Notes under the pieces: model-generated | Database searches by the model: none | Told to the model about the DNA's origin: nothing | Seen by the model: only the letters and a program-made list of their open reading frames with translations | From: an uncultured Rhodospirillaceae bacterium | GTDB lineage: Bacteria; Pseudomonadota; Alphaproteobacteria; UBA6615 | Reading direction: 5' to 3' | DNA length: 64,000 nucleotides | Assembly (NCBI GenBank): GCA_964530225.1 | Contig: CAZHBA010000110.1 | Span: 6,958-70,957, forward strand | Shown: positions 1 to 64,000 of the stretch, piece by piece | Numbering within the stretch: position 1 is the first letter of the stretch | Layout of the letters: each line of letters starts with the position of its first letter | Translations under genes and position numbers: made by a program

Positions 1-70
1 CCGATAACTGGTCGTCGCATCGGCTACTATAATCAGGGCCGAATGAACACAACTTCTGGGGGAAACAGAT

Positions 71-718
71 ATGAGTTTAGAAAACCAGCTGACCAAAATT
101 CGCGAGGCCAGCGCCAAACGAATTCCTGAGGACAAACGTGCAGTCCTGGGTAGCCACACCCAGGAGTTAATCGATTCAGGTATCATGGACCGGACGATCC
201 AGGTCGGCGATACCTTGCCGCCTTTCGCTTTACAGAATTCGAACGGAGCCGAAGTTACGTCAGCCGGATTACTGGCCCAGGGGATGGTGGTAATGACCGT
301 GTTCCGCGGCCATTGGTGACCGTACTGCAATGCAGAGCTGTATGCTATGCGCAACATCGTAGAACCTTTGAAAGACCTCCGCACGACCCTGGTTGCCCTC
401 ACCCCACAACTGCCCGAATTCAGCGCCGGCATGGTCGAAAAACATAAATTGAACTTCGACATGCTCGCCGATCCCGGCAATGCCTATGCCGCGGAACTGG
501 GTATTCGCTTCGATTTGCCCGACGCGGTGCGCGAGATTTACCTGGGCTTCGGCAATGACCTGGCGACCGTCAATGGCGACGACAGTTGGACCCTGCCAAT
601 GCCGGCGCGCATTGTCGTCGACAACGGTGGCATTGTGCGTGCCACCGATATCGATCCCCGCTACAACACGAGACCCGAACCCGAAAAGACCCTTGAGGAC
701 GTAAGAGCGCTCGCTTAG
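71..718 (+). CDS. Peroxiredoxin-like (AhpC/TSA, PRX_like2-type) thiol:disulfide oxidoreductase. One reading frame is interrupted by an in-frame TGA at 317-319, which is either a selenocysteine codon or a nonsense mutation.
   Basis: ORFs 71-319 and 347-718 are in the same frame. Read through the TGA, the sequence is ...VMTVFRGHW[TGA]PYCNAELYAMR..., matching the conserved F-R-G-x-W-C-P-Y-C motif of PRX_like2 redoxins with TGA at the first Cys. The frame stays open for 133 further codons. A hairpin lies at 332-350. Confidence 0.6.
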
Positions 719-844
719 CGGCTAAATCCTCAGCAGTTATTTGCCGAGTACTCGATCATCGGGCGCCCAGTTTACGTTTGGCCAGGCGTCAAGCCCGGCC
801 TCCTGGCTTGACAACCTCCCGCCGCCGAACCATCGTGTCGGCCT

Positions 845-940
845 TAAAGTGATGCTGGGGTGTCCCCGAATGTTCGGGGTCTGAGATTATACCCACGAAC
901 CTGATCCGGATCATGCCGGCGGAGGGAGCTATCGCAAGTC
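845..940 (+). promoter_or_regulatory. TPP (thiamine pyrophosphate, THI-box) riboswitch aptamer in the leader of the ABC operon that starts at 993
   Basis: CTGGGGTGTCCCCGAATGTTCGGGGTCTGAGATTATACCCACGAACCTGATCCGGATCATGCCGGCGGAGGGAGC matches the THI-box core (GGGGUGC..stem..CUGAGA..ACCC..GAACCUGAUCCGGAUAAUGCCGGCG.AGGGA). The P3 hairpin is CCCCGA/TCGGGG. A downstream CTCCCCC (948-954) can pair either with the aptamer 3' GGAGGG or with the SD GGGAG (982-986). Confidence 0.85.
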
Positions 941-992
941 TCGCAAACTCCCCCACCGCCCTAACCACCGGATCGCTTGCCGGGAGATAGCT

Positions 993-2132
993 ATGTCTAT
1001 TCGTTCTTCGTTGCTCGCTCTAATCGGCGCTGCTTGTTGCACGCTTGCTTTGGCGAATATCGCCAGCGCACAGTCGAAGCCAGTGACCATTCCGGTGCTG
1101 GTGCCGCTCACCGGGTTCCTGTCGCTGGAAGGCACCAGCCAGCGCAACGGCGCCGATCTGGCCCTGCGCGGAGCGGCCAATGCCGGCGTGAGTTATGCGG
1201 TCAGTGACACCGCGACCTCGCCAGAGGTGGCGGTCAACGCTCTTGAGCGCGCCATGACCGGCGACAATGTGGTCGCCGTCGTTGCCCCCATGCTGGGCAC
1301 CCAGATGCTGGCTCTGGTGCCACTTGCCGACGAGTTCAAGGTGCCCCTGGTAACAGTGTCGGGTACCGCCAAGATCACCGAGCTGGGTAGCCCCAACGTC
1401 TACCGCTTTTTCCCCGGCGACGTGGTGGTCAAGCAGGCACACGCGCGCTACGCGGTCGAAGAACTGAGCATCAAGCGGCCCGCCGTGGTCTATCAGACCA
1501 CCGCCTACGGCCAAAGCGGCCGCGCCGAGCTATCGCGTAATCTGACCGCGCTGGGCATCCCGCCGGTAGTCGAAGAGGCGATCGCGGTATCGGTCAAGGA
1601 CATGCTGCCGGTGCTGAGCAAGGTGCGTGCCGCCAACGCCGATGCGTTGCTGCTACACTTGCACGCCGGCTCGACGGCGCTGGTTATTCGCCAGGCGCGG
1701 GCCGCCGGCATCGACATTCCCATCGTCGCTGGCTCGGCCATGCACCAGCCGCAGACCGCCGCCCTGTTGGAGCCGGCCGAGCTCGCCGGCGTGTGCGCCG
1801 AAAGCGGCTCGTCGCCGATCTCCGGCGGCAACCGCGACATGGAGGACTTCGCTAAACGCTACCGCGCTGCCTTCGGCAGCGAGCCCGACGCCTTCGCGCT
1901 GGGCCAGTACGATGCGGTGCAGATGATCCTCGCGGCGATCCACGCCGGTGCGCGCACCCCCGCCACCATCCGTAGCGCCCTGGCCAACAATAGCCACGAT
2001 GGTCTGGCCATGACCTACCGATCCGACGGCAAGGGAAACATGGCCCACGACGCGGTCATCCTCTGCTACGACGGATCGGACCGCATGCCAGACATCGTCA
2101 AACGCTACGAGAACGTTACCGGTGTACGGTAG
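993..2132 (+). CDS. ABC transporter substrate-binding protein, LivJ/LivK-like (PBP type 1, Peripla_BP_6-like), with signal peptide
   Basis: The N-terminal signal is MSIRSSLLALIGAACCTLALANIASA. The body resembles branched-chain amino acid-type binding proteins. It is the first gene of a Liv-type operon. Confidence 0.85.
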   Translation: MSIRSSLLALIGAACCTLALANIASAQSKPVTIPVLVPLTGFLSLEGTSQRNGADLALRGAANAGVSYAVSDTATSPEVAVNALERAMTGDNVVAVVAPMLGTQMLALVPLADEFKVPLVTVSGTAKITELGSPNVYRFFPGDVVVKQAHARYAVEELSIKRPAVVYQTTAYGQSGRAELSRNLTALGIPPVVEEAIAVSVKDMLPVLSKVRAANADALLLHLHAGSTALVIRQARAAGIDIPIVAGSAMHQPQTAALLEPAELAGVCAESGSSPISGGNRDMEDFAKRYRAAFGSEPDAFALGQYDAVQMILAAIHAGARTPATIRSALANNSHDGLAMTYRSDGKGNMAHDAVILCYDGSDRMPDIVKRYENVTGVR

Positions 2133-2190
2133 AAATCAGCTACACACTGGAACATGATTCTTGCCGCTTCGCTCGCCCACCCCTCCCTAA

Positions 2191-2312
2191 CCCTCCCCCT
2201 CGATGGGGGGAGGGAACGTGTTGGCGGCGCAGCTAGACTTCCCCCTCCCTCCTTGCGGAGTAGGGATGGGGTAGGGGATCCGTTAAAAAGCCCTCTCCCA
2301 CAGGGAGAGGGC
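2191..2312. repeat. Cluster of three GC-rich palindromic (REP-like) hairpins between the binding-protein and permease genes
   Basis: The hairpins are CCCTCCCCC-TCGAT-GGGGGGAGGG (2191-2214), an imperfect CCCCCTCCCTCC-TTGC-GGAGTAGGGATGGGG (about 2240-2277), and GCCCTCTCC-CACA-GGGAGAGGGC (2290-2312). The last ends 3 nt before the ATG at 2316. Confidence 0.7.
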
Positions 2313-2315
2313 TAG

Positions 2316-3200
2316 ATGCTCGCAGCGCAACTAGCGCTGAACGCGCTCGCTCTGGGGGCGGCCTATGCGCTAGTGGCGCTAGGCTTCGTGCTGGTGTTGA
2401 ACGCTACAACGGCGGTGAATTTCGGCCACGGCGACACCGTCGTCGCCGGCGGCTTTCTAGCCGTCGTCCTGGCAACACTCGTCCCTGTTGACTTTGCTGT
2501 GCCCGGGCTAGTGCTGCTACCCGCCATCCTGGCGCTAATGGCGCTGTTCGGCGTCGTCATGTCGTGGCTGGTCTACCTGCCAATCCACGACCGGCCACCG
2601 GTAGTCACTTTTATTACTACCATCGCGTTCGGCATCATCGTCGCCAACGGAATTAACGCCGTGTTCGGCGGCGCACCACGCAGCGCGCCGACATTGATCG
2701 GCGGCGGCGGATTCTATGCCGGCGATCTTTTCCTCAGCCGCCAGTCGGTCGCCATTATCGCCGTCTCGGCGGTGCTGATCGCCGCCTTGTCGCTGTTACT
2801 CAACCGTACCCAAATCGGCCGCCAGTTGCGCGCCTGCGCCCAAGATCCGGAGATGGCCCAGGCCGTAGGCATCCGCCTCACCCGCATGACCATGATCACC
2901 TTCGCGCTCGCCGCCGCGCTGGCCGGCGCCGCCGGGTTACTACTTACCAACCAGTTCTTCGTCACACCGAGCGATGGCGGCATGTTGATACTCAAGACCT
3001 ACATCGCGGTGACCATCGGTGGCTGGGGCAGCTTGCGCGGGGCGGTCGCTGGGGCGATGCTAATCGCCGCGTTCGAGGTGGCGGTGGCCAGCCAGTTCTC
3101 CCAGCCGCTCGCCGAGGGTCTGCTCTACGTTACCCTGTTCGTGGTGCTGTTCTTCCGACCGCAAGGGCTGTTCGGCGAAACCGTCAGTCAGCGCGCGTGA
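2316..3200 (+). CDS. Branched-chain amino acid-type ABC transporter permease (LivH-like)
   Basis: A 294 aa polytopic membrane protein with typical LivH composition and operon position. Confidence 0.85.
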   Translation: MLAAQLALNALALGAAYALVALGFVLVLNATTAVNFGHGDTVVAGGFLAVVLATLVPVDFAVPGLVLLPAILALMALFGVVMSWLVYLPIHDRPPVVTFITTIAFGIIVANGINAVFGGAPRSAPTLIGGGGFYAGDLFLSRQSVAIIAVSAVLIAALSLLLNRTQIGRQLRACAQDPEMAQAVGIRLTRMTMITFALAAALAGAAGLLLTNQFFVTPSDGGMLILKTYIAVTIGGWGSLRGAVAGAMLIAAFEVAVASQFSQPLAEGLLYVTLFVVLFFRPQGLFGETVSQRA

Positions 3201-3207
3201 CCCGTCG

Positions 3208-4926
3208 ATGATAAAATTCCGCGTCAGTGCCGGTCCCATTCTCGCGGTCATCGCTGTGGCGATCGCGGCCTACGCGGTGCTGTTTGCCTCGTCCTACGGT
3301 CTGCGCGTACTCACCGTCTCGGGTATCTATGTGATCCTGGTGCTCGGCTATCAGTTCATCTTTGGCCACGCCGGCGCGCTAAGCCTGGCGCAAGGCGCGT
3401 TCTTTGGCCTCAGCGCCTACGTAACCGGTATTCTCGGCAGCCAACTGGGCTGGCAGTTCCCCGCCACGTTTTTCCTGTCGATCCTGATGCCCGCCCTACT
3501 CGCCGCAACTATCGCGCTGCCAGTGCTGCGGCTTGAATCCCACTACTTCGCGCTGGCCACCCTGACGCTCGGCCAGGGACTGCTGCTCATCGCGATCAAT
3601 TGGGAGGGCGTGACCGGCGGTGCCAACGGCTTACCCGGGGTGCCCGGCATCGTTTTATTCGACATCGCCGTGCCGCGCGGCCTGGCCCTACTGGGTTTCG
3701 TCTGGGGACTGGCAGCAGGCGGCGCGGCGCTCGCCTGGTGGGTGATGCACGGACTCTACGGCCTGTCTTTCACGGTTATGCGTGAGACCCCACTGGCTGC
3801 CGGCGCCCTGGGTATCGACCGGGCGGCGCTGCGCTTCGCCGCCTTCGTGCTCAGCGCCGCCTACGGCGGCGCGGCCGGGGCACTGTTCGTCCACACCGTG
3901 CGTGTAATATCGCCGGAGGTACTCGGCTTCGCCGTCATGGTGACCTGTCTGACCATGACCGTGGCCGGCGGACGCACCCGGATCGCCGGTGCGGTGATCG
4001 GCGCGGTCTTGTTGGTCCATTTACCCGAATGGTTTCGCGGCCTCGAACAGTATTACCTGGTCGCGGTGGGCGCGGTGCTGCTGCTGTTTATCCTGTTTGT
4101 TCCCGACGGTGCGGCAGCGTTTATCGTTCGCCGGCCCGCCAGGTCTGCGGACGGTCCGGCGCCGGACCGCACACCGCTTGATATCAGCCCGCAACGCACG
4201 CGCGGTCTTGAGATAAGCGGCCTGACAAAAAATTATGGTGGCATCCGCGCGCTGGCCGGGGTCGACGTTAGCGTCGCGCCGGGTGAGGTCGTCGGACTCA
4301 TCGGCCCCAACGGGTCCGGCAAAACGACCCTGGCCAATCTGGTCACCGGGCTCGACCGCCCCGACAGCGGCCAGATCGTCCTAGAGACCGATGATATCAC
4401 CGGTCTGGCGGTGCACCGGATCGCGCGGCTTGGCATCGGGCGCACCTTCCAGGCACCGCAGCTGGCGCCGTCGCTAACACTAATCGACGCCGTCGCCGCC
4501 GCCCACGCCGCCGACAATAAGCACGATTTGGCCTCGGCGCGCGACGATGCATCGGTGATCCTCGCGCGCTTTGGCCTCGCCGAGCGCGCTGGCCAGCTGT
4601 GTGCCAGCCAGCCCCACGGGGTGAAACGCAGTGCCGACCTGGCCGCGGCGCTAGCCCGCCGGCCCTCGGTGATCGTGCTTGACGAACCGGCGGCCGGGTT
4701 AACCCAGGACGAAGCTGCCACCCTTGCCGGCGTGTTGCGTGCCTACGCCGCCAACGGCGCGGCGGTGCTGGTGATCGATCACGACATGACCTTCCTGCTG
4801 CCTCTGGCCCAGCGTCTGGTCTGTCTCGATGCCGGCCAAGTCATCGCCCACGGCGCACCTGACGAGGTGATCGGCGAACCGGCGGTGGTCGCGGCCTATT
4901 TCGGTGCTGGTGGGAGCAGATCATGA
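3208..4926 (+). CDS. Fused LivM-like permease and LivG-like ATP-binding protein
   Basis: The N-terminal 310 aa or so are hydrophobic permease. The C-terminal domain has Walker A GPNGSGKTT, Q-loop RTFQ, Walker B VIVLDEP and H-loop IDHDM. The signature motif is degenerate (SQPHGVKR instead of LSYGQQRR). Confidence 0.85.
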   Translation: MIKFRVSAGPILAVIAVAIAAYAVLFASSYGLRVLTVSGIYVILVLGYQFIFGHAGALSLAQGAFFGLSAYVTGILGSQLGWQFPATFFLSILMPALLAATIALPVLRLESHYFALATLTLGQGLLLIAINWEGVTGGANGLPGVPGIVLFDIAVPRGLALLGFVWGLAAGGAALAWWVMHGLYGLSFTVMRETPLAAGALGIDRAALRFAAFVLSAAYGGAAGALFVHTVRVISPEVLGFAVMVTCLTMTVAGGRTRIAGAVIGAVLLVHLPEWFRGLEQYYLVAVGAVLLLFILFVPDGAAAFIVRRPARSADGPAPDRTPLDISPQRTRGLEISGLTKNYGGIRALAGVDVSVAPGEVVGLIGPNGSGKTTLANLVTGLDRPDSGQIVLETDDITGLAVHRIARLGIGRTFQAPQLAPSLTLIDAVAAAHAADNKHDLASARDDASVILARFGLAERAGQLCASQPHGVKRSADLAAALARRPSVIVLDEPAAGLTQDEAATLAGVLRAYAANGAAVLVIDHDMTFLLPLAQRLVCLDAGQVIAHGAPDEVIGEPAVVAAYFGAGGSRS

Positions 4927-5639
4927 GCGCGTCCCTGCTTTCAGTCGCCGGTCTGTCTATCGCCTATGGTGGCGTCGTCGCCGTTGCGCCGCTGAGCTTT
5001 ACAGTTGAGACCAGTGAATGCCTCGTCATTTTAGGCGCCAATGGCGCCGGCAAGTCGAGCCTGTTACGCGGTCTCATGGGATTGGCGCCGGCCAGCGGAG
5101 AGATAACCTTTGACGGCGCCAACATAGCCGCCTTGGCGGCTGCGGACCGGGCGCGGCACGGGATCGCTTTCGTTCCCGAGGGACGGCGGGTCTTCGCCGG
5201 CATGACGGTACGCGAAAACCTCGAGGTCGCCGCGCATGCGAATGCCATCGAGCGACAGCGGCGGTGCAATGAGGCCTATACCCTATTTCCGCAACTAGCC
5301 GCGCGCGATGGCGACGCGGCATGGCAGCTATCTGGCGGTCAGCAACAGATGCTCGCCATCGCCCGGGCAATGATGGCGCGGCCTAAACTGTTACTAATGG
5401 ATGAGCCGTCGCTCGGCCTGGCTCCCACCGTCGCCAAGGACGTGGTTGATGCGCTAGCGGCCATCGCCACCGACACCACCATCGTGCTCGCCGAGCAAAA
5501 CGCCAGCCTGGCCCTCGACATCGCCGTCCACGCCATCATCCTCGACCGTGGCCGCGTGGCCTTCACGGGCACCACAGCCGAGGTCCGCACCCACCCCGAA
5601 TTGCTCGGCCCCACCCCCATGGCCGCAGCCTCATCCTAA
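4923..5639 (+). CDS. ABC transporter ATP-binding protein (LivF-like)
   Basis: Contains Walker A GANGAGKSS, signature LSGGQQQMLAIARA and Walker B LLLMDEPS. Its start overlaps the upstream stop (ATGA). Confidence 0.9.
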   Translation: MSASLLSVAGLSIAYGGVVAVAPLSFTVETSECLVILGANGAGKSSLLRGLMGLAPASGEITFDGANIAALAAADRARHGIAFVPEGRRVFAGMTVRENLEVAAHANAIERQRRCNEAYTLFPQLAARDGDAAWQLSGGQQQMLAIARAMMARPKLLLMDEPSLGLAPTVAKDVVDALAAIATDTTIVLAEQNASLALDIAVHAIILDRGRVAFTGTTAEVRTHPELLGPTPMAAASS

Positions 5640-5642
5640 GCT

Positions 5643-5715
5643 CCTCATCCTGAGCCTGTCGAAGGACGAGGAGAGGAAACAGCAGACCTCATACTTCGAC
5701 AAGCTCAGCATGAGG
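5643..5715. terminator. Imperfect 22-bp inverted repeat (REP-like, probably a bidirectional terminator) between convergent genes
   Basis: CCTCATCCTGAGCCTGTCGAAG (5643-5664) pairs with CTTCGACAAGCTCAGCATGAGG (5694-5715), 20 of 22 complementary. It lies between the stop at 5639 (+) and the stop at 5725 (-). Confidence 0.6.
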
Positions 5716-5724
5716 CATCCCTTT

Positions 5725-6321
5725 TTAAGGACAGCTAGCCTGGGCAAGCCAGCTGGCGGCGGCACCTTTGGTGGTCCACACCGTGACCACGACCGTTCCT
5801 TTTACCTTTAGCTGCTCGCGATAAGCGCAGCCAACCTCCAACGCGATGCCAGGAGCAAGCGCCTTGTCGGTTTCCTCGGCCAGCACCAACGACAGCCGCT
5901 CACTACTTTCGACCGACAGCTCCAACAAATCGCCGCGGGCGATTGCCCAGTCGACAAAGCTGTTCTCGGCGTCACCGAACGTGGGTGCAAGAAAATTTTT
6001 GGGCAGGCGAACGAACGAGCGGTGCACCCAGGCTTCGATATCCGGCGAATCCTCGCTGGCGCCTTTCTCTTTGATGCCGACGATACGCACCCAGCGACCC
6101 GTCTGGTCAACCGCGTTGACCTTGTTGCCACGCTTGAGGCGAGCCACGATGTCGTGACCCTCTCCGGGGCCGCCACGCACGTTGAGGTTCTTGACCCGGA
6201 CGGTGCCCTGCCAACTGCGCGCCGCTATGTGTTCATCGGCGAATACCGGCGCCGGCGTTAACGCCACGGGCAACGCGAGCGCCGCCAACAAAATCAGTAT
6301 GCCAATCCAGACGCTCTTCAT
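5725..6321 (-). CDS. Secreted SH3b-domain protein (hypothetical)
   Basis: A signal peptide MKSVWIGILILLAALALPVALTPAPVFA is followed by an SH3b-like segment (VRVKNLNVRGGPGEGHDIVARLKRGNKVNAVDQTGRWVRI). Confidence 0.55.
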   Translation of the reverse strand: MKSVWIGILILLAALALPVALTPAPVFADEHIAARSWQGTVRVKNLNVRGGPGEGHDIVARLKRGNKVNAVDQTGRWVRIVGIKEKGASEDSPDIEAWVHRSFVRLPKNFLAPTFGDAENSFVDWAIARGDLLELSVESSERLSLVLAEETDKALAPGIALEVGCAYREQLKVKGTVVVTVWTTKGAAASWLAQASCP

Positions 6322-6487
6322 TGCGCCTACCGTTTTGGTGAGTGTCGCAGTTTAACAGAACTTCCGGCGGCCGTCCTAAGCGCAGAAATTGGCCGGGTCC
6401 GCCCTAACGACCCGGATCTACTCTAACGACTCTGCCGATTTGCCTATAAACTGCGCCACATTCGCGCCCGTTTACAGGAATTAGTCC

Positions 6488-7177
6488 ATGCCCCGGCCCA
6501 TCGAACTCGCCCACACCACCGACGACGCCCGCCAGGCGGCGCAACGCGCGGCGGAGATACTGCTCGACATCAAAGCGGTGAATTTTCGCCCCGACGACCC
6601 CTATACCTTCACCTCGGGCCGTAAGAGCCCGAGCTATATCGACTGCCGGCGCATTATTTCCTTCCCACAAGCACGCCGCAAGCTAACCCGGCTCGCTGTC
6701 GATCTGATCGAGCGCGACATCGGCGAAAGCGAGATCGACGTCGTCGCCGGTGGCGAGACCGCGGGTATTCCCTTCGCCGCCTGGATCGCCGCCAAGATAA
6801 ATTTGCCGATGGTCTATGTGCGCAAGGAGCCCAAGGGCTTCGCTCGCATGGCGCAGATCGAGGGCGAGCTGACCGAGGGTGCGCGGGTGCTCCTGGTCGA
6901 GGACCTGACCACCGACGGCGGCAGCAAGGTGCGCTTCATCGAAGCACTGCGTAAAGCCGGTGCACAGGTCGCCCATACCTACGTCGTCTTCCATTACGGC
7001 ATCTTCGCAGAGAGCCTCACCACCATGGCCGAACTCGACGTCAATCTACACGCCCTGGCGACCTGGTGGGACGTGCTCGAAGTGGCCCGCGCGCGCTCTC
7101 TCTACACGCCGGATCAGCTCGACACCGTCGAGGCCTATCTCGACGACCCGGAAGGCTGGAGCGCGGCGCGGGAGTAG
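6488..7177 (+). CDS. pyrE: Orotate phosphoribosyltransferase
   Basis: Has the PRPP-binding motif VLLVEDLTTDGGSK and the FTSGRKSPSYID motif. Length is 229 aa. Confidence 0.9.
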   Translation: MPRPIELAHTTDDARQAAQRAAEILLDIKAVNFRPDDPYTFTSGRKSPSYIDCRRIISFPQARRKLTRLAVDLIERDIGESEIDVVAGGETAGIPFAAWIAAKINLPMVYVRKEPKGFARMAQIEGELTEGARVLLVEDLTTDGGSKVRFIEALRKAGAQVAHTYVVFHYGIFAESLTTMAELDVNLHALATWWDVLEVARARSLYTPDQLDTVEAYLDDPEGWSAARE

Positions 7178-7290
7178 ACCTTTCGACCACCGCCGACAAA
7201 TTCGGCCACACCGAGCCCCAATTGATCGAAGTCATTCCGACGATGTACTCTCTTAGGTGACGTTGCGCTCTAACGACCGGAGAGGACGCA

Positions 7291-7662
7291 ATGTTGAAAC
7301 GAGGTTTCAAGCAAATGCTGGCCGAGGCGAATGCTATGATCGAATCGGCCTCGGTGCAAGGTTTGACCTATTTGATGGAAGACCCGGAAGCCATGCCAGT
7401 CGACGTTCGCGAGACGGTTGAGCACGAGAGCAATGGCGCCATACCGGGATCACTGCACGTGCCACGCGGCATGCTCGAATTTAAGGCCGACCCGGACAGC
7501 CCAGTTTACGATAACGAGCTCAGCCCAGAAGATCTCTTGATACCTTATTGCGGTACCGGTGGGCGTTCCCCGCTGACCGCCAAAACCTTGTCCAGCATGG
7601 ATTACCAGGACGTCTCGTCGCCGGCCAGCGGCCATACCGCGTGGTGCGCCGCGCAAAAATAG
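7291..7662 (+). CDS. Rhodanese-like sulfurtransferase domain protein
   Basis: Has the active-site loop YCGTGGRS (C-X5-R type) and IPGSLHVPRGMLEF, typical of single-domain rhodaneses. Confidence 0.75.
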   Translation: MLKRGFKQMLAEANAMIESASVQGLTYLMEDPEAMPVDVRETVEHESNGAIPGSLHVPRGMLEFKADPDSPVYDNELSPEDLLIPYCGTGGRSPLTAKTLSSMDYQDVSSPASGHTAWCAAQK

Positions 7663-7829
7663 ATCGCGCCAAAGTCCTGCTCCGTAACCAGAATTGGAGC
7701 ATGCGATCGCCGCAATATTTTCCCGTGGGCAAATGGATTTTAGGTCGCAAAAGTTTCAATTGCCCAGCGCAGCCGTACAGTTTGATGTTAAGGGTTGGAC
7801 AGGTGCAGACCGATGTACGGAGAACGGGC

Positions 7830-9491
7830 ATGCTGAGATGGAGAAATTACGTCGCTGCAGCCGTCTTGGTGGTGATGCTTTTACCGGCCACAGCGAGGGC
7901 CGCCAAGGACGAATTGGTGATCGGCATCGGCCAGTTTCCCGCCGGATTTCATCCCAACCTGGCGAGCCATGTCGCCCTGTCGCTGATCCACGGCATGACG
8001 CGGCGTCCGTTCACCGTTTACGACACCGACTGGAAGCTAATCTGCCTGTTGTGCGCCAAGCTGCCGAGCAAGGCCGACGGCACTATCCGCGATTGGCAGA
8101 CTGGCGATGGCAAGCCCGGTTTGGAAGTCGATTACGCGATCCGCGACGACGCGATGTGGGGCGACGGCGTGCCGGTAACCACGAAGGATGTGCTTTTTAC
8201 CTGGAAGGTCGGCCGCATTCCCGAAGCCGGCATCAACAACCAGGAGCTCTACCGGCGCATGGAGAAGGTAGTCGCTCGTGACGACAAGCGCTTCACCATC
8301 CAGTGGAATAAGCGCACATGCGATGCTGAGGCGATAAACGATTTCGAAATCGTGCCGGCCCACCTGGATACGGCCGCCGCCGCCGATCCCAAGGAATACC
8401 GCAACCGTAACACCTACGATTCAGATCCCTCCAACCCGGGCCTCTATTACGGCCCCTACCGGATTACCCGGGTCGAGCCCGGCGCATCGGTAACCCTCGA
8501 ACCCAACCCCACCTGGTGGGGCAGAAAGCCCCATTTCAAGCGCATCGTCGTACGCACCATCGAGAATACGGCGGCGCTCGAAGCCAATCTCTTGTCCGGT
8601 GAGATCGACTATATCGCCGGCGAGGACGGCGTATCGCTGGATCAGGCACTGACCTTCAAGAAACGCCACGGCAAGGATTACAATGTGGTGTTCAAGCCGG
8701 GTCTGTTCTATGAGCACATAGATCTCAATCTCGACAACCCCATATTGGCCGATCTGCGCGTGCGCCGTGCTTTGCTGCACGCCGTCGACCGCGACGCGAT
8801 CAGCGCCCGTCTGTTCGAGGGTAAGCAGCCGGTAGCGGACACCTTCGTTCATCCCCTCGACAGGGTGCATGTAGACGAGGTACGCAAATATGCCTTCGAC
8901 ACGGCGTTGGCTGGCCAATTGCTCGACGAAGCCGGCTGGGCCGAGATACGTAACGGCATCCGCCACAACGCGGCGGGAGAGCCACTGCGGTTGGAGATCA
9001 TGACCACCTCCGGCAACCGGGTGCGCGAGCTGGTCGAACAGGTGATCCAGAGCAATTTGCGCGACGCCGGCGTCGTTCTGCGTATCCGCAACGAACCGGC
9101 GCGGGTGTATTTCGGTCGCACCCTGCAGCAACGCCGCTACACTGCCATGGCCATGTTCGCCTGGTTCTCCTCACCGCAGAACGTGCCGCGCACGACCCTG
9201 CACTCGACCATGATCCCGACCGAGAAAAATAGCTGGTCGGGCCAGAACTACACCGGCTACGTGTCGGCCACCATGGACGAGGCCATCGACAAGATCGAAA
9301 TCGAGTGCGGTGCGGTCGAACAGGCGAAATGGTGGCGAGCAATCCAGACTGAATACGCTGAAAACCTGCCGGTGCTGCCGCTCTACTTCCGCGCCAACGC
9401 GTTCATCATGCCCAAGTGGCTGTCCGGCGTGACCCCCACTGGCCACCAGTATCCCAGCACCCTGTGGATCGAAAACTGGACGGCACAGTAG
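7830..9491 (+). CDS. ABC transporter substrate-binding protein, family 5 (Dpp/Opp/Nik-like)
   Basis: The start was chosen at ATG 7830, which gives the signal peptide MLRWRNYVAAAVLVVMLLPATARA. The ORF-track start at 7548 adds 94 non-protein-like residues and overlaps the rhodanese gene. The body is typical of SBP_bac_5. Confidence 0.85.
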   Translation: MLRWRNYVAAAVLVVMLLPATARAAKDELVIGIGQFPAGFHPNLASHVALSLIHGMTRRPFTVYDTDWKLICLLCAKLPSKADGTIRDWQTGDGKPGLEVDYAIRDDAMWGDGVPVTTKDVLFTWKVGRIPEAGINNQELYRRMEKVVARDDKRFTIQWNKRTCDAEAINDFEIVPAHLDTAAAADPKEYRNRNTYDSDPSNPGLYYGPYRITRVEPGASVTLEPNPTWWGRKPHFKRIVVRTIENTAALEANLLSGEIDYIAGEDGVSLDQALTFKKRHGKDYNVVFKPGLFYEHIDLNLDNPILADLRVRRALLHAVDRDAISARLFEGKQPVADTFVHPLDRVHVDEVRKYAFDTALAGQLLDEAGWAEIRNGIRHNAAGEPLRLEIMTTSGNRVRELVEQVIQSNLRDAGVVLRIRNEPARVYFGRTLQQRRYTAMAMFAWFSSPQNVPRTTLHSTMIPTEKNSWSGQNYTGYVSATMDEAIDKIEIECGAVEQAKWWRAIQTEYAENLPVLPLYFRANAFIMPKWLSGVTPTGHQYPSTLWIENWTAQ

Positions 9492-9559
9492 GCCCTAAGA
9501 AAGAATCGTAACGCATATCGCGGTCGCCGACGCGCGCGAACAGCGCTATAGATCATACC

Positions 9560-10531
9560 ATGTTGACTTACCTCGCGCGCCGCCTGTTCAGCACCGTAGT
9601 CGTTCTGGCGATCATGTCGTTCTTGATCTTTTCGCTCATCGGGCTGATGCCGGGCGACCCTATCGACATCATGATTGCCTCGAACCCCGATCTGACGACC
9701 GCCGACGGCGCGCAGTTGAAGCAGCTCTATGGCCTCGACCTGCCAATAACCGAGCGTTACTGGAACTGGCTGACCGCTGCTCTGGGAGGTGATCTAGGCT
9801 ATTCGCGCACCTTCAATCGGCCAGTTCTGGAAATCCTGCTACCACGCCTGGGTAACACTGTCATCCTGCTCGGCATCGCCTCGCTCATCGCCATCGCGAT
9901 TGCGCTTCCTCTGGGCTTCGCCGCAGCGGTGCGCCCCCACGGCACAACCGATAATTCCATCAACATGTTCTGCTTCGCCGGCATATCTGTGCCGCCCTTC
10001 TGGCTGGCGATTCTGCTGATCATCCTGTTCGCCGTCACCCTCGGCATATTGCCCGCCGGTGGTATGGGACCGGCCGGTGGCGAGGGCGGGTTTTTTACCC
10101 GCCTCGAATTTCTCATTCTACCAGTACTGACCCTGACCATCGCTAGCTTGGCCGGCTATACCCGCTTCGCCCGCGCCTCGATGATGGAGGCGATGCGCCG
10201 GGACTACGTGCGCACTGCCTTCGCCAAGGGACTGGGCGTGCGTCAGGTCGTTGTCGGCCATGCCATGCGCAATGCCATGTTGCCCCTGGTGACCATCGTC
10301 GCGCTCGATTTCGGCGCATTGTTCTCTGGTGCGCTGATTACCGAGACCATGTTCGGCTATCTCGGCATGGGTAAGCTGTTGTTCGATTCGATCCTGGCCA
10401 ACGATTTCAACCTCGCCTTGGTCGGATTGCTGTTTGCCACGTTACTGGTACTGATAGGCAATTTCCTCGCCGACATCGCCTACGCGGCGATCGACCCACG
10501 CATCAGCTTCAAGTCGCTACAGGATCAATGA
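9560..10531 (+). CDS. ABC transporter permease (DppB/OppB-like)
   Basis: The N-terminus is MLTYLARRLF.... It is a BPD-type inner-membrane component of 323 aa. Confidence 0.9.
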   Translation: MLTYLARRLFSTVVVLAIMSFLIFSLIGLMPGDPIDIMIASNPDLTTADGAQLKQLYGLDLPITERYWNWLTAALGGDLGYSRTFNRPVLEILLPRLGNTVILLGIASLIAIAIALPLGFAAAVRPHGTTDNSINMFCFAGISVPPFWLAILLIILFAVTLGILPAGGMGPAGGEGGFFTRLEFLILPVLTLTIASLAGYTRFARASMMEAMRRDYVRTAFAKGLGVRQVVVGHAMRNAMLPLVTIVALDFGALFSGALITETMFGYLGMGKLLFDSILANDFNLALVGLLFATLLVLIGNFLADIAYAAIDPRISFKSLQDQ

Positions 10532-10541
10532 GGCGGCACCA

Positions 10542-11465
10542 ATGACCAGTCTCGCCGAATACCCCATCGACATCGCCGCACGGCAGCTATTCTGGCGGCG
10601 CTTTCGCCAGCACCGGCTAGCCGTGTTCAGCGCATTACTGTTAGTTTTCATCGCCGCGATAGCTTTGCTGGCGCCGGTTATCGAAACCGCGATGGGCCTC
10701 AACGCCACCCGAGTCGACCTGTTCAACCAGTATGCGCCGCCAGACGCCACCCATTGGCTGGGTACCGACGAGGCCGGCCGCGATGTTTTCCTGCGCCTGC
10801 TCTATGGCGGCCGGGTATCGCTGCTTGTTGCTCTGGTCGCCGCCATCGCCGCGACGGTTATCGGTACCACCATCGGCCTGTGCGCCGGTTACTATGGCGG
10901 CCGCCTCGATACGCTGCTGATGCGCACCACCGATGGCGTCATCTCCCTGCCGGTGCTGCCGCTGCTAATCGTACTGGCCGCCGTCGACCTGGAGAAGGTA
11001 GGGGTGCCGGTAGCCGTCGTCGAGTCAGAGATCATTAGCCTCTACCGTATGATGTCCATCATCGCCATCGTCGGCTGGACTACCGTGGCACGGCTGGTGC
11101 ACAGCGCTACGCTATCGGTGCGCACGCGCGAGTTCGTACGCGCCGCCGAAGCCATGGGTACGCGGCCATCGTGCATCATGGTGCGCCATATCCTACCCAA
11201 CGTTGTCTCGCCCATCATCGTCGCCACGACGCTGTCGGTCGGCGGGATTATTCTTCTGGAATCGGTATTAAGCTTTCTCGGCCTCGGCGTTCAACCGCCA
11301 ACGCCGAGCTGGGGCAACATGCTGAGCAACGCCCAGGAGCTGATCACCCGAGCGCCGCAATTAGCAGTCTATCCCGGCCTGATTATCTTCGTCACCGTGA
11401 TTGCCTTCAACTTCCTCGGCGACGGCTTGCTAAACGCCCTCGACCCGCGGGCGACGCGGCATTAA
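10542..11465 (+). CDS. ABC transporter permease (DppC/OppC-like)
   Basis: HWLGTDEAGRDVFLRLLYGGR is the hallmark N-terminal motif of DppC/OppC-type permeases. Confidence 0.9.
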   Translation: MTSLAEYPIDIAARQLFWRRFRQHRLAVFSALLLVFIAAIALLAPVIETAMGLNATRVDLFNQYAPPDATHWLGTDEAGRDVFLRLLYGGRVSLLVALVAAIAATVIGTTIGLCAGYYGGRLDTLLMRTTDGVISLPVLPLLIVLAAVDLEKVGVPVAVVESEIISLYRMMSIIAIVGWTTVARLVHSATLSVRTREFVRAAEAMGTRPSCIMVRHILPNVVSPIIVATTLSVGGIILLESVLSFLGLGVQPPTPSWGNMLSNAQELITRAPQLAVYPGLIIFVTVIAFNFLGDGLLNALDPRATRH

Positions 11466-11481
11466 TCGATCAGCACTCTGA

Positions 11482-12942
11482 TTACCGTTCGGCGAGGATG
11501 CGTTGAATTTCTTTCTTGAGCGCGAACTTTAAGATTTTGCCCATGGCATTGCGGGGTAATTCGGCCATTATTTCGATGATCTGCGGCGCCTTGTAGCCGG
11601 AGATCTTCTGCCGACAAAACGTTTGCAGGTCTTCTGTCAAAATCGCCGAATTCACCACGACGCAGGCGACAGCGACTTCCCCAAACCGCGCGTGGGGCCA
11701 GCCAAAGACAGCGGCTTCGCTTACTTTTGGATGTTGCATGAGCGCCGCCTCGACCTCGATCGGATAGAACTTGGCACCACCATTGTTAATGACGTCATCG
11801 GCCCGACCCTTGAAGAAGAGGTAGCCGTCATCGTTCAGGGCACAGAGGTCGCCGGGGTAGAACCAGCCGCCGCGAAACGCGCGGGCGGTCGCTTGCGCGT
11901 CGTCGAGATAGTGCATCGGGTAGCCAGTACCGCGGAACCGCGTCAGCCCGACTTCACCCGTCGGCAGCGGCCGATCCTCGTCGTCGACGACCTGCGCCTC
12001 AATACCCACGACGACACGCCCGACCGAATCAGGATAAGCGTCCTGATCCGCTGGGAACGCCAACGTCAACAAACCGGACTCATTGGCCGCAAGCTGCTCG
12101 ATAAAGTTTGGCGTCAGCCGCTCTCTTGCCAACAGGCGTTGCGCATGGGTTATTGGTGCGCTGACGACCACCATCGCCCGCAGATCGGGAAACAGCGGCG
12201 TCTTGCCAGCGGCGTAGCTTAGCAACGGTATCAAATGAGACGGTGTCAACATGATATAGCTTACGCGCTTACAGCTCACCAAGGCCGCCAGTTCGTCGTG
12301 ATTTTGTGCATGACTGATCACTACGGTTGCGCCCAACCGCAGCATGCCAAACGCAATGTGCCGGCCGACATTGAACGACATACGGATCAGCGACAGGTTA
12401 CGCTCGTCGGCGGCCCAGCCGTGGCCGCGCGTGTATCGCGCGATCCACTCTGCCAACTCCGCGTGGCTGCGCAGGAACGATTTCGGTGCCCCCGTGGTGC
12501 CCGATGATTGAATGAGCATCAACGGGTCGTCGTCGCCTGTGATTTTGCCATCGAAAGGCGGCGACGCGGACTGGCAAATATCTCCGGCGCGCAGCCACAA
12601 CAAGTCGTTGTCGGACAGCCGACCGCCGAATGTAATCGCAGCCTTTACTGCCACGCTAGCCAAGCTCGATACCAACTCAGCTTTCGACGCATTCGAATTC
12701 AGAGAAAAGACTACGGCACCGGCCCGCGCCAAAGCGCATAGGATGATCAGGTGATCAGCCGAATCTTCTAACAGTACTGCAACGGTGTCACCTGGTTCGA
12801 TCCCCGCCACCTGTAGATTGGCAGTAGCAGCATCCACCAAGTCGTCGAGTTCGCCATAAGTGACCACGCGCGCGCCATCCTCGATCGCCGGGTGGCCGGC
12901 GCGATCGCGCGCATGTTCGGAAAGGATATCAGCAATATTCAT
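11482..12942 (-). CDS. AMP-dependent synthetase/ligase (ANL superfamily, acyl/aryl-CoA ligase-like)
   Basis: Has the ANL P-loop SSGTTGAPKSF, a C-terminal GWFYPGDL motif and the catalytic Lys region GKILKFAL. Confidence 0.85.
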   Translation of the reverse strand: MNIADILSEHARDRAGHPAIEDGARVVTYGELDDLVDAATANLQVAGIEPGDTVAVLLEDSADHLIILCALARAGAVVFSLNSNASKAELVSSLASVAVKAAITFGGRLSDNDLLWLRAGDICQSASPPFDGKITGDDDPLMLIQSSGTTGAPKSFLRSHAELAEWIARYTRGHGWAADERNLSLIRMSFNVGRHIAFGMLRLGATVVISHAQNHDELAALVSCKRVSYIMLTPSHLIPLLSYAAGKTPLFPDLRAMVVVSAPITHAQRLLARERLTPNFIEQLAANESGLLTLAFPADQDAYPDSVGRVVVGIEAQVVDDEDRPLPTGEVGLTRFRGTGYPMHYLDDAQATARAFRGGWFYPGDLCALNDDGYLFFKGRADDVINNGGAKFYPIEVEAALMQHPKVSEAAVFGWPHARFGEVAVACVVVNSAILTEDLQTFCRQKISGYKAPQIIEIMAELPRNAMGKILKFALKKEIQRILAER

Positions 12943-12957
12943 TTGCGGTCGATCAAC

Positions 12958-14424
12958 CTAGATTAAATCGGATTTGAATATCTGGAACTTGCCGCCAGGC
13001 TCGCGCGGAATTTTGTCGACATAGATGAACTTAAAGCGAAACGGGTGGCCGAAGTTCCGTTGTAGATGGGCTGTGATGTCTGCCTCTTCCACTTCGCTAA
13101 GACGCAGATCAGCAACTAGCTTTAGGTCAATCTCCTCGGTGCTTATTTGCGTTAGCTGATACTGGCGCACGCCACCCTTTAACAGCAAAGGCTCGGCATC
13201 AAGCACCGGGAACAGCCGGTCACTCGAAGGTAGGATAACTGGCAAGCGCTCGCGGCCGATAATCCGCTCGATGACACCGAGGCCACGGCCACACGGGCAC
13301 GCCGCGCCAGTAGTCGCCCGGTCGCCCAGTTCGTAGCGGATCAGTGGCGTGGCAAAGTTGATCAGTCCCGTTACCACCACGCGGCCGACCTCTCCGGGCA
13401 CACAGGGTTGGTTACCGTCGTTGAGAACTTCCAGCAGGACCCGCTCCGCCTGAATGTGCAGATGGTCGTGTTCCGGGCACGTTAGCGCCAGAGTGGCGAG
13501 TTCTTCGCAACTGTAGTTGTCGCGCACCGGAACGCCCCAGTCACGATGACACAGGGTGCGCAGACCGGGTTCGAGAATCTCGCCCATGGAACGCACGTCG
13601 CGCAGCTGCCCTGGTTTTGCACCCACATCGAGCGAGCGATAGATCAGTTCCTGCAAAATCGAAGGGTGGCACTGCAGGTACTGAGGATCGTCCGCCAACA
13701 GCCAGTCGTAGAGCTGATTAACCGGAATACGGTTGCTATAGGTAAGCCCAGCGCCGGTGCTTCCCGCCGCCCAGGATTTGGTTTTAACCCTGCCCCGGCC
13801 GCCCGAGACCACCTTTATGGTCACATTGGTCCCTGTCAGGTCGCGCCCGAACCAGCGGTGGCCACGCAACGTCACGGCCATGTTGAACAAGCTAGAATAT
13901 TTGGTCGATTTGACGTGCACCGGCTGGCCGCTCGATCCGGTGGTATGAAGATCGAAAGCTGGACCGTGCCCGCGCGGCAATTTTGAGCTAAATAATGAAT
14001 CTTTAACATCCTGCACATCTTCGCGGGTGAGAAAGGGGATCGTGGCAAACTCTTCCGGCGTTAATCCGGCACCCGGCGCCACATCGATACTTGCCAGCCG
14101 GTCCTTATAGAACGGTGAATATTTCTGCGCGTAGCGGACCAACTCTGCGGCTTGACGCAACTGCATTGCCGCCAGGCTCTCCGCTCCCCACCATTCGGTT
14201 TGCGCCAGATATTCGGCAAGATAAGAGGCAGTAAGCTCTATTTCATCCTCAACCGGCAGCAAAAAATGGTTGGTTACCACCGGCGAGGCGGGCGGAGACT
14301 GCATAAGACCGGAGATGGTCACGATTCTACCGCCGGTCGAGGGCAGCGTCGAACCGTTAGCTTTTTGCGCCTGTCTTGCTTGGCCATGAAGGCACCCAAA
14401 TTTCGCCGAAGGGCCTTTGATCAA
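12958..14424 (-). CDS. Phenylacetate-CoA ligase-like / F390 synthetase-like adenylate-forming enzyme (PaaK/CapK family)
   Basis: Has the motif HTTGSSGQPVHV and a PaaK-like N-terminal region (YSPFYKDRL...IPFLTREDV). The start is uncertain: TTG at 14424 or ATG at 14304. Confidence 0.75.
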   Translation of the reverse strand: MIKGPSAKFGCLHGQARQAQKANGSTLPSTGGRIVTISGLMQSPPASPVVTNHFLLPVEDEIELTASYLAEYLAQTEWWGAESLAAMQLRQAAELVRYAQKYSPFYKDRLASIDVAPGAGLTPEEFATIPFLTREDVQDVKDSLFSSKLPRGHGPAFDLHTTGSSGQPVHVKSTKYSSLFNMAVTLRGHRWFGRDLTGTNVTIKVVSGGRGRVKTKSWAAGSTGAGLTYSNRIPVNQLYDWLLADDPQYLQCHPSILQELIYRSLDVGAKPGQLRDVRSMGEILEPGLRTLCHRDWGVPVRDNYSCEELATLALTCPEHDHLHIQAERVLLEVLNDGNQPCVPGEVGRVVVTGLINFATPLIRYELGDRATTGAACPCGRGLGVIERIIGRERLPVILPSSDRLFPVLDAEPLLLKGGVRQYQLTQISTEEIDLKLVADLRLSEVEEADITAHLQRNFGHPFRFKFIYVDKIPREPGGKFQIFKSDLI

Positions 14425-14564
14425 TCGGTTTATACGCGCTTCAGCATGTCCTGTGTCACCTACGGCTAACTATTAGTGATCCGCAAGTCGTAAAATTGGC
14501 TGATAATAAAAGCCGTCGAGGGAAACTCAGTTAATATCCCGCTATTGGCACATGCTTACACCTT

Positions 14565-14846
14565 GTGTTAGAACCCGCGCTCCCTCGTGGTTTTGAGCGA
14601 TTTTATAGGCTCAAACGAACGTCGAAGGAGGCGAGTACCATCGTTCAAGTCGTTGTACGTGATAACAACGTCGATCAGGCCCTCAAGGCGCTGAAGAAGA
14701 AAATGCAGCGTGAGGGCGTCTTTCGTGAAATGAAACTTCGCCGGAGCTACGAAAAACCGTCGGAGAAACGCGCGCGGGAGAAGGCGGAAGCTGTCCGCCG
14801 GGCCCGCAAACTGGCCCGCAAGCGTAAGGAACGCGAAGGCTATTAG
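14565..14846 (+). CDS. rpsU: 30S ribosomal protein S21. The maximal ORF is listed, but the real start is probably at 14640.
   Basis: [47 protein letters not shown] is a near-consensus S21. The only canonical start (GTG 14565) adds 25 atypical residues. A strong SD GAAGGAGG (14624-14631) sits 8 nt before an in-frame ATC at 14640. Confidence 0.9.
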
Positions 14847-14964
14847 CCGCCGTCTTTCAGGCGCTTCCCGGCCAGAGCTTCGGTGCCTTTAGAACGATCA
14901 CCTGAGAGCCTTGGGACCCCATCGGTTCATAGACGAATTTGTTTGTCCATTTTCTGATCTAGCA

Positions 14965-15040
14965 GCGCAAGCCCACTCCCCCTCCCGGCACCCACGGGAC
15001 CGTATTCTCATGGGTGCCGGGAGGGGGAGTGGGCTTGCGC
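14965..15040. terminator. Perfect 30-bp inverted repeat with a 16-nt loop, between convergent rpsU and pntB. Likely a bidirectional terminator or REP-like element.
   Basis: GCGCAAGCCCACTCCCCCTCCCGGCACCCA (14965-14994) and TGGGTGCCGGGAGGGGGAGTGGGCTTGCGC (15011-15040) are exact reverse complements. Confidence 0.8.
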
Positions 15041-15056
15041 GAAAACACGCTAAGAC

Positions 15057-16457
15057 CTAATGCCCGCCGCCCTGCAAGGTTTTGACGATGTCCTCGCACA
15101 TTTTCTTGGCGTCACCGAACAGCATCATCGTGTTGTCCTCATAGAACAACGGGTTGTCGATACCGGCGTAACCCGAGGCCATCGAACGCTTGACCACCAG
15201 CACGGTGCCCGATTCTTCGACGTTTAATACCGGCATGCCGTAGATCGGGCTCGCCTTGTCGGTCTTGGCTGCCGGGTTGACGATATCGTTAGCGCCGATC
15301 ACGTAGGCCACTTCAGTCGAGGCGAAGTCGTGATTGATTTCATCGAGCTCGAGTACGTCTTCGTACGGTACATTGGCCTCGGCCAACAGTACGTTCATGT
15401 GGCCCGGCATGCGTCCGGCGACCGGATGGATGGCGTAGCGAACCTGGACGCCGCGCTCTTCGAGCAGATTGGCCATCTCGGCCAGAGAATGCTGTGCCTG
15501 GGCCACCGCCATGCCGTAGCCCGGAATGATGATCACCGTAGAGGCCTGCTCCATGACGAAGGCGGCGTCGGCCGCCGCGCCCTGCTTGACCGTACGGTCG
15601 CCCATATCAGCAGACGGGCCCACGGTCTCACCGCCGAAGCCGCCGAGGATGACGTTCATGAACGAACGGTTCATGCCCTTGCACATAATGTAGCTGAGGA
15701 TGGCGCCGGACGAGCCGACCAGCGCACCGGTCACGATCAACAGCGGATTACCCAGGGTGAAACCGATACCGGCGGCGGCCCAGCCGGAATACGAGTTCAG
15801 CATCGATACCACAACCGGCATGTCAGCGCCGCCGATGGGCACGATGATCAACACACCGAGCACCAACGATATGGCAACAATAATCCAGAACGCAGTCTGG
15901 GATTCGCCGATCGTGAGCCAGATGACAGCGGCGACGAGCAACCCGCCAAGGCCTAAGTTCAGCATGTGCTGACCCGGGAAAACCATCGGCCGGCCGGTCA
16001 CCAAGCCCTGCAGCTTGCCGAACGCGATGATCGAACCAGTAAAGGTGATGGCGCCGATTGCCGTGCCGACCGACATTTCGATCAGGCTGCCAGTCTTGAT
16101 GTCGTCGGGTGTGCCAATACCGTAGGCTTCCGGCGCATAGAACGCCGCACCGGCGACGAACACGGCGGCTAGGCCAACCAGGGAATGGAACGCCGCCACC
16201 AGTTGCGGCAACGCCGTCATTTCTATGCGTAACGCGATCACCGTGCCGATAGCGCCACCAACCAGCACGCCGAGGACAATCATTCCAAACGACACCACGC
16301 CCGGCAAGGCCAGGGTGGTCAACACCGCTATCACCATGCCGGCAATACCATAGATATTGCCCATGCGTGCGGTTTTTGGCGAGCTCAGCCCACGCAGCGC
16401 CATGATGAAGCAGACGCTGGAGATCAAATACAAAAACGCGGAAAGGGATGACGACAT
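15057..16457 (-). CDS. pntB: NAD(P) transhydrogenase subunit beta
   Basis: 466 aa, with a polytopic N-terminal part and a C-terminal dIII NADP(H)-binding domain (GYGMAVAQAQ, VIGANDIVNPAA). Confidence 0.95.
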   Translation of the reverse strand: MSSSLSAFLYLISSVCFIMALRGLSSPKTARMGNIYGIAGMVIAVLTTLALPGVVSFGMIVLGVLVGGAIGTVIALRIEMTALPQLVAAFHSLVGLAAVFVAGAAFYAPEAYGIGTPDDIKTGSLIEMSVGTAIGAITFTGSIIAFGKLQGLVTGRPMVFPGQHMLNLGLGGLLVAAVIWLTIGESQTAFWIIVAISLVLGVLIIVPIGGADMPVVVSMLNSYSGWAAAGIGFTLGNPLLIVTGALVGSSGAILSYIMCKGMNRSFMNVILGGFGGETVGPSADMGDRTVKQGAAADAAFVMEQASTVIIIPGYGMAVAQAQHSLAEMANLLEERGVQVRYAIHPVAGRMPGHMNVLLAEANVPYEDVLELDEINHDFASTEVAYVIGANDIVNPAAKTDKASPIYGMPVLNVEESGTVLVVKRSMASGYAGIDNPLFYEDNTMMLFGDAKKMCEDIVKTLQGGGH

Positions 16458-16471
16458 CTAACGTACTCCCA

Positions 16472-16879
16472 CTACCGCTTCTGCCGGAACATTTGCAGCA
16501 TGCGCTGCGTCACGATGAAGCCGCCGAATATGTTGATCGACGCCAGCACGACCGCGATAAATCCGAACATCTTGGCAAGGTTCAATTCTATCGGGCCCGC
16601 CGCGATCAACGCACCCACGATAATCACCGACGAAATCGCGTTGGTAACCGCCATCAACGGCGAATGCAGTGCTGGAGTGACACTCCAAACCACGTAGTAG
16701 CCGACAAACACGGCGAGCACGAAAACGGTGAATAGAAAGACGAATGGCTCGCTGGCACCACCGGTCGAAGCGGCGGCTATCGCCGTCGCGTCTTGGGCCA
16801 AGGTCGTAGCCTGTTGGGCAACGTCTTGGGCTTCGGCGGCAAAGCGCGCTGCTTTTTCTGTGAGGGTCGACGGATCCAT
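16472..16879 (-). CDS. pntAB: NAD(P) transhydrogenase subunit alpha part 2 (membrane dII fragment)
   Basis: A small membrane protein between pntAA and pntB, with a conserved [24 protein letters not shown] segment. Confidence 0.9.
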
Positions 16880-16882
16880 CGG

Positions 16883-18199
16883 TCAGGCCTCTTCCTCGAT
16901 TGGCTTATCTTGGTCCGGATCAGGCGTTTCCGTCTGCGCCGCCGTATTTGTATCCACCGCCGTCTGCTCCGCGGCTTCGGATCTTATCTTTATGTCTTCC
17001 CCAAAATCGTTCGGCGTCTCGCTCTGTATTTCGTCGCCGGACTGGTCCTGGGGCAGCAGCACCGGGTGAACGATTTTGCCGTCGCGGGTCAGGCAAGACC
17101 CAGCAATAATCTCGTCCTCCCAATCGATAGCCAATAGCTTAGTTTTCTTGTCGATCATCAGTTCGACGAAGTTGAAAAGATTTCGGGCGTATAGCGACGA
17201 AGCATCGGCGGCGAGGCGCGATGGCAAATTGTAGTGGCCCATGACAATAACGCCGTTTTCGGTCGTTACGATTTTACCGCCCTCGCTTTGCGTGACGTTA
17301 CCGCCCTGCTCAACCGCCAGGTCAACGATCACCGTGCCCGCGCGCATCGACGTGATCATCTCGTCAGTGACAAGAACCGGCGCCGGGCGGCCAGGAATAA
17401 GCGCCGTGGTAACGACGATGTCCTGATCGGCGATATGTTTGGCTACCAGCTCCGCCTGGCGGCGTTTATAGCCTTCCGACATTTCCTTGGCGTAACCGCC
17501 TTCGGTCTCGCCAGTTTCGTCGACGTCAGGCTCGACCATGACGAAACTGGCGCCCAGGCTCTCAACCTCTTCCTTGGAAGCCACACGTACGTCGGTCGCC
17601 GATACTACGGCGCCGATGCGCCGCGCCGTGGCGACCGCCTGCAATCCCGCAACACCGGCGCCCATCACAAACACCTTTGCCGGATTAATGCGGCCGGCGG
17701 CCGTCATCATCATCGGAATAGCGCGGCCATACTGAGCGGCGCCATCAACCACAGCCTTGTAGCCCGCCAGATTGGCCTGCGAACTCAACACGTCCATCGA
17801 TTGGGCACGGCTGATACGTGGCAGGAATTCCATGGCGAAGCCGACGATATTCTTGGCCGCATAGTGCTCGACGCCGATCGGGTCGCCGATCGGATTGTGT
17901 AACGCCACCAGAATGACACCATCGGGATAGTCGGTAAGCCCGTCGGCGCCACCATCCGTGGTGGTACGCGGGCGCTGCACTTTTAAAATAATATCGGCTC
18001 CGGCAAAGGTCTCGGCACGCGTGGCATGCACGGTAGCGCCGGCTTCGGCGTAGGCATAATCAAGGATAGCTGCATTTTCTCCGGCGCCGGTCTCGACGCT
18101 CACATCGACCCCCAACTGAGCAAACCGCCTGACCGTGTCCGGAACCACCGCGACCCGCCGTTCGTGGGGACGGCGTTCTTTCGGGATAGCAATCTTCAT
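16883..18199 (-). CDS. pntAA: NAD(P) transhydrogenase subunit alpha part 1 (soluble dI) with an acidic C-terminal tail
   Basis: An alanine-dehydrogenase/PNT-like fold with the Rossmann motif VFVMGAGVAGLQA. The last 55 aa or so are low-complexity and D/E/T/Q-rich. Confidence 0.95.
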   Translation of the reverse strand: MKIAIPKERRPHERRVAVVPDTVRRFAQLGVDVSVETGAGENAAILDYAYAEAGATVHATRAETFAGADIILKVQRPRTTTDGGADGLTDYPDGVILVALHNPIGDPIGVEHYAAKNIVGFAMEFLPRISRAQSMDVLSSQANLAGYKAVVDGAAQYGRAIPMMMTAAGRINPAKVFVMGAGVAGLQAVATARRIGAVVSATDVRVASKEEVESLGASFVMVEPDVDETGETEGGYAKEMSEGYKRRQAELVAKHIADQDIVVTTALIPGRPAPVLVTDEMITSMRAGTVIVDLAVEQGGNVTQSEGGKIVTTENGVIVMGHYNLPSRLAADASSLYARNLFNFVELMIDKKTKLLAIDWEDEIIAGSCLTRDGKIVHPVLLPQDQSGDEIQSETPNDFGEDIKIRSEAAEQTAVDTNTAAQTETPDPDQDKPIEEEA

Positions 18200-18378
18200 T
18201 GCGTAAATACCTTATGCTTCGGCTCTACCAAAACAGCACCGAAACGGAAGGGCGCGGGGCGCTGATCGGCGTGGCCAAAATATGCCGATAGACCCGAGTC
18301 AGAACAAGGCTTTGCCGACCAATAGATGAGTAAAATCATACCTCAGCAGACATTTTTTTGGATTTTTTCTAGCCCGGC

Positions 18379-18900
18379 TCACGAAAACCCGTTGATAATT
18401 CCAGTCAGCCGCCGTTTGGTGAAAAAAAACCGGCCAATGTCGCACTGGCTACCGCCACCGAGGTAAAATATCTGCTTGCCTTGTCCATCGAAAATAACCA
18501 CCGCAGGCATCGCCCGAATCCCACCTAACCTATCACCCAACTCTTTGTCGACAACCCACGGCACGTTCACCCCTGCCTCGTCGGCAAGCATGTCACCGTA
18601 AAGCCTCGTAGCGTTGGCCTCGCGTACATAGTTGAGTTTTTAGGCCAACCGCTCAGACAACTTGACATGTACCTGCGAAGTATCGATGACGCTGTCGTAT
18701 CGTTTGTAGACGGCGAAGATTAGCTTGAGCTGGTTCAACTCGGCAGCCAAGCGCCTTCGCACGAACAGCCAGCCCATGGGCGGCGCATTGGCCTGCAACT
18801 GGGACAATTCGCGGGCGTATTCATTGGGTAGCGCATCGGGAAAGGTCGACAAGATTTGCGCTGCCTTCATCAGTGGCCCTTTCAGGCCAGCTAGCGCCAC
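18379..18900 (-). pseudogene. Decayed remnant of an ABC1/UbiB-family kinase gene, with an in-frame TAA and internal deletion. A thioredoxin-fold-like fragment lies at its 3' end.
   Basis: LKGPLMKAAQILSTFPDALPNEYARELSQLQANAPPM matches the UbiB N-terminal region. ORFs 18640-18900 and 18379-18591 share a frame, are separated by a TAA, and continue with LNYVREANATRLYGDML...VNVPWV (also UbiB-like). Most of the kinase core is missing. Confidence 0.6.
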
Positions 18901-19054
18901 CTTCAGGTCGGTGGTGTATTTTTTGCGGTCCAGCTCGCGGCCAAGTAACGGCTGTCGGCGAAACGCACCGCCGTACCACCCATGGCGCTGTCGATGCGGC
19001 CGCGCAATGTCGAACCGTCGTCACCACTATCCGCCACGCCGCTTGTTCTCTCCG

Positions 19055-20947
19055 TCAATCACCGGCGTCCATCGCCGCCAATTCGTCGAGCAGGCTAGAA
19101 ATGACGCCGAGCCCCTGATGCCAGAACGCCGGGTCAGTAGCGTCGAGGCCGAACGGCGCCAGCAACTCTTTGTGCCGCAACGTGCCGCCGGCGCGCAGCA
19201 TCTCGAGATATTTCTCGGCGAAGTCATCGGCCGCCCCCTGGTAGACCGCGTAGAGCGAGTTCACCAGACAATCGCCAAAGGCATAGGCGTAGACGTAGAA
19301 CGGCGAGTGGATAAAATGGGGAATATAGGTCCAGTAATAGCGGTATTCGTCTTCGAGGCGGATCGCCGGACCTAGGCTCTCGCCCTGTACCTCCATCCAG
19401 ATATCGCAGATTTCCTCGGTCAGTAGCTCGCCCTCGATGCGCCGGTCATGGACCCGGCTCTCGAATTCGAAGAACGCGATCTGGCGAACCACAGTATTTA
19501 GCATGTCTTCGATTTTACCGGCCAGCATGACCCGCTTTTGCGCCGGATTAGGGGCCGCGTCGAGCAAATTCCGAAAGGTTAGCATTTCACCGAACACCGA
19601 TGCGGTCTCGGCCAGGGTAAGCGGCGTATCGGCCATCAAATGACCCTGATCGGCAGCCAGGACCTGGTGCACCCCGTGACCCAGTTCGTGCGCCAGGGTC
19701 ATCACGTCGCGGGTCTTACCCTGATAGTTGAGCAGCAAATAAGGATGCGCGCTGGGCACCGTCGGGTGGGCGAACGCGCCCGGCGACTTGCCGGGGCGGA
19801 CCGGCGCGTCGATCCAGTCGTTATCGAAGAACTTTTGACCGAGCTCCGCCAATTGCGGCGAAAAGTGGCCATAGGCGCCGATCACCGTGTCGACCGCATC
19901 GCCCCAAGCGATAATCCGGTCGTCTTCGTCGGGTAACGGCGCGTTCCGGTCCCAATAATCGAGCTGCTCTGCACCAAACCAGCCAGCCTTCAGCGCGTAA
20001 TAACGGTGCGACAAGCTGGGGTACATCACCTTAACCGTCGCGACCAGAGCGTCGACCACTTCGTCCTCGACGAAATTGGACAGATTACGGCTCGACACCG
20101 GCCGGGCGAAGTGACGCCATTTGTCTTCGATCTCCTTGTCCTTGGCCAGCGTATTGGTGATCAACGTGAACACCCGCACGTTGTCACCGAGAACCGCGCC
20201 GATAGACTTGGCCGCCGCCTTGCGCACCACGCCGTCGTTGTCGGACAGAAGATTAAAAACTTCGGCGCTGGTCATTTCTTCTTCGCCACGCGGCAGGGCG
20301 ACCGTGAATCGCAGCGCCGCCACACTCTCATCGAACAGGCGCACCCACGCCGCTTTGCCGGCAACGTGTTTTTCGAGCAGCAACCGCTCGATTGTGTCGT
20401 CCAACTGATGCGGCAGGAATGCTCTGGTGTCGCGCAGCCAGGGCTCGTATTTCGCCAACGCCGGGTCGACAAGCTTTTCGGATAGCGCTATCTCTTCGAT
20501 CTTGTTTATTTCCAGTGCGAAAAACAGCAAGTGGGTGGATATCTCGGTCACCGTCTCCTGCATAGTTTGATAAAATCGGCCCGATTCCGGTTCGGTTATA
20601 TCGGCAGCATAGAGCAGCGAGGCAAAGCTCATCATGCGGCCCAGAACTTCATCGATTTTTTCGTATTCCCCGATAGCGGCGGCCAGTGCCGAGCCCGATA
20701 TTTCCGCCATCTTTCCCTTATGGACCGTCTCGAACGCCTGCGCCTGCTTGCGCACCTGACCGGTCGCGGCATCTAGTTCGGCAGAGTCCCGGCCTGGGTA
20801 CAAATCGTCCAGGTTCCAGGTGGGCAGGTCGCCCAGTGCCTTGGCTGAAACCGTGGCGGTGGCGGGAGCCAATAATTGTTTCAAGGTTGTCCTCGCAGGT
20901 CTGCTTGCAACACGCTCACAGATAAGCTCCATTAGCGTAGACAGCAA
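19055..20947 (-). CDS. pepF: Oligoendopeptidase F (M3 family metallopeptidase)
   Basis: Has the zinc motif HELGHGVH and M3B-type architecture. The start is TTG 20947 or ATG 20932. Confidence 0.9.
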   Translation of the reverse strand: MLSTLMELICERVASRPARTTLKQLLAPATATVSAKALGDLPTWNLDDLYPGRDSAELDAATGQVRKQAQAFETVHKGKMAEISGSALAAAIGEYEKIDEVLGRMMSFASLLYAADITEPESGRFYQTMQETVTEISTHLLFFALEINKIEEIALSEKLVDPALAKYEPWLRDTRAFLPHQLDDTIERLLLEKHVAGKAAWVRLFDESVAALRFTVALPRGEEEMTSAEVFNLLSDNDGVVRKAAAKSIGAVLGDNVRVFTLITNTLAKDKEIEDKWRHFARPVSSRNLSNFVEDEVVDALVATVKVMYPSLSHRYYALKAGWFGAEQLDYWDRNAPLPDEDDRIIAWGDAVDTVIGAYGHFSPQLAELGQKFFDNDWIDAPVRPGKSPGAFAHPTVPSAHPYLLLNYQGKTRDVMTLAHELGHGVHQVLAADQGHLMADTPLTLAETASVFGEMLTFRNLLDAAPNPAQKRVMLAGKIEDMLNTVVRQIAFFEFESRVHDRRIEGELLTEEICDIWMEVQGESLGPAIRLEDEYRYYWTYIPHFIHSPFYVYAYAFGDCLVNSLYAVYQGAADDFAEKYLEMLRAGGTLRHKELLAPFGLDATDPAFWHQGLGVISSLLDELAAMDAGD

Positions 20948-21002
20948 CAGGTCAACTACTGTGAACAGGTACCGCTAACGCGAATGTGACCGGCTAGGGA
21001 AG

Positions 21003-22820
21003 ATGATGGATTACGCTGAACGGTTCGACCAGTGGCAAACCCTGCCGCAAATGTTTTTCGCCAAGGCCGAGGAATTGGGCGACGGCCCGCTGTTATGGGC
21101 CAAACATTACGACGCCTGGCAACCGATTAGCTGGGCCGAAGCGAGCGCCGATGTGAGTGCCTTTTCGCGGGGCCTGCGTTCCTTGGACGTGGCGCCTGGC
21201 GACCGTGTCGTCCTGGTCTCGGAGAACCGACCCGAATGGGGTATCGCCGACCTAGCCATCATGTCGGCCCGCGCCTTAAGCGTTCCCGCCTACACGACAA
21301 ATACGGTCGACGACTATATCCACATCCTGACCGATAGTGGCGCCGCGGTCGTCATCGTCTCATCGGCGCGCCTCGCCGAGCGCCTGCTGCCGGCGGCCAG
21401 CGCCGTCGACGGGGTTAAAACTATCGTCGCGCTCGAAGCACCAGCGGGTAAGGCCGAAGGTGTCGAGGTCATAAACTGGCAAAATTTATTGGCCCGCGGT
21501 CACGAACTACCCGATGACACTGTGGACTATCTCGCTGAGGCGGCGCGCACCGATACATGTTGCCTGATTTACACCTCCGGCACCGGCGGTAACCCCAAAG
21601 GGGTGATGCTCAGTCATGGCGCCATTCTGTGTAATTGCACGAGCGCCTATCATTTGTTTAACGATTGCGGCGAACTCGACCTCGATAATGATGTTTTTCT
21701 ATCGTTCCTGCCCTTGAGCCATTCCTACGAACACACTTGTGGTCTCTACTTTCCGATCTCGATTGGCGCGGAGATCTATTACGCCGAAAGCGTCGACCGC
21801 CTTGCTGCCAACATGGTCGAAACCAATCCAACGATCATGACCGCAGTACCGCGCCTATATGAAAACATGCACCAGCGCATCGTCGCCAGCGTCGACCGCA
21901 AGGGCGGGCTGTCGGCCAAGTTGTTCCACAAGACCATCGAACTGGGAATCAAGCGCTACAAGCAAGGTCCAAGCAGCCTCAATCTCTGGGAAAAATTGCA
22001 AAACGCAATGCTCGATAGGCTAGTCCGCGCCAAGGTAGCCCAAAGGTTCGGTGGCCGCCTAAAGGCGTTCGTCTCCGGTGGTGCACCTTTGAACTACGAT
22101 ATTGGCTTGTTTTTTCTGGCGCTAGGCGTACGCCTGCTACAAGGATATGGGCAAACCGAAACGGCGCCGGTGGTCAGCGCCAACCCGCTCGACCGCATCA
22201 AAATTGACACCGTGGGTCCGGCGTTGCACGGCGTAGAAGTAAAATGCGCCGAAGATGGTGAATTGCTGGTGCGCGGCGAGCTCAACATGCAGGGTTATTG
22301 GAATGCACCCGACCTGTCCGCCGAGGCGCTAAAAGACGGCTGGGTCCATACCGGCGACATCGGCGAGTTCGACGCCGACGGCTACATCAAGATCACCGAC
22401 CGCAAGAAGGATATCATCGTCAATTCGGGTGGCGACAACGTGTCGCCGCAACGGGTTGAAAATACGCTGTCCTTCGAACCCGAAATATCCCAGGCCATGG
22501 TCTATGGCGACAAGCGGCCTCACCTGGTCGCTCTGCTGGTGCCCGACGAAGAATTCATCGTCCAATGGGCAGCCGCAAAAGGCCATGCCAGAGATCTCGA
22601 AGCATTGTCAGCATCGGAGCCGTTCCACGATGCGCTACGAACGGCGGTGGACCGGGCCAACGCGCGGTTGTCACCCATAGAGCAGGTGCGACGCTTCATA
22701 ATTGCCGGCGGAGGTTTCACTGTCGACAACGGCTTGATGACACCAACCTTAAAAGCCCGGCGCCACCTGATCACCGAGATTTACGGCGAACGCCTCGAGG
22801 CTCTATACGACCGCGCCTAG
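21003..22820 (+). CDS. Long-chain-fatty-acid--CoA ligase-like AMP-dependent synthetase
   Basis: Has the ANL motifs YTSGTGGNPKGVMLSH, GYGQTE and WVHTGDIG. Length is 605 aa. Confidence 0.85.
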   Translation: MMDYAERFDQWQTLPQMFFAKAEELGDGPLLWAKHYDAWQPISWAEASADVSAFSRGLRSLDVAPGDRVVLVSENRPEWGIADLAIMSARALSVPAYTTNTVDDYIHILTDSGAAVVIVSSARLAERLLPAASAVDGVKTIVALEAPAGKAEGVEVINWQNLLARGHELPDDTVDYLAEAARTDTCCLIYTSGTGGNPKGVMLSHGAILCNCTSAYHLFNDCGELDLDNDVFLSFLPLSHSYEHTCGLYFPISIGAEIYYAESVDRLAANMVETNPTIMTAVPRLYENMHQRIVASVDRKGGLSAKLFHKTIELGIKRYKQGPSSLNLWEKLQNAMLDRLVRAKVAQRFGGRLKAFVSGGAPLNYDIGLFFLALGVRLLQGYGQTETAPVVSANPLDRIKIDTVGPALHGVEVKCAEDGELLVRGELNMQGYWNAPDLSAEALKDGWVHTGDIGEFDADGYIKITDRKKDIIVNSGGDNVSPQRVENTLSFEPEISQAMVYGDKRPHLVALLVPDEEFIVQWAAAKGHARDLEALSASEPFHDALRTAVDRANARLSPIEQVRRFIIAGGGFTVDNGLMTPTLKARRHLITEIYGERLEALYDRA

Positions 22821-22854
22821 ACGGCGTAGTGCGATCGCAGCAAAGCCGTACTCT

Positions 22855-23823
22855 TTAAACCCCATGATACTCACGGTACCAGGCAACAAACTTCGGAATA
22901 CCCTCGTCGATCGTGGTCGAGGGCTGAAAGCCGAGATCGCGCTGGGTGGCATCGATGTCGGCGTAAGTCGCCTGCACGTCGCCGGGCTGCATCGGCTGGA
23001 AGTCGATTTCGGCCTTTTGCCCCAGTGCTTGTTCGATAAGGCCAATGAACCGCATCAGCGGCTCGGAGCGATGATTACCTAGATTATACACCCGGTGGAG
23101 CGGGCCATCAGCAGCAGGCGGCAGGTCGAGCGCTGCCATGACGCCGGCAACGATATCGTCGATGTAGGTGAAGTCGCGCTGCATATCGCCATGGTTGAAC
23201 ACCAGGATCGGCTCGCCGGCGAGGATCTTCGAGGTGAAAATATAAGCCGACATATCTGGCCGTCCCCACGGCCCGTAGACGGTGAAAAAGCGTAAGCCGG
23301 TCTGCGGCAAGCCGTAGGTATGGCTGTAGGCATGGCTCATCAACTCATCCGCCTTCTTGGTAGCGGCATAGAGCGACACCGGGTTGTCGACTTGGTCATC
23401 GACCGAAAACGGCAGCTTGGTGTTGCCACCATAGACGGAAGACGAACTGGCATAAACCAGCTGGGTCAATCCGTTGCCAAGGGACCGGGCGAATTCGAGC
23501 ACGTTGAGGTGGCCCGCTAGGTTGGCGCGCTCATAGGCGCCGGGATTAGTCAGGCTATAACGGACGCCAGCCTGCGCCGCCAGATGGATGACCCGGTCAA
23601 CGCCAGCGACGAGCGGCATGAGCGCGCCCTCGTCGGCGATATCCAGCCGCTTGAGGCGGAAGTCCTCATGCCCCAGCAGGCGTGCCAACCGCGCTTCCTT
23701 CAAGGCGACGTCGTAATAGTCGTTGACGTTGTCGACGCCGATCACGCTCTCGCCGCGCGTCAGCAGCGCTTCTGCAACGTGCATGCCAATAAATCCGGCA
23801 GCGCCGGTTAACAAAATGGCCAC
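22855..23823 (-). CDS. NAD-dependent epimerase/dehydratase, UDP-glucuronate 4-epimerase-like
   Basis: Has GAAGFIGMHV (Rossmann), YASSSSVYG and YAATKKA (catalytic YxxxK). Overall it resembles CapI/LpsL-type epimerases. Confidence 0.8.
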   Translation of the reverse strand: MAILLTGAAGFIGMHVAEALLTRGESVIGVDNVNDYYDVALKEARLARLLGHEDFRLKRLDIADEGALMPLVAGVDRVIHLAAQAGVRYSLTNPGAYERANLAGHLNVLEFARSLGNGLTQLVYASSSSVYGGNTKLPFSVDDQVDNPVSLYAATKKADELMSHAYSHTYGLPQTGLRFFTVYGPWGRPDMSAYIFTSKILAGEPILVFNHGDMQRDFTYIDDIVAGVMAALDLPPAADGPLHRVYNLGNHRSEPLMRFIGLIEQALGQKAEIDFQPMQPGDVQATYADIDATQRDLGFQPSTTIDEGIPKFVAWYREYHGV

Positions 23824-24122
23824 GCGACCGATACCTCTTCGACAGTAACTCGTGGGACATTGTTCGGCTCAAGGTATAACGAAGCGCCCGCACGATTTCA
23901 CCATTTGTCTCAAGTGCCCCGGTTCGACACCGAATCGGGATTTACAATTGGTAATTATTTTAGGCCTCGGTGATAATTTTTCGTCGTAGCCGATTAGGTT
24001 ACGTGCCGTTTATTGCGTTGTCACACGGGCCTGATCGAGCACATGGACAGATCGGTCAACCGACCTTACTTTTCACGCCAATGATTCGGCATTTGGCCCC
24101 ACCGGCCCTTACGGAGGAAAAG

Positions 24123-27100
24123 ATGGCGTTAACAGCTGTCAGTCTCGACGACAAATATACGCTGGAGTCGGGCAGGGTTTATTTAACCGGCACCCAGGCG
24201 CTGGTCCGCCTGCCGATGATGCAACGTCAACGGGACGTGAAAGCCGGCCTCAATACCGGCTGTTATGTCACTGGGTATCGCGGCTCGCCGCTGGGCGGCG
24301 TCGACCAGCAGATGCAACGCGCCCAGCAATTTCTCGAAAACCACCACATTGTGTTCCGACCCGGCGTCAATGAAGATCTCGCCGCCACTGCCATCTGGGG
24401 TAGCCAGCAGCTCAACCTGTTTCCCAACGCCAATTACGACGGCGTATTCGGCATGTGGTACGGTAAGGGTCCTGGCGTCGACCGCTCGGGTGATGTTTTC
24501 AAGCACGGTAATCTGGCCGGCGCGTCGCCGAACGGTGGCGTGTTGCTCCTCTCTGGCGACGACCATACCTGTAAATCCTCGACCACCGCGCATCAATCAG
24601 AATTCGGCTTTATCGACGCTATGATCCCGGTGCTCAACCCCGCCGGGGTGCAGGATTTCCTTGATCTCGGCCTCTATGGCTGGGCGATGAGCCGCTATTC
24701 CGGCTGCTGGGTGGGGTTCAAAACCATCGCCGAGACTGTCGACAGTTCGGCTTCGGTGCATATAGACCCGTACCGTGTCGATATTGTCACGCCGACCGAT
24801 TTCCCGATGCCCGAAGGCAGGCTCAACATTCGCTGGCCCGACGAGTTCCTCGCCCAGGAGGAACGCCACCATCGCCACAAACTGTACGCTGCCCTGGCTT
24901 TTGCGCGGGCCAACAATCTCGACAAGGCAATCATCGACGGCCCGAAGCGGCGCCTTGGAATCGTCACCACTGGTAAATCCTACCTCGACGTGCGCCAGGC
25001 GCTCGACGACCTGGGTATCGACGAGGTACAGGCCAAGGGCATCGGTATCAGCCTGTACAAGGTCGGCATGTCGTGGCCGCTCGAGCGCGAAGGTATGCGC
25101 GAATTCGCCGAAGGCCTCGAGGAAATTCTCGTGGTCGAGGAAAAGCGTGCACTGATCGAAAACCAGATCAAGGAACAGCTCTACAACTGGCGTCCCGATG
25201 TGCGGCCGCACGTTCTCGGCAAGTTCGACGAAAGCGGCGAGTGGATTCTGCCATCGTCGGGCGAGCTGACCCCAGCGCGCATTGCCCAGGTGATCGCCGA
25301 CCGCCTCGGCCGTTTCCACACTTCGCCGGCGATCGACGAACGCCTGGCGTTTCTTGCCCGCAAGGAAGCGTCGTTGGCGCAACAGCCGGAGTCACTCAAA
25401 CGCACCCCCTACTTCTGCCCGGGCTGCCCTCATAACACGTCGACTCAGGTGCCCGAAGGTAGCCGTGCCCTGGCCGGTATCGGCTGCCATTTCATGGCGC
25501 TGTGGATGGACCGTAGCACCGCCACTTTTACCCAAATGGGGGGCGAAGGTGCTAGCTGGGTCGGCCAAGCACCGTTCACTAGCGACAAACACGTGTTCGT
25601 CAATCTCGGCGACGGCACCTACTATCATTCTGGCCATCTGGCGATCCGCCAGGCGGTCGCCGCCAACGTCAACGTGACCTACAAAATCCTCTTCAACGAC
25701 GCCGTCGCCATGACCGGCGGACAGTCGTTCGATGGCCCCCTGTCGGTGGACCTCATCGCCCGCCAGGTCGCCGCCGAAGGCGTGGCAAAGGTCGTCGTCG
25801 TTTCCGACGAACCCGACAAATATCCCCTCGGTACCGAATTCCCCCATGGCACCACCGTGCATCACCGTGACGAGTTGGATTCCGTTCAGCGCAGCCTGCG
25901 CGACTGGCCGGGTACGACGGTGCTGATCTACGACCAGACCTGCGCCGCCGAGAAACGCCGCCGGCGCAAACGTAACCTGTTCCCCAACCCGCCTAAGCGG
26001 GTAATGATTAACGAAGCGGTGTGCGAGGGCTGCGGCGATTGTTCGGAGAAATCGAACTGCCTGTCGGTGGTGCCGATCGATACCGAGTTCGGCCGCAAGC
26101 GTGCCATCGACCAGTCGAGCTGCAACAAGGACTATTCCTGTGTCAACGGCTTCTGCCCCAGTTTTGTCACCGTTCATGGCGGCCAGTTGAAGCAACCTAA
26201 GACGGTCTCCGCTGGCGGTGCCGAGGGAGCGTTCAACGATGCCGCGCTACCGACCCCCAACTTGCCGCCGCTCGATACGCCCTACGGCATTATCGTCACC
26301 GGTATCGGGGGCACCGGCGTCGTCACCATCGGTGCTCTGCTCGGCATGGCAGCGCACATCGAGGGCAAGGGTGCTTCGGTGCTTGACATGGCTGGTCTCG
26401 CCCAGAAAGGCGGCGCTGTGGTCAGCCATATTCGCATCGGCACCAGTCCCGATGACCTGCACGCGGTGCGCATCGCCGCCGGCAGCGCCAACACGGTTAT
26501 CGGCTGCGATCTCATGGTCGCCGCCAGCCCCGACGTTCTGGCGAAGATGCAACCGGGCGTTACCCGAGCTGTGATCAATAGCCACGAGACCATCACCGGC
26601 GACTTCACCCGCAAACCAGACATGAACCTGATGGGTGCGGAGATGGTTAAGATCATCGATATCGCGACCGGCGATGGCGCCGCTGATTTCGTCGAAGGAT
26701 CGCGCCTAGCGACCGCCCTGCTCGGCGATTCCATCGCCACCAATCTGTTCATGCTCGGCGTCGCCTGGCAGAAGGGACTGGTGCCCATCTCCGCCGAGGC
26801 TTTGGCGCAGGCCATCGAGCTCAACGGCGTTGCGGTCGATTTCAACAAGCACGCCTTCCTGTGGGGTCGCCGCACCGTTGCCGACCGGGCGAAGGTCGAA
26901 AAAGCGGCAGCTCCGGTGACACCACTACGTCTGCAGGAGCCTGATATCGCAACGACGCTGGAAGACATCGTCGCGTTCCGCATTCGCGCACTGACCGCCT
27001 ATCAAAACGAGACCTGTGCACGGAGCTACAAGGACTTCGTCGTCAAAGTTCAAAAGGCAGAAGCCGAGCGCGCCAAAGGCCTTAGCGGCCTCGCCGACGC

Positions 27101-27617
27101 GGTGGCGCGCTATTACTTCAAGCTGCTCGCCTATAAGGACGAGTACGAGGTGGCGCGCCTCTATACTAGCGGCGCTTTCACCCAACGGCTAAACGACCAG
27201 TTCGAGGGCAATTTCAAACTAAAATTCCATATGGTGCCGCCACTGTTTGCCAAGTACGACCTAGAGACTGGCCAACAGCTCAAGAAAGAATTCGGGCCAT
27301 GGATGATGTTGGCCTTAGGGCTATTGGCGCGGCTGCGTTTCCTGCGCGGCAGTGCGGTGGACGTCTTCGGCTATTCCCGGGAACGCAAGCTCGAACGCCA
27401 ACTCATCGCCAACTACGAGACAACCATCGACGAATTGCTCGGTAAGCTCAACCACAACAACCACGAACTGGCTGTGGCTATTGCAACGATCCCCGAGCAC
27501 ATCCGCGGATTCGGCCACATCAAGGACGAGCATCTGGAAAAAGCCAAAGCCGAAGAAGAAGCGCTGCTGCGAGCCTTCCGCAGCCCTAACGCGCCGACGG
27601 CCAAGGCGGCCGAGTAG
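24123..27617 (+). CDS. Indolepyruvate ferredoxin oxidoreductase family protein (fused alpha/beta)
   Basis: The start was chosen at ATG 24123, after SD GGAGGA, giving MALTAVSLDDKYTLESGRVYLTGTQALVRL. The protein has a TPP-binding region and ferredoxin-like Cys clusters (CEGCGDCSEKSNC, CNKDYSCVNGFCP). Confidence 0.9.
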   Translation: MALTAVSLDDKYTLESGRVYLTGTQALVRLPMMQRQRDVKAGLNTGCYVTGYRGSPLGGVDQQMQRAQQFLENHHIVFRPGVNEDLAATAIWGSQQLNLFPNANYDGVFGMWYGKGPGVDRSGDVFKHGNLAGASPNGGVLLLSGDDHTCKSSTTAHQSEFGFIDAMIPVLNPAGVQDFLDLGLYGWAMSRYSGCWVGFKTIAETVDSSASVHIDPYRVDIVTPTDFPMPEGRLNIRWPDEFLAQEERHHRHKLYAALAFARANNLDKAIIDGPKRRLGIVTTGKSYLDVRQALDDLGIDEVQAKGIGISLYKVGMSWPLEREGMREFAEGLEEILVVEEKRALIENQIKEQLYNWRPDVRPHVLGKFDESGEWILPSSGELTPARIAQVIADRLGRFHTSPAIDERLAFLARKEASLAQQPESLKRTPYFCPGCPHNTSTQVPEGSRALAGIGCHFMALWMDRSTATFTQMGGEGASWVGQAPFTSDKHVFVNLGDGTYYHSGHLAIRQAVAANVNVTYKILFNDAVAMTGGQSFDGPLSVDLIARQVAAEGVAKVVVVSDEPDKYPLGTEFPHGTTVHHRDELDSVQRSLRDWPGTTVLIYDQTCAAEKRRRRKRNLFPNPPKRVMINEAVCEGCGDCSEKSNCLSVVPIDTEFGRKRAIDQSSCNKDYSCVNGFCPSFVTVHGGQLKQPKTVSAGGAEGAFNDAALPTPNLPPLDTPYGIIVTGIGGTGVVTIGALLGMAAHIEGKGASVLDMAGLAQKGGAVVSHIRIGTSPDDLHAVRIAAGSANTVIGCDLMVAASPDVLAKMQPGVTRAVINSHETITGDFTRKPDMNLMGAEMVKIIDIATGDGAADFVEGSRLATALLGDSIATNLFMLGVAWQKGLVPISAEALAQAIELNGVAVDFNKHAFLWGRRTVADRAKVEKAAAPVTPLRLQEPDIATTLEDIVAFRIRALTAYQNETCARSYKDFVVKVQKAEAERAKGLSGLADAVARYYFKLLAYKDEYEVARLYTSGAFTQRLNDQFEGNFKLKFHMVPPLFAKYDLETGQQLKKEFGPWMMLALGLLARLRFLRGSAVDVFGYSRERKLERQLIANYETTIDELLGKLNHNNHELAVAIATIPEHIRGFGHIKDEHLEKAKAEEEALLRAFRSPNAPTAKAAE

Positions 27618-27618
27618 C

Positions 27619-28230
27619 TCAGAACGGTTTGGCTACTAGCGGACGTTTGAGTTCCTTGGCTAGTTCTTCGCGCCATTCTCCATAGGGCTGGAAGCCCGGC
27701 TCCTCCCGGCACATTGCTTCGGTCTCGGCGACAATCTCGTCGTCGGACTTTGACAGGTCGAATGGCACCAGAACAGGTTGGTCGATAAACCACGGCGTAT
27801 CGACGAAAAACTCAAGCGTGTTGTCCTCGGGGTCGTGAGCGTAAACCGACCAGGCGATACCATGGGTACCGACAAGCAGTTTCTCAGGACCGGTTCGTTC
27901 GGCTAACCGGTTGTGCATGATGCGCAGATCGTCGAGCGATTCGAGCCGGAACGACAGCTGGTTGATCGGGCCAGCGAAGAAGGCACCCTTACTGTTGCTA
28001 CCAAGATCGCCGATATCGGCGTCGCATATCACGAACTGGTGGTGCTCCATGGGGTCCATGCTCATGAAGACCAACGAAACTCCTAGCGACTCGACCGATC
28101 CCCGGTCGGTAACGGTAAAGCCGACAACCTTAGTGTAGAAGTCCTCCATCAAGTCCATGTCACGGACATTGATGCCAAAATGGCTAAACTGGATCTTCGG
28201 TGCCCGGGCGGGAGCCTTTAGCGCAGTCAT
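27619..28230 (-). CDS. VOC family (glyoxalase / extradiol dioxygenase-like) protein
   Basis: FSHFGINVRDMDLMEDFYTKVVGF is a typical VOC beta-alpha-beta-beta-beta start. The start was chosen at ATG 28230. Confidence 0.7.
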   Translation of the reverse strand: MTALKAPARAPKIQFSHFGINVRDMDLMEDFYTKVVGFTVTDRGSVESLGVSLVFMSMDPMEHHQFVICDADIGDLGSNSKGAFFAGPINQLSFRLESLDDLRIMHNRLAERTGPEKLLVGTHGIAWSVYAHDPEDNTLEFFVDTPWFIDQPVLVPFDLSKSDDEIVAETEAMCREEPGFQPYGEWREELAKELKRPLVAKPF

Positions 28231-28291
28231 ATCTGCCTCATCGTTATTCGGAAATCGGTAATAATTGTGACATAAATCCCGTTTCATGGCG

Positions 28292-28338
28292 TTGATTTGG
28301 ATCATTTAGGCACAAAAACGGCAAATGACCCAAATCAA
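28292..28338. promoter_or_regulatory. Two FNR/CRP-family (FnrL-type) boxes in the divergent VOC-hemN intergenic region
   Basis: TTGAT-TTGG-ATCAT (28292-28305) matches TTGAT-N4-ATCAA at 9 of 10 positions. ATGAC-CCAA-ATCAA (28325-28338) matches at 8 of 10. The boxes lie 36-82 nt upstream of the hemN ATG. Confidence 0.6.
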
Positions 28339-28373
28339 ATAGCTCAGCCGCCCGGCCCGGTAGGCTCTACTCC

Positions 28374-29702
28374 ATGGTTAGCAAACTTCTCAAACAGCAC
28401 AACCTGCGGGTGCCACGCTATACGAGTTACCCGACCGCGCCGCAGTTTCACGGCGGTATCACGGCAAAAACCTATGTGGATTGGCTACAAAACTTGCCTA
28501 ACGGCGCGCCACTATCGCTCTACCTACACATCCCCTATTGCCACGAAATGTGCTGGTACTGCGGCTGCCACACCAAGGCAACACGCCGCTATGCACCGGT
28601 GCGCGACTATGCCCGGATACTCGAGGCGGAAATCACTTGCATCGCCAACACCATCGGTCGCCGGCAAACCGTGAGCCACATTCACTGGGGCGGCGGCACG
28701 CCGACCATCCTGTCGAACAACGACCTGGACGCTGTTTTGGCTGGACTGTGGGACCGCTTCGAGTTTGCCAGCGATGTAGAAATAGCCATCGAAGCCGACC
28801 CGCGCACCCTAACGTATAAAAAAACAGTTGCCCTGGCAGATGCCGGCATCAACCGGGCGAGCCTAGGCGTACAAGACTGTAACGCCCACGTGCAGGCGGC
28901 GATCAACCGGCTGCAGCCATTCGAGCAAACGGTAGCGGCAGTCGCCGCCCTGCGCGCGGCGGGAATCCAGCGTATTAATATCGATCTGATGTACGGCCTG
29001 CCCCTCCAGACGGTTGACGACATTCGCCGCACAATCGACGCCGTGCTGCCGCTGGCGCCCGACCGACTAGCGGTATTTGGCTATGCCCATGTGCCGTGGA
29101 TGAAAAGCCACCAGAAAATGATCGACGACACGGCACTACCCGGTGCCGACGAGCGCCTGCAACAATCGGAAGCCATGGCGCAGGCGCTGGTGGCGAACGG
29201 TTACCAACGCATCGGCCTCGATCACTTTGCCCGCACCGACGACGCACTCAGCGTCGCCTTGCAGACCGGCAACCTCCGACGCAATTTTCAGGGGTACACC
29301 ACCGACCAGGCGGACACCCTGATCGGCTTCGGCGCTTCGGCGATCGGTTCGCTGCCCCAGGGTTATGTCCAGAACAGCGCCGATTTCGGCGATTACGGCC
29401 GGGCGATAGGCGATGGCCGCCTGGCCACCGTGCGCGGCGTCGAGTTGAGCGATGACGATCGCCAGCGCCGCGCCATCATCGAGCGCCTAATGTGCAGCAT
29501 GACGGTTAATCTCGACGATATTAGCGCCAATTTCGCCAACGAATTAACAGCGCTGCAGCCCTTCGCGGATGATGAGCTGGTATGCCTCGACGGCGCTACC
29601 GTTACGGTGACCGAGGCCGGCCGGCCGTGGCTACGGGTGATCTGCGCTGTCTTCGACAGCTATCTGCAGCAGAACGAGGCACGCCACTCAGCCGCCGTTT
29701 AG
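28374..29702 (+). CDS. hemN: Oxygen-independent coproporphyrinogen III oxidase (radical SAM)
   Basis: Has PRYTSYPTA, the radical-SAM cluster motif CHEMCWYCGC, and HWGGGTP. Confidence 0.95.
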   Translation: MVSKLLKQHNLRVPRYTSYPTAPQFHGGITAKTYVDWLQNLPNGAPLSLYLHIPYCHEMCWYCGCHTKATRRYAPVRDYARILEAEITCIANTIGRRQTVSHIHWGGGTPTILSNNDLDAVLAGLWDRFEFASDVEIAIEADPRTLTYKKTVALADAGINRASLGVQDCNAHVQAAINRLQPFEQTVAAVAALRAAGIQRINIDLMYGLPLQTVDDIRRTIDAVLPLAPDRLAVFGYAHVPWMKSHQKMIDDTALPGADERLQQSEAMAQALVANGYQRIGLDHFARTDDALSVALQTGNLRRNFQGYTTDQADTLIGFGASAIGSLPQGYVQNSADFGDYGRAIGDGRLATVRGVELSDDDRQRRAIIERLMCSMTVNLDDISANFANELTALQPFADDELVCLDGATVTVTEAGRPWLRVICAVFDSYLQQNEARHSAAV

Positions 29703-29713
29703 AAAACCGCTGG

Positions 29714-29956
29714 TCAAACCCCCACGGCGCTACGGTAGACCTCGAGCAAATGTTCCTGCTCCTGGCGTTCGCTGGGCTCGAGCTTGCGCAGGCGCACAAT
29801 CTGGCGAATGGTCTTGGTATCGAAGCCGGCGGACTTGGCCTCGGACAAGACCTCTCTTATATCGGAATTCAATCCGGTGCGATCTTCTTCCAACCGCTCG
29901 ATGCGCTCTATGAAGCTGCGCAATCGGTCCACAGCGATGCCACTCGTATCGGCCAT
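29714..29956 (-). CDS. DUF2312/UPF0335 family protein (GapR-like nucleoid-associated protein)
   Basis: LRSFIERIERLEEDRTGLNSDIREVLSEAKSAGFDTKTIRQIVRLRK is the conserved GapR/DUF2312 core, a family restricted to alphaproteobacteria. Confidence 0.85.
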   Translation of the reverse strand: MADTSGIAVDRLRSFIERIERLEEDRTGLNSDIREVLSEAKSAGFDTKTIRQIVRLRKLEPSERQEQEHLLEVYRSAVGV

Positions 29957-30043
29957 TGGCCTTCTCTCCCCAAATTCCTGATATTCACCGCTGAAACAGC
30001 AATGCTAGACTTTGCGCCCGGCGACTAAATTTATTCGTTTGAC

Positions 30044-30346
30044 CTACTTGGGGTGTTTAACGTCGTAGGTGGCCTGTTGCTCGGGCGTCGCCTCAGTCTG
30101 ATATTTTGCCTTCCACTCGGCATAGGGCATGCCATAGATAATCTCGCGTGCCGCCTTATCATCCAGACCAAGACCCTTTTCTTCCGCCGCCTCCCGGTAC
30201 CATCTAGACAGGCAGTTGCGGCAGAAATCGGCCAAATTCATCAGGTCGATATTCTGCACGTCGGGGTTGTCGCGCAGATGCTGTACCAGGGTACGGAACG
30301 CCGCGGATTCAAGCTCCGTGCGAGTGTTGACATCAATTTCGATCAT
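30044..30346 (-). CDS. DUF1244 domain-containing protein
   Basis: The conserved core is AAFRTLVQHLRDNPDVQNIDLMNLADFCRNCLSRWY. Length is 100 aa. Confidence 0.75.
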   Translation of the reverse strand: MIEIDVNTRTELESAAFRTLVQHLRDNPDVQNIDLMNLADFCRNCLSRWYREAAEEKGLGLDDKAAREIIYGMPYAEWKAKYQTEATPEQQATYDVKHPK

Positions 30347-30527
30347 GGTTGGTTTCCCGTAAAATCGGCTGTAGCTTCACGACGGCATCATAAAACCGAC
30401 TACCAATTAATATGGACTTCTTGAGGCGGAAGGCCAACCCACTGAAAATCGGTCGGCCTCAGACCGCGCCATCGACCGTTTCCTTGACCAGCCAGACCAG
30501 GGAATAGGTGTAAAACTCCGTATCGGT

Positions 30528-30773
30528 TTACAAAAAACCGGAAAACACGGGCCCTTGATACGCCCGCCCCACCTCGAAAGAGGGATGAGCGAATACCAAG
30601 ACGAAGTCCAAAATTACCGAGACCAGTGCCGGCCATGCCGGAGTTTGGTGCTGAAACTTGTTCACCAAGAAAAAGGCAAAAGCTACCGGCACCGCATAGG
30701 CCAGAAACAATGTATTGACCACCGGACAATCGCCGACGCGGAGAACCACAGGGTCATAACCGCGACCTGGCAA
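30528..30773 (-). CDS. Hypothetical small membrane protein (two predicted TM helices), possibly a pseudogene
   Basis: This is a TTG-start ORF with two hydrophobic stretches. An in-frame TAA is followed by 22 more protein-like codons (TDTEFYTYSLVWLVKETVDGAV). I recognise no homolog. Confidence 0.25.
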   Translation of the reverse strand: MPGRGYDPVVLRVGDCPVVNTLFLAYAVPVAFAFFLVNKFQHQTPAWPALVSVILDFVLVFAHPSFEVGRAYQGPVFSGFL

Positions 30774-30915
30774 AACGCTATGACGGCGAGGACGCGGCCT
30801 CAGCTGAACAACACGGCAGAAAACCCGACACTATTTTACACACAACTACCGGACAATAGGTAGCCGACCGACGCCGCACCCGCCCAATGACAAGTGCGTG
30901 TGCAGAAACCTTCGA

Positions 30916-32946
30916 TCAGGCGGCCTTGGCTTCCTGACGCTGTGCAACCACCGTATCGGCTTCGCGGCCCGACAGCTCCTGCAGGTGATCGAACTCGTAG
31001 CGGAAGGTGCCAGTACCCTGGGTTAATGATCGTAGCTCGATGATCAGATCAGCCATTTCCGACTGTGGCATATTGGCGTTCACCGTGTCCCAACCGACCC
31101 AGCCGTCCTTGGCGTCGAAGCCCAATATCTGGCTGCGCCGACCGCTGACGATCTGATTAACTTTGCTAGTATGTTCCGATGGTACGTCGATCTCGACCTT
31201 GAAGATCGGCTCGAGCAGGATCGGCCCGCACTTGGGCATGCCCTCGCGCATGGCCGTCTGGGCTGCGGTCTGAAAAGCCATGTCGGAAGAATCCACCGCA
31301 TGGTGTTGACCGTCGAACAAACAGACCTCGACGTCGACCACCGGGAAGCCCAGCGGACCCTCTTCGAGATAGCGGCGCACACCGGTTGCCACCGATGGGA
31401 TGTACTGGCGCGGCACCGAACCGCCGACGACACGGCTCGTAAACTCGAATCCATCGCCGCGCGGACGCGGGCCGATTTCGATATGAACGTCGCCAAACTG
31501 GCCATGCCCGCCGCTTTGCTTTTTGTGACGGGCGTGCTGTTCGATCTTCTTGCGGATAGTTTCCTTATAGGGAACGCTGGGCCGGCGGGTCAAAACGCCG
31601 ACATTATACTTCTCGGCCAATTGCTCGGCGGCGACCGTTAGATGGATTTCGCCCTGTCCGTGCAACACCAACTCGTGGGTGTCAGCATTGTGGTCGAAGA
31701 GGTACGACGGATCTTCCTCAACCAATTTGGCCAGCGCCGACGACAGCTTCACTTCGTCATCGCGCTTCTCGACCTCGATCGCGACAGCGTAGACGGGTGA
31801 CAGCGGGCCATCCCATGGATCGCCACCCTCACCACGACCCGCCTCGGTTAGCACATCACCTGTCTTTACCTCTTCGAGACGGCCCAGGGCAACGACATCG
31901 CCGAGGCCCGCTTTGTTGACCTTCTCCTGGTCGTGGCCAAACATCTGGAACAAGCCACCAATCCGTTCCCCGCCAAGTTGCATGCTGTCGCGTATTTCAC
32001 CCGACCACACGCGGATGTGGCTGAGTTTCCCCGAGCGTGCCTGGGTGGTCTTGAAAACCTGGGCCACCGGATCGCCGCTGGTATCGAAGCCGCGCCGCGC
32101 CGCCGTGGTTACGGGGCTAGGCGCGTCGTGGCGCAACGATTTCCACAGACGGAATACACCGCTTTGAATTTCGCCGGCACCGATCATCACCGGAACGATG
32201 TTGTCGACGGCGACATTTTCGATGAGCTGCCGGTAGATGTCTTTTTCGTCAGGAACCAAGTCTTCGAGCAGTTGTTCCAGCATATCGTCGTTAAAATCGG
32301 CGAGTGATTCGAGAAGCTCCTGGCGTGCCATGGTTTGCTCGTCGGCGAGTTCGGCCGGCACTTCGACTACGGTCGAGGGTTCGCCCGCTTTGTACTGGTA
32401 GGCGCGCTGGCTAATTAGGTCGACATATCCGGTGGTTTTATCGCCGTCGCGGATCGGCAGGTGGCGCAAGACCAGTGGTAATTCGGAAACCTCCTGCAAC
32501 GCGGTGAGGGTTTCTTCTAGGCTCGATTGGGGATTGTCCATTTTGTTGATGAATAGGACATGGGGAACCGAGCGATCGTTTAAGAATTTTAAAATCGGCG
32601 CTACTGCTTTCGCCTTGGTGGCATCCGGCTCGACGACGACAACCGCGATGTCCGCCGCCATCAGCGCGCTGCGGCCATCTAGCGAGAACTCGATCGAACC
32701 AGGACAGTCGAGGATGGTCCAATCTTCGTCCATAAACTCACAATGGGCGATATTGAGTTCTACGCTCATCTGCCGTTTTCGGGCGACCGCTGAAGCGTCG
32801 CCGACCATATTACCTTCTTTTACCGAACCCTTGCGTCTGATTGCACCAGTCGCCGTCAACATGGCCTCGAGCAAGGTGGTTTTACCGCTAAGATACGGGC
32901 CCACAAGCGCTACGCAGCGCGGACCCGAGCCTACAGTGTCCGCCAT
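30916..32946 (-). CDS. Elongation factor G paralog (EF-G-like translational GTPase)
   Basis: The start was chosen at ATG 32946. EF-G domain order is present, with G4 NKMD, but G1 is GPYLSGKTT (not AHxDAGKTT) and G3 is DCPG (not DTPG). Confidence 0.85.
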   Translation of the reverse strand: MADTVGSGPRCVALVGPYLSGKTTLLEAMLTATGAIRRKGSVKEGNMVGDASAVARKRQMSVELNIAHCEFMDEDWTILDCPGSIEFSLDGRSALMAADIAVVVVEPDATKAKAVAPILKFLNDRSVPHVLFINKMDNPQSSLEETLTALQEVSELPLVLRHLPIRDGDKTTGYVDLISQRAYQYKAGEPSTVVEVPAELADEQTMARQELLESLADFNDDMLEQLLEDLVPDEKDIYRQLIENVAVDNIVPVMIGAGEIQSGVFRLWKSLRHDAPSPVTTAARRGFDTSGDPVAQVFKTTQARSGKLSHIRVWSGEIRDSMQLGGERIGGLFQMFGHDQEKVNKAGLGDVVALGRLEEVKTGDVLTEAGRGEGGDPWDGPLSPVYAVAIEVEKRDDEVKLSSALAKLVEEDPSYLFDHNADTHELVLHGQGEIHLTVAAEQLAEKYNVGVLTRRPSVPYKETIRKKIEQHARHKKQSGGHGQFGDVHIEIGPRPRGDGFEFTSRVVGGSVPRQYIPSVATGVRRYLEEGPLGFPVVDVEVCLFDGQHHAVDSSDMAFQTAAQTAMREGMPKCGPILLEPIFKVEIDVPSEHTSKVNQIVSGRRSQILGFDAKDGWVGWDTVNANMPQSEMADLIIELRSLTQGTGTFRYEFDHLQELSGREADTVVAQRQEAKAA

Positions 32947-33196
32947 ATCATCCTCCACAAGCGAGAAGTCACGCACCCTGCACCCGCCGGTGCGTTTTGT
33001 TTTTTTTATCGTTTCATTTATGGGGCAGTAGAGTCCAGCGGAAAGGTCCACAGCTTAGTTAATAGGCTAGGATTTCTGCAATTCCGGCTGCTGCAGCTAA
33101 CTGTCTTACGGCGCCCGCCCGGCCCCGAAGTTCAGTTAATTTCTGGCGCGCTTAGACATTTTCAGAATCCCTACCCAGCGCCGGTCTGGCAGGCGC

Positions 33197-34402
<1,206 letters not shown>

Positions 34403-34681
34403 TCAGTTCCGTTTTACGCGGGTTACGTCGGCTGTAGACGGCGCGAAACTAGTACCCTTCGCTGCACTGCACAAGGCGCGATATAAGTTCAGTCAGGATT
34501 GTTGGGTGTACGGTATGCAAAACAGCGAATGCACCGCCAGCAAGGGGAAAAGGGGTATGCTGGCGGTACACCGCTTTGTGGCGTAGGGGCCGGTCACCCA
34601 CGTGGAGCCACCGGAGCCTACCCGACTATTCAACCCGACCAGGTTCACACGTCGTTGCGCGCATTCTCTTGGCCAAACGGC

Positions 34682-34810
34682 CTACTCTCCCCGATTGTGG
34701 ATGTCGCGGGGGAGCTTATTTCTATCTAGCGACAACCACACGGTTACGAGCATGAAAATTGCCATTGCGCCGGTCACGATGAAAAGCAGGATGAGATTTT
34801 CAGCCGGCAT
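34682..34810 (-). CDS. Possible 42-aa single-pass membrane peptide
   Basis: An ATG at 34810 follows AGGAAA. The product is MPAENLILLFIVTGAMAIFMLVTVWLSLDRNKLPRDIHNRGE. No homolog is recognised. Confidence 0.25.
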   Translation of the reverse strand: MPAENLILLFIVTGAMAIFMLVTVWLSLDRNKLPRDIHNRGE

Positions 34811-34965
34811 GGCTATTTTCCTAGTCAAGCATCGGGGAGAAGTTAGCCCGATGCCGACAGAAAACATTGATATGAGTCAATTTTTCAAAGTTCTTTTTGG
34901 CCGCATCGATGTCTGACCTCTAGACGGACTGGCTTTTCTGACTGCCGTCACCCTATATAGATGCC

Positions 34966-37188
<2,223 letters not shown>

Positions 37189-37468
37189 AGAATCTAATCA
37201 GTTCAGGCTAAGGATTACTTGCCTGCTCAATTTCAATCGGCAGGGTCAGCTTGGTGTGGGACGTAATAATACCGCCGCGATCGTCGATGTCGACCGAGTC
37301 GTAGCGCTGCTTATAAACCTCGGGTAGCGGCCAGTCGCCGGGGAGCGACAACCACAGAAGCAGATGGTAAACTGGTTGACGCCCTGTCGCTGCGCGACTT
37401 CCTCAGTTACGCGTTCGACGAGCTCAAACAACCAAGAACAACTCTGGGAAACCATATAGATTAGGCCC

Positions 37469-37999
37469 ATGGCGTCCTGGCTTGAATTAACGCAACAGTG
37501 GCTAACGTCGGCACGTGCCATGGGCCTGGTGCTCGCGGCGAGCGTTATCGTGCTCGGAGCGGCGCTGTTGTCGCAATATGTCGGCGGACTACAGCCATGC
37601 GTCCTCTGCCTCTTTCAGCGCGTACCCTACGCGCTGACCATCTTCCTAAGCGGATCGGTATTGGCCCTGTTGGCGTTTGGCGGCCAGTCATGGCCAACAC
37701 TAACTCGCGGCGCGCTAACCGTTTGCGCCGTGTTGTTCTTCGCCGGCGCGAGCATCGCCGCCTATCATGTCGGCGTCGAGCAGGGCTGGTGGTCCGGCAC
37801 CGCTTCTTGCTCGGGGCCCGACCTCAATGCGATGATGATCGACGAGCTGCGCAAACACCTCTTAAGCGCGCCAATCGTGCGCTGCGATGAGGCCGCCTGG
37901 TCGTTGCTCGGCATATCGATGTCTGGCTACAACTTTTTAACGTCGCTCGCGTTATCCGGCGCCTGCATATGGCTGGCGCGTTCCGCCAGGCGGCCATAA
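37469..37999 (+). CDS. dsbB: Disulfide bond formation protein B family
   Basis: Has four TM segments, the first periplasmic loop motif CVLCLFQRVPY, and a second Cys pair (C..C) in loop 2. Confidence 0.8.
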   Translation: MASWLELTQQWLTSARAMGLVLAASVIVLGAALLSQYVGGLQPCVLCLFQRVPYALTIFLSGSVLALLAFGGQSWPTLTRGALTVCAVLFFAGASIAAYHVGVEQGWWSGTASCSGPDLNAMMIDELRKHLLSAPIVRCDEAAWSLLGISMSGYNFLTSLALSGACIWLARSARRP

Positions 38000-38048
38000 A
38001 AAGGACAAAATCAAGGAAATACTGGATACGTATTTTGGAGAGAAAACT

Positions 38049-38660
38049 TTGAGCCTATATCGACACGTCCGGCGTATCGCATTCGCCGTTTTACTAGCTG
38101 TTTTGGCGACCACCCCAGCTGCCGCCATCGACACCGAAGCAGCGCTAAAAGAACGGGCCATTGGCGACCCAGCAGCGCCGGTGACCGTGATCGAATATGC
38201 GTCCTTGACCTGCTCGCACTGCGCCAGCTTCCACAACGACACCTATAAGACATTCAAAAAACGGTATATCGACACCGGAAAAGTGCGGCTGATCTACCGG
38301 GACTTTCCCCTCGACGGGGTCGCGCTGCGCGCCGGGATGATGGCCCGCTGCACCATCAACCAACGTTATTTCGGCCTGTTGCAAGTGCTATACAAATCCC
38401 AAAATAATTGGGCCCGCGCCAAAAACCCCGTGGCTGAGCTGGCAAAAATTGGCCGACTTGCCGGGATCGATCAGGCTACTTTCGATGCCTGCATGACGTC
38501 CGAAGAACTAATCAATGGCATTATTGGCATACGCCAAAAAGCCGCTACTGCCGGCGTGCACAGCACCCCCGCTTTCGTCATCGGTGGCAAGGTTTACCTG
38601 GGCGGCCGCTCTATCGACGATTTTGCCAAAATTATCGACCCGCTACTTAAGCAGAAATAG
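38049..38660 (+). CDS. DsbA-family thiol:disulfide oxidoreductase
   Basis: Has a signal peptide and a thioredoxin fold with the active site CSHC (SLTCSHCASFH). It lies directly downstream of dsbB. Confidence 0.85.
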   Translation: MSLYRHVRRIAFAVLLAVLATTPAAAIDTEAALKERAIGDPAAPVTVIEYASLTCSHCASFHNDTYKTFKKRYIDTGKVRLIYRDFPLDGVALRAGMMARCTINQRYFGLLQVLYKSQNNWARAKNPVAELAKIGRLAGIDQATFDACMTSEELINGIIGIRQKAATAGVHSTPAFVIGGKVYLGGRSIDDFAKIIDPLLKQK

Positions 38661-38785
38661 GGTACGGCCCAAGACCTATAGTTCACCCTAACGCCGTGAC
38701 CCGCCGTTCGTGGTAAGCTTGGCTGCCTCACTAGTTATCTCTTAACGAGAGCTACGCCATTATCCGTAAGCCGCCCAGGATCCTG

Positions 38786-39946
38786 TTGCTGACCGTTCTG
38801 ATTTCTGGCAGCGCGATCGCCTACAACATGTTTTTGCCGTCAATGCCCGATATCGCGCGGGAATTCGGCGTGAGCGTACTGTCGGTGCAAAGCTCGCTAA
38901 TCGCGTTTTTGATAGCCTATGCGGCGGGGCATCTGTTTTACGGCGGCGTCGCCGACCGCTATGGTCGGCGTCCGGTTCTGCTGTGGGGACTGGCCATATA
39001 CGTCCTCGCAAGCTTGGCCTGCGCGCTGTCAACGTCGATGACGATGCTGATCGCTGCGCGCGCCCTGCAAGGCGTCGGCGCAGCCGGATCGATGGTGATG
39101 GTGCGCTCAATCGTGCGCGATCTCTACGACCGTCAGCAATCGGCGCGCGCGCTCGCTGTCATTTCGACGGCCATGGTGTTCGCGCCGGCGACCGCACCCG
39201 CCCTCGGCGGCTATCTTCACGCACAATTCGGCTGGCAGGCTTCGTTTGTGTTTCTTGCCGTGCTTAGCACCGTTCTGTTCGCCTACTGCACGGTGCGTAT
39301 GGCGGAGACGCATCAGGCGCACGGCAGCAATCTGCTCAGCAACCTCAAGGCAATGGCGCTCGGTTATCAGGTTCTCGCCGGCCAGCGGGTCTTCGTCGCT
39401 TATAGCCTGAACATCGGCTTCATCAGCGGCGCCTTGTTCGCCTGGTTCGCCGGTATACCGATTGTGCTGATCGACAGTTACGGTGTCTCTCCCAATGATT
39501 TCGGTTATTTGATGCTGACCGGCACTTTGGGCGCGTTCTTCGGTTACGCCAGTACCATCTGGCTGACCGGCCGGCTGGGCGTCAACCGCATGATCGTGAT
39601 TGGGTCGGCGATTGGTCTGGGCGGTGCAAGCCTCTATCTCGCCCTGCCTCTGTTTGGCGTCTTGACCCCGCTAGCGGCGATTGCGCCTATGTCCCTGTTT
39701 AATTTTGGCTTAGCGGTCACCTTCCCTAACGCCATGGCCGCCGCAGTCAGTGTGCGACCGGAACTCGCCGGCACCGGTGCGGCGATCAACGGGCTGTCGC
39801 AATATGGCATCTCCGCTATCACCACTTTGGTGGTCGGTCTTCTCGCCAGCAACACGCACTTACCGCTGGCCTGGGTGATCTTCGCCATGCAGGCCGCCGC
39901 CGCCATCGCTAGTTGGGTGGGATGGCGCGCCCGGCCCGCGGAATAA
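38786..39946 (+). CDS. MFS transporter, Bcr/CflA-type drug resistance family
   Basis: A 12-TM profile with motif A-like GGVADRYGRRPVLL. The start is TTG, the first start after the upstream stop. Confidence 0.8.
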   Translation: MLTVLISGSAIAYNMFLPSMPDIAREFGVSVLSVQSSLIAFLIAYAAGHLFYGGVADRYGRRPVLLWGLAIYVLASLACALSTSMTMLIAARALQGVGAAGSMVMVRSIVRDLYDRQQSARALAVISTAMVFAPATAPALGGYLHAQFGWQASFVFLAVLSTVLFAYCTVRMAETHQAHGSNLLSNLKAMALGYQVLAGQRVFVAYSLNIGFISGALFAWFAGIPIVLIDSYGVSPNDFGYLMLTGTLGAFFGYASTIWLTGRLGVNRMIVIGSAIGLGGASLYLALPLFGVLTPLAAIAPMSLFNFGLAVTFPNAMAAAVSVRPELAGTGAAINGLSQYGISAITTLVVGLLASNTHLPLAWVIFAMQAAAAIASWVGWRARPAE

Positions 39947-40059
39947 ATTAGTTCGCACCTTCTGCTTGCCAGGCGATAGCTCTCCAAGGCGTGCGCAAGG
40001 ATTTTCCGAACCGGCATCGAATCGTCGAGCGACCGCAAATTACGGCTCTTGATCTTCTA

Positions 40060-40484
40060 TCCTTTAGGCGTTCGCGTCACGGCCCAGCGGTTGGCGATCA
40101 CGCGGTAGATGCTGAAGCCCGACAAAAATCCATGGCTAGGTAGCTCCCGGTTTTTGCCGACCGCCTCAGCACTGATCTTCGCCATGCTCGGCCTGGTGGC
40201 CGGCATTTTCGCCACGCACATGGAACACGTGGCGGGCGCCAGTGTGCTCATCGTCGCGCCGCCTGACCGTGGCGGAAAGTTATGAAGTCTTGCTGGCCGA
40301 ACCGGTGCGGCTAGTCAGCCTTTTCAATCCAGTGTTCTACCTCATCAGCGGTTTTGGCTACGCCGTCACCGGGCGCAACGAAGCCGCACCGGTTCTGATG
40401 ATCGTCGTGACCTTTGTTCTGGCAGTTGTATTCACCGCCATCTGCGTTCAGATGATCGCGATGGGGTACCGCCTGAAGAATTAA
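40060..40484 (+). pseudogene. Remnant (3' part, frameshifted) of an ABC-2-type transporter permease gene
   Basis: The 40242-40484 frame ends with ...SLFNPVFYLISGFGYAVTGRNEAAPVLMIVVTF...GYRLKN, typical of the C-terminus of YadH/NodJ-type ABC-2 permeases. The preceding TM-like segment (SALIFAMLGLVAGIFATHMEHVAGASVLIVAP) is in another frame. There is no N-terminal half and no partner ATPase. Confidence 0.6.
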
Positions 40485-40978
40485 GACGGGTTATTTCTAG
40501 CTAAACAGGCTGACAGGACGTCCGGCCGGTTCATGCGCTCGAAATATTTCTGGTGATAGTCCTCACCTTCCCAAAAGGTGCCCGCCGGCTCGATCGCGGT
40601 GACAATTTTGCGATTGTGCTTGCCCGATAGCGCTAACGCCTCTTTTGAAGCTCGAGCCACCGCCTCCTGCGCATCATTGTGGAAAAAAATCACCGAGCGG
40701 TATTGGGTGCCGATGTCGGGCCCTTGACGGTTCTGCTGCGTCGGATCGTGAATTTTCCACAGCACCTCAAGTAGCTGATCGTAGGAAGTCTTCCCTGGGT
40801 CGTATTCGACATGGACAACCTCGGCATGGCCGGTGGTGCCGTTACAAACCTCCAGGTAGGTCGGCTTCGGTTTGCTGCCACCCATATATCCGACCCAGGT
40901 GGCAGTTACACCGTCAACCTCGTCGAACACATGCTGCGGGTGCCAGAAGCACCCGGCGCCAAACGTTGCCTTTGCCAT
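40481..40978 (-). CDS. msrA: Peptide-methionine (S)-S-oxide reductase
   Basis: Has the active-site motif GAGCFWHPQ, plus GHAEVVHVEYDP and TQYRSVIF. Confidence 0.92.
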   Translation of the reverse strand: MAKATFGAGCFWHPQHVFDEVDGVTATWVGYMGGSKPKPTYLEVCNGTTGHAEVVHVEYDPGKTSYDQLLEVLWKIHDPTQQNRQGPDIGTQYRSVIFFHNDAQEAVARASKEALALSGKHNRKIVTAIEPAGTFWEGEDYHQKYFERMNRPDVLSACLARNNPS

Positions 40979-41205
40979 AATCTACCCTCCCGCGGAGATT
41001 CTACCGGTTTTATAGTTGGAGATTGCCACCTATTTGGCAATGGTCACGACTTTCTACGGACCACAAAACATAAATTATTCGTAATATAAATACATTTACA
41101 CAAATGATACGATAAATACGAAAATTTATAAAAAATACTGGTATAGGGAGAGGGTCTCAAAATACTAAAAGATTGAAAGATAGCCAGATTCATTTATTCC
41201 AGACA

Positions 41206-41589
41206 ATGCGGGTCGGTGTCATAGCACCACCCTTCAGAGTAGAAAGTGGCTACCCTCCTCAGCGCGTCCTAACGTTCGATGATACAAAGGCACCCGTTGA
41301 TAACTGAGCAGTGCCCGAGGACCATCACGTCCGTTCTGCGCTGGCCTTCGCACGGCAATGTGAACGGCCGTCACTGCTAATTCATTGCCAAGCCGGAGTG
41401 AGCCGGTCTCCAGCCATTGCATTGGCTATATTTCCCGACTGGCTGGCTTCAGGACGTGAGGAAGAGGTTGTGCGAGAGCTAATGCAAGTGGCACTCCCCT
41501 GCACGCCAAATACGCTTGTGGTAAAACTTTCGGATAAAGTTCGTGGATGCGAAGGACGGCTAACTTCGGCACTCCAGAAAGAAATTTGA
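41206..41589 (+). pseudogene. Protein tyrosine phosphatase-like gene (COG5350-type, HCxxGxxRS), 5'-truncated and carrying an in-frame TGA at 41305-41307
   Basis: LLIHCQAGVSRSPAIAL is the CX5R phosphatase signature. The upstream in-frame segment MRVGVIAPPFRVESGYPPQRVLTFDDTKAPVDN[TGA]AVPEDHHV aligns with the family region before the P-loop. The first 25-30 residues or so of homologs are absent, and AT-rich DNA sits there instead. Confidence 0.6.
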
Positions 41590-42163
41590 AGGACTTTTAG
41601 TGAATTAGTTTTCGTTTATCCCGTGGTCCCTGGTGTGCAGTCGCTTCTTCCAGGTGCTTTCTAGTTACTGTACTTCATTAGGATTTGCATCGGGGAAACA
41701 ACCCGCAAGGATTAAGAATTTAAAGTTTTCGGGATTCCGCTTACGGAGCTCCTTGTTGCCTCCATCTCCCGTCACGGCGCAGTTCATCCAACGGCCTAGG
41801 AGATTATCTTTGCCATAGGCTACTTCGAGATAGCTCTTACCGCCACTGACATTGCAGCCCATAGACAACGCCAAATTCGATCGTGATATCGATCAAGCTC
41901 GTCACTACTTGAATTTATTTCCTCCTGCAATCCGGCCCGCTTGCTTCGTATATAATATCGTATAACAGCGCTGAACCTTACTATCACCCCCAATCTTTGC
42001 CTGCCTAGGCTAGCTTCAAGAATTCTCCTTGAAACCACCGCCCGGGCGGACGATTTAAACTCCTAATGACCTTTTTCATGTCTCGCCGGCCCATATCACC
42101 GGCACCGTCGCGCGGATCAGCCTGGAGATAGTTATCGACTACCTGGTTTTCATCAAGGCCGGC

Positions 42164-43114
42164 GTGGGATTAGCACTTTTGCTGTTTGCAGCCGACTACC
42201 TGGTTCGCGGCGCGGTTGCGCTGGCGCGGCTTAGCGGCGTTTCACCCCTCATCATCGGGCTGACCATTGTCGCCATTGGCACCTCGGTGCCCGAGTTCGT
42301 CACCGCTCTAGCCGCCTCACTATCCGGCGCTACCGATATGGCGATCGGAAACGTCGTCGGTAGCAACATCGTCAACATGCTGCTTATTCTGGGCATCGCT
42401 GCAATAATCCGCCCGATCGCCGTTAGCGTGAAAACCATAGCCCGCGACACCACGATGGTTGTCGGCGCAACGGCGCTGTTTGTCGCCATCGGCGTCACCT
42501 GTGGATTCAACCTATGGCGGGGCGCTCTGCTCGTGTTTTGCCTGCTCGGTTATTTGTATCTGACCTACAAAGCAGAGAAGGTAGAGAATAACGAGGAGGC
42601 GTTGCACGCGCGCGAAGCCGAATACATCGGCGGCGTGCCGGGGCACACATGGGTCGCTTTCGTTTTTCTGGTCGGCGGATTGGCCGGCATCATTGTCGGC
42701 GCAAAACTACTGGTCGACGGTGGCCTGGGTATCGCCGAGGCATTTAACGTATCGCGTACAGTTGTTGGACTCACATGGATTGCGGTCGGCACCAGCCTGC
42801 CCGAGCTCGCCATCGTGATTGTCGCCAGCTTGCGCGGGCATAGCGACATCGCCCTGGGCAACGTGCTCGGCAGTAACATATTTAACTTGCTGGGCATAAC
42901 AGGTGGGGTTGCCATGATCACGCCGCTCGATATGCCGAACGAGGTTATGAATTTTGATATTTGGGCATTGCTCGGTGTCACCATCTTATTGCTGCCCTTG
43001 ATGATCACGGAAAACAAAATCAGCCGCATGGATGGCCGGCTCCTGGTCGGGCTTTATATCGTCTACCTGGCCGCCCAACTGGAACCCGTACGCCAGCTTT
43101 TTGCCCAGGCGTGA
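42164..43114 (+). CDS. Calcium/sodium:cation antiporter (CaCA family, YrbG-like)
   Basis: Has two alpha-repeat motifs (GLTIVAIGTSVPE and GLTWIAVGTSLPE) and GNVVGSNI / GNVLGSNI. The GTG start gives a short first helix, and the frame is open upstream to 42059. Confidence 0.85.
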   Translation: MGLALLLFAADYLVRGAVALARLSGVSPLIIGLTIVAIGTSVPEFVTALAASLSGATDMAIGNVVGSNIVNMLLILGIAAIIRPIAVSVKTIARDTTMVVGATALFVAIGVTCGFNLWRGALLVFCLLGYLYLTYKAEKVENNEEALHAREAEYIGGVPGHTWVAFVFLVGGLAGIIVGAKLLVDGGLGIAEAFNVSRTVVGLTWIAVGTSLPELAIVIVASLRGHSDIALGNVLGSNIFNLLGITGGVAMITPLDMPNEVMNFDIWALLGVTILLLPLMITENKISRMDGRLLVGLYIVYLAAQLEPVRQLFAQA

Positions 43115-43234
43115 GGAGGCACGCAAAGCCCCTGCGCCAACGTGACAAATTTAGTAGTATCTGCACCTTGAAAATTGACCGTTGGCCGGATCGTGTGTGG
43201 GAATTGGCAACAGATCGAGGGACGTTGAAGAGCC

Positions 43235-45232
43235 ATGATAACGGCAGACCAAGCCGAGCTTAAAAACGGGACGGGCGCCAGCCATGTTGGCCTGGAAGCT
43301 CTGCGCCAGGCGCTTCCCACGTTACCCGCGGGACCCGGCGTGTACCGTATGCTCAACAGTGGCGGCGACGTTCTTTACGTCGGCAAGGCCCGTAGCCTAA
43401 AACGGCGGGTTACCAGCTATACGCAATTGACTCGGCTACCCATCCGCCTGCAACGCATGGTTTCGCAAACCGTAGCACTGGAAGTCGTCACGACCCATAC
43501 CGAAGCCGAAGCGCTGCTGCTAGAGTCGAACCTTATTAAGCGCCTGGCACCGCGCTACAATGTGCTACTACGCGACGATAAGAGTTTTCCCTATATTCTG
43601 CTCACCAGCCAGCTTAGCCGTAAGATCCTCAAAACCGGCGCCAGCCCGCAGAAACAACGGCGCCAGCAGCAGGATAGCGCTACGCCGGGTTCCAAAAGTA
43701 TTGGACCTACTCCAGCAGATTGGGTCGGCGTTACCAAGTACCGCGGCGCCCGCACCGCCGAGGGTGAGTATTTTGGGCCCTTCGCGTCGGCTGGGTCAGT
43801 CAACCGCACGCTCAATGCCCTCGAGCGAGCGTTCCTGTTGCGCAGTTGCACCGACGCGGTGTTTTTGGGACGCTCGCGCGCCTGCCTGAAATATCAGCTC
43901 AAACGCTGCAGCGCCCCTTGCGTCGGCTACATCTCGACCGAGGAATATGGCGAGCTGGTTAAACAGGCGCGCAATTTTCTCGGCGGCCAATCGCGCGAGG
44001 TCCAAGACAGCCTGGCGGAGGATATGCAGGCAGCCAGCGATAACCTCGAATTCGAGGGCGCCAGCAGAATTCGCGACCGCATCCGCGCTCTCACGCAGAT
44101 ACAGGCCCATCAGGACATCAACGTCGAAAATCTCAAGCTGCCGGAAGCCGATGTAATCGCCGCCTGGCAAATCGCCGGGCAAACCTGCATCCAGGTGTTC
44201 TTTTTTCGTGGCGGACGTAATTACGGCAATCGCGCCTATTATCCGCGCCACGACAAATCGGTCGATGTAGACGAGGTTCTCGCCGCATTCATCGGCCAGT
44301 TTTACGAGAACAAGCAACCGCCGCGCGTCATACTTCTCAGTCACCAGGTGCCCGAACACGAATTATTATCGGCGGCGTTGACGGTCCGCGCCGACCGGAA
44401 GGTGGTTGTTACCCACCCAGTTCGCGGAACGCGGCGCAAGTTAGTGCAGCATGCCCTCGACAATGCTCGCGACGCGATGCAGCGCCGAATGGCGGAAAAA
44501 GCCACCAACCAAGAGCTTTTGGAAAAGGCGGCAGAACTGTTCGGTCTCGACTTATCCCCGGCCCGCATCGAGGTCTACGATAACTCCCATGTCGGCGGCC
44601 AGCATGCGATTGGCGCCATGATCGTCGCCGGTCCCGACGGTTTCATCAAAGGTGCCTACCGCAAATTCAACATGAAGGGCGACGATTACGCGCCCGGTGA
44701 CGATTACGCCATGATGCGCGAAATGCTGAGCCGCCGTTTCGCCCGCGCGACCAAGGAAAACCCCGAACGCTCCGCCGGGCAATGGCCCAATCTGATCCTA
44801 ATCGATGGCGGTCAGGGCCAGTTGAGTGCCGCGGAGGGCGCGCTGGAAGAACTGGGGGTCGACGACGTCGCGATCGCCGCAATCGCCAAGGGACCCGACC
44901 GCGATGCCGGCCGCGAGCGGTTTTTTACCCCCGGCCAGAAACCCTTTTCGCTGCCGCCGCAAGATCCCCTGCTATACTATCTGCAGCGATTACGGGACGA
45001 AGCCCACCGATTTGCCATTGGCACCCACCGGGCTAAGCGCTCGAAGGCAATCACTAGCAGCCCACTCGACGAGATCCCGGGTGTGGGTGCCAAAAGAAAA
45101 CGCGCGCTGCTAACCCATTTCGGGTCGGGTCGGGCGGTAGCTCGTGCCGGACTCAAGGATCTCAAAGAAGTCAAAGGTATTAGCAGCTCAGTAGCAGGGA
45201 TGGTTTATGATTATTTTCACAGCGATGGTTAA
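43235..45232 (+). CDS. uvrC: Excinuclease ABC subunit C
   Basis: Has a GIY-YIG domain (GVYRMLNSGGDVLYVGKA), a UVR domain (EFEGASRIRDRIRAL), an endonuclease V-like domain and a C-terminal HhH2 (IPGVGAKRKRALL). Confidence 0.97.
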   Translation: MITADQAELKNGTGASHVGLEALRQALPTLPAGPGVYRMLNSGGDVLYVGKARSLKRRVTSYTQLTRLPIRLQRMVSQTVALEVVTTHTEAEALLLESNLIKRLAPRYNVLLRDDKSFPYILLTSQLSRKILKTGASPQKQRRQQQDSATPGSKSIGPTPADWVGVTKYRGARTAEGEYFGPFASAGSVNRTLNALERAFLLRSCTDAVFLGRSRACLKYQLKRCSAPCVGYISTEEYGELVKQARNFLGGQSREVQDSLAEDMQAASDNLEFEGASRIRDRIRALTQIQAHQDINVENLKLPEADVIAAWQIAGQTCIQVFFFRGGRNYGNRAYYPRHDKSVDVDEVLAAFIGQFYENKQPPRVILLSHQVPEHELLSAALTVRADRKVVVTHPVRGTRRKLVQHALDNARDAMQRRMAEKATNQELLEKAAELFGLDLSPARIEVYDNSHVGGQHAIGAMIVAGPDGFIKGAYRKFNMKGDDYAPGDDYAMMREMLSRRFARATKENPERSAGQWPNLILIDGGQGQLSAAEGALEELGVDDVAIAAIAKGPDRDAGRERFFTPGQKPFSLPPQDPLLYYLQRLRDEAHRFAIGTHRAKRSKAITSSPLDEIPGVGAKRKRALLTHFGSGRAVARAGLKDLKEVKGISSSVAGMVYDYFHSDG

Positions 45233-45250
45233 TCTTCGCCCGATTGACCC

Positions 45251-45850
45251 ATGTTTTCCGGGTGGCAAACTAAAACTAGAAGTATGACGATACCGAACAT
45301 TCTTACCCTTCTTCGCGTCGCAATAATCCCAATTGTCGTGGTGTTGCTTATCGCCGGCGAATCCGATGCCACCCAATGGTGGGCCTTCTATCTGTTCGTC
45401 GCGTCGGCGATGACCGACTTTTTCGATGGTTGGCTGGCACGCAAGCTCAATCAGGAAAGCGATATCGGCCGCCTGTTCGACCCCATCGCCGATAAATTTC
45501 TGATCGCCGCCGTGTATCTTGTCCTGGTCGATGCCGACATCATCGCCGGCTGGAACGTGCTGGCGGTAATTCTTATCCTCGGCCGCGAACTGCTGGTCTC
45601 CGCCCTGCGCGCCTATCTTGCCGAGCGCGGCATCGCGATGCCGTCGAGCAAGCACGCCAAATACAAGACGGCTGTGCAATTGGCATCAGCAGCGCTACTG
45701 ATCATCAGTCCGCTATTCGATCCGCTATTCGCGCAAGTCGCCCTTATCGCGCTATGGCTGGCAGCCGCACTGACGGTGTCGAGCGGTTATGGCTATTGGA
45801 TGCGTTCGAGCGAACACTTTACCGCCCACGCCAACAAGGCGGGAGAGTAA
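45251..45850 (+). CDS. pgsA: CDP-diacylglycerol--glycerol-3-phosphate 3-phosphatidyltransferase
   Basis: Has the CDP-alcohol phosphatidyltransferase motif DFFDGWLARKLNQESDIGRLFDPIADK. An alternative start is ATG 45284 (MTIPNILTLLR). Confidence 0.9.
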   Translation: MFSGWQTKTRSMTIPNILTLLRVAIIPIVVVLLIAGESDATQWWAFYLFVASAMTDFFDGWLARKLNQESDIGRLFDPIADKFLIAAVYLVLVDADIIAGWNVLAVILILGRELLVSALRAYLAERGIAMPSSKHAKYKTAVQLASAALLIISPLFDPLFAQVALIALWLAAALTVSSGYGYWMRSSEHFTAHANKAGE

Positions 45851-45854
45851 CCCG

Positions 45855-46394
45855 ATGCGCGTTATGGGTCTGACGGGGTGGAGCGGTAACGGCAAGACGA
45901 CACTGCTAGTTGAGTTGGTCTCCCAAATTACCGGGCTCGGTTACACCGTCTCCACCATCAAGCATGCCCACCATGTCTTCGACGTCGACCAGCCAGGCAA
46001 GGATTCGTATCGCCATCGCACCGCCGGTGCCTCTGAAGTTCTGGTTGCCTCGACTAAGCGGTGGGTGTTGATGCGCGAATTGGCGGACGAGCTCGAGCCC
46101 GACCTCGACGGACTACTTTCCCACATGACGCCGGTCGATCTCGTCCTTGTCGAAGGCTACAAGCACCACGCCCACGACAAAATAGAGGTTCATCGCCCCT
46201 CGCTGGGGCAGCCGCTGGTCGCGCCAACAGATCCCTCGGTTATCGCTATAGCCTGCGATAATCCGCCAGATAATACAGATGGTCTAGCTGCCGCCATTCT
46301 CGATCTCAACGATACCGCGGCGATCACCCAATTTATATTGTCGGCCTGCGAACTGGATTCTCACCTGACGGTGCCAGTAGGAAAGGCCAGCTAA
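45855..46394 (+). CDS. mobB: Molybdopterin-guanine dinucleotide biosynthesis adapter protein MobB
   Basis: The start was chosen at ATG 45855, giving MRVMGLTGWSGNGKTTLL (P-loop). HHVFDVDQPGKDSYRHRTAGA is typical of MobB. Confidence 0.85.
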   Translation: MRVMGLTGWSGNGKTTLLVELVSQITGLGYTVSTIKHAHHVFDVDQPGKDSYRHRTAGASEVLVASTKRWVLMRELADELEPDLDGLLSHMTPVDLVLVEGYKHHAHDKIEVHRPSLGQPLVAPTDPSVIAIACDNPPDNTDGLAAAILDLNDTAAITQFILSACELDSHLTVPVGKAS

Positions 46395-46398
46395 CGCT

Positions 46399-47679
46399 AT
46401 GATCCAACTGCGCGACGACTGCTTTGTCAATGACGGTACATTGATGCCGGCGGATACCGCGCTCGATACATTGTTCGACCGGCTGCACCTGGTCGTCGAC
46501 AGCGAAACTGTCCCGCTACGAGCAGCGACGAGCCGTATCTCGGCTGCGGATGTAATCTCGGAACGTGACGTACCGCCCCACGACAATTCGGCGGTCGATG
46601 GGTACGCAGTTTACTTCGGCGATCTGGCGGTAAACACCGATACTCGCCTACCGATTACCGGCCGAGCCGCGGCGGGCCATCCGTTGATGCAGCCGCAAAA
46701 ACGCGGTGAGGCCGTGCGGATTTTTACCGGTGCGCCGATGCCCGAGGGCGCAGCGGGTGGGCCCGATACGGTGCTGATGCAGGAAGATTGCGCCATCGAG
46801 GGCAGCGCCGAAGGGGAACTAGTGATCATTCCTCAGGGTATCAAAAAAAGCGCCAACCGGCGTTTCCGCGGCGAAGATGTTCAGGCCGGTGCGACCATAT
46901 TGACCGCGGGCCAACGGCTGCGGCCACAGGAAATTGGGCTCGCCGCATCGATTGGCCTAACATCGTTGAACGTTTATCGGCCGCTACGTGTCGCCATCAT
47001 GTCGACTGGCGATGAAGTGTCCGAACCAGGGACCGACTTGCCCACTGGCAGTATCTATGACGCCAACCGTTATAGCCTGTTCGCGCTGCTCGACGATCTT
47101 GGCTGCGAGGTAACCGATCTCGGCATTCTGCCGGACGACCGAGCGATGCTCGGCAAGGTGCTGAGCAAGGCTGCTGAAAGCCACGATGCCCTGATCAGCT
47201 CGGCCGGGATGTCGGTCGGCGACGAAGACCATTTATCGGAGACAGTTTTGGATTTGGGCCAGATGCATTTCTGGCAGCTCGCCATCAAGCCGGGACGACC
47301 GGTTGCCCTCGGCCAGATCGGCAGCGCTTCGTTCATCGGTCTGCCCGGAAACCCGGCGGCGATGATGGTGACGTTCCTGGTGCTGGCGCGGCCGGCGTTG
47401 CTGCGGCTTGCCGGCGCCATCGATCTCCGTCCCCACCTCTATAAAGTCCAGGCGGGATTCGATCACACCAAAAAGCCGGCGCGGCGTGAATATGTTCGGG
47501 TTCGACTATCGACCGGCAAGGACGGTAATTTGGTGGCCCTTAAGTTCCCGCGTGAAGGCGCCGGTATCCTGACTTCGCTGGTCGAAGCCGACGGCCTTGT
47601 TGAATTGCCCGAGAACACGACCCAATTGACTGAAGGAACGATGGTGGATTTTCTGCCATTTACGGAAGTGAGCCGATGA
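46399..47679 (+). CDS. moeA: Molybdopterin molybdotransferase
   Basis: Has MoeA N-terminal, MoCF-binding (STGDEV...GSIYDAN) and C-terminal domains. Length is 426 aa. Confidence 0.9.
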   Translation: MIQLRDDCFVNDGTLMPADTALDTLFDRLHLVVDSETVPLRAATSRISAADVISERDVPPHDNSAVDGYAVYFGDLAVNTDTRLPITGRAAAGHPLMQPQKRGEAVRIFTGAPMPEGAAGGPDTVLMQEDCAIEGSAEGELVIIPQGIKKSANRRFRGEDVQAGATILTAGQRLRPQEIGLAASIGLTSLNVYRPLRVAIMSTGDEVSEPGTDLPTGSIYDANRYSLFALLDDLGCEVTDLGILPDDRAMLGKVLSKAAESHDALISSAGMSVGDEDHLSETVLDLGQMHFWQLAIKPGRPVALGQIGSASFIGLPGNPAAMMVTFLVLARPALLRLAGAIDLRPHLYKVQAGFDHTKKPARREYVRVRLSTGKDGNLVALKFPREGAGILTSLVEADGLVELPENTTQLTEGTMVDFLPFTEVSR

Positions 47680-47927
47680 AAGTGCTTTATTTTGCTTGGC
47701 TAAGGCAGCGGACCGGGGTCGCCTCGGAAGAGTTCGACCTACCTGGCAATGTCCACAACATCGACGATCTGGTCAGTTGGCTAGCTGCGAAGGGTCCCGG
47801 CTATGCCAAGGGGTTCGCCGAGCCGCAGGTAATCCGCGCCGCCGTCAATTTCGAGTATGTACTGTTCGACCACAAGCTTACGAACACCGACGAGGTAGCG
47901 TTCTTCCCGCCCATGACCGGCGGGTAG
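47676..47927 (+). CDS. moaD: Molybdopterin synthase sulfur carrier subunit
   Basis: An 83-aa ThiS/MoaD fold ending in the obligatory C-terminal Gly-Gly (PPMTGG). Confidence 0.9.
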   Translation: MKVLYFAWLRQRTGVASEEFDLPGNVHNIDDLVSWLAAKGPGYAKGFAEPQVIRAAVNFEYVLFDHKLTNTDEVAFFPPMTGG

Positions 47928-47944
47928 CGTGGTAATCTGGCAAT

Positions 47945-48427
47945 ATGATTAAGGTTCAACAGGAAAATTTCGACGTTAGCGCTGAGCTCGCGAGCTTAAC
48001 TGCCGGTAACCACCAGATCGGTGGAGTCGTTAGTTTCGTCGGATTGGTGCGCGACCTAACAAAGGCGGACGGCCGTGACTCCGCTTTGAAGGCGATGACC
48101 CTGGAACATTATTCGGGCATGACCGAGAAAAAACTGGCCGAAATCGAGGCCGAGGCGCAAGCGCGCTGGCCGCTCGAAGCCAGCCTGATCATCCACCGCT
48201 ACGGCCACCTCCAGCCCGGCGAACAAATCGTTCTGGTTGCCTGCGCCTCAGCCCATCGCCAGGCAGCAATCGATGCCTGCAGTTTCTTAATAGACTGGCT
48301 CAAGACCGAAGCACCACTCTGGAAACTGGAGGAAACCGACACCGGCAAAGAGTGGGTCGAAAGCCGAGCTGGCGACGATGCAGCAGCGGCGCGCTGGCAG
48401 GTCAAACCGGACCGAGCCGTCGAATGA
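47945..48427 (+). CDS. moaE: Molybdopterin synthase catalytic subunit
   Basis: Has the conserved MoaE segments GGVVSFVGLVRD, LEHYSGMTEK and PLWKLE. Confidence 0.9.
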   Translation: MIKVQQENFDVSAELASLTAGNHQIGGVVSFVGLVRDLTKADGRDSALKAMTLEHYSGMTEKKLAEIEAEAQARWPLEASLIIHRYGHLQPGEQIVLVACASAHRQAAIDACSFLIDWLKTEAPLWKLEETDTGKEWVESRAGDDAAAARWQVKPDRAVE

Positions 48428-48636
48428 ACGTCATTCTAAAATCAACGATCGCCTGTCCCCATTGCGGGTATGAACAGCCTGAGATTACGCCCACTAACAC
48501 CTGACAGGTTTTCTACGATTGTCGCTCATGTGGCGAAGTTTTGCAGCCCCGACCGGGCGATTGCCGCGTTTTCTTCTCATACGGCGATGTACTCTACCCC
48601 TCGGTCCAACAAGACGGTTTGCAGTCCTGCGAATAA
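48424..48636 (+). pseudogene. GDCCVxC-family small Cys-rich protein gene with an in-frame TGA (48502-48504) and several lost Cys codons
   Basis: The ATG overlaps the moaE stop (ATGA). The product is MNVILKSTIACPHCGYEQPEITPTNT[TGA]QVFYDCRSCGEVLQPRPGDCRVFFSYGDVLYPSVQ. As I recall it, the family pattern is CPxCG...MPTDAC-x-FYEC..C...L.P.PGDCCVFCSYG.V.CPP.Q. On that pattern four conserved Cys positions read TGA, CGC(R), TTC(F) and TAC(Y). Confidence 0.55.
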
Positions 48637-48637
48637 C

Positions 48638-48665
48638 AAAACGGCGCTCCAAGAAGCACCGTTTT
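48638..48665. terminator. Hairpin with flanking A/T runs between convergent genes (bidirectional intrinsic terminator candidate)
   Basis: AAAACGGCGC-TCCAAGAA-GCACCGTTTT forms a 10-position stem with 9 pairs, and the T-run continues downstream. Confidence 0.6.
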
Positions 48666-48684
48666 CATTAAATTTGAGTATCGT

Positions 48685-49614
48685 TTACTCAGCAGCAACC
48701 GCAACCGGACGGCCATTTACTAGGTCGTCATAGTCGATCATTAGCGTCTTGGTGATAGTGCCAACTTCGAACGAATAATCGCTACCGATGTTGGAAATCG
48801 GCGTCACTTCCGCCGCCGTGCCGGTTACGAACATCTCGCTGGCATCACCGAGTTCTTTCGGCATGATCGCCCGCTCGATGACCTCGTAGCCGCGTTGCTC
48901 GGCTAGCTTGATGACTGAACGGCGGGTAATGCCGTCGAGGAAACAGTCGGGCGTCGGCGTGTGTATCTTGCCGTCGATAACCAGGAATATATTCGCGCCC
49001 GTTGTCTCCGCAAGCTGACCGCGCCAATCGAGCATCAGCGCATCGGAACAGCCATTAGCCTCGGCGGCATGCTTCGACAGGGTGCAGATCATATAAAGAC
49101 CGGCGGCCTTGGCGTGCACTGGTGCCGTCAATGGATCGGGCCGGCGATAGATCGCCCAATCCAGCTTGATGCCCTTCATGCGCGCCTCCGGCGTGAAGTA
49201 GGCCGGCCACTGCCACGCAGCGATAGCAACATAGATCTCGCAATTCTGCGCCGATACGCCCATTTGCTCGGGACCACGCCAAGCGACGGGGCGAATATAG
49301 GCGTCCGACACGCCGACCTTCTCAAACGTCTCGCGACACGCCGCACCGAGTTCGGCAATCGAGTAGGGCACCCGAAAGCCCAGCGCCTCACCAGACACTT
49401 GCAGGCGCTCGTTATGCGCGGTTAATTCGAAAATTTCGCCGTTATAGGCGCGCATGCCTTCGAATACGCACGATGCGTAGTGCAGCGCATGATTCAACAC
49501 GTGCAATTTGGCCTCGCGCCAGGGTACGAACTCACCGTTCATCCAGATTACACCGTCCCGATCATCATATGGCACTTCATGCATGGCCTGAGCCCTTTTG
49601 ACATATTCGTTCAT
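48685..49614 (-). CDS. ilvE: Branched-chain amino acid aminotransferase (class IV PLP fold)
   Basis: Has VFEGMRAY, a PLP-Lys region and the class IV motif TGANIFLV...TPTPDCFLDGITR. Confidence 0.9.
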   Translation of the reverse strand: MNEYVKRAQAMHEVPYDDRDGVIWMNGEFVPWREAKLHVLNHALHYASCVFEGMRAYNGEIFELTAHNERLQVSGEALGFRVPYSIAELGAACRETFEKVGVSDAYIRPVAWRGPEQMGVSAQNCEIYVAIAAWQWPAYFTPEARMKGIKLDWAIYRRPDPLTAPVHAKAAGLYMICTLSKHAAEANGCSDALMLDWRGQLAETTGANIFLVIDGKIHTPTPDCFLDGITRRSVIKLAEQRGYEVIERAIMPKELGDASEMFVTGTAAEVTPISNIGSDYSFEVGTITKTLMIDYDDLVNGRPVAVAAE

Positions 49615-49688
49615 TTATCTACGTCCTTAAGACATATAATTATTCTTCGGACTTGCACTGAGTAACATTTTTAGGTAATTAAGTCAAT

Positions 49689-50228
49689 ATGGCTGACCTT
49701 AAATCTAATATCGAGCCCCGGTTCCTGCGCGACGAGAACCTGCGCCAGGGGATTGAACTGCTGTTTTACGCCTACCGCGACTTTACCGCCGAACCCGATG
49801 CAATCCTGGCGAAATGGGGGTTTGGACGGGCGCACCACCGGGTGATTTACTTTGTCGGTCGCAATCCCAATATTACGGTCACCGAACTGTTGGAAATTCT
49901 AAAAATTACCAAGCAGAGCCTATCGCGCGTGCTGAGCACGCTGGTCGAAGATGATTTCATCGATCAACGCGCCGATCCGTCCGACCGGCGGCGTAAATTG
50001 CTAACGCTCGGCGAAAAGGGCCTGAAACTGGAGCGCGAACTGACGACGACGCAAATGGCCCGTTTCGCCCGTGCCTATCGCGAAACCGGCGCAGACGCAG
50101 TCGAAGGGTTTTGCCGGGTCCTGAGCGGTATCATCAATCCCGAAGACCGCGCCCGTGTCCGCCCCCGACATCGGCCCGGCGCTGGTAGAGAGAGTGGGCC
50201 GGAACCGGTCAAACAGAAAAAAAACTAA
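49689..50228 (+). CDS. MarR family transcriptional regulator
   Basis: Has a winged-HTH region (ITVTELLEILKITKQSLSRVLSTLVEDDFIDQRADPSDRRRKLLTLGEKG). Confidence 0.8.
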   Translation: MADLKSNIEPRFLRDENLRQGIELLFYAYRDFTAEPDAILAKWGFGRAHHRVIYFVGRNPNITVTELLEILKITKQSLSRVLSTLVEDDFIDQRADPSDRRRKLLTLGEKGLKLERELTTTQMARFARAYRETGADAVEGFCRVLSGIINPEDRARVRPRHRPGAGRESGPEPVKQKKN

Positions 50229-50728
50229 CCACCGTAGAACACCTTCTCGCCTAAATTTCTCATCTCTAGCGAAGCATCGTCAGGGCGCCCCGATGGATCT
50301 TTATTGACGCGTGCGGCAACGACTTCGCCAACAACGATATGGTGGTCACCCTGCGAAACCGTTTCGACAACCCGGCATTCCACCGAAGCGCTGGCATTGG
50401 AGAGTAGAGGTACGCCCGTTTCTCCATCTTCAACGGGCTCGTCGCCAATCTTACCGCCCGAACGCTCGACCGGCTTGAAGAAGGCGAAGGCAACCCCCGA
50501 CTGGTCTTTGCTGAGAAAATTAAGCGCAAATATTCCGGTCTCGCCGACAACGGCATTTGCCGAGGAATCGGCTTTTATTCCCACCGCGACGAGTGGAGGA
50601 CTGAAAGATGCCTGCGTCACCCAATTGACCGTTGCCGCCGCTGTCGTTCCGTCGGACGTCTCGGCAGTTATTACGTAGATTCCATACGGTATCATCCGTA
50701 GAGCAATTTTTTTTGCGTCTTCGTCCAC
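50225..50728 (-). CDS. Flavin reductase family protein (FMN-binding split barrel)
   Basis: The Flavin_Reduct-like N-terminus is ALRMIPYGIYVITAETSDGTTAAATVNWVTQASFSPPLVAVGI. Confidence 0.75.
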   Translation of the reverse strand: MDEDAKKIALRMIPYGIYVITAETSDGTTAAATVNWVTQASFSPPLVAVGIKADSSANAVVGETGIFALNFLSKDQSGVAFAFFKPVERSGGKIGDEPVEDGETGVPLLSNASASVECRVVETVSQGDHHIVVGEVVAARVNKDPSGRPDDASLEMRNLGEKVFYGG

Positions 50729-50861
50729 TTATGACCTCCCCAATTCGCTTATTTTTATAGAACGGATACTTCGCCGTAAGCATATCACCTCTGCAATGCT
50801 TTACCACAATATCCACCGATCGCTTTGGCGGTGGGTCCATAGCGAAGTATACTTGCGCGCA

Positions 50862-51542
50862 ATGGATGACACGCCCCATATCCTAGTCGTTGATGATGAC
50901 ACTCGCCTGCGCGAACTATTGCGAAAATTTCTTTCGGAGAACGGGTTTCGCGTGACCACTTCAGCCGACGCAGCGGAAGCGCGCCAAATGTTAACCTCGC
51001 TGGAATTCGACCTCATGGTGTTGGATGTCATGATGCCAGGCGAGTCCGGCTTTGAACTCACCAGCGGGTTGCGCGAGTTCAGCGAAGTACCGATCCTGCT
51101 TTTGACCGCGATGGGTGAACCCGAAGACCGAATCGACGGTCTCGAACGCGGCGCTGACGATTATTTGTCGAAACCTTTCGAGCCACGCGAGTTGCTGGCC
51201 CGCGTTCGCTCGATCTTGCGCCGCGCAACACCGCGGCTCAGTGGCAGAGCCGAAATTGTGCTGGGCAACCACCAATATGACCCAGTTCGCCAGCAACTGC
51301 TCGGGCCCGGAGGACCAGTTCGTTTGACCGGCGCCGAAGCGCGCCTTCTCCAAGTACTTGCGGCCAATCCGGGTAATCCCATTAGCCGCGAAACATTGCA
51401 GACGCAGAGCAAGCTTGGCGGCTCCGTCCGTGCGGTGGACGTGCAAGTCACTCGATTGCGCCGTAAGATTGAGCCAGATCCTAAGGTACCGCGATACCTG
51501 CAAACAATCCGTGGACAAGGCTACGTGCTATGGCCCGACTAG
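50862..51542 (+). CDS. OmpR-family two-component response regulator
   Basis: The start was chosen at ATG 50862. The receiver domain has HILVVDDD...DLMVLDVMMPGESG, and the C-terminal winged helix ends in IQTIRGQGYVL. Confidence 0.9.
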   Translation: MDDTPHILVVDDDTRLRELLRKFLSENGFRVTTSADAAEARQMLTSLEFDLMVLDVMMPGESGFELTSGLREFSEVPILLLTAMGEPEDRIDGLERGADDYLSKPFEPRELLARVRSILRRATPRLSGRAEIVLGNHQYDPVRQQLLGPGGPVRLTGAEARLLQVLAANPGNPISRETLQTQSKLGGSVRAVDVQVTRLRRKIEPDPKVPRYLQTIRGQGYVLWPD

Positions 51543-52882
51543 ACGACATCTATCGTCCGGCCAATTCGTTCCGGCTGGCAATCAAGCGGACCCTACCTCG
51601 CGGGCTGTTAGGTCGTGCGCTGCTGATCATCATCGTCCCCCTGGTCGTCTTGCAGGTCGTCAGTGGTGTCGTGTTCTACGACCGCCACTGGGCGAATGTC
51701 AGCCGCCACCGGGCCAACGCGCTGGCGGGAGATGTCGCCGTGTTTGTCGAACTTCTGCGCGACACCGAGCCCGGGGACACGAAAAATGAGATATTCGGCA
51801 TGGCCCATCGCAACCTCGATCTGGTGATGCGTTTCGAGCGCGACGAAATTCTGACGAATGAGACCTTCGAGCCCAGGGGTAACTTGGAAACGACATTGAG
51901 CCGCTCGCTCGAGCAAATTGTTCACCGCCCCTTTGTCATAGACACAGAAAGCGAGAAACGGCGGGTACTAATTTCCGTCCAACTTCCCGTAGGTATTCTT
52001 CATGTTTCCGCCAATGCGGAACGGCTGATCAGTTCGACAACAAAGATTTTCATCATGTGGATGATCGGCACATCGCTGATTTTATTTGGTGTCGCCACGA
52101 TCTTCATGCGCAACCAGGTTAGCCCACTGCGCCGCCTAGCATCGGCCGCCGAGAACCTTGGAAAGGGCCGGGATACACCCAACTTCAGCCCGTCGGGCGC
52201 GACCGAGGTTCGCCAGGCCGCGGCGGCATTTATGTCGATGCGCGACCGAATCCAACGTCAAATCCAACAGCGCACCGAGATGCTCGCCGGCGTCAGTCAC
52301 GATTTACGCACCCCGCTCACGCGCATGAAGCTACAGCTCGCCATGTTGCAAGATAACACCGAAATCAAAGAGCTGAATTCCGATGTCGCGGCCATGGAAG
52401 GAATGATCGAAGGCTATCTGAACTTCGCCCGTGGCGAAGGCAGCGAAACGCCAACCCCGGTCAACGCGCAACAGTTACTCAACGAAGTCGTCCACGATGC
52501 CCGGCGTAACAGCGTTCAGATTTCGTCCGACATGATGGAATCGGTTGAACTGACTCTCGCCCAGAATGCGTTTAAGCGCTGTCTCACAAATCTCATCGAA
52601 AACGCCGCACAAAACGGCGACAATGTTTCTATCGTCGGTCAGCGCAACGGCAGTATTTTGGAATTTATCATCGACGACGATGGACCGGGCATTCCCGAAG
52701 ACATGCGCGAAGAGGTGTTCCGGCCGTTTTTCCGACTCGACCAGTCGCGCAACGTAGCGACTGGCGGCACCGGGCTAGGATTGTCGATCGCCCGCGACAT
52801 CGTGCGCAGCCACGGCGGCGAAATTACGCTTACTGATTCGCCCGCTGGCGGCCTACGCGCCACGGTTCGCGTACCGATTTAG
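51530..52882 (+). CDS. EnvZ-like sensor histidine kinase
   Basis: Has two TM segments, a HAMP domain, the H-box SHDLRTPLTR, and N/G boxes (NLIENAAQNG, DDDGPGIP, GGTGLGLSI). Its start overlaps the regulator's stop. Confidence 0.9.
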   Translation: MARLDDIYRPANSFRLAIKRTLPRGLLGRALLIIIVPLVVLQVVSGVVFYDRHWANVSRHRANALAGDVAVFVELLRDTEPGDTKNEIFGMAHRNLDLVMRFERDEILTNETFEPRGNLETTLSRSLEQIVHRPFVIDTESEKRRVLISVQLPVGILHVSANAERLISSTTKIFIMWMIGTSLILFGVATIFMRNQVSPLRRLASAAENLGKGRDTPNFSPSGATEVRQAAAAFMSMRDRIQRQIQQRTEMLAGVSHDLRTPLTRMKLQLAMLQDNTEIKELNSDVAAMEGMIEGYLNFARGEGSETPTPVNAQQLLNEVVHDARRNSVQISSDMMESVELTLAQNAFKRCLTNLIENAAQNGDNVSIVGQRNGSILEFIIDDDGPGIPEDMREEVFRPFFRLDQSRNVATGGTGLGLSIARDIVRSHGGEITLTDSPAGGLRATVRVPI

Positions 52883-52891
52883 AAAATTTTC

Positions 52892-53227
52892 CTAAAATAG
52901 GCGCCCGCCATTGGGGACCTCATGGTCGATGCCGATGAGGACGACTTCACCACCGGAGTCAGGAAAGCCAAGCACGAGTATCTCCGACATGAACTTCCCC
53001 ACCTGCTTGGGCGGAAAATTCACCACGGCGGCAACCTGGCGGCCGATTAAGTCTCCCGCTTTGTAGTATTTGGTAATCTGTGCCGACGTCTTGCGGGTGC
53101 CCATATCGGCACCAAAATCCACCCACAGCTTGTAGGCCGATTTGCGGGCTTCAGGAAACTCCTGCACGTCGACAATCGTGCCGACGCGAACATCAATTTT
53201 GAGGAAATCGTCAAACGAGATGGTCAT
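52892..53227 (-). CDS. csaA: tRNA-binding domain protein (CsaA/YgjH-like)
   Basis: FLKIDVRVGTIVDVQEFPEARKSAYKLWVDFG... is the OB-fold tRNA_bind signature. Length is 111 aa. Confidence 0.8.
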   Translation of the reverse strand: MTISFDDFLKIDVRVGTIVDVQEFPEARKSAYKLWVDFGADMGTRKTSAQITKYYKAGDLIGRQVAAVVNFPPKQVGKFMSEILVLGFPDSGGEVVLIGIDHEVPNGGRLF

Positions 53228-53241
53228 CGGCTCGATGGAAA

Positions 53242-53856
53242 CTAGGTTTCGTTGGTTTCGCCAGTAGAGCGAAGCCCAAGAACCAGCCCGGCGGTTTCCT
53301 CCATACGGCGCAAATTGCGGTCTAGCACCGCCATCGTCCGCGCCATGTCGGGGTCTTCATCGGAAAACCATGTGCGCTGGGTCGCCAGCCAAACGCCTTC
53401 AATAGCATGGATGCGTGCCAGCCCGCGCAGCCCCTTGGTCGACACGCCAACCGCCTCAAGCATTCGGCCAAACGAGCAATGCGCCTGGGGAATCAACGTA
53501 ACTAGAGTAACCGGATCGCGGGGCAGATCGTGGCAAAGAGCGACCAACGCCGTGCGGACTGGCAATAGAACTTCGAAGCGCCGCATCAGTACATCGAACA
53601 GACGATCATGCATGCTGACTTCCACTTCGCCTTCTGCCTCGTCTTGGCTTTCGAGCACCGCGAGGTCGGTACATCGGACAAAGGCGTTGAGCACCGCCGA
53701 TTTCGTCGGTGTCAGCCGGTAGACTTCATCGGCATCAAGTTTGGCTGCCACCACGATATCGTCGAGGGTTATTGCCGACCAGCCGCGCTCGACCGACAAT
53801 TTTAATGCGGCGTCGACAATGCGCTCCTGCTTGTCTTTTTGCTGTTTTGTCGCCAT
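53242..53856 (-). CDS. TetR/AcrR-family transcriptional regulator (probable)
   Basis: Has an N-terminal HTH-like segment (ERIVDAALKLSVERGWSAITLDDIVVAAKL) and an all-helical remainder. Confidence 0.6.
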   Translation of the reverse strand: MATKQQKDKQERIVDAALKLSVERGWSAITLDDIVVAAKLDADEVYRLTPTKSAVLNAFVRCTDLAVLESQDEAEGEVEVSMHDRLFDVLMRRFEVLLPVRTALVALCHDLPRDPVTLVTLIPQAHCSFGRMLEAVGVSTKGLRGLARIHAIEGVWLATQRTWFSDEDPDMARTMAVLDRNLRRMEETAGLVLGLRSTGETNET

Positions 53857-53926
53857 GGGATTCTACCGGTTGTTTGATGAAAGTGTACCGGGATAATTCG
53901 GCAAAGCTATGGCAGGGATCGGACTT

Positions 53927-54727
53927 TTACGCCAATTCGCGCGACCGTTCGGTGGCGCGGACGATGGCCTCGGTCATGAGTTTGGTCAGACCGTCCGGTC
54001 CCATGAGGGTTTCCAGCGCCGCCGCGGTCGTACCACCAGGGCTGGTGACGTTCTCGCGCAGGGTACCCGCCGGATCGCTGGATAGGGCCAGCAATTCGCC
54101 ACTACCCGCCACGGTCGCACGGGCCAATTGCATCGCTAGATCCTTCGGCAGACCGGCGGCTTCGCCCGCCACCGCCATCGCCTCCACAAGGTGAAAAACA
54201 TAGGCGGGGCCGCTGCCCGACAGACCGGTCACCGCGTCCAACAGCGCCTCGTCATCGATCCAGGCCACCTCGCCAACCGATTCCATCAAGCCGGTGCACA
54301 CGGCTTTCTGCTCGGACGACACGCGCGAATTGGCGCACAGTACCGTAATACCGCGGCCCACCGCCGCCGGGGTATTCGGCATCGCCCGCACGATTGCGCC
54401 GTCGGTGAGCGTCGCCTCGAAGTATCGAATCGGTTTACCCGCAGCGATTGACAGAAACACCGTCTCGGGACCGGCATATGTGACATAGGCCGGTGCAACC
54501 TCATCCATCGATTGCGGTTTGACGGCAAAAACGACGACCGACGGCCGATAACCGGAATCCAACGCCGCGGCCTCGGCATAGCGGGAAATGCCATCGGGCA
54601 GTTGCGGCTGCATCGGTTCGATAACGGACACATGGCCGGCAGGGGTCCCCCGGTTCAGCCAGCCGTTGAGTAAGGCGCTGCCCATCTTACCGCATCCGAC
54701 AAGCAAAATTCTTTGGTGATCGGTCAT
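53927..54727 (-). CDS. proC: Pyrroline-5-carboxylate reductase
   Basis: The start was chosen at ATG 54727, giving MTDHQRILLVGCGKMGSALL (Rossmann). The C-terminal P5CR motif SPGGTTAAALETL is present. The longer ORF-track start overlaps the neighbouring gene. Confidence 0.9.
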   Translation of the reverse strand: MTDHQRILLVGCGKMGSALLNGWLNRGTPAGHVSVIEPMQPQLPDGISRYAEAAALDSGYRPSVVVFAVKPQSMDEVAPAYVTYAGPETVFLSIAAGKPIRYFEATLTDGAIVRAMPNTPAAVGRGITVLCANSRVSSEQKAVCTGLMESVGEVAWIDDEALLDAVTGLSGSGPAYVFHLVEAMAVAGEAAGLPKDLAMQLARATVAGSGELLALSSDPAGTLRENVTSPGGTTAAALETLMGPDGLTKLMTEAIVRATERSRELA

Positions 54728-54764
54728 TTTTTCTACCCTGGACTTAAGCCCAGGCCGGACCGTA

Positions 54765-55265
54765 TCAGGCCTCGCCGACCGTTTCAAAGACCACGGAGGC
54801 CATGGCATCGACTGGCGAGCGGCCGCCCCAGACGACATACTGGAACGCCGGATAAAACCGGTCCATCTCGTGCAACGCAATATCGAGCAAATCTTCGATC
54901 TGCTCGGCCGACAAAGCGCCGCCGCGCAACAATAGGGCATGGCGGTAGGCCGGCAGGCCATCGACGGTACCGATGTCGAAATGGCCGATCCCCAACCGAT
55001 CATTGAGTAGCGCCAGCAGTTCGTGCACCGGCGCCCGGCGGTCTTGCGGCGTGCGCATATCGAAGGCACATGTCATTTGCAGCGCCCCCATATCGTCGGT
55101 CCAATGGAACACGATGTGGTAATCGCACCAACGCCCCATCGCCTCGGCCAACAACTCGTCACGCGTGGTACGTTCCAGCGCCCAATCGCGCAGCGCCATA
55201 GTTTCTTCGACAAGATCGAGGGGATGGACGTTTTGGCGGATGTAATCGGTCGAAACGACAGCCAT
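54765..55265 (-). CDS. YbjN domain-containing protein
   Basis: The start was chosen at ATG 55265. WCDYHIVFHWTDDMGALQMTCAFDM and FDIGTVDGLPAYRHALLLRG are typical of the alphaproteobacterial YbjN protein found next to proC. Confidence 0.75.
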   Translation of the reverse strand: MAVVSTDYIRQNVHPLDLVEETMALRDWALERTTRDELLAEAMGRWCDYHIVFHWTDDMGALQMTCAFDMRTPQDRRAPVHELLALLNDRLGIGHFDIGTVDGLPAYRHALLLRGGALSAEQIEDLLDIALHEMDRFYPAFQYVVWGGRSPVDAMASVVFETVGEA

Positions 55266-55518
55266 ATTTGAGCTTCCAACGCGCCACGTGCCGATTTTCG
55301 TGCGGTTAGCACGAAAATCCGAATATCCCAGCGAAGGCACAAAATATTGTACAGCCGACGCCAAGACCTACTATCGAATGTAGACTGTCACAGTGTCTTA
55401 TTGCGCCGCAACCGGCAAGCCTGTGGGCAACTGCCGATGATGAAAAAGAACATAAAAGAGACGGCTCGCGCCCTAGAACGACGTCGCTATTGGTCTGGAA
55501 AAACGTTAAATTCCCGTC

Positions 55519-56094
55519 ATGAGATACCTATATACTGCCGTAATCCTCTTTGCCTTCCTCGCCGGCCTGGCTGGAGCGCAAAGCCGCAACCAAAATTAGA
55601 CGTAGTGTGAAGGCGGGGACCCCGTCCTCAGCATCAAGGGCTGCGCGACTCTGATTCAACCGCAAGCGGAAACACGGAATAATCTGGCGATTGCCCACAG
55701 CAACCGCGGCATTACATATTCCGACAAGGGCGATTTAAACTGGGTGATCGCCAACTACGAGCAGGCGCTCAAGCTAAATCCCGAGATCGCGGTGGCGCTC
55801 AATAGCCTGGCCCGGCATCTTGCGATCATGCCGGTGGCGGACCGGCGCGACGGAAAGCGTGCAGTGCAATTTGCCGCACGCGCTCTCGCGTTGAACGATC
55901 GCGAATCGGGATTTTTCGATAGCACGGCAACCGCCTATGCCGAAGCCGGACGCTTCGCCAACGCCGTACGTGCGCAAAAGACAGGCATTGAGATACTACG
56001 GCTGGTCAATAGAATGCCAGCAACAGTCATCGAAGATTTCGAAAGCCGTTTGCAACTGTATAAAAGCAATCGGCCTTTTTACCGCTCGCAATAA
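55519..56094 (+). pseudogene. Secreted TPR-repeat protein gene interrupted by two in-frame TAG codons (55597-55599 and 55603-55605)
   Basis: The signal peptide ORF is MRYLYTAVILFAFLAGLAGAQSRNQN-TAG-T-TAG-CEGGDPVLSIKGCATLIQ...NRGITYSDKGDLNWVIANYEQALKLNPE... The signal peptide and the TPR body (ORF 55744-56094) are in the same frame. Confidence 0.6.
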
Positions 56095-56133
56095 CCTCCC
56101 CCTGTGGATACCGCCCTATCGAAGGAGCGACTC

Positions 56134-56931
56134 ATGAATCTCAACCTGTCAGGAAAGCGCGCGCTGGTCACCGGCTCAACCCTGGGCATCGGGCGGGCGA
56201 TCGCCGAAGCTCTACTGGCCGAAGGTGCTAGCGTCATCGTCAACAGCCGCAACCAGGACCGAATCGATCAAGCGGTCGCCGATATGTCCGCAAACGGTGA
56301 AGTCAGCGGTCTGGCCGCCAACCTGTCGACCGCCGATGGCACAGCGGCGCTGATCGCCTTTGTCCAGGACCAGAACCCCATCGACATCCTGGTCAACAAT
56401 GCCGGCACCTTCACAGTCAAGGAGTTCTTCGATATCGAAGACACCGACTGGCAGCATATGTTTGAGCTCAACGTGATGAGCGGCGTGCGCTTGGCGCGCG
56501 CGCTAATGCCCGACATGCTGGAACGTGGTTGGGGCCGCATCGTCTTCATCGGCTCGGACCAGAGTTCGAAGCCGAACCCGTCGATGGCCCATTACGCCAT
56601 GACCAAGACTGCGCTGGTGTCGATCGCACGCAACTTGGCCGAGCTCACCCGCAACAGTAAAGTCACCGTGAACACGGTACAGGTGGCGCCGACCTGGACC
56701 GACGGCGTCAACGCCTACATGCACCAGATGGCGAAGATCGAAGGTTCGACGCCAGAGGAGATGAGCAAGACCTACTTCACCGAGGGTGAAGGCCGCACGT
56801 CGCTATTGCAACGTTGGGCGGGACCGGCGGAGATTGCCCACATGATCGCCTTCCTGTGTTCGCCCCTGGCGTCGGCAATCAACGGCGCGGCACCACGCGC
56901 CGACGGCGGTATGGTGCGCTCGCTGTTCTAG
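56134..56931 (+). CDS. SDR family oxidoreductase
   Basis: The start is at ATG 56134, after SD GAAGGAG. Motifs are TGSTLGIGRAIA (TGxxxGxG), NNAG and the catalytic YAMTK. Confidence 0.85.
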   Translation: MNLNLSGKRALVTGSTLGIGRAIAEALLAEGASVIVNSRNQDRIDQAVADMSANGEVSGLAANLSTADGTAALIAFVQDQNPIDILVNNAGTFTVKEFFDIEDTDWQHMFELNVMSGVRLARALMPDMLERGWGRIVFIGSDQSSKPNPSMAHYAMTKTALVSIARNLAELTRNSKVTVNTVQVAPTWTDGVNAYMHQMAKIEGSTPEEMSKTYFTEGEGRTSLLQRWAGPAEIAHMIAFLCSPLASAINGAAPRADGGMVRSLF

Positions 56932-56940
56932 GCGAAAGCT

Positions 56941-58011
56941 CTAGTAGAGGCGAGCGCCACTGTCCGCGTCGAACAGGTGGCAGTTATTGGCGTCGAAGGT
57001 GAACGACAGTTTGTCGCCTGGCCTGAACGCACGGTCGGGATCGACCTTCGCCACCAGCCGCTTGGGACCACCATAATCAAAGAACACCAGCGTTACTTCG
57101 CCCAGCGGCTCGATCAGGCTGACTTTTCCACTCATCGTCCCGTCGTCGGCTAGAACGTGCTCGGAGCGTACACCCATTGTAACTTTGCGTCCCGTTAGGC
57201 TGGACGGCAAATCGGCCGGTAGCGGCGAACTGATAGCTTCGGCGTGGAACACCGGCCCACCGTTCTCAGCTGCGACTTCGCCATCGAGAAAATTCATCGT
57301 CGGCATGCCGAAGAAACCAGCAACAAAGCGCGAGGCTGGCTTGCGGTAGATGTCGAGCGGCCCGCCGAGCTGCTCGATGGCGCCGCCGTTCATAACCACA
57401 ATGCGGTCAGCCATGGTCATCGCCTCGGCCTGGTCGTGCGTAACATAGACAAAAGTGCCGTTGAGGCGCTCGTGCAGACCCTTGAGTTCGGTTCGCATAT
57501 CGATGCGCAGCTTGGCGTCTAGGCTCGAGAGCGGCTCGTCCATCAGATAGACAGACGGGTTATTGACGATAGTGCGTGCGAGAGCAACGCGCTGCGCCTC
57601 ACCGCCAGAACACTGGCCCGGCCTTTTGGCGAGCAACGGCAGGATATGCATCGCATCAGCGGCCCTGTGGACGCGCTCTTTAATTTCCTGATCGGGCGTC
57701 GATTTGACGCGCATTCCAAAGGCGATGTTGTCGAACACCGACATATGGGGAAACAACGCCAGATCCTGGAACACCATGCCGAGTCCGCGCTCGCCGGGTT
57801 CGGTGTGGGTCACCACCCGGTCGCCGATGATGACCTCCCCGCTGGTCGGCATTATCAAGCCGGAAATCATGTTCAACGTCGTCGTTTTGCCGCAACCGGA
57901 CGGCCCGACCATAATCAGGAATTCGCCGTCATAAATTTCCAGATTAATGCCTTTGACAGCGTTGAATCTGCCAAAGGTCTTTACCAGATCTTCAAGGACG
58001 ATACGTGCCAC
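56941..58011 (-). CDS. Sugar-type ABC transporter ATP-binding protein (UgpC/MalK-like)
   Basis: Has GPSGCGKTT, LSGGE-like CSGGEAQRVALAR, LMDEPLSSLD and a C-terminal TOBE-like regulatory domain. Confidence 0.9.
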   Translation of the reverse strand: MARIVLEDLVKTFGRFNAVKGINLEIYDGEFLIMVGPSGCGKTTTLNMISGLIMPTSGEVIIGDRVVTHTEPGERGLGMVFQDLALFPHMSVFDNIAFGMRVKSTPDQEIKERVHRAADAMHILPLLAKRPGQCSGGEAQRVALARTIVNNPSVYLMDEPLSSLDAKLRIDMRTELKGLHERLNGTFVYVTHDQAEAMTMADRIVVMNGGAIEQLGGPLDIYRKPASRFVAGFFGMPTMNFLDGEVAAENGGPVFHAEAISSPLPADLPSSLTGRKVTMGVRSEHVLADDGTMSGKVSLIEPLGEVTLVFFDYGGPKRLVAKVDPDRAFRPGDKLSFTFDANNCHLFDADSGARLY

Positions 58012-58048
58012 CTAACCATTCCTCTGTTTTGTCTTACAGGCGCGCCGC

Positions 58049-58999
58049 CTATCGGCGCATCATTCCGAAACTGAATCCCTTCACCAGATGTTTCTGGATC
58101 ACCATACCCAAAATTACGACTGGGATAGTGATTACCGTGCCGATCGCTGCCTGCGGGCCGTAGAGCCGTCCTTCGGACGCGCTCTGAAACTTGTTGAGCA
58201 GCACCGGCAGAGTAGAGACGTCGGGATGGGTTAGCGTCAGCGCCAATAGAAATTCCGCCCAATTGAGAATAAAGACGAACAGAAACGTCACCACCATACC
58301 CGACGCCACCAACGGCAGCACAACCTTGCGTAGCGTGTACATGCGCCCTGCTCCCATGATGCGTGCCGCGTGCTCGAGCGTATAGGGTACCTCGTCGATG
58401 AAACTTAGCATCATCCATATGACGAACGGCAGCGTTACGGTGAGATAGAGCATGCTCACGCCGATACGGGTATCGAACAGGCTGATGCGCACGCTGAACA
58501 CCGATTCCGTCGCGTAGGGGATCAACACCGCGTAGTACATCAGAAGCGGAATAGCGATGACGATAGGCGGGATCATGCGCACCAGCAGCACCATATGGCG
58601 GAACTTGCTACCGCCCACATTGAAGCGCGAAATCGCGTAAGCGAGGAACGTGCCCATGAACAGCGCGATCAGCGACGAAATCGTACAGATCAACAGCGAG
58701 TCCACGAGCGAGCCCCAGATGGAGAAGGGCTGCTCGGTCGCCTCGCGTGCGACGCCGGCCTGCTGCACATCGAAGGTAAAGATCTGCTCGTAGTTCTTCA
58801 GCGTCGGATCGTGCGGTACCCAGTGCGGCGGCCACGACACCCACTCGCCCGAATCCTTGAACGACGTCTGCAGCATCCAGTAAATCGGGAACATGATGAT
58901 CAGCGCCCAGGTAATCAGGATCACATGGCGCAGGACCGGCATATAATCACGCTGCGCACGTGTTCCGCCGGCAGCCCTCTTCAGCGTTGCGTCGCTCAT
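58049..58999 (-). CDS. Carbohydrate ABC transporter permease (MalG/UgpE-like)
   Basis: A BPD_transp_1 membrane protein with the EAA-loop region LEHAARIMGAGRMYTLRKVVLP. Confidence 0.85.
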   Translation of the reverse strand: MSDATLKRAAGGTRAQRDYMPVLRHVILITWALIIMFPIYWMLQTSFKDSGEWVSWPPHWVPHDPTLKNYEQIFTFDVQQAGVAREATEQPFSIWGSLVDSLLICTISSLIALFMGTFLAYAISRFNVGGSKFRHMVLLVRMIPPIVIAIPLLMYYAVLIPYATESVFSVRISLFDTRIGVSMLYLTVTLPFVIWMMLSFIDEVPYTLEHAARIMGAGRMYTLRKVVLPLVASGMVVTFLFVFILNWAEFLLALTLTHPDVSTLPVLLNKFQSASEGRLYGPQAAIGTVITIPVVILGMVIQKHLVKGFSFGMMRR

Positions 59000-59973
59000 G
59001 TCACTCGCTCCTGTTCGAGCTGGGCCTTCTGGCGGATCATCAGCCAGATTCCTGTAAAGATCAGAACCGAGAACAGGATGAGCAGCAGGATCGACGCGGC
59101 GGCGCCGAAGCTATATTTGTTAAACTGCCAGACCTGCTCCCACAGATAGTAGGCAATGGTCTGCGTCGACGTGCCCGGTCCGCCGAAGGTCAGCAGTACA
59201 ACGGGATCGAACATCTTCAACGCCTCCATCGAGCGGATGACCACCGCGATAACTATGGCGGGCCTGAGTAGCGGGAGCTCGACCCAGAAAAATATCTGCC
59301 GCTTGCTGGCACCCATGACGCGGGCAGCCGCGATAAGTTGCGGCGGCAAGGCCGAAAAGCCGGACAGGAAGATCAGGAACGTCAGTGACGTCCACTGCCA
59401 TATATCGGCGAAAATGATGGCCAGCTGCGCTGCCGTCGGGTCGGACAGCCAACGAATGCGCGGATTGAAACCTAATAACGTCGTGATCGGCGATAGCAGC
59501 TGGTTAAGCGGCCCGCTGTCGAGATAGATCATCGAAAAATTGTATCCGGCGACAACCGGCACGATCATCATTGGGATGAGAAACAGCGTGATATAAATAC
59601 GCCGACCACACACTACGCGGTGCACCAGCATGGCCAAGATGAAGCCGACCAACAGCTCGAAGACGACGGCGGTACCAGCAAAGTAAAACGTTCGCCCAAG
59701 CGAGGCCCAAAACCCTGCATCGGTCAACACCTGCTCGTAGTTGCGCAAACCCGACAGATAAGCCTGCTCGAACGGTCGGTTGGCGCGCCAGCGCAAAAAA
59801 CTGATGTAGACCGTCAGAATGAACGGGATGATGATGACGAGGATGAACGTACCCTCGACCAATATGAACGGTATCCAGCGGAACACCCGCTCCTGGGCCA
59901 GCCAGGCACCTAACCTGGAGAAAACCCCATTGCGGCGGCCCGCTGCCGGGTCGCTCATTGTCGCATCGGCCAT
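58996..59973 (-). CDS. Carbohydrate ABC transporter permease (MalF/UgpA-like)
   Basis: A BPD_transp_1 membrane protein with the EAA-loop AARVMGASKRQIFFWVELP. It is coupled to the next gene by an ATGA overlap. Confidence 0.85.
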   Translation of the reverse strand: MADATMSDPAAGRRNGVFSRLGAWLAQERVFRWIPFILVEGTFILVIIIPFILTVYISFLRWRANRPFEQAYLSGLRNYEQVLTDAGFWASLGRTFYFAGTAVVFELLVGFILAMLVHRVVCGRRIYITLFLIPMMIVPVVAGYNFSMIYLDSGPLNQLLSPITTLLGFNPRIRWLSDPTAAQLAIIFADIWQWTSLTFLIFLSGFSALPPQLIAAARVMGASKRQIFFWVELPLLRPAIVIAVVIRSMEALKMFDPVVLLTFGGPGTSTQTIAYYLWEQVWQFNKYSFGAAASILLLILFSVLIFTGIWLMIRQKAQLEQERVT

Positions 59974-60014
59974 CGTTTAATCTTAATCCGAACTGATACG
60001 AAAACAGCGGGAAA

Positions 60015-60048
60015 CCGGCGCGCCCGCCGCATGGCGGTTGCGCACCGG
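60015..60048. repeat. GC-rich compound hairpin between the binding-protein and permease genes of the sugar ABC operon
   Basis: CCGGCGCGC-CCGCC-GCAT-GGCGG-TTGCGCACCGG has an inner 5-bp stem with a tetraloop and an outer 9-position stem with 8 pairs. It sits just after the SBP stop, on the transcript of the minus strand. Confidence 0.5.
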
Positions 60049-60072
60049 CCCCCGTAAATTACACCGACACAC

Positions 60073-61542
60073 CTAGAACTTGTCGACGTACAGTCCGGCA
60101 TCGACACCCTTGCGCCAGACTTCAATCTGTTCCTTGCGGCCAATATCCTCGGTAACGCCGTTCCAGCCTTTTTCAACATTGGCTGCCGCCTTTTCGGCGG
60201 AAATGTTGCCATTCATGACGCCGGCGAGGTTGTTATCGAGGATCTTCATGTACTCGTAGTGGCCCTCGATGTACAGCAGCGACGTTGTGTACTGGGCGTT
60301 CTTCATCGTCTCCTCGAGGAACTCGTTGGAGAACTTTTTGATGATGCCCGCATTGCCCAGATTGGCTTTGCGGAACGGATCCCAGAAGCCCTTCGGATGC
60401 GCGATCGCCCGGTTGCCGACCGACGGGCTAGTCAGCCACTGGATGAACAGATAGGCAAGCTCTGGGTGGTCGCTATAGGCGTTGACCATATAGCTGGTCC
60501 CCGCCGCTTCCGCGGCGCGGCGCACGAGCTTACCACCGGCGTCCGTCGCGGGGACTACGCAAGGTTTCTGCTTGCCCTTGACGGTGCTCTTCGGATTGGA
60601 GTTGCCGTAACCGAAGATCGAAGGGAACGACATCACCGAATAGGCTTGACCGCTGCCCCAGAACGGATAGATCTGCGGCGTGCCCCAGCCCTGGATATCT
60701 TCCGGCATGTACTGGACAATCGAGGCGAGCTTGTTGATCGCCTTGATGCCCTGCGGCGTATTAATGCGCGGATTCATATCCTTATCGAACAACAGCCCGC
60801 CAAAATAAGCCGGGAAGTGCCGGTGCGAGAAGTTGACCGAGCGATATGCCATGGCGCCGTACAGCGGCTGTTCGAACTTGACGCCCCAGCGGGTTTCGCC
60901 AGCCTTGGTATGGAAGAACTTGGCCTGCTCTTCCCAGTCAGCCATAGTCGCCGGACAGCCGAGCTCCTTGCCGGTAGCTGCCTTAAATTCAGCACGCGCC
61001 TTCGAGTTTTCGACAATATCTTTACGCAACACAAGCATAATGTGATCGCCATCAAGAACAAAGCTGTACTGCTTGCCGTTGTAATACTGTTGCGCGACGA
61101 ACGCCGCGGGGATGCCCGAAAAGTCGGGCTTATATTTCGCCGCATATTCATCGAGGGGATGAATAACGCCAGCGCCAGCCGCATCGGGCTGAGTATACGG
61201 AAAGTCGTTGAAGATATCGAAGGCGCCAGTCTTGGCTACCGCCTCACCCATCACCTTGCTGGGTATATCGGTATAGCCAAGCGGCTCGCTGACAATTTCG
61301 ACGCCAGTCAACTCCTTCCACTCCGCCGCAAAATCAGGCAATGAATTGCGGTAGAGCGAGTTTAGCAACATGTCGAGCTCTGGGTTCTTTAGGCCCTTCG
61401 CTTTGACGTATGCCTTGGCACCGTCGATCGCTCGCTGCGCGACCGGGTCCGTCTGAGCAAAAACGGAAGTCGTCCCCGCTAGGCTCAGCCCGATCATGCT
61501 AGCCAATACAATTATTGATGTTCTAATAAAAGGTTTTCTCAT
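60073..61542 (-). CDS. ABC transporter substrate-binding protein, family 1 (sugar-type)
   Basis: Has the signal peptide MRKPFIRTSIIVLASMIGLSLAGTTSVFA. It is a 489-aa SBP_bac_1-like protein at the head of the operon. Confidence 0.85.
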   Translation of the reverse strand: MRKPFIRTSIIVLASMIGLSLAGTTSVFAQTDPVAQRAIDGAKAYVKAKGLKNPELDMLLNSLYRNSLPDFAAEWKELTGVEIVSEPLGYTDIPSKVMGEAVAKTGAFDIFNDFPYTQPDAAGAGVIHPLDEYAAKYKPDFSGIPAAFVAQQYYNGKQYSFVLDGDHIMLVLRKDIVENSKARAEFKAATGKELGCPATMADWEEQAKFFHTKAGETRWGVKFEQPLYGAMAYRSVNFSHRHFPAYFGGLLFDKDMNPRINTPQGIKAINKLASIVQYMPEDIQGWGTPQIYPFWGSGQAYSVMSFPSIFGYGNSNPKSTVKGKQKPCVVPATDAGGKLVRRAAEAAGTSYMVNAYSDHPELAYLFIQWLTSPSVGNRAIAHPKGFWDPFRKANLGNAGIIKKFSNEFLEETMKNAQYTTSLLYIEGHYEYMKILDNNLAGVMNGNISAEKAAANVEKGWNGVTEDIGRKEQIEVWRKGVDAGLYVDKF

Positions 61543-61815
61543 CGTGCGTCCCCTGTTTCGTTATATTTAACAATATGTTAGAGGCACCATTGTTATTATT
61601 CGCCGCAGAGACACATGGCCTCATGACCGAGTAAAAGCCCTCCGACGCTTCGGCAGACCCCACCACTGACGGCGGAAACCAATTAAGAGGGATTCGCGCC
61701 GCCGGCAACATTACTAGTCGTAGAAGTTAGTATCAATTCCGCGATCATAATTTGCGCTGGATCAATTTGGATCAATAACGACAAAGTGTCGCGGATGGAC
61801 AGACCCGTAACTGAT

Positions 61816-62073
61816 TTACTCGTTATTTTCGCGCGGTCGTGATTCCAGGTCGCTGGTACGTTTCTCCAGCGCTTCCTGTTCGCTGCGTGCCTTGGCTACC
61901 ATTGCCTTAACCACCTCGAATTCGTCGCGCGTTACCAGGTTCATACGCGCGAGGATGCGTTCGACGCGTTGCTGCACGACGGCTTCGATCTCTTCACGCA
62001 TACCGGTGGCGACCCCAGCCGCACTGTTGGCCACCCGTGCCAGATCGTCGAGTAAGCGACTACGCGTTTGCAT
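61816..62073 (-). CDS. ubiK: Ubiquinone biosynthesis accessory factor UbiK / YqiC (BMFP) family protein
   Basis: LLDDLARVANSAAGVATGMREEIEAVVQQRVERILARMNLVTRDEFEVVKAMV is the conserved YqiC coiled-coil core. Confidence 0.8.
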   Translation of the reverse strand: MQTRSRLLDDLARVANSAAGVATGMREEIEAVVQQRVERILARMNLVTRDEFEVVKAMVAKARSEQEALEKRTSDLESRPRENNE

Positions 62074-62186
62074 GGCTATTCTCCTTGCCTACCTCACCAT
62101 ATGGCGGTAGCCGGTGCCGCCGCAAGGTTACATCTCGATACATTGCAGCGCATCGCGCCATCTGCGTATAAGGGCGCAAGTTCAAG

Positions 62187-63185
62187 ATGGGATTAGCCAT
62201 GATCGTCGTAACTGGTGGCGTCGGCTTTATCGGGTCCAATTTGGTCGCTGCGCTGGAAGAGCGCGGCGGCGAGGAAATTATTGTCTGCGATGCCCTGGGC
62301 AACGAAGACAAGTGGCGCAATATCGCCAAGCGCGAGATTACCGAGCTGATCGCGCCCGACGAGTTGCTGAGCTGGCTGGCCTCGAATATCGCCTCGGTGC
62401 ACATAATCTTTCATCTCGGTGCGGTGTCGTCGACCGTCGAGCGTGATGTTGATCTTATGGTCGCCAATAATTTTCGCCTCAGCCAGGAGCTGTGGAAAAT
62501 CTGCGTGCGCCGGGACGTGCGGCTAATCTACGCGTCGTCAGCGGCCGTCTACGGCGACGGCGACGAAGGGTTCGACGACGAATGCTCCCTGAGCGCCATG
62601 ATCCCACTGCGGCCGCTCAATCCCTACGGTTGGTCGAAACTTATGTTCGACCGCAAGGTGGCGCGCTATGCCGACCACAAGACGCGTCTACCGGGCCAGT
62701 GGGCCGGCCTGCGTTTTTTTAACGTCTATGGCCCTAATGAGTACCACAAGGGTGGCCAGCGCAGCGTGGTTCCACAATTCTGGCAGCAGATCAAGGAAAC
62801 CGGTCAAGCCCGGCTGTTTAAATCGGAACACCCCAACTACGCGGACGGTGCACAGGTACGCGACTTCGTTCACGTCGACGATTGCGTAGCCATCATGCTG
62901 TGGCTCTATGACAATTATGGCATATCCGGCCTATTTAATGTCGGTACCGGCCAGCCACGGTCCTTCGAGGACATGGCAAATGCCATATCCAGTGCCATGG
63001 GGGTTGAACCGTATATCAAATATTTCGATATGCCTGACAATGTGCGCGATCAATACCAGTACTTCACGCAAGCGCGAATAGAGCGTCTACGTCAAGCCGG
63101 TTACGATCAGCCGTTCACAACGCTCGAAGACGGTGTTCGATCCTATGTTCAAGATTATTTGGAAACCAGCGATCCTTACCGTTGA
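62187..63185 (+). CDS. hldD: ADP-L-glycero-D-manno-heptose 6-epimerase
   Basis: MIVVTGGVGFIGSNLV, YASSAAVYG, NPYGWSK, FFNVYGPNEYHKG and FNVGTGQPRSF are colinear with E. coli HldD/RfaD. The start is ATG 62187 or 62199. Confidence 0.9.
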   Translation: MGLAMIVVTGGVGFIGSNLVAALEERGGEEIIVCDALGNEDKWRNIAKREITELIAPDELLSWLASNIASVHIIFHLGAVSSTVERDVDLMVANNFRLSQELWKICVRRDVRLIYASSAAVYGDGDEGFDDECSLSAMIPLRPLNPYGWSKLMFDRKVARYADHKTRLPGQWAGLRFFNVYGPNEYHKGGQRSVVPQFWQQIKETGQARLFKSEHPNYADGAQVRDFVHVDDCVAIMLWLYDNYGISGLFNVGTGQPRSFEDMANAISSAMGVEPYIKYFDMPDNVRDQYQYFTQARIERLRQAGYDQPFTTLEDGVRSYVQDYLETSDPYR

Positions 63186-63239
63186 AACAAACATCACCGC
63201 GCCACAAATATGTAGCCTGATGCTACGCCATGAGGAACC

Positions 63240-64000
63240 TTGCCGTTTCCTGACATAGACCCCGTCGCCATCGCGATCGGCCCCTTGGCCATCCGCTGGT
63301 ATGCGCTTGCGTTCATATTTGGCTTGCTTGCCGGCTGGTGGTACATCGGCCAGTTCTTGCGCCAGCCGCCATACATTATGACACGTCCCCAGCTCAGCGA
63401 TTTTTTTACCTGGGCAATTATCGGCGTCATCGTCGGCGGGCGGCTGGGTTACACGTCGTTCTATCAGACGTCCTATTACTTCGATAATCCGATAGAGATA
63501 TTTTTTATCTGGCAAGGCGGCATGTCGTTCCACGGCGGACTGATCGGCGTTGCTATCGCCATCATCTGGTTTACCCGGCGGCGTAACATTCCCATGTTCA
63601 CGCTGGCCGACCTGGTCGCCTGCGCTGCACCGATCAGCTTGTTTCTGGTGCGGCTGGCAAACTTCATTAACGGCGAGCTGTACGGTCGCGCCACCGACGT
63701 ATCGTGGGGAGTGGTGTTTCCCGGCGGTGGCGATCTGCCCCGCCACCCCAGTCAGCTTTACGAAGCGGCGCTGGAGGGCGTGATCCTATTCATCGTGATG
63801 TTCGTCCTGATACGGTTCACCAAGGCGCGTACGCGGCCTGGACTGCTGATAGGCATTTTCCTTACTGGCTACGGCCTGGCGCGTATTTTCGTCGAATTTT
63901 TCCGCGAACCAGATGTCCAGATCGGCTTTCTGGTCAGCGGCACGACCCTGGGCCAATGGCTCTCGGCTCCGGTGCTGGTGGCTGGCATCTATTTCATTTA
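63240..64000 (+). CDS. lgt: Prolipoprotein diacylglyceryl transferase (3' end outside the window)
   Basis: The ORF is open-ended, so it is absent from the track. A TTG at 63240 follows AGGA. The product begins MPFPDIDPVAIAIGPLAIRWYALAF and contains GGRLGY, GGMSFHGGLIG, ANFINGELYGR and HPSQLYEA, all Lgt hallmarks. Confidence 0.9.
   Translation, partial: MPFPDIDPVAIAIGPLAIRWYALAFIFGLLAGWWYIGQFLRQPPYIMTRPQLSDFFTWAIIGVIVGGRLGYTSFYQTSYYFDNPIEIFFIWQGGMSFHGGLIGVAIAIIWFTRRRNIPMFTLADLVACAAPISLFLVRLANFINGELYGRATDVSWGVVFPGGGDLPRHPSQLYEAALEGVILFIVMFVLIRFTKARTRPGLLIGIFLTGYGLARIFVEFFREPDVQIGFLVSGTTLGQWLSAPVLVAGIYFI

Follow-up and report, generated by a model that had tools for sequence, protein, structure and literature searches.

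Here, we propose that the in-frame TGA at positions 317-319 of the window encodes selenocysteine (Sec) at the active site of an intact gene for a peroxiredoxin (Prx)-like selenoprotein, one that carries a conserved SECIS hairpin and is accompanied in its genome by the full Sec machinery. We put the probability of this reading, which is drawn from comparative sequence analysis, at about 0.94. By the window we mean the whole 64,000-nucleotide stretch of DNA that was analysed (contig C110:6958-70957). It belongs to a genome of 2.84 Mb in 130 contigs (99.4% complete, 58.5% G+C), which its two-piece tmRNA marks as that of an alphaproteobacterium. The family is not novel; the gene in the window is a mis-annotated further member of a selenoprotein family catalogued in 2005-2008.

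A single reading frame interrupted by one TGA

The open reading frames (ORFs) at 71-319 and 347-718 belong to a single frame, of which the TGA at 317-319 is the sole interruption. Direct reading of the codons around it (ggc cat tgg TGA ccg tac tgc) gives G-H-W-U-P-Y-C. The preliminary description, which had claimed both the shared frame and a GHW[TGA]PYC motif, was correct on each. The features of the gene are as follows:

58-63, + strand: putative Shine-Dalgarno-like GGGGGA, 7 nt 5' of the ATG, proposed from reading of the sequence
71-718, + strand: complete CDS of a 215-residue Prx-like (AhpC-TSA/Redoxin fold) selenoprotein, in one frame when the TGA is read as U
71-73 and 716-718, + strand: start ATG and stop TAG of this CDS
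317-319, + strand: UGA codon, read as selenocysteine U83 from the sequence and the homologue column; first position of the UxxC redox motif
326-328, + strand: TGC codon of Cys86, the UxxC partner of Sec83, invariant in 24 of 24 aligned sequences
332-350, + strand: probable SECIS hairpin (5' arm 332-338, loop 339-343, 3' arm 344-350), based on conservation and covariation
347-718, + strand: 123-aa ORF given by gene callers, an annotation artefact with a non-conserved ATG and no separate gene

When the TGA is read through, the 215-residue product matches the Pfam families AhpC-TSA (PF00578; 70.8 bits, with a cut-off of 26) and Redoxin (59.4 bits). Its conserved MSL is the start of a full-length alignment with 23 homologues (24 sequences in all). 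The gene is intact: in answer to the question of decay raised in the preliminary description, the alignment runs over the full length with no frameshift, all invariant residues are present, and no further decay is seen. The protein has neither a signal peptide nor a membrane anchor, and the product would be one cytoplasmic redox enzyme of 215 residues and of the Prx-like thioredoxin-fold type.

In the databases, dozens of proteins with lengths of 123 or 129 residues match only the C-terminal 57% of this product, at 60-100% identity, and start just past the same stop. Could the locus then hold two separate functional genes, one for an 82-aa N-terminal peptide and one for a 123-aa C-terminal protein? 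Both ORFs do exist under table 11. However, the ATG at 347 is replaced by a Leu codon (TTG or CTG) in 29 of the 38 Sec forms described below, so the start is not conserved, and this ATG lies inside the hairpin. In addition, the C-terminal piece is missing the redox motif together with half of the fold, and the frames are always continuous. We consider two genes to be extremely improbable.

No sigma-70 promoter was called in positions 1-1000 of the window, and three terminator-like matches were disregarded, all of them lying within the coding sequence. As to the surroundings, an alpha/beta-hydrolase (FrsA-like) gene on the same strand ends about 105 nt upstream of the Prx-like gene, and an FrsA-like gene is likewise found upstream of the Ser-form genes discussed below. 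Downstream lie a TPP riboswitch (846-945; 57.2 bits) and then a Liv-type ABC importer. No functional tie of these neighbours (hydrolase, riboswitch, importer) to the redoxin gene is evident.

Conservation of the TGA and the machinery to decode it

The TGA is conserved well beyond this genome. A stop-tolerant search that covered 60 related genomes yielded 15 further genes in 13 of them (55-76% identity), each with one in-frame TGA; all of these TGAs align at G-H-W-U-P-Y-C, and the protein is conserved on either side of the codon. When GTDB species genomes were scanned and a motif scan was then applied, TGA was counted at the identical codon in 41 homologous genes (38 distinct), and TGC or TGT in 59 Cys forms. 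The hosts of the TGA forms span at least eight phyla and include Alpha- and Gammaproteobacteria, Acidobacteriota, Spirochaetota, Thermodesulfobacteriota, Methylomirabilota, Planctomycetota, Ignavibacteriota, and Actinomycetota. An apparent Trp form (P0008) was rejected, as it is actually a TGA that the gene caller had translated as W. The column of U83 is occupied by the first Cys of W-C-P-Y-C in the 59 Cys-form loci and in the sequences L029, P0043, and P0054. The preliminary description had asked whether orthologues carry TGC or TGA here: they have TGA at codon 83, with TGC or TGT confined to more distant homologues.

In a maximum-likelihood (ML) tree, the 40 distinct Sec forms fall in one clade (support 96/91), which also takes in four nested Ser forms and one unresolved Cys form. 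This clade is sister to a Cys-only clade, with a joint support of 100/99. The topology fits a single old change from Cys to Sec that would have been kept ever since.

The genome also encodes everything that bacterial Sec decoding would call for, as the preliminary description had suggested should be checked; selA, selB, selD, and tRNA-Sec (selC) were all found, each above its curated cut-off. ARAGORN identifies one tRNA-Sec (C7:32104-32199) of 96 nt, with anticodon TCA, an 8-bp acceptor stem, and a long variable arm. On the same contig, selA (595 bits) and selB (453 bits) are adjacent (C7:26091-29353), and selD (407 bits) lies on contig C57. This selD itself contains one in-frame TGA and is of the Sec type. 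Moreover, the machinery co-occurs with the TGA form of the gene: selA is present in 14 of 14 TGA-form genomes vs 19 of 47 others (Fisher p = 3.8e-5). In the organism, Sec-tRNA(Sec) would be made from tRNA(Sec) by way of SelA and selenophosphate from SelD. The hairpin would then recruit SelB-GTP with this Sec-tRNA(Sec) to a ribosome paused at the UGA, in competition with release factor 2.

These observations bear on three other explanations of the TGA. The preliminary description had itself offered one of them, that the gene is a pseudogene in which a nonsense mutation has simply turned TGC into TGA; the two codons are one base apart, and gene callers give only the 123-aa C-terminal ORF. It is effectively refuted by the recurrence of the same TGA in 41 genes that span at least eight phyla, are free of frameshifts, and encode protein conserved to either side of the codon, by the old clade into which the Sec forms fall (together with the nested Ser forms and the unresolved Cys form), by the presence of selA in every TGA-form genome, and by a conserved hairpin specific to the TGA forms (below). 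We give a nonsense mutation next to no credence. A sequencing or assembly error would be conceivable in a metagenome-assembled genome that is a draft of 130 contigs. Yet the downstream product identical to the 123-aa ORF (database protein P0007, 100% identity), and hence the same stop, is present on 13 contigs from four independent sources, and forty other genes from other assemblies have the same codon. An error is therefore vanishingly improbable.

The third explanation is read-through without Sec, by near-cognate insertion of Trp, Cys, or Gly or by a local change of the code, the hairpin then being a generic stimulator or pause site. One database gene call of an orthologue does give the TGA as W. 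On the other hand, this genome commonly uses TGA as a stop: of 1482 long stop-to-stop frames, 471 end in it, which excludes a genome-wide code change. The only tRNA with a TCA anticodon is the tRNA-Sec with its 8-bp acceptor stem and long variable arm, the co-occurrence of TGA forms with selA is strict, and homologues have at this position a redox Cys, which Sec is known to replace. Read-through of this kind is, in our view, very unlikely, and insertion of selenium at U83 is by far the more probable outcome.

A hairpin specific to the TGA forms

The hairpin downstream of the TGA is exactly as the preliminary description had drawn it, with arms GCAGAGC (332-338) and GCUAUGC (344-350), a UGUAU loop (339-343), six pairs plus a G335.A347 mismatch, and a stem that begins 12 nt past the UGA; its apical loop lies 19 nt past the UGA. 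The 19-nt hairpin of the window allele has an energy of -5.5 kcal/mol by itself. Folding, which had been suggested as a check, upheld the proposal in part: the hairpin is present, but the local fold of 317-380 (minimum free energy, MFE, of -9 kcal/mol) is no better than that of shuffled sequences (z = 0.30), and the MFE structure differs from the proposed hairpin. Since the hairpin of the single sequence is not significant by itself, its significance comes only from comparison with relatives.

That comparison, also suggested beforehand, shows a hairpin that is conserved and co-varying in the Sec forms and absent from the Cys forms. Across the 38 Sec forms, 92.9% of cells in the 7-bp stem are paired; controls with the 3' arm slid 1-3 columns out of register reach 24-52%. 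The covariation score and the count of double-sided changes both exceed those of all 500 shuffles. In terms of alignment columns, 29 sequences have C-G at pair 20/36 and five, from different phyla, have U-A (T20 goes with A36 at Fisher p = 1.8e-5, a value not corrected for phylogeny), while pairs 21/35 and 22/34 alternate between A-U and G.U and between G-C and G.U, respectively. The double-sided covariation rests on two pairs because most stem positions are invariant. The loop reads U-G-N-N-N in 37 of the 38 Sec forms, with a conserved G at its second position and mostly U or G after it. The G.A mismatch of the window allele is common to nine sequences of the same taxonomic family, and so is a long-tolerated feature.

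Among the 59 Cys forms, these columns are paired in only 55.4% of cells, which does not surpass one of the slid controls. The hairpin energy averages -8.05 kcal/mol across the Sec forms and -1.84 kcal/mol across the Cys forms (Mann-Whitney p = 8e-15). The two groups share the encoded peptide E-L-x-A-L here. The codons under the stem are nearly fixed in the Sec forms (GAG in 38/38, CTG in 37/38, GCT in 37/38), in contrast with the Cys forms (27/59, 19/59, and 9/59, respectively). Among 16 family-level sequences, the codons beside and under the stem do not vary synonymously at all at +4 (AAT), +5 (GCA), +6 (GAG), +7 (CTG), and +9 (GCT), as against 1.1-2.4 bits at other 4- and 6-fold codons of the gene; the sole variable synonymous site of the element is in the loop.

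Two other structures were considered and set aside. The rival MFE structure (GAGC loop, 11 pairs) pairs in 74.9% of cells across the 38 sequences, with no excess over shuffles (227/500), and a split structure from RNAalifold is weak (-2.67 kcal/mol) and has no double-sided changes. An Rfam scan of positions 1-3000 of the window at E <= 1 returned no SECIS family, the only matches being the TPP riboswitch and one chance match.

The hairpin at 332-350 thus most likely acts as a bacterial SECIS, with binding of SelB as the expected mode of action. Like the SECIS of the E. coli fdhF type, it lies within the coding sequence directly 3' of the UGA. It differs in sequence, the family having a stem of seven pairs and a 5-nt UGNNN loop with no bulged U, and the window allele having in addition its G.A mismatch. 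The minimal SECIS of E. coli fdhF is placed 11 nt from the UGA and requires GU in its loop, which we take to be a spacing and a loop resembling those of the hairpin described here.

Family, fold, and the derived Ser forms

Selenoproteins of this kind have been reported before, as the preliminary description had remarked of bacterial Prx-like proteins in general, and this particular subfamily was published in 2008 as part of "Prx-like 1". A "Prx-like protein" with a thioredoxin-like UXXC motif was represented by 22 sequences in the Sargasso Sea selenoproteome (PMC1088965). The marine selenoproteome of the GOS data subsequently listed a "Prx-like 1" family (pfam00578, UxxC) (Zhang and Gladyshev 2008; PMC2398784), identical with that Sargasso Sea family, and it falls within the entry "Prx-like thiol:disulfide oxidoreductase, PF00578, UxxC/UxxU" that a 2026 review gives as a predicted family of high confidence (PMC13188914). 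The supplementary dataset "#Prx-like 1" contains reads with ...VFRGHWUPYCNAELYAMQ...NGDDSWTLPMPARIVV...RPEPEKTLADVKAIG, and four reads under this label carry UPYCNAELYA (PMC2398784). One of these four (JCVI_READ_1091140194640) is 65% identical to the window protein over 197 residues (E = 2e-100). The PF00578 domain, the UxxC motif, and the Sec residue are the same in the family and in the window protein, and nothing essential differs. The published family is heterogeneous, including UPYCRRQL-type and secreted WUPYCK-type proteins as well (PMC2398784). Relative to these, the window gene belongs to a UPYCNAEL sub-branch of about 215 residues with a two-helix N-terminal extension.

The closest Cys counterparts are named "peroxiredoxin-like family protein" by NCBI (the PRX_like2 redoxins of the preliminary description, putatively of the cd02970 type) and occur, for example, in Ruegeria, Sphingomonas, Roseiarcus, and Xanthobacter. 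They share length, fold, and W-C-P-Y-C motif with the window protein, at 40-49% full-length identity. They differ in having TGC or TGT in place of TGA, in having no conserved hairpin (mean of -1.8 kcal/mol, 55% pairing), and in forming a separate sister clade. None of the curated NCBIfam models is reached: the BCP, ResA, SelL-related, MauD, and PrxQ models all score far below their cut-offs (for example, 23.8 bits with a cut-off of 120 for SelL-related NF040769 and 36.1 bits with a cut-off of 140 for the BCP equivalog NF006960).

An AlphaFold2 model built on the 24-sequence alignment (pLDDT 95, pTM 0.91) consists of N-terminal helices at 3-17 and 20-35 followed by a Prx/thioredoxin fold, with residue 83 immediately preceding helix 84-94. 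The best Foldseek matches are BcpB, Bcp1/4, and AhpE (TM 0.88-0.90 on the target, 16-21% identity, E down to 2.6e-12), and the fold is thus Prx-like. In HMMER alignments, U83 falls on the Thr of T-P-G-C in BcpB (5epf) and Cys86 on the BcpB peroxidatic Cys. More generally, Prx of the BCP/PrxQ and AhpE types (5epf BcpB, 3hjp Bcp4, 1xxu AhpE) have the same fold and a peroxidatic Cys that aligns with Cys86; their catalytic Thr, however, is Sec here, the Pro of their PxxxTxxC is Arg79, and the window protein has about 40 extra N-terminal residues and a thioredoxin-like UxxC motif. The canonical Prx pattern PxxxT/SxxC is accordingly absent, positions -3 and -7 relative to Cys86 being Sec and Arg79. 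R180, within P-A-R-I-V-V-D, is conserved in at least 90% of the 24 sequences and is a candidate for the counterpart of the active-site Arg of Prx.

A second comparison is with the ResA/TlpA-type oxidoreductases (3c71, 4nmu). Their W-C-P-x-C motif matches W-U-P-Y-C, as HMMER finds for the W-C-P-H-C of ResA (3c71), and Sec is at the position of their N-terminal nucleophilic Cys. The similarity is weak (E = 7e-5; 33 bits vs a cut-off of 170), and the Prx structures match better. The preliminary description had placed the TGA at the attacking redox Cys. This stands insofar as the codon is that of the N-terminal Cys of a CxxC motif; it does not stand for the peroxidatic Cys of Prx, the place of which is taken by Cys86, while the TGA aligns with the Prx catalytic Thr.

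What might the enzyme do? In the mechanism that we propose, Sec83 would be the attacking nucleophile of U-P-Y-C, reacting ahead of Cys86 with either a peroxide or a substrate disulfide. It would then form an intramolecular selenenylsulfide with Cys86, which a thioredoxin- or glutaredoxin-type donor would re-reduce. Peroxidase and disulfide reductase chemistry are both compatible with the candidate enzyme as judged from its motif and fold.

The Ser forms bear on this question. The four closest full-length database proteins have Ser at position 83, encoded by TCA in three and TCG in one, and TCA is one base from TGA. In the ML tree the Ser clade (support 99/98) is nested inside the Sec clade, beside the window's own sub-branch. 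The hairpin is intact in two of the Ser forms (-11.2 and -7.6 kcal/mol) and decayed in the other two (-3.7 and -4.0 kcal/mol). This pattern indicates that constraint on the hairpin relaxes once the TGA is lost, the Ser clade serving as a natural control. The Ser forms recreate a Prx-like SxxC site and keep Cys86 and the other invariant residues. If they are active, catalysis would depend primarily on Cys86, with position 83 in the role of a tunable activator or resolver. It is possible, although we consider it unlikely, that the UPYCNAEL sub-branch is a mechanistic hybrid and not a plain thioredoxin-like UxxC protein, with Sec at the Prx catalytic-Thr site beside a Cys at the peroxidatic position. 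Were this so, the series would document an unusual path from Cys to Sec and on to Ser. The derived Sec-to-Ser clade, with its eroding SECIS and its bearing on the catalytic residue, is the only mildly unusual point of the gene.

Our findings establish no new principle, and their practical value lies in annotation. Public databases give this gene and dozens of its orthologues as a truncated "peroxiredoxin" of 123-129 residues, when the real product would be a 215-residue selenoenzyme. For the organism, the correction adds one selenoprotein to a selenoproteome that already has a Sec-type SelD, and its use of selenium is confirmed. For the family, the 38 Sec, 59 Cys, and four derived Ser forms make up a clean natural experiment on SECIS constraint, in which the hairpin and its frozen synonymous codons are found only where the TGA is present and erode where it has been lost.

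Sec decoding in the source genome and other in-frame TGA codons

We assign the selD of the source genome (G000) to the Sec type because it carries a single in-frame TGA. A second SelD-like match in this genome, of the Cys type (contig C103, 791-1693; 284 bits), lies within a 600-residue frame which may encode a fusion protein. The selD gene and two further TGA-interrupted ORFs, both in the window and separate from the Prx-like gene, are as follows:

G000 contig C57, 32368-33297, (-): selD with one in-frame TGA (locus L001)
Window 48424-48636, (+): small Cys-rich ORF, TGA 48502-48504 in frame
Window 41206-41589, (+): HCxxGxxRS phosphatase-like ORF, TGA 41305-41307 in frame in the translation

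The small ORF has the pattern CPHCG...FYDC..C...GDC, with the TGA occupying a Cys position. Since the source genome decodes Sec, this TGA could be a Sec codon rather than a sign of decay.

Tandem, partial and probably mislabelled relatives, and the downstream region

Loci of note in two of the related genomes, and a riboswitch downstream of the window gene, are as follows:

G026 contig C11, 4727-5368 and 5640-6281: tandem paralogues (the L017, L034 pair)
G011 contig C8, 91754-92002: partial match to the window protein (locus L032)
Window 846-945, (+): TPP riboswitch (Rfam RF00059; 57.2 bits vs a gathering score of 54.3)

The tandem paralogues are 270 nt apart, and each carries the TGA as well as the hairpin; gene callers have fused tandem copies of this type into the chimeric database proteins P0033 and P0036. 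The G011 match, found in this one related genome, covers residues 1-83 only (61% identity) and stops at the Sec position; it may be a truncated or decayed copy. Another Prx-like Sec gene (L041) is on a MAG contig, CAMATU010000054.1, recorded as Klebsiella pneumoniae, a label which is probably wrong because the gene groups with uncultured proteobacteria in the tree. The riboswitch immediately precedes the gene for a periplasmic binding protein, at 993-2132, together with genes for ABC permeases.

Ser forms within the Sec clade

Four full-length homologues on metagenome contigs, 60-64% identical to the window protein, have Ser at the Sec position (GHW-S-P-[YF]-C), encoded by TCA in three and TCG in one:

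L117, 325-327: Ser codon
L119, 1747-1749: Ser codon
L120, 348-350: Ser codon
L121, 1058-1060: Ser codon

Two of the four retain an intact SECIS hairpin, and in the other two it has decayed; the tree places the clade of all four within the Sec clade (support 99/98). The Ser-form clade represents a Sec-to-Ser replacement, unlike the usual Sec/Cys exchange.

Follow-up and report, generated by a model that had tools for sequence, protein, structure and literature searches.

A TPP riboswitch precedes an operon for a Liv/Urt-type ABC importer, a candidate transporter of a thiamine-related compound

The window, by which we mean the whole 64,000-nucleotide (64 kb) stretch of DNA that was analyzed, carries near its start a leader and a set of four genes, with the following features:

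808-836, plus strand: promoter-like site read from the sequence (TTGACA at 808-813, 17-nt spacer, CATCGT at 831-836)
846-945, plus strand: TPP riboswitch aptamer (THI-box), from a whole-window scan with Rfam RF00059; helices P1 (about 849-856/927-935), P2/P3 (857-894) and P4/P5 (900-925); motifs GGGGTG (857-862), CTGAGA (881-886), ACCC (891-894) and ACCTGATCCGGATCATGCCGGCGGAGGGA (899-927)
947-960, plus strand: pyrimidine tract ACUCCCCCACCGCC, a candidate switching segment (anti-aptamer or anti-SD)
948-954, plus strand: CTCCCCC, read from the sequence
982-986, plus strand: Shine-Dalgarno (SD) sequence GGGAG, read from the sequence, 6 nt ahead of the ATG at 993
993-2132, plus strand: periplasmic substrate-binding protein (SBP), 379 aa (Pfam Peripla_BP_6, E 2.7e-51)
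2133-2315, plus strand: structured intergenic insert, 183 nt, with two G/C-rich hairpins (2191-2214 and 2290-2312)
2316-3200, plus strand: LivH/UrtB-like permease, 294 aa (Pfam BPD_transp_2, E 1.5e-36)
3208-4926, plus strand: fusion of a LivM-like permease and a LivG/UrtD-like ATPase, 572 aa (Pfam BPD_transp_2, ABC_tran and BCA_ABC_TP_C)
4923-5639, plus strand: LivF/UrtE-like ATPase, 238 aa (Pfam ABC_tran, E 2.2e-30)

By sequence, 993-5639 is a four-gene ABC importer operon of the HAAT (Liv/Urt) family (TC 3.A.1.4), in which a Peripla_BP_6 SBP, two BPD_transp_2 permeases and two ABC ATPases, the features that define that family, are encoded together. The open reading frames and Pfam matches agree with the original prediction of a LivJ-like binding protein, a LivH-like permease, a LivM-LivG fusion and LivF. 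The SBP begins with a Sec signal peptide and folds as a type I (LivJ-like) periplasmic binding protein; its Pfam matches are limited to type I families (Peripla_BP_6, ANF_receptor and Peripla_BP_5). In the fusion protein, the LivM-like part covers approximately residues 32-293 and the LivG/UrtD-like ATPase, which carries BCA_ABC_TP_C, approximately residues 334-568; there is a 4-nt overlap between the preceding stop and the start of the LivF-like gene. For the membrane and ATPase subunits the best scores are those against Urt equivalogs, but all fall under the equivalog cutoffs (UrtB, the top NCBIfam match of the 2316-3200 permease, 135.5 bits, cutoff 250.3; UrtD, 173.7 bits, cutoff 304.1; UrtE, 206 bits, cutoff 285.8), and the SBP matches no urea-binding model.

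Gene order is kept in related loci, and the LivM-LivG fusion is found in 64 of 81 clustered loci (80 genome loci plus the window), the remainder mostly ending before this gene; PGAP names the fusion orthologue of A. thermophilum 'ATP-binding protein/permease'. The insert at 2133-2315 lies outside the conserved operon: in most related loci the SBP gene is followed by a gap of just a few to some 40 nt. It is strongly structured (fold energy -90.8 kcal/mol, z -3.59), and its hairpin motifs have no other copy in the window.

A THI-box aptamer had been proposed at about 848-930, and the RF00059 covariance model bears this out, matching 846-945 on the plus strand with 57.2 bits, where the gathering score is 54.3 (E 1.4e-8). 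The match runs the full length of the model (positions 1-105 of 105) but lacks the optional P3a stem, and it is the sole Rfam match in the window. Its 3' end lies 47 nt from the start of the operon, and the motifs and tracts named earlier were all found where they had been placed. The window aptamer is only 3 bits over the Rfam threshold; the call is nonetheless secure, because copies upstream of orthologous SBP genes score 54-75 bits and show compensatory base changes. RNAalifold, given 26 of these aptamers, recovered P2, P3, P4 and P5, with compensatory (two-sided) changes in 7 of 17 consensus pairs; at one P5 pair, for example, 14 sequences have CG and 12 have UA. P1 was missed by this alignment, and by eye its complementary strands vary between clades. 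We conclude that 846-945 is, judged from its sequence, a genuine TPP riboswitch, predicted to bind TPP and to change expression in response.

The pairing of riboswitch and operon is widely conserved. An aptamer lies directly 5' of the orthologous SBP gene in 73 of 78 genome loci, including those of Azospirillum species, Nisaea and marine alphaproteobacterial MAGs, and in 48 of 79 metagenome loci; thus orthologous Liv-type operons do keep the riboswitch. All 20 regex-positive genome loci that were sent to Rfam scored at or above the gathering score (54.4-75.3 bits). In a tree of 160 SBP family members, 152 had enough upstream DNA to judge, and 122 of these are riboswitch-positive. Presence of the riboswitch tracks the protein tree: the positive members form two large clades, and of the 30 negative members 27 group together in a single block. 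The riboswitch is missing from this sister clade of about 27 loci, some members of which retain the pocket signature described below, so the SBP can be useful without TPP control. In the more distant P0123-type clade (45-48% identity; L083-L085), no riboswitch was found upstream. The transporter family as a whole occurs in at least 234 species-level genomes and in many soil and sea metagenomes.

The promoter-like site at 808-836 would start a transcript a few bases ahead of the aptamer, and the same TTGAC(A/T)-N17-CATCGT arrangement precedes the aptamer in two other loci (L020 and L031); a consensus promoter scan did not call it because the -10 hexamer matches at only 3 of 6 positions. Downstream of the aptamer, the tract ACUCCCCCACCGCC (947-960) is complementary to the aptamer 3' strand GGCGGAGGGAG (918-928). 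The unconstrained minimum-free-energy fold pairs the two, and RNAduplex gives -18.7 kcal/mol for the tract against the 3' strand. An equivalent CUCC...CCGCC tract is found in all other 62 distinct leaders, and across the 63 the complementarity of the linker to the aptamer 3' strand consistently beats that of shuffled linkers (mean z -1.29). Complementarity of the linker to the SD is no better than chance in the same 63 leaders (mean z -0.35). Of the two alternative pairings originally proposed for CTCCCCC, the one with the aptamer 3' strand is thus conserved, whereas the one with the SD stands at chance level.

No terminator-like site was found in a scan of the window leader between the aptamer and the ATG, and a GGAG-type SD lies within 16 nt 5' of the chosen ATG across the leaders. 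We propose that the riboswitch acts on translation: at high cellular TPP the aptamer would close and block ribosome access to the SBP gene, and at low TPP the CUCC...CCGCC tract would capture the aptamer 3' strand, allowing the operon to be translated. Energy models of the window leader leave the SD mostly paired whether or not the aptamer is enforced, so they give no clean ON/OFF picture for this leader. In four related loci (L036, L037, L041 and L053) the ATG falls 8-9 nt past the AGGGAG of the aptamer, and the P4 strand of the aptamer therefore serves as the SD; the same layout probably applies in L135, where the aptamer overlaps the gene start. The L041 leader fold, in which the P1 5' strand pairs with coding sequence, has an unremarkable energy (z -0.87), and we do not count it as evidence.

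The small margin of the window aptamer over threshold and the ambiguous thermodynamic modelling of the switch might suggest that its position next to the operon is meaningless, the aptamer being a relic or serving another transcript. We regard this as highly improbable, given that the aptamer has been kept in 122 of 152 scorable family members and two large clades while the leaders have almost fully diverged around it, that its helices covary, and that it has the same orientation as the operon, with a promoter-like site just 5' and no gene between it and the ATG. We therefore read the aptamer as the control element of the operon.

Genes controlled by TPP riboswitches are, according to Rodionov's 2002 work, reportedly almost always involved in thiamine synthesis, salvage or transport. 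The same functions are given, almost without exception, in a later account (Sun 2013, PMC3766115). As the pairing is kept in more than 120 related loci, a system for uptake of vitamin B1 or its building blocks is very probable, and we consider it likely that the cargo is related to thiamine in some form. The original prediction of an importer for thiamine or a precursor thus draws support from the covariance score, the linkage in orthologues, the departures from the LivJ clamp described below and the published transporter lists. In those lists of TPP-regulated or B1 transporters in the open literature there is no Liv/HAAT-type system, as had been claimed, and searches of the same literature brought up no Liv-type system under TPP control. 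In Pfam and NCBIfam the matches are to PBP1/HAAT families only, and on this basis the substrate-recognition component shows no homology to ThiBPQ, ThiXYZ, YkoEDC, ThiT, CytX, ThiU/V/W, PnuT, Omr1 or ThiPerm.

The SBP offers further clues to the cargo. Among the four proteins it shows the strongest conservation in 59 of 61 complete operons; its median identity is 66%, compared to 51% for the LivF-like ATPase. Its AF2 model (pLDDT 87) has as best Foldseek matches 4gnr and 3td9 (TM about 0.8, identity 22-26%), and 3td9 is also the best sequence match among solved structures (E 1e-27). Neither search returned a close solved structure or a homologous structure with a B1 ligand. The ligands of the Foldseek neighbors are small and diverse (amino acids, urea, acetamide and C7-C9 aromatic acids). 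All riboswitch-linked SBPs share an invariant pocket signature comprising E46, (M,I)(L,F)G(T,S)Q at 100-104, SGT at 123-125, Y172, Q174, (H,Q)222, H224 and GSA(M,L)HQP at 247-253.

We compared these residues with Ser79, Thr102, Tyr150, Tyr202 and Glu226 of LivJ, which we take to be the clamp that holds the alpha-amino and alpha-carboxylate groups of an amino acid. In an alignment at about 20% identity, three of the five positions are replaced. Ser79 becomes Gly102 and Tyr202 becomes His224; Glu226 aligns, in two independent alignments, with Ser248 or a variable position, non-acidic in either case; and, beyond these five, Tyr18 becomes Glu46. Thr102 and Tyr150 are retained as T125 and Y172, presumably the carboxylate contacts, and the lost residues presumably held the amino group. 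The SBP scores 56 bits against the LivJ NCBIfam model PRK15404 (cutoff 477). By both its clamp residues and this score, the SBP would not be classed as a LivJ/LivK-type amino-acid-binding protein. LIV-I (LivJ/LivK-LivHMGF, TC 3.A.1.4.1) has its transporter family, subunit set and SBP fold in common with 993-5639, but the SBPs are just 19-21% identical, and the fused LivM-LivG and TPP-riboswitch control set 993-5639 apart.

These comparisons bear on the idea that the operon spares the cofactor, importing a product or intermediate of TPP-dependent pathways, such as branched-chain amino acids or their 2-oxo acids, when scarce TPP stalls acetolactate synthase and 2-oxoacid dehydrogenases. The LIV-I family and fold and the retained T125 and Y172 would fit such a cargo, as would the HAAT protein 4obb, which binds 3-methyl-2-oxopentanoate, and riboswitch-free paralogues that adjoin IlvD/Edd-type dehydratase genes. 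However, two clamp residues have become invariant Gly and His and a third is non-acidic, the LivJ family score is far under its cutoff, and the IlvD-linked paralogues differ in pocket signature and lack a riboswitch. To our knowledge, there is no precedent for a TPP riboswitch controlling amino-acid uptake. We consider this explanation improbable, and of the cargoes weighed here an amino acid seems the least likely.

A thiamine-related cargo could be intact thiamine (or TMP/TPP) or one of its parts. ThiBPQ of E. coli and Salmonella (TC 3.A.1.19) is, like 993-5639, an SBP-dependent ABC importer behind a TPP riboswitch, and its expected role, scavenging B1 at low TPP, resembles the role proposed here. 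ThiB/TbpA belongs to the type II binding proteins, in another Pfam family than Peripla_BP_6. Unlike ThiBPQ, 993-5639 has a type I SBP, BPD_transp_2 rather than BPD_transp_1 permeases, and two ATPase subunits, one of them fused to a permease. The operon might thus encode a functional analogue of ThiBPQ built on another SBP fold, with the same riboswitch logic and the unusual SBP conservation expected of a high-affinity vitamin receptor. Some HAAT SBPs do bind ligands of about 200 Da (phenylpyruvate in 4dqd, and hydroxybenzoates), but those of the structural neighbors are small, whereas thiamine, a cation, has a mass of 265 Da and its phosphates are larger still. We judge uptake of intact thiamine to be unlikely, although less so than amino-acid uptake.

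We favor a smaller cargo. ThiXYZ, the HMP/FAMP ABC importer (TC 3.A.1.17), is TPP-riboswitch-regulated and imports a thiamine moiety, and a comparable role would be the most likely one for 993-5639. ThiY, a type II binding protein of the NMT1/THI5-like kind, has no sequence or fold relation to the 993-2132 SBP. The HAAT scaffold has been reused for non-amino-acid ligands in Urt, in AmiC/amide binders and in the aromatic-acid binders of Rhodopseudomonas palustris. Alphaproteobacteria usually carry ThiBPQ. Because HAAT SBP ligands are typically small, and because of this ThiBPQ presence, we prefer a moiety over intact thiamine as cargo, though the preference carries only about half of our weight. 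The cargo may be a thiamine-related small moiety or breakdown product, either a pyrimidine (HMP, AmMP or FAMP) or a thiazole (HET or cHET). Our best guess, to which we give roughly an even chance, is that 993-5639 encodes an SBP-dependent HAAT importer of such a compound, switched off by TPP through the leader riboswitch at 846-945.

A narrower and more doubtful possibility is that the SBP is the receptor for high-affinity uptake of a B1 vitamer that lacks a known bacterial transporter, for which carboxythiazole (cHET) would be the most attractive candidate and a degradation product such as AmMP or FAMP another. A high-affinity cHET transport system has been described as being of 'unknown sequence identity' (Paerl et al. 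2018, PMC5899164). Small heteroaromatic carboxylates such as cHET are a kind of ligand that HAAT proteins often bind. SBPs of this family keep T125 and Y172 and lose the presumed amino-group holders, a pattern that would fit cHET.

The majority of aquatic bacteria are auxotrophic for vitamin B1, and exchange of the vitamin and its fragments takes place at picomolar levels. Gene surveys at present work from a fixed transporter list (thiB, thiT, thiY, thiV, cytX, ykoF, ThiPerm and omr1), so genomes relying on other systems are scored as having no uptake route, and everywhere the family described here bears the annotation of a generic or 'branched-chain amino acid' ABC transporter. If its cargo is a B1 vitamer, the SBP would be a fourth binding-protein scaffold in thiamine biology, a widespread mis-annotation would be corrected, and the operon would become a candidate for transport activities known physiologically but not assigned to a gene. 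Orthologues occur in Azospirillum, which is culturable and genetically tractable, and the question is therefore directly testable.

The 64 kb window has no thiamine (thi) genes. Neither here nor in any of the 160 related loci does a thiamine gene adjoin the operon, and with none among the conserved neighbors either, gene neighborhood offers no hint of the substrate. In the window's clade the neighbors are SH3 and pyrE genes; the operon adjoins an EamA/DMT gene in Azospirillum, where a conserved downstream open reading frame of 420-460 aa encodes a secreted low-complexity protein and has its own 120-nt gap ahead of it.

The leader of the operon at 993-5639 carries a TPP riboswitch. When all 64 kb were scanned on both strands, the Rfam model RF00059 matched 846-945 on the + strand with 57.2 bits against a gathering score of 54.3 (E = 1.4e-8), and no other family exceeded its gathering score. 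The match spans all 105 model positions and is missing the optional P3a stem. The covariance model thus confirms the TPP aptamer that the original prediction had claimed, and the motifs named there are also in place, including the CTCCCCC, GGGAG and ATG listed here.

Features of the leader and operon, in window coordinates
808-836, + strand: promoter-like site TTGACA-N17-CATCGT, just 5' of the aptamer
948-954, + strand: pyrimidine tract CTCCCCC, from the sequence
982-986, + strand: Shine-Dalgarno (SD) GGGAG, from the sequence
993, + strand: start codon ATG of the binding-protein gene, from the sequence
993-2132, + strand: substrate-binding protein (SBP) gene (Pfam Peripla_BP_6, E = 2.7e-51)
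2316-3200, + strand: permease gene (BPD_transp_2)
3208-4926, + strand: second permease fused to an ABC ATPase (BPD_transp_2 plus ATPase with a BCA_ABC_TP_C tail)
4923-5639, + strand: second ABC ATPase gene (Pfam)

The four operon ORFs are co-directional and lie downstream of the aptamer; because the gene at 5725-6321 is convergent with them, the operon ends at 5639. The promoter-like site was not called by a simple consensus scan; the same arrangement precedes the aptamer in two related loci, L020 and L031 (L001-L080 are genome loci with SBP relatives, and later numbers come mainly from a metagenome scan). Between the SBP and permease genes is an insert of 183 nt (2133-2315), compared with a gap of a few to ~40 nt in most related loci. 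It folds with -90.8 kcal/mol (z = -3.59), holds two G/C-rich hairpins, CCCTCCCCCTCGATGGGGGGAGGG and GCCCTCTCCCACAGGGAGAGGGC, and looks like a REP/MITE-like intergenic element that could increase the SBP:permease expression ratio by stabilizing the upstream mRNA. Elsewhere in the window, two ORFs on the - strand, 12958-14424 (488 aa) and 53242-53856 (204 aa), gave no Pfam match at E <= 1e-5; they could be genuine genes of a family not yet known, or ORFs over-called in DNA rich in G/C.

A protein search with the SBP revealed a large, tight family of at least 120 matches, with 67-100% identity among the matches listed, which their sources name only 'ABC transporter substrate-binding protein' or 'branched-chain amino acid transport system substrate-binding protein'. 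Scanning one genome per GTDB species, we found a relative in 234 genomes and took the best 80 loci; among them are at least 15 named Azospirillum species, Nisaea, and numerous alphaproteobacterial MAGs from sea and soil. On every contig of sufficient length, the four genes stand in the same order, with the permease fused to the ATPase. A regular expression for the THI-box matched immediately upstream of the SBP gene in 70 of the 80 loci, with no match at any other position in the set, and all 20 regex-positive loci tested in Rfam passed, at 54.4-75.3 bits. Of the remaining loci, two lack upstream DNA, the boxes of L031 and L068 vary slightly and pass Rfam, and L020 has a visible box in which ACCC is changed to ACTC and which scores below threshold; five (L034, L040, L047, L049, and L063) have no aptamer upstream by pattern or Rfam. 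A metagenome scan that started from more distant members of the family added 80 loci, with the box found by pattern in 44 and by Rfam in 4 more; for ~5 of the 31 without a box, the upstream DNA is too short for a verdict. Most orthologous Liv-type operons thus retain the riboswitch.

In an RNAalifold analysis of 26 aptamers, stems P2, P3, P4, and P5 were recovered, with double changes in 7 of 17 pairs; one P5 pair, for instance, is split between C-G (14 sequences) and U-A (12). Leader sequence outside the aptamer is almost unalignable between clades, which argues that the aptamer is maintained by selection. In a neighbour-joining tree built from 160 members of the family, two large blocks hold the 122 riboswitch-positive sequences, and 27 of the 30 riboswitch-negative members fall into a single block, the others being the two most distant outgroup sequences and one singleton. 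We give almost no credence to a meaningless juxtaposition of riboswitch and operon: the block-wise distribution indicates that the association is old, a trait of whole clades, and did not arise by chance.

TPP switches that act on translation in Gram-negative bacteria usually comprise a promoter, an aptamer, a linker, and an SD before the ATG, with no terminator. The leaders here have this layout, with 65-115 nt of linker and 6-13 nt between SD and ATG, and a scan of the window leader found no terminator-like site between aptamer and start codon. The original prediction had the CTCCCCC tract pairing alternatively with the aptamer 3' strand or with the SD. The first pairing has support. In the unconstrained fold of the window leader, the P4/P5 3' strand GGCGGAGGGAG (918-928) pairs with ACUCCCCCACCGCC (947-960) and the 5' strand GAUCCGGA (902-909) with CCGGAUCG (968-975); all 63 distinct leaders examined carry a CUCC...CCGCC-type tract whose sequence complements the aptamer 3' strand, with duplex energies on average 1.3 sd better than those of shuffled linkers. 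The second gained none: across the same 63 leaders, tract-SD pairing was no better than in shuffles (mean z -0.35), and the SD of the window leader is predicted to be largely paired in constrained and unconstrained ensembles alike, so the alternative-pairing model is only half supported. We also observed that the window linker (968-975) and the leaders of L001, L003, L007, and L008 contain CCGGAUC(A), a near copy of UCCGGAUCAUG, the P5 strand and loop of the aptamer. Its pairing with the aptamer GAUCCGG would be a second conserved alternative, besides that of the tract.

Four genome loci (L036, L037, L041, and L053) have riboswitches without a separate expression platform. Their ATG lies only 8-9 nt past the aptamer AGGGAG, so that the P4 3' strand is itself the SD and the P1 3' strand the spacer. 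L135, in which the aptamer (969-1074) overlaps the start of the SBP gene match, probably has the same layout. These leaders are the clearest pointer to OFF logic, as closure of the aptamer would bury both SD and spacer. We propose that TPP binding would hold the aptamer closed and block initiation on the SBP gene, and that at low TPP the linker would capture the aptamer 3' strand and free the start region.

Liv-type systems do not appear in the published lists of TPP-regulated or B1 transporters that we consulted, in line with the original prediction. The orthologue list of Sun et al. (PMC3766115) has no Liv-type entry, and Azospirillum is absent from its genome tables; surveys of marine B1 from 2024 and 2025 rely on thiB, thiT, thiY, thiV, cytX, ykoF, ThiPerm, and omr1; and the 2024 paper on OarX names no ABC system of Liv type. 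Searching the open full-text literature for a TPP riboswitch or THI-box tied to branched-chain, HAAT, livJ, livK, or Azospirillum returned nothing relevant; an earlier notice in a database may exist. Paerl et al. 2018 (PMC5899164) describe high-affinity thiazole-precursor transport systems of unknown sequence identity. In PGAP annotation, the A. thermophilum orthologues bear generic names or are called branched-chain amino acid transporter parts. The TPP link of this Liv-type family is well supported and widespread, and the family is probably mis-annotated. The comparative riboswitch-linkage test supports the proposal that a Liv-type scaffold serves here as a new transporter for thiamine or a precursor, and the family is a candidate for riboswitch-controlled B1 uptake by a type of transporter and a binding-protein fold with no earlier known link to thiamine.

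We then considered the cargo. An AlphaFold2 model of the SBP (20-sequence alignment, mean pLDDT 87) has LivJ/LivK-type type I binding proteins as its Foldseek neighbours (4gnr and 3td9, TM ~0.8, 22-26% identity), and further neighbours bind amino acids, a 2-oxo acid, hydroxybenzoates, urea, acetamide, or pyroglutamate. A sequence search of solved structures found none with a thiamine-type ligand (closest E = 1e-27). We aligned E. coli livJ and livK with the family, once also including more distant relatives. The LivJ pocket, which we take to comprise Tyr18, Leu77, Cys78, Ser79, Ala100, Ala101, Thr102, Tyr150, Tyr202, and Glu226, is reproduced by the alignment numbering. Thr102 and Tyr150 are retained as T125 and Y172, and Tyr18, Ser79, and Tyr202 are replaced by an invariant Glu (E46), Gly (G102), and His (H224). 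Glu226 aligns first with a variable position (Q/E/S/T/A) beside a six-residue GSAMHQ block placed as an insertion relative to LivJ, and in the second alignment with an invariant Ser248; neither retains the acid. The NCBIfam LivJ model scores 56 bits on the SBP against a cutoff of 477, and the membrane and ATPase parts score highest against Urt (urea) equivalogs, in every case below cutoff.

Genes behind TPP riboswitches almost always serve thiamine synthesis, salvage, or transport; from this and the loss of the LivJ clamp residues, we consider a thiamine-related cargo likely. A cofactor-sparing role, in which branched-chain amino acids or their 2-oxo acids are taken up while TPP-dependent enzymes are stalled, would suit the ligands of some structural neighbours; given the lost clamp, we regard it as improbable. 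Intact thiamine would also suit TPP control, but we think it rather unlikely, and favour a moiety because small ligands are typical of this scaffold. We see an even chance that the importer carries such a moiety, with HMP, AmMP, FAMP, HET, and cHET as candidates.

No thiamine genes were found beside the operon in the window or the related loci examined, nor in the other 58 kb of the window. In the window's clade the operon neighbours an SH3-domain protein gene and pyrE; in Azospirillum an EamA/DMT gene lies upstream of it. In L082 (13490-14755, Azospirillum thermophilum) and equivalently in 22 Azospirillum loci (for example, L057 12580-13971), a conserved secreted Ala/Pro/Gly-rich protein of 420-460 aa with no Pfam match is encoded just downstream; the gap before it is ~120 nt and AT-richer, and it probably forms a separate transcription unit. 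Separately, the window ORF at 23970-27617 (+ strand, 1215 aa; POR and DUF6537 domains), which has no relation to the operon, looks like an indolepyruvate/2-oxoacid:ferredoxin oxidoreductase-like fusion, presumably of a TPP-dependent class and thus a TPP consumer in the same window.

Across the 160 loci, 20 mapped positions are essentially the same in every riboswitch-linked member, with identity to the window SBP as low as 59%. The signature comprises E46; (M/I)(L/F)G(T/S)Q at 100-104; SGT at 123-125; Y172 and Q174; (H/Q)222 and H224; and GSA(M/L)HQP at 247-253. Its invariant blocks track the beta-strands of the model, and as the cleft-lining loops of type I binding proteins lie at the beta-strands, they presumably sit at those loops. 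In ABC systems, the ATPases are usually the most conserved parts. Here the reverse holds: the SBP ranks first in conservation among the subunits in 59 of the 61 complete operons (window versus L001-L080), with median identities of 66% for the SBP, 61% for the LivH-like permease, 54% for the LivM-LivG fusion, and 51% for the LivF-like ATPase, a pattern that points to strong constraint on ligand recognition. Clustering at 50% reduces the family to ~6 full-length representatives; beyond it, scores fall to ~250 bits and relatives are ~30-34% identical and without the signature.

The sister clade without a TPP aptamer comprises the five genome loci lacking one and ~25 metagenome loci, and no other Rfam family was found upstream of these SBP genes. 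Its members differ: the full signature persists in some (e.g., L040, L049, L063, L124, and L147), and others have H222Q, T125S, and GSAI(H/G)QP or GSGLAQP. These proteins may carry another cargo or answer to another regulator, and the clade shows that the SBP scaffold is not bound to TPP control in every lineage. Two signature-diverged members, L107 (4190-5902) and L115 (3112-5796), lie immediately behind an IlvD/Edd-type dehydratase gene.
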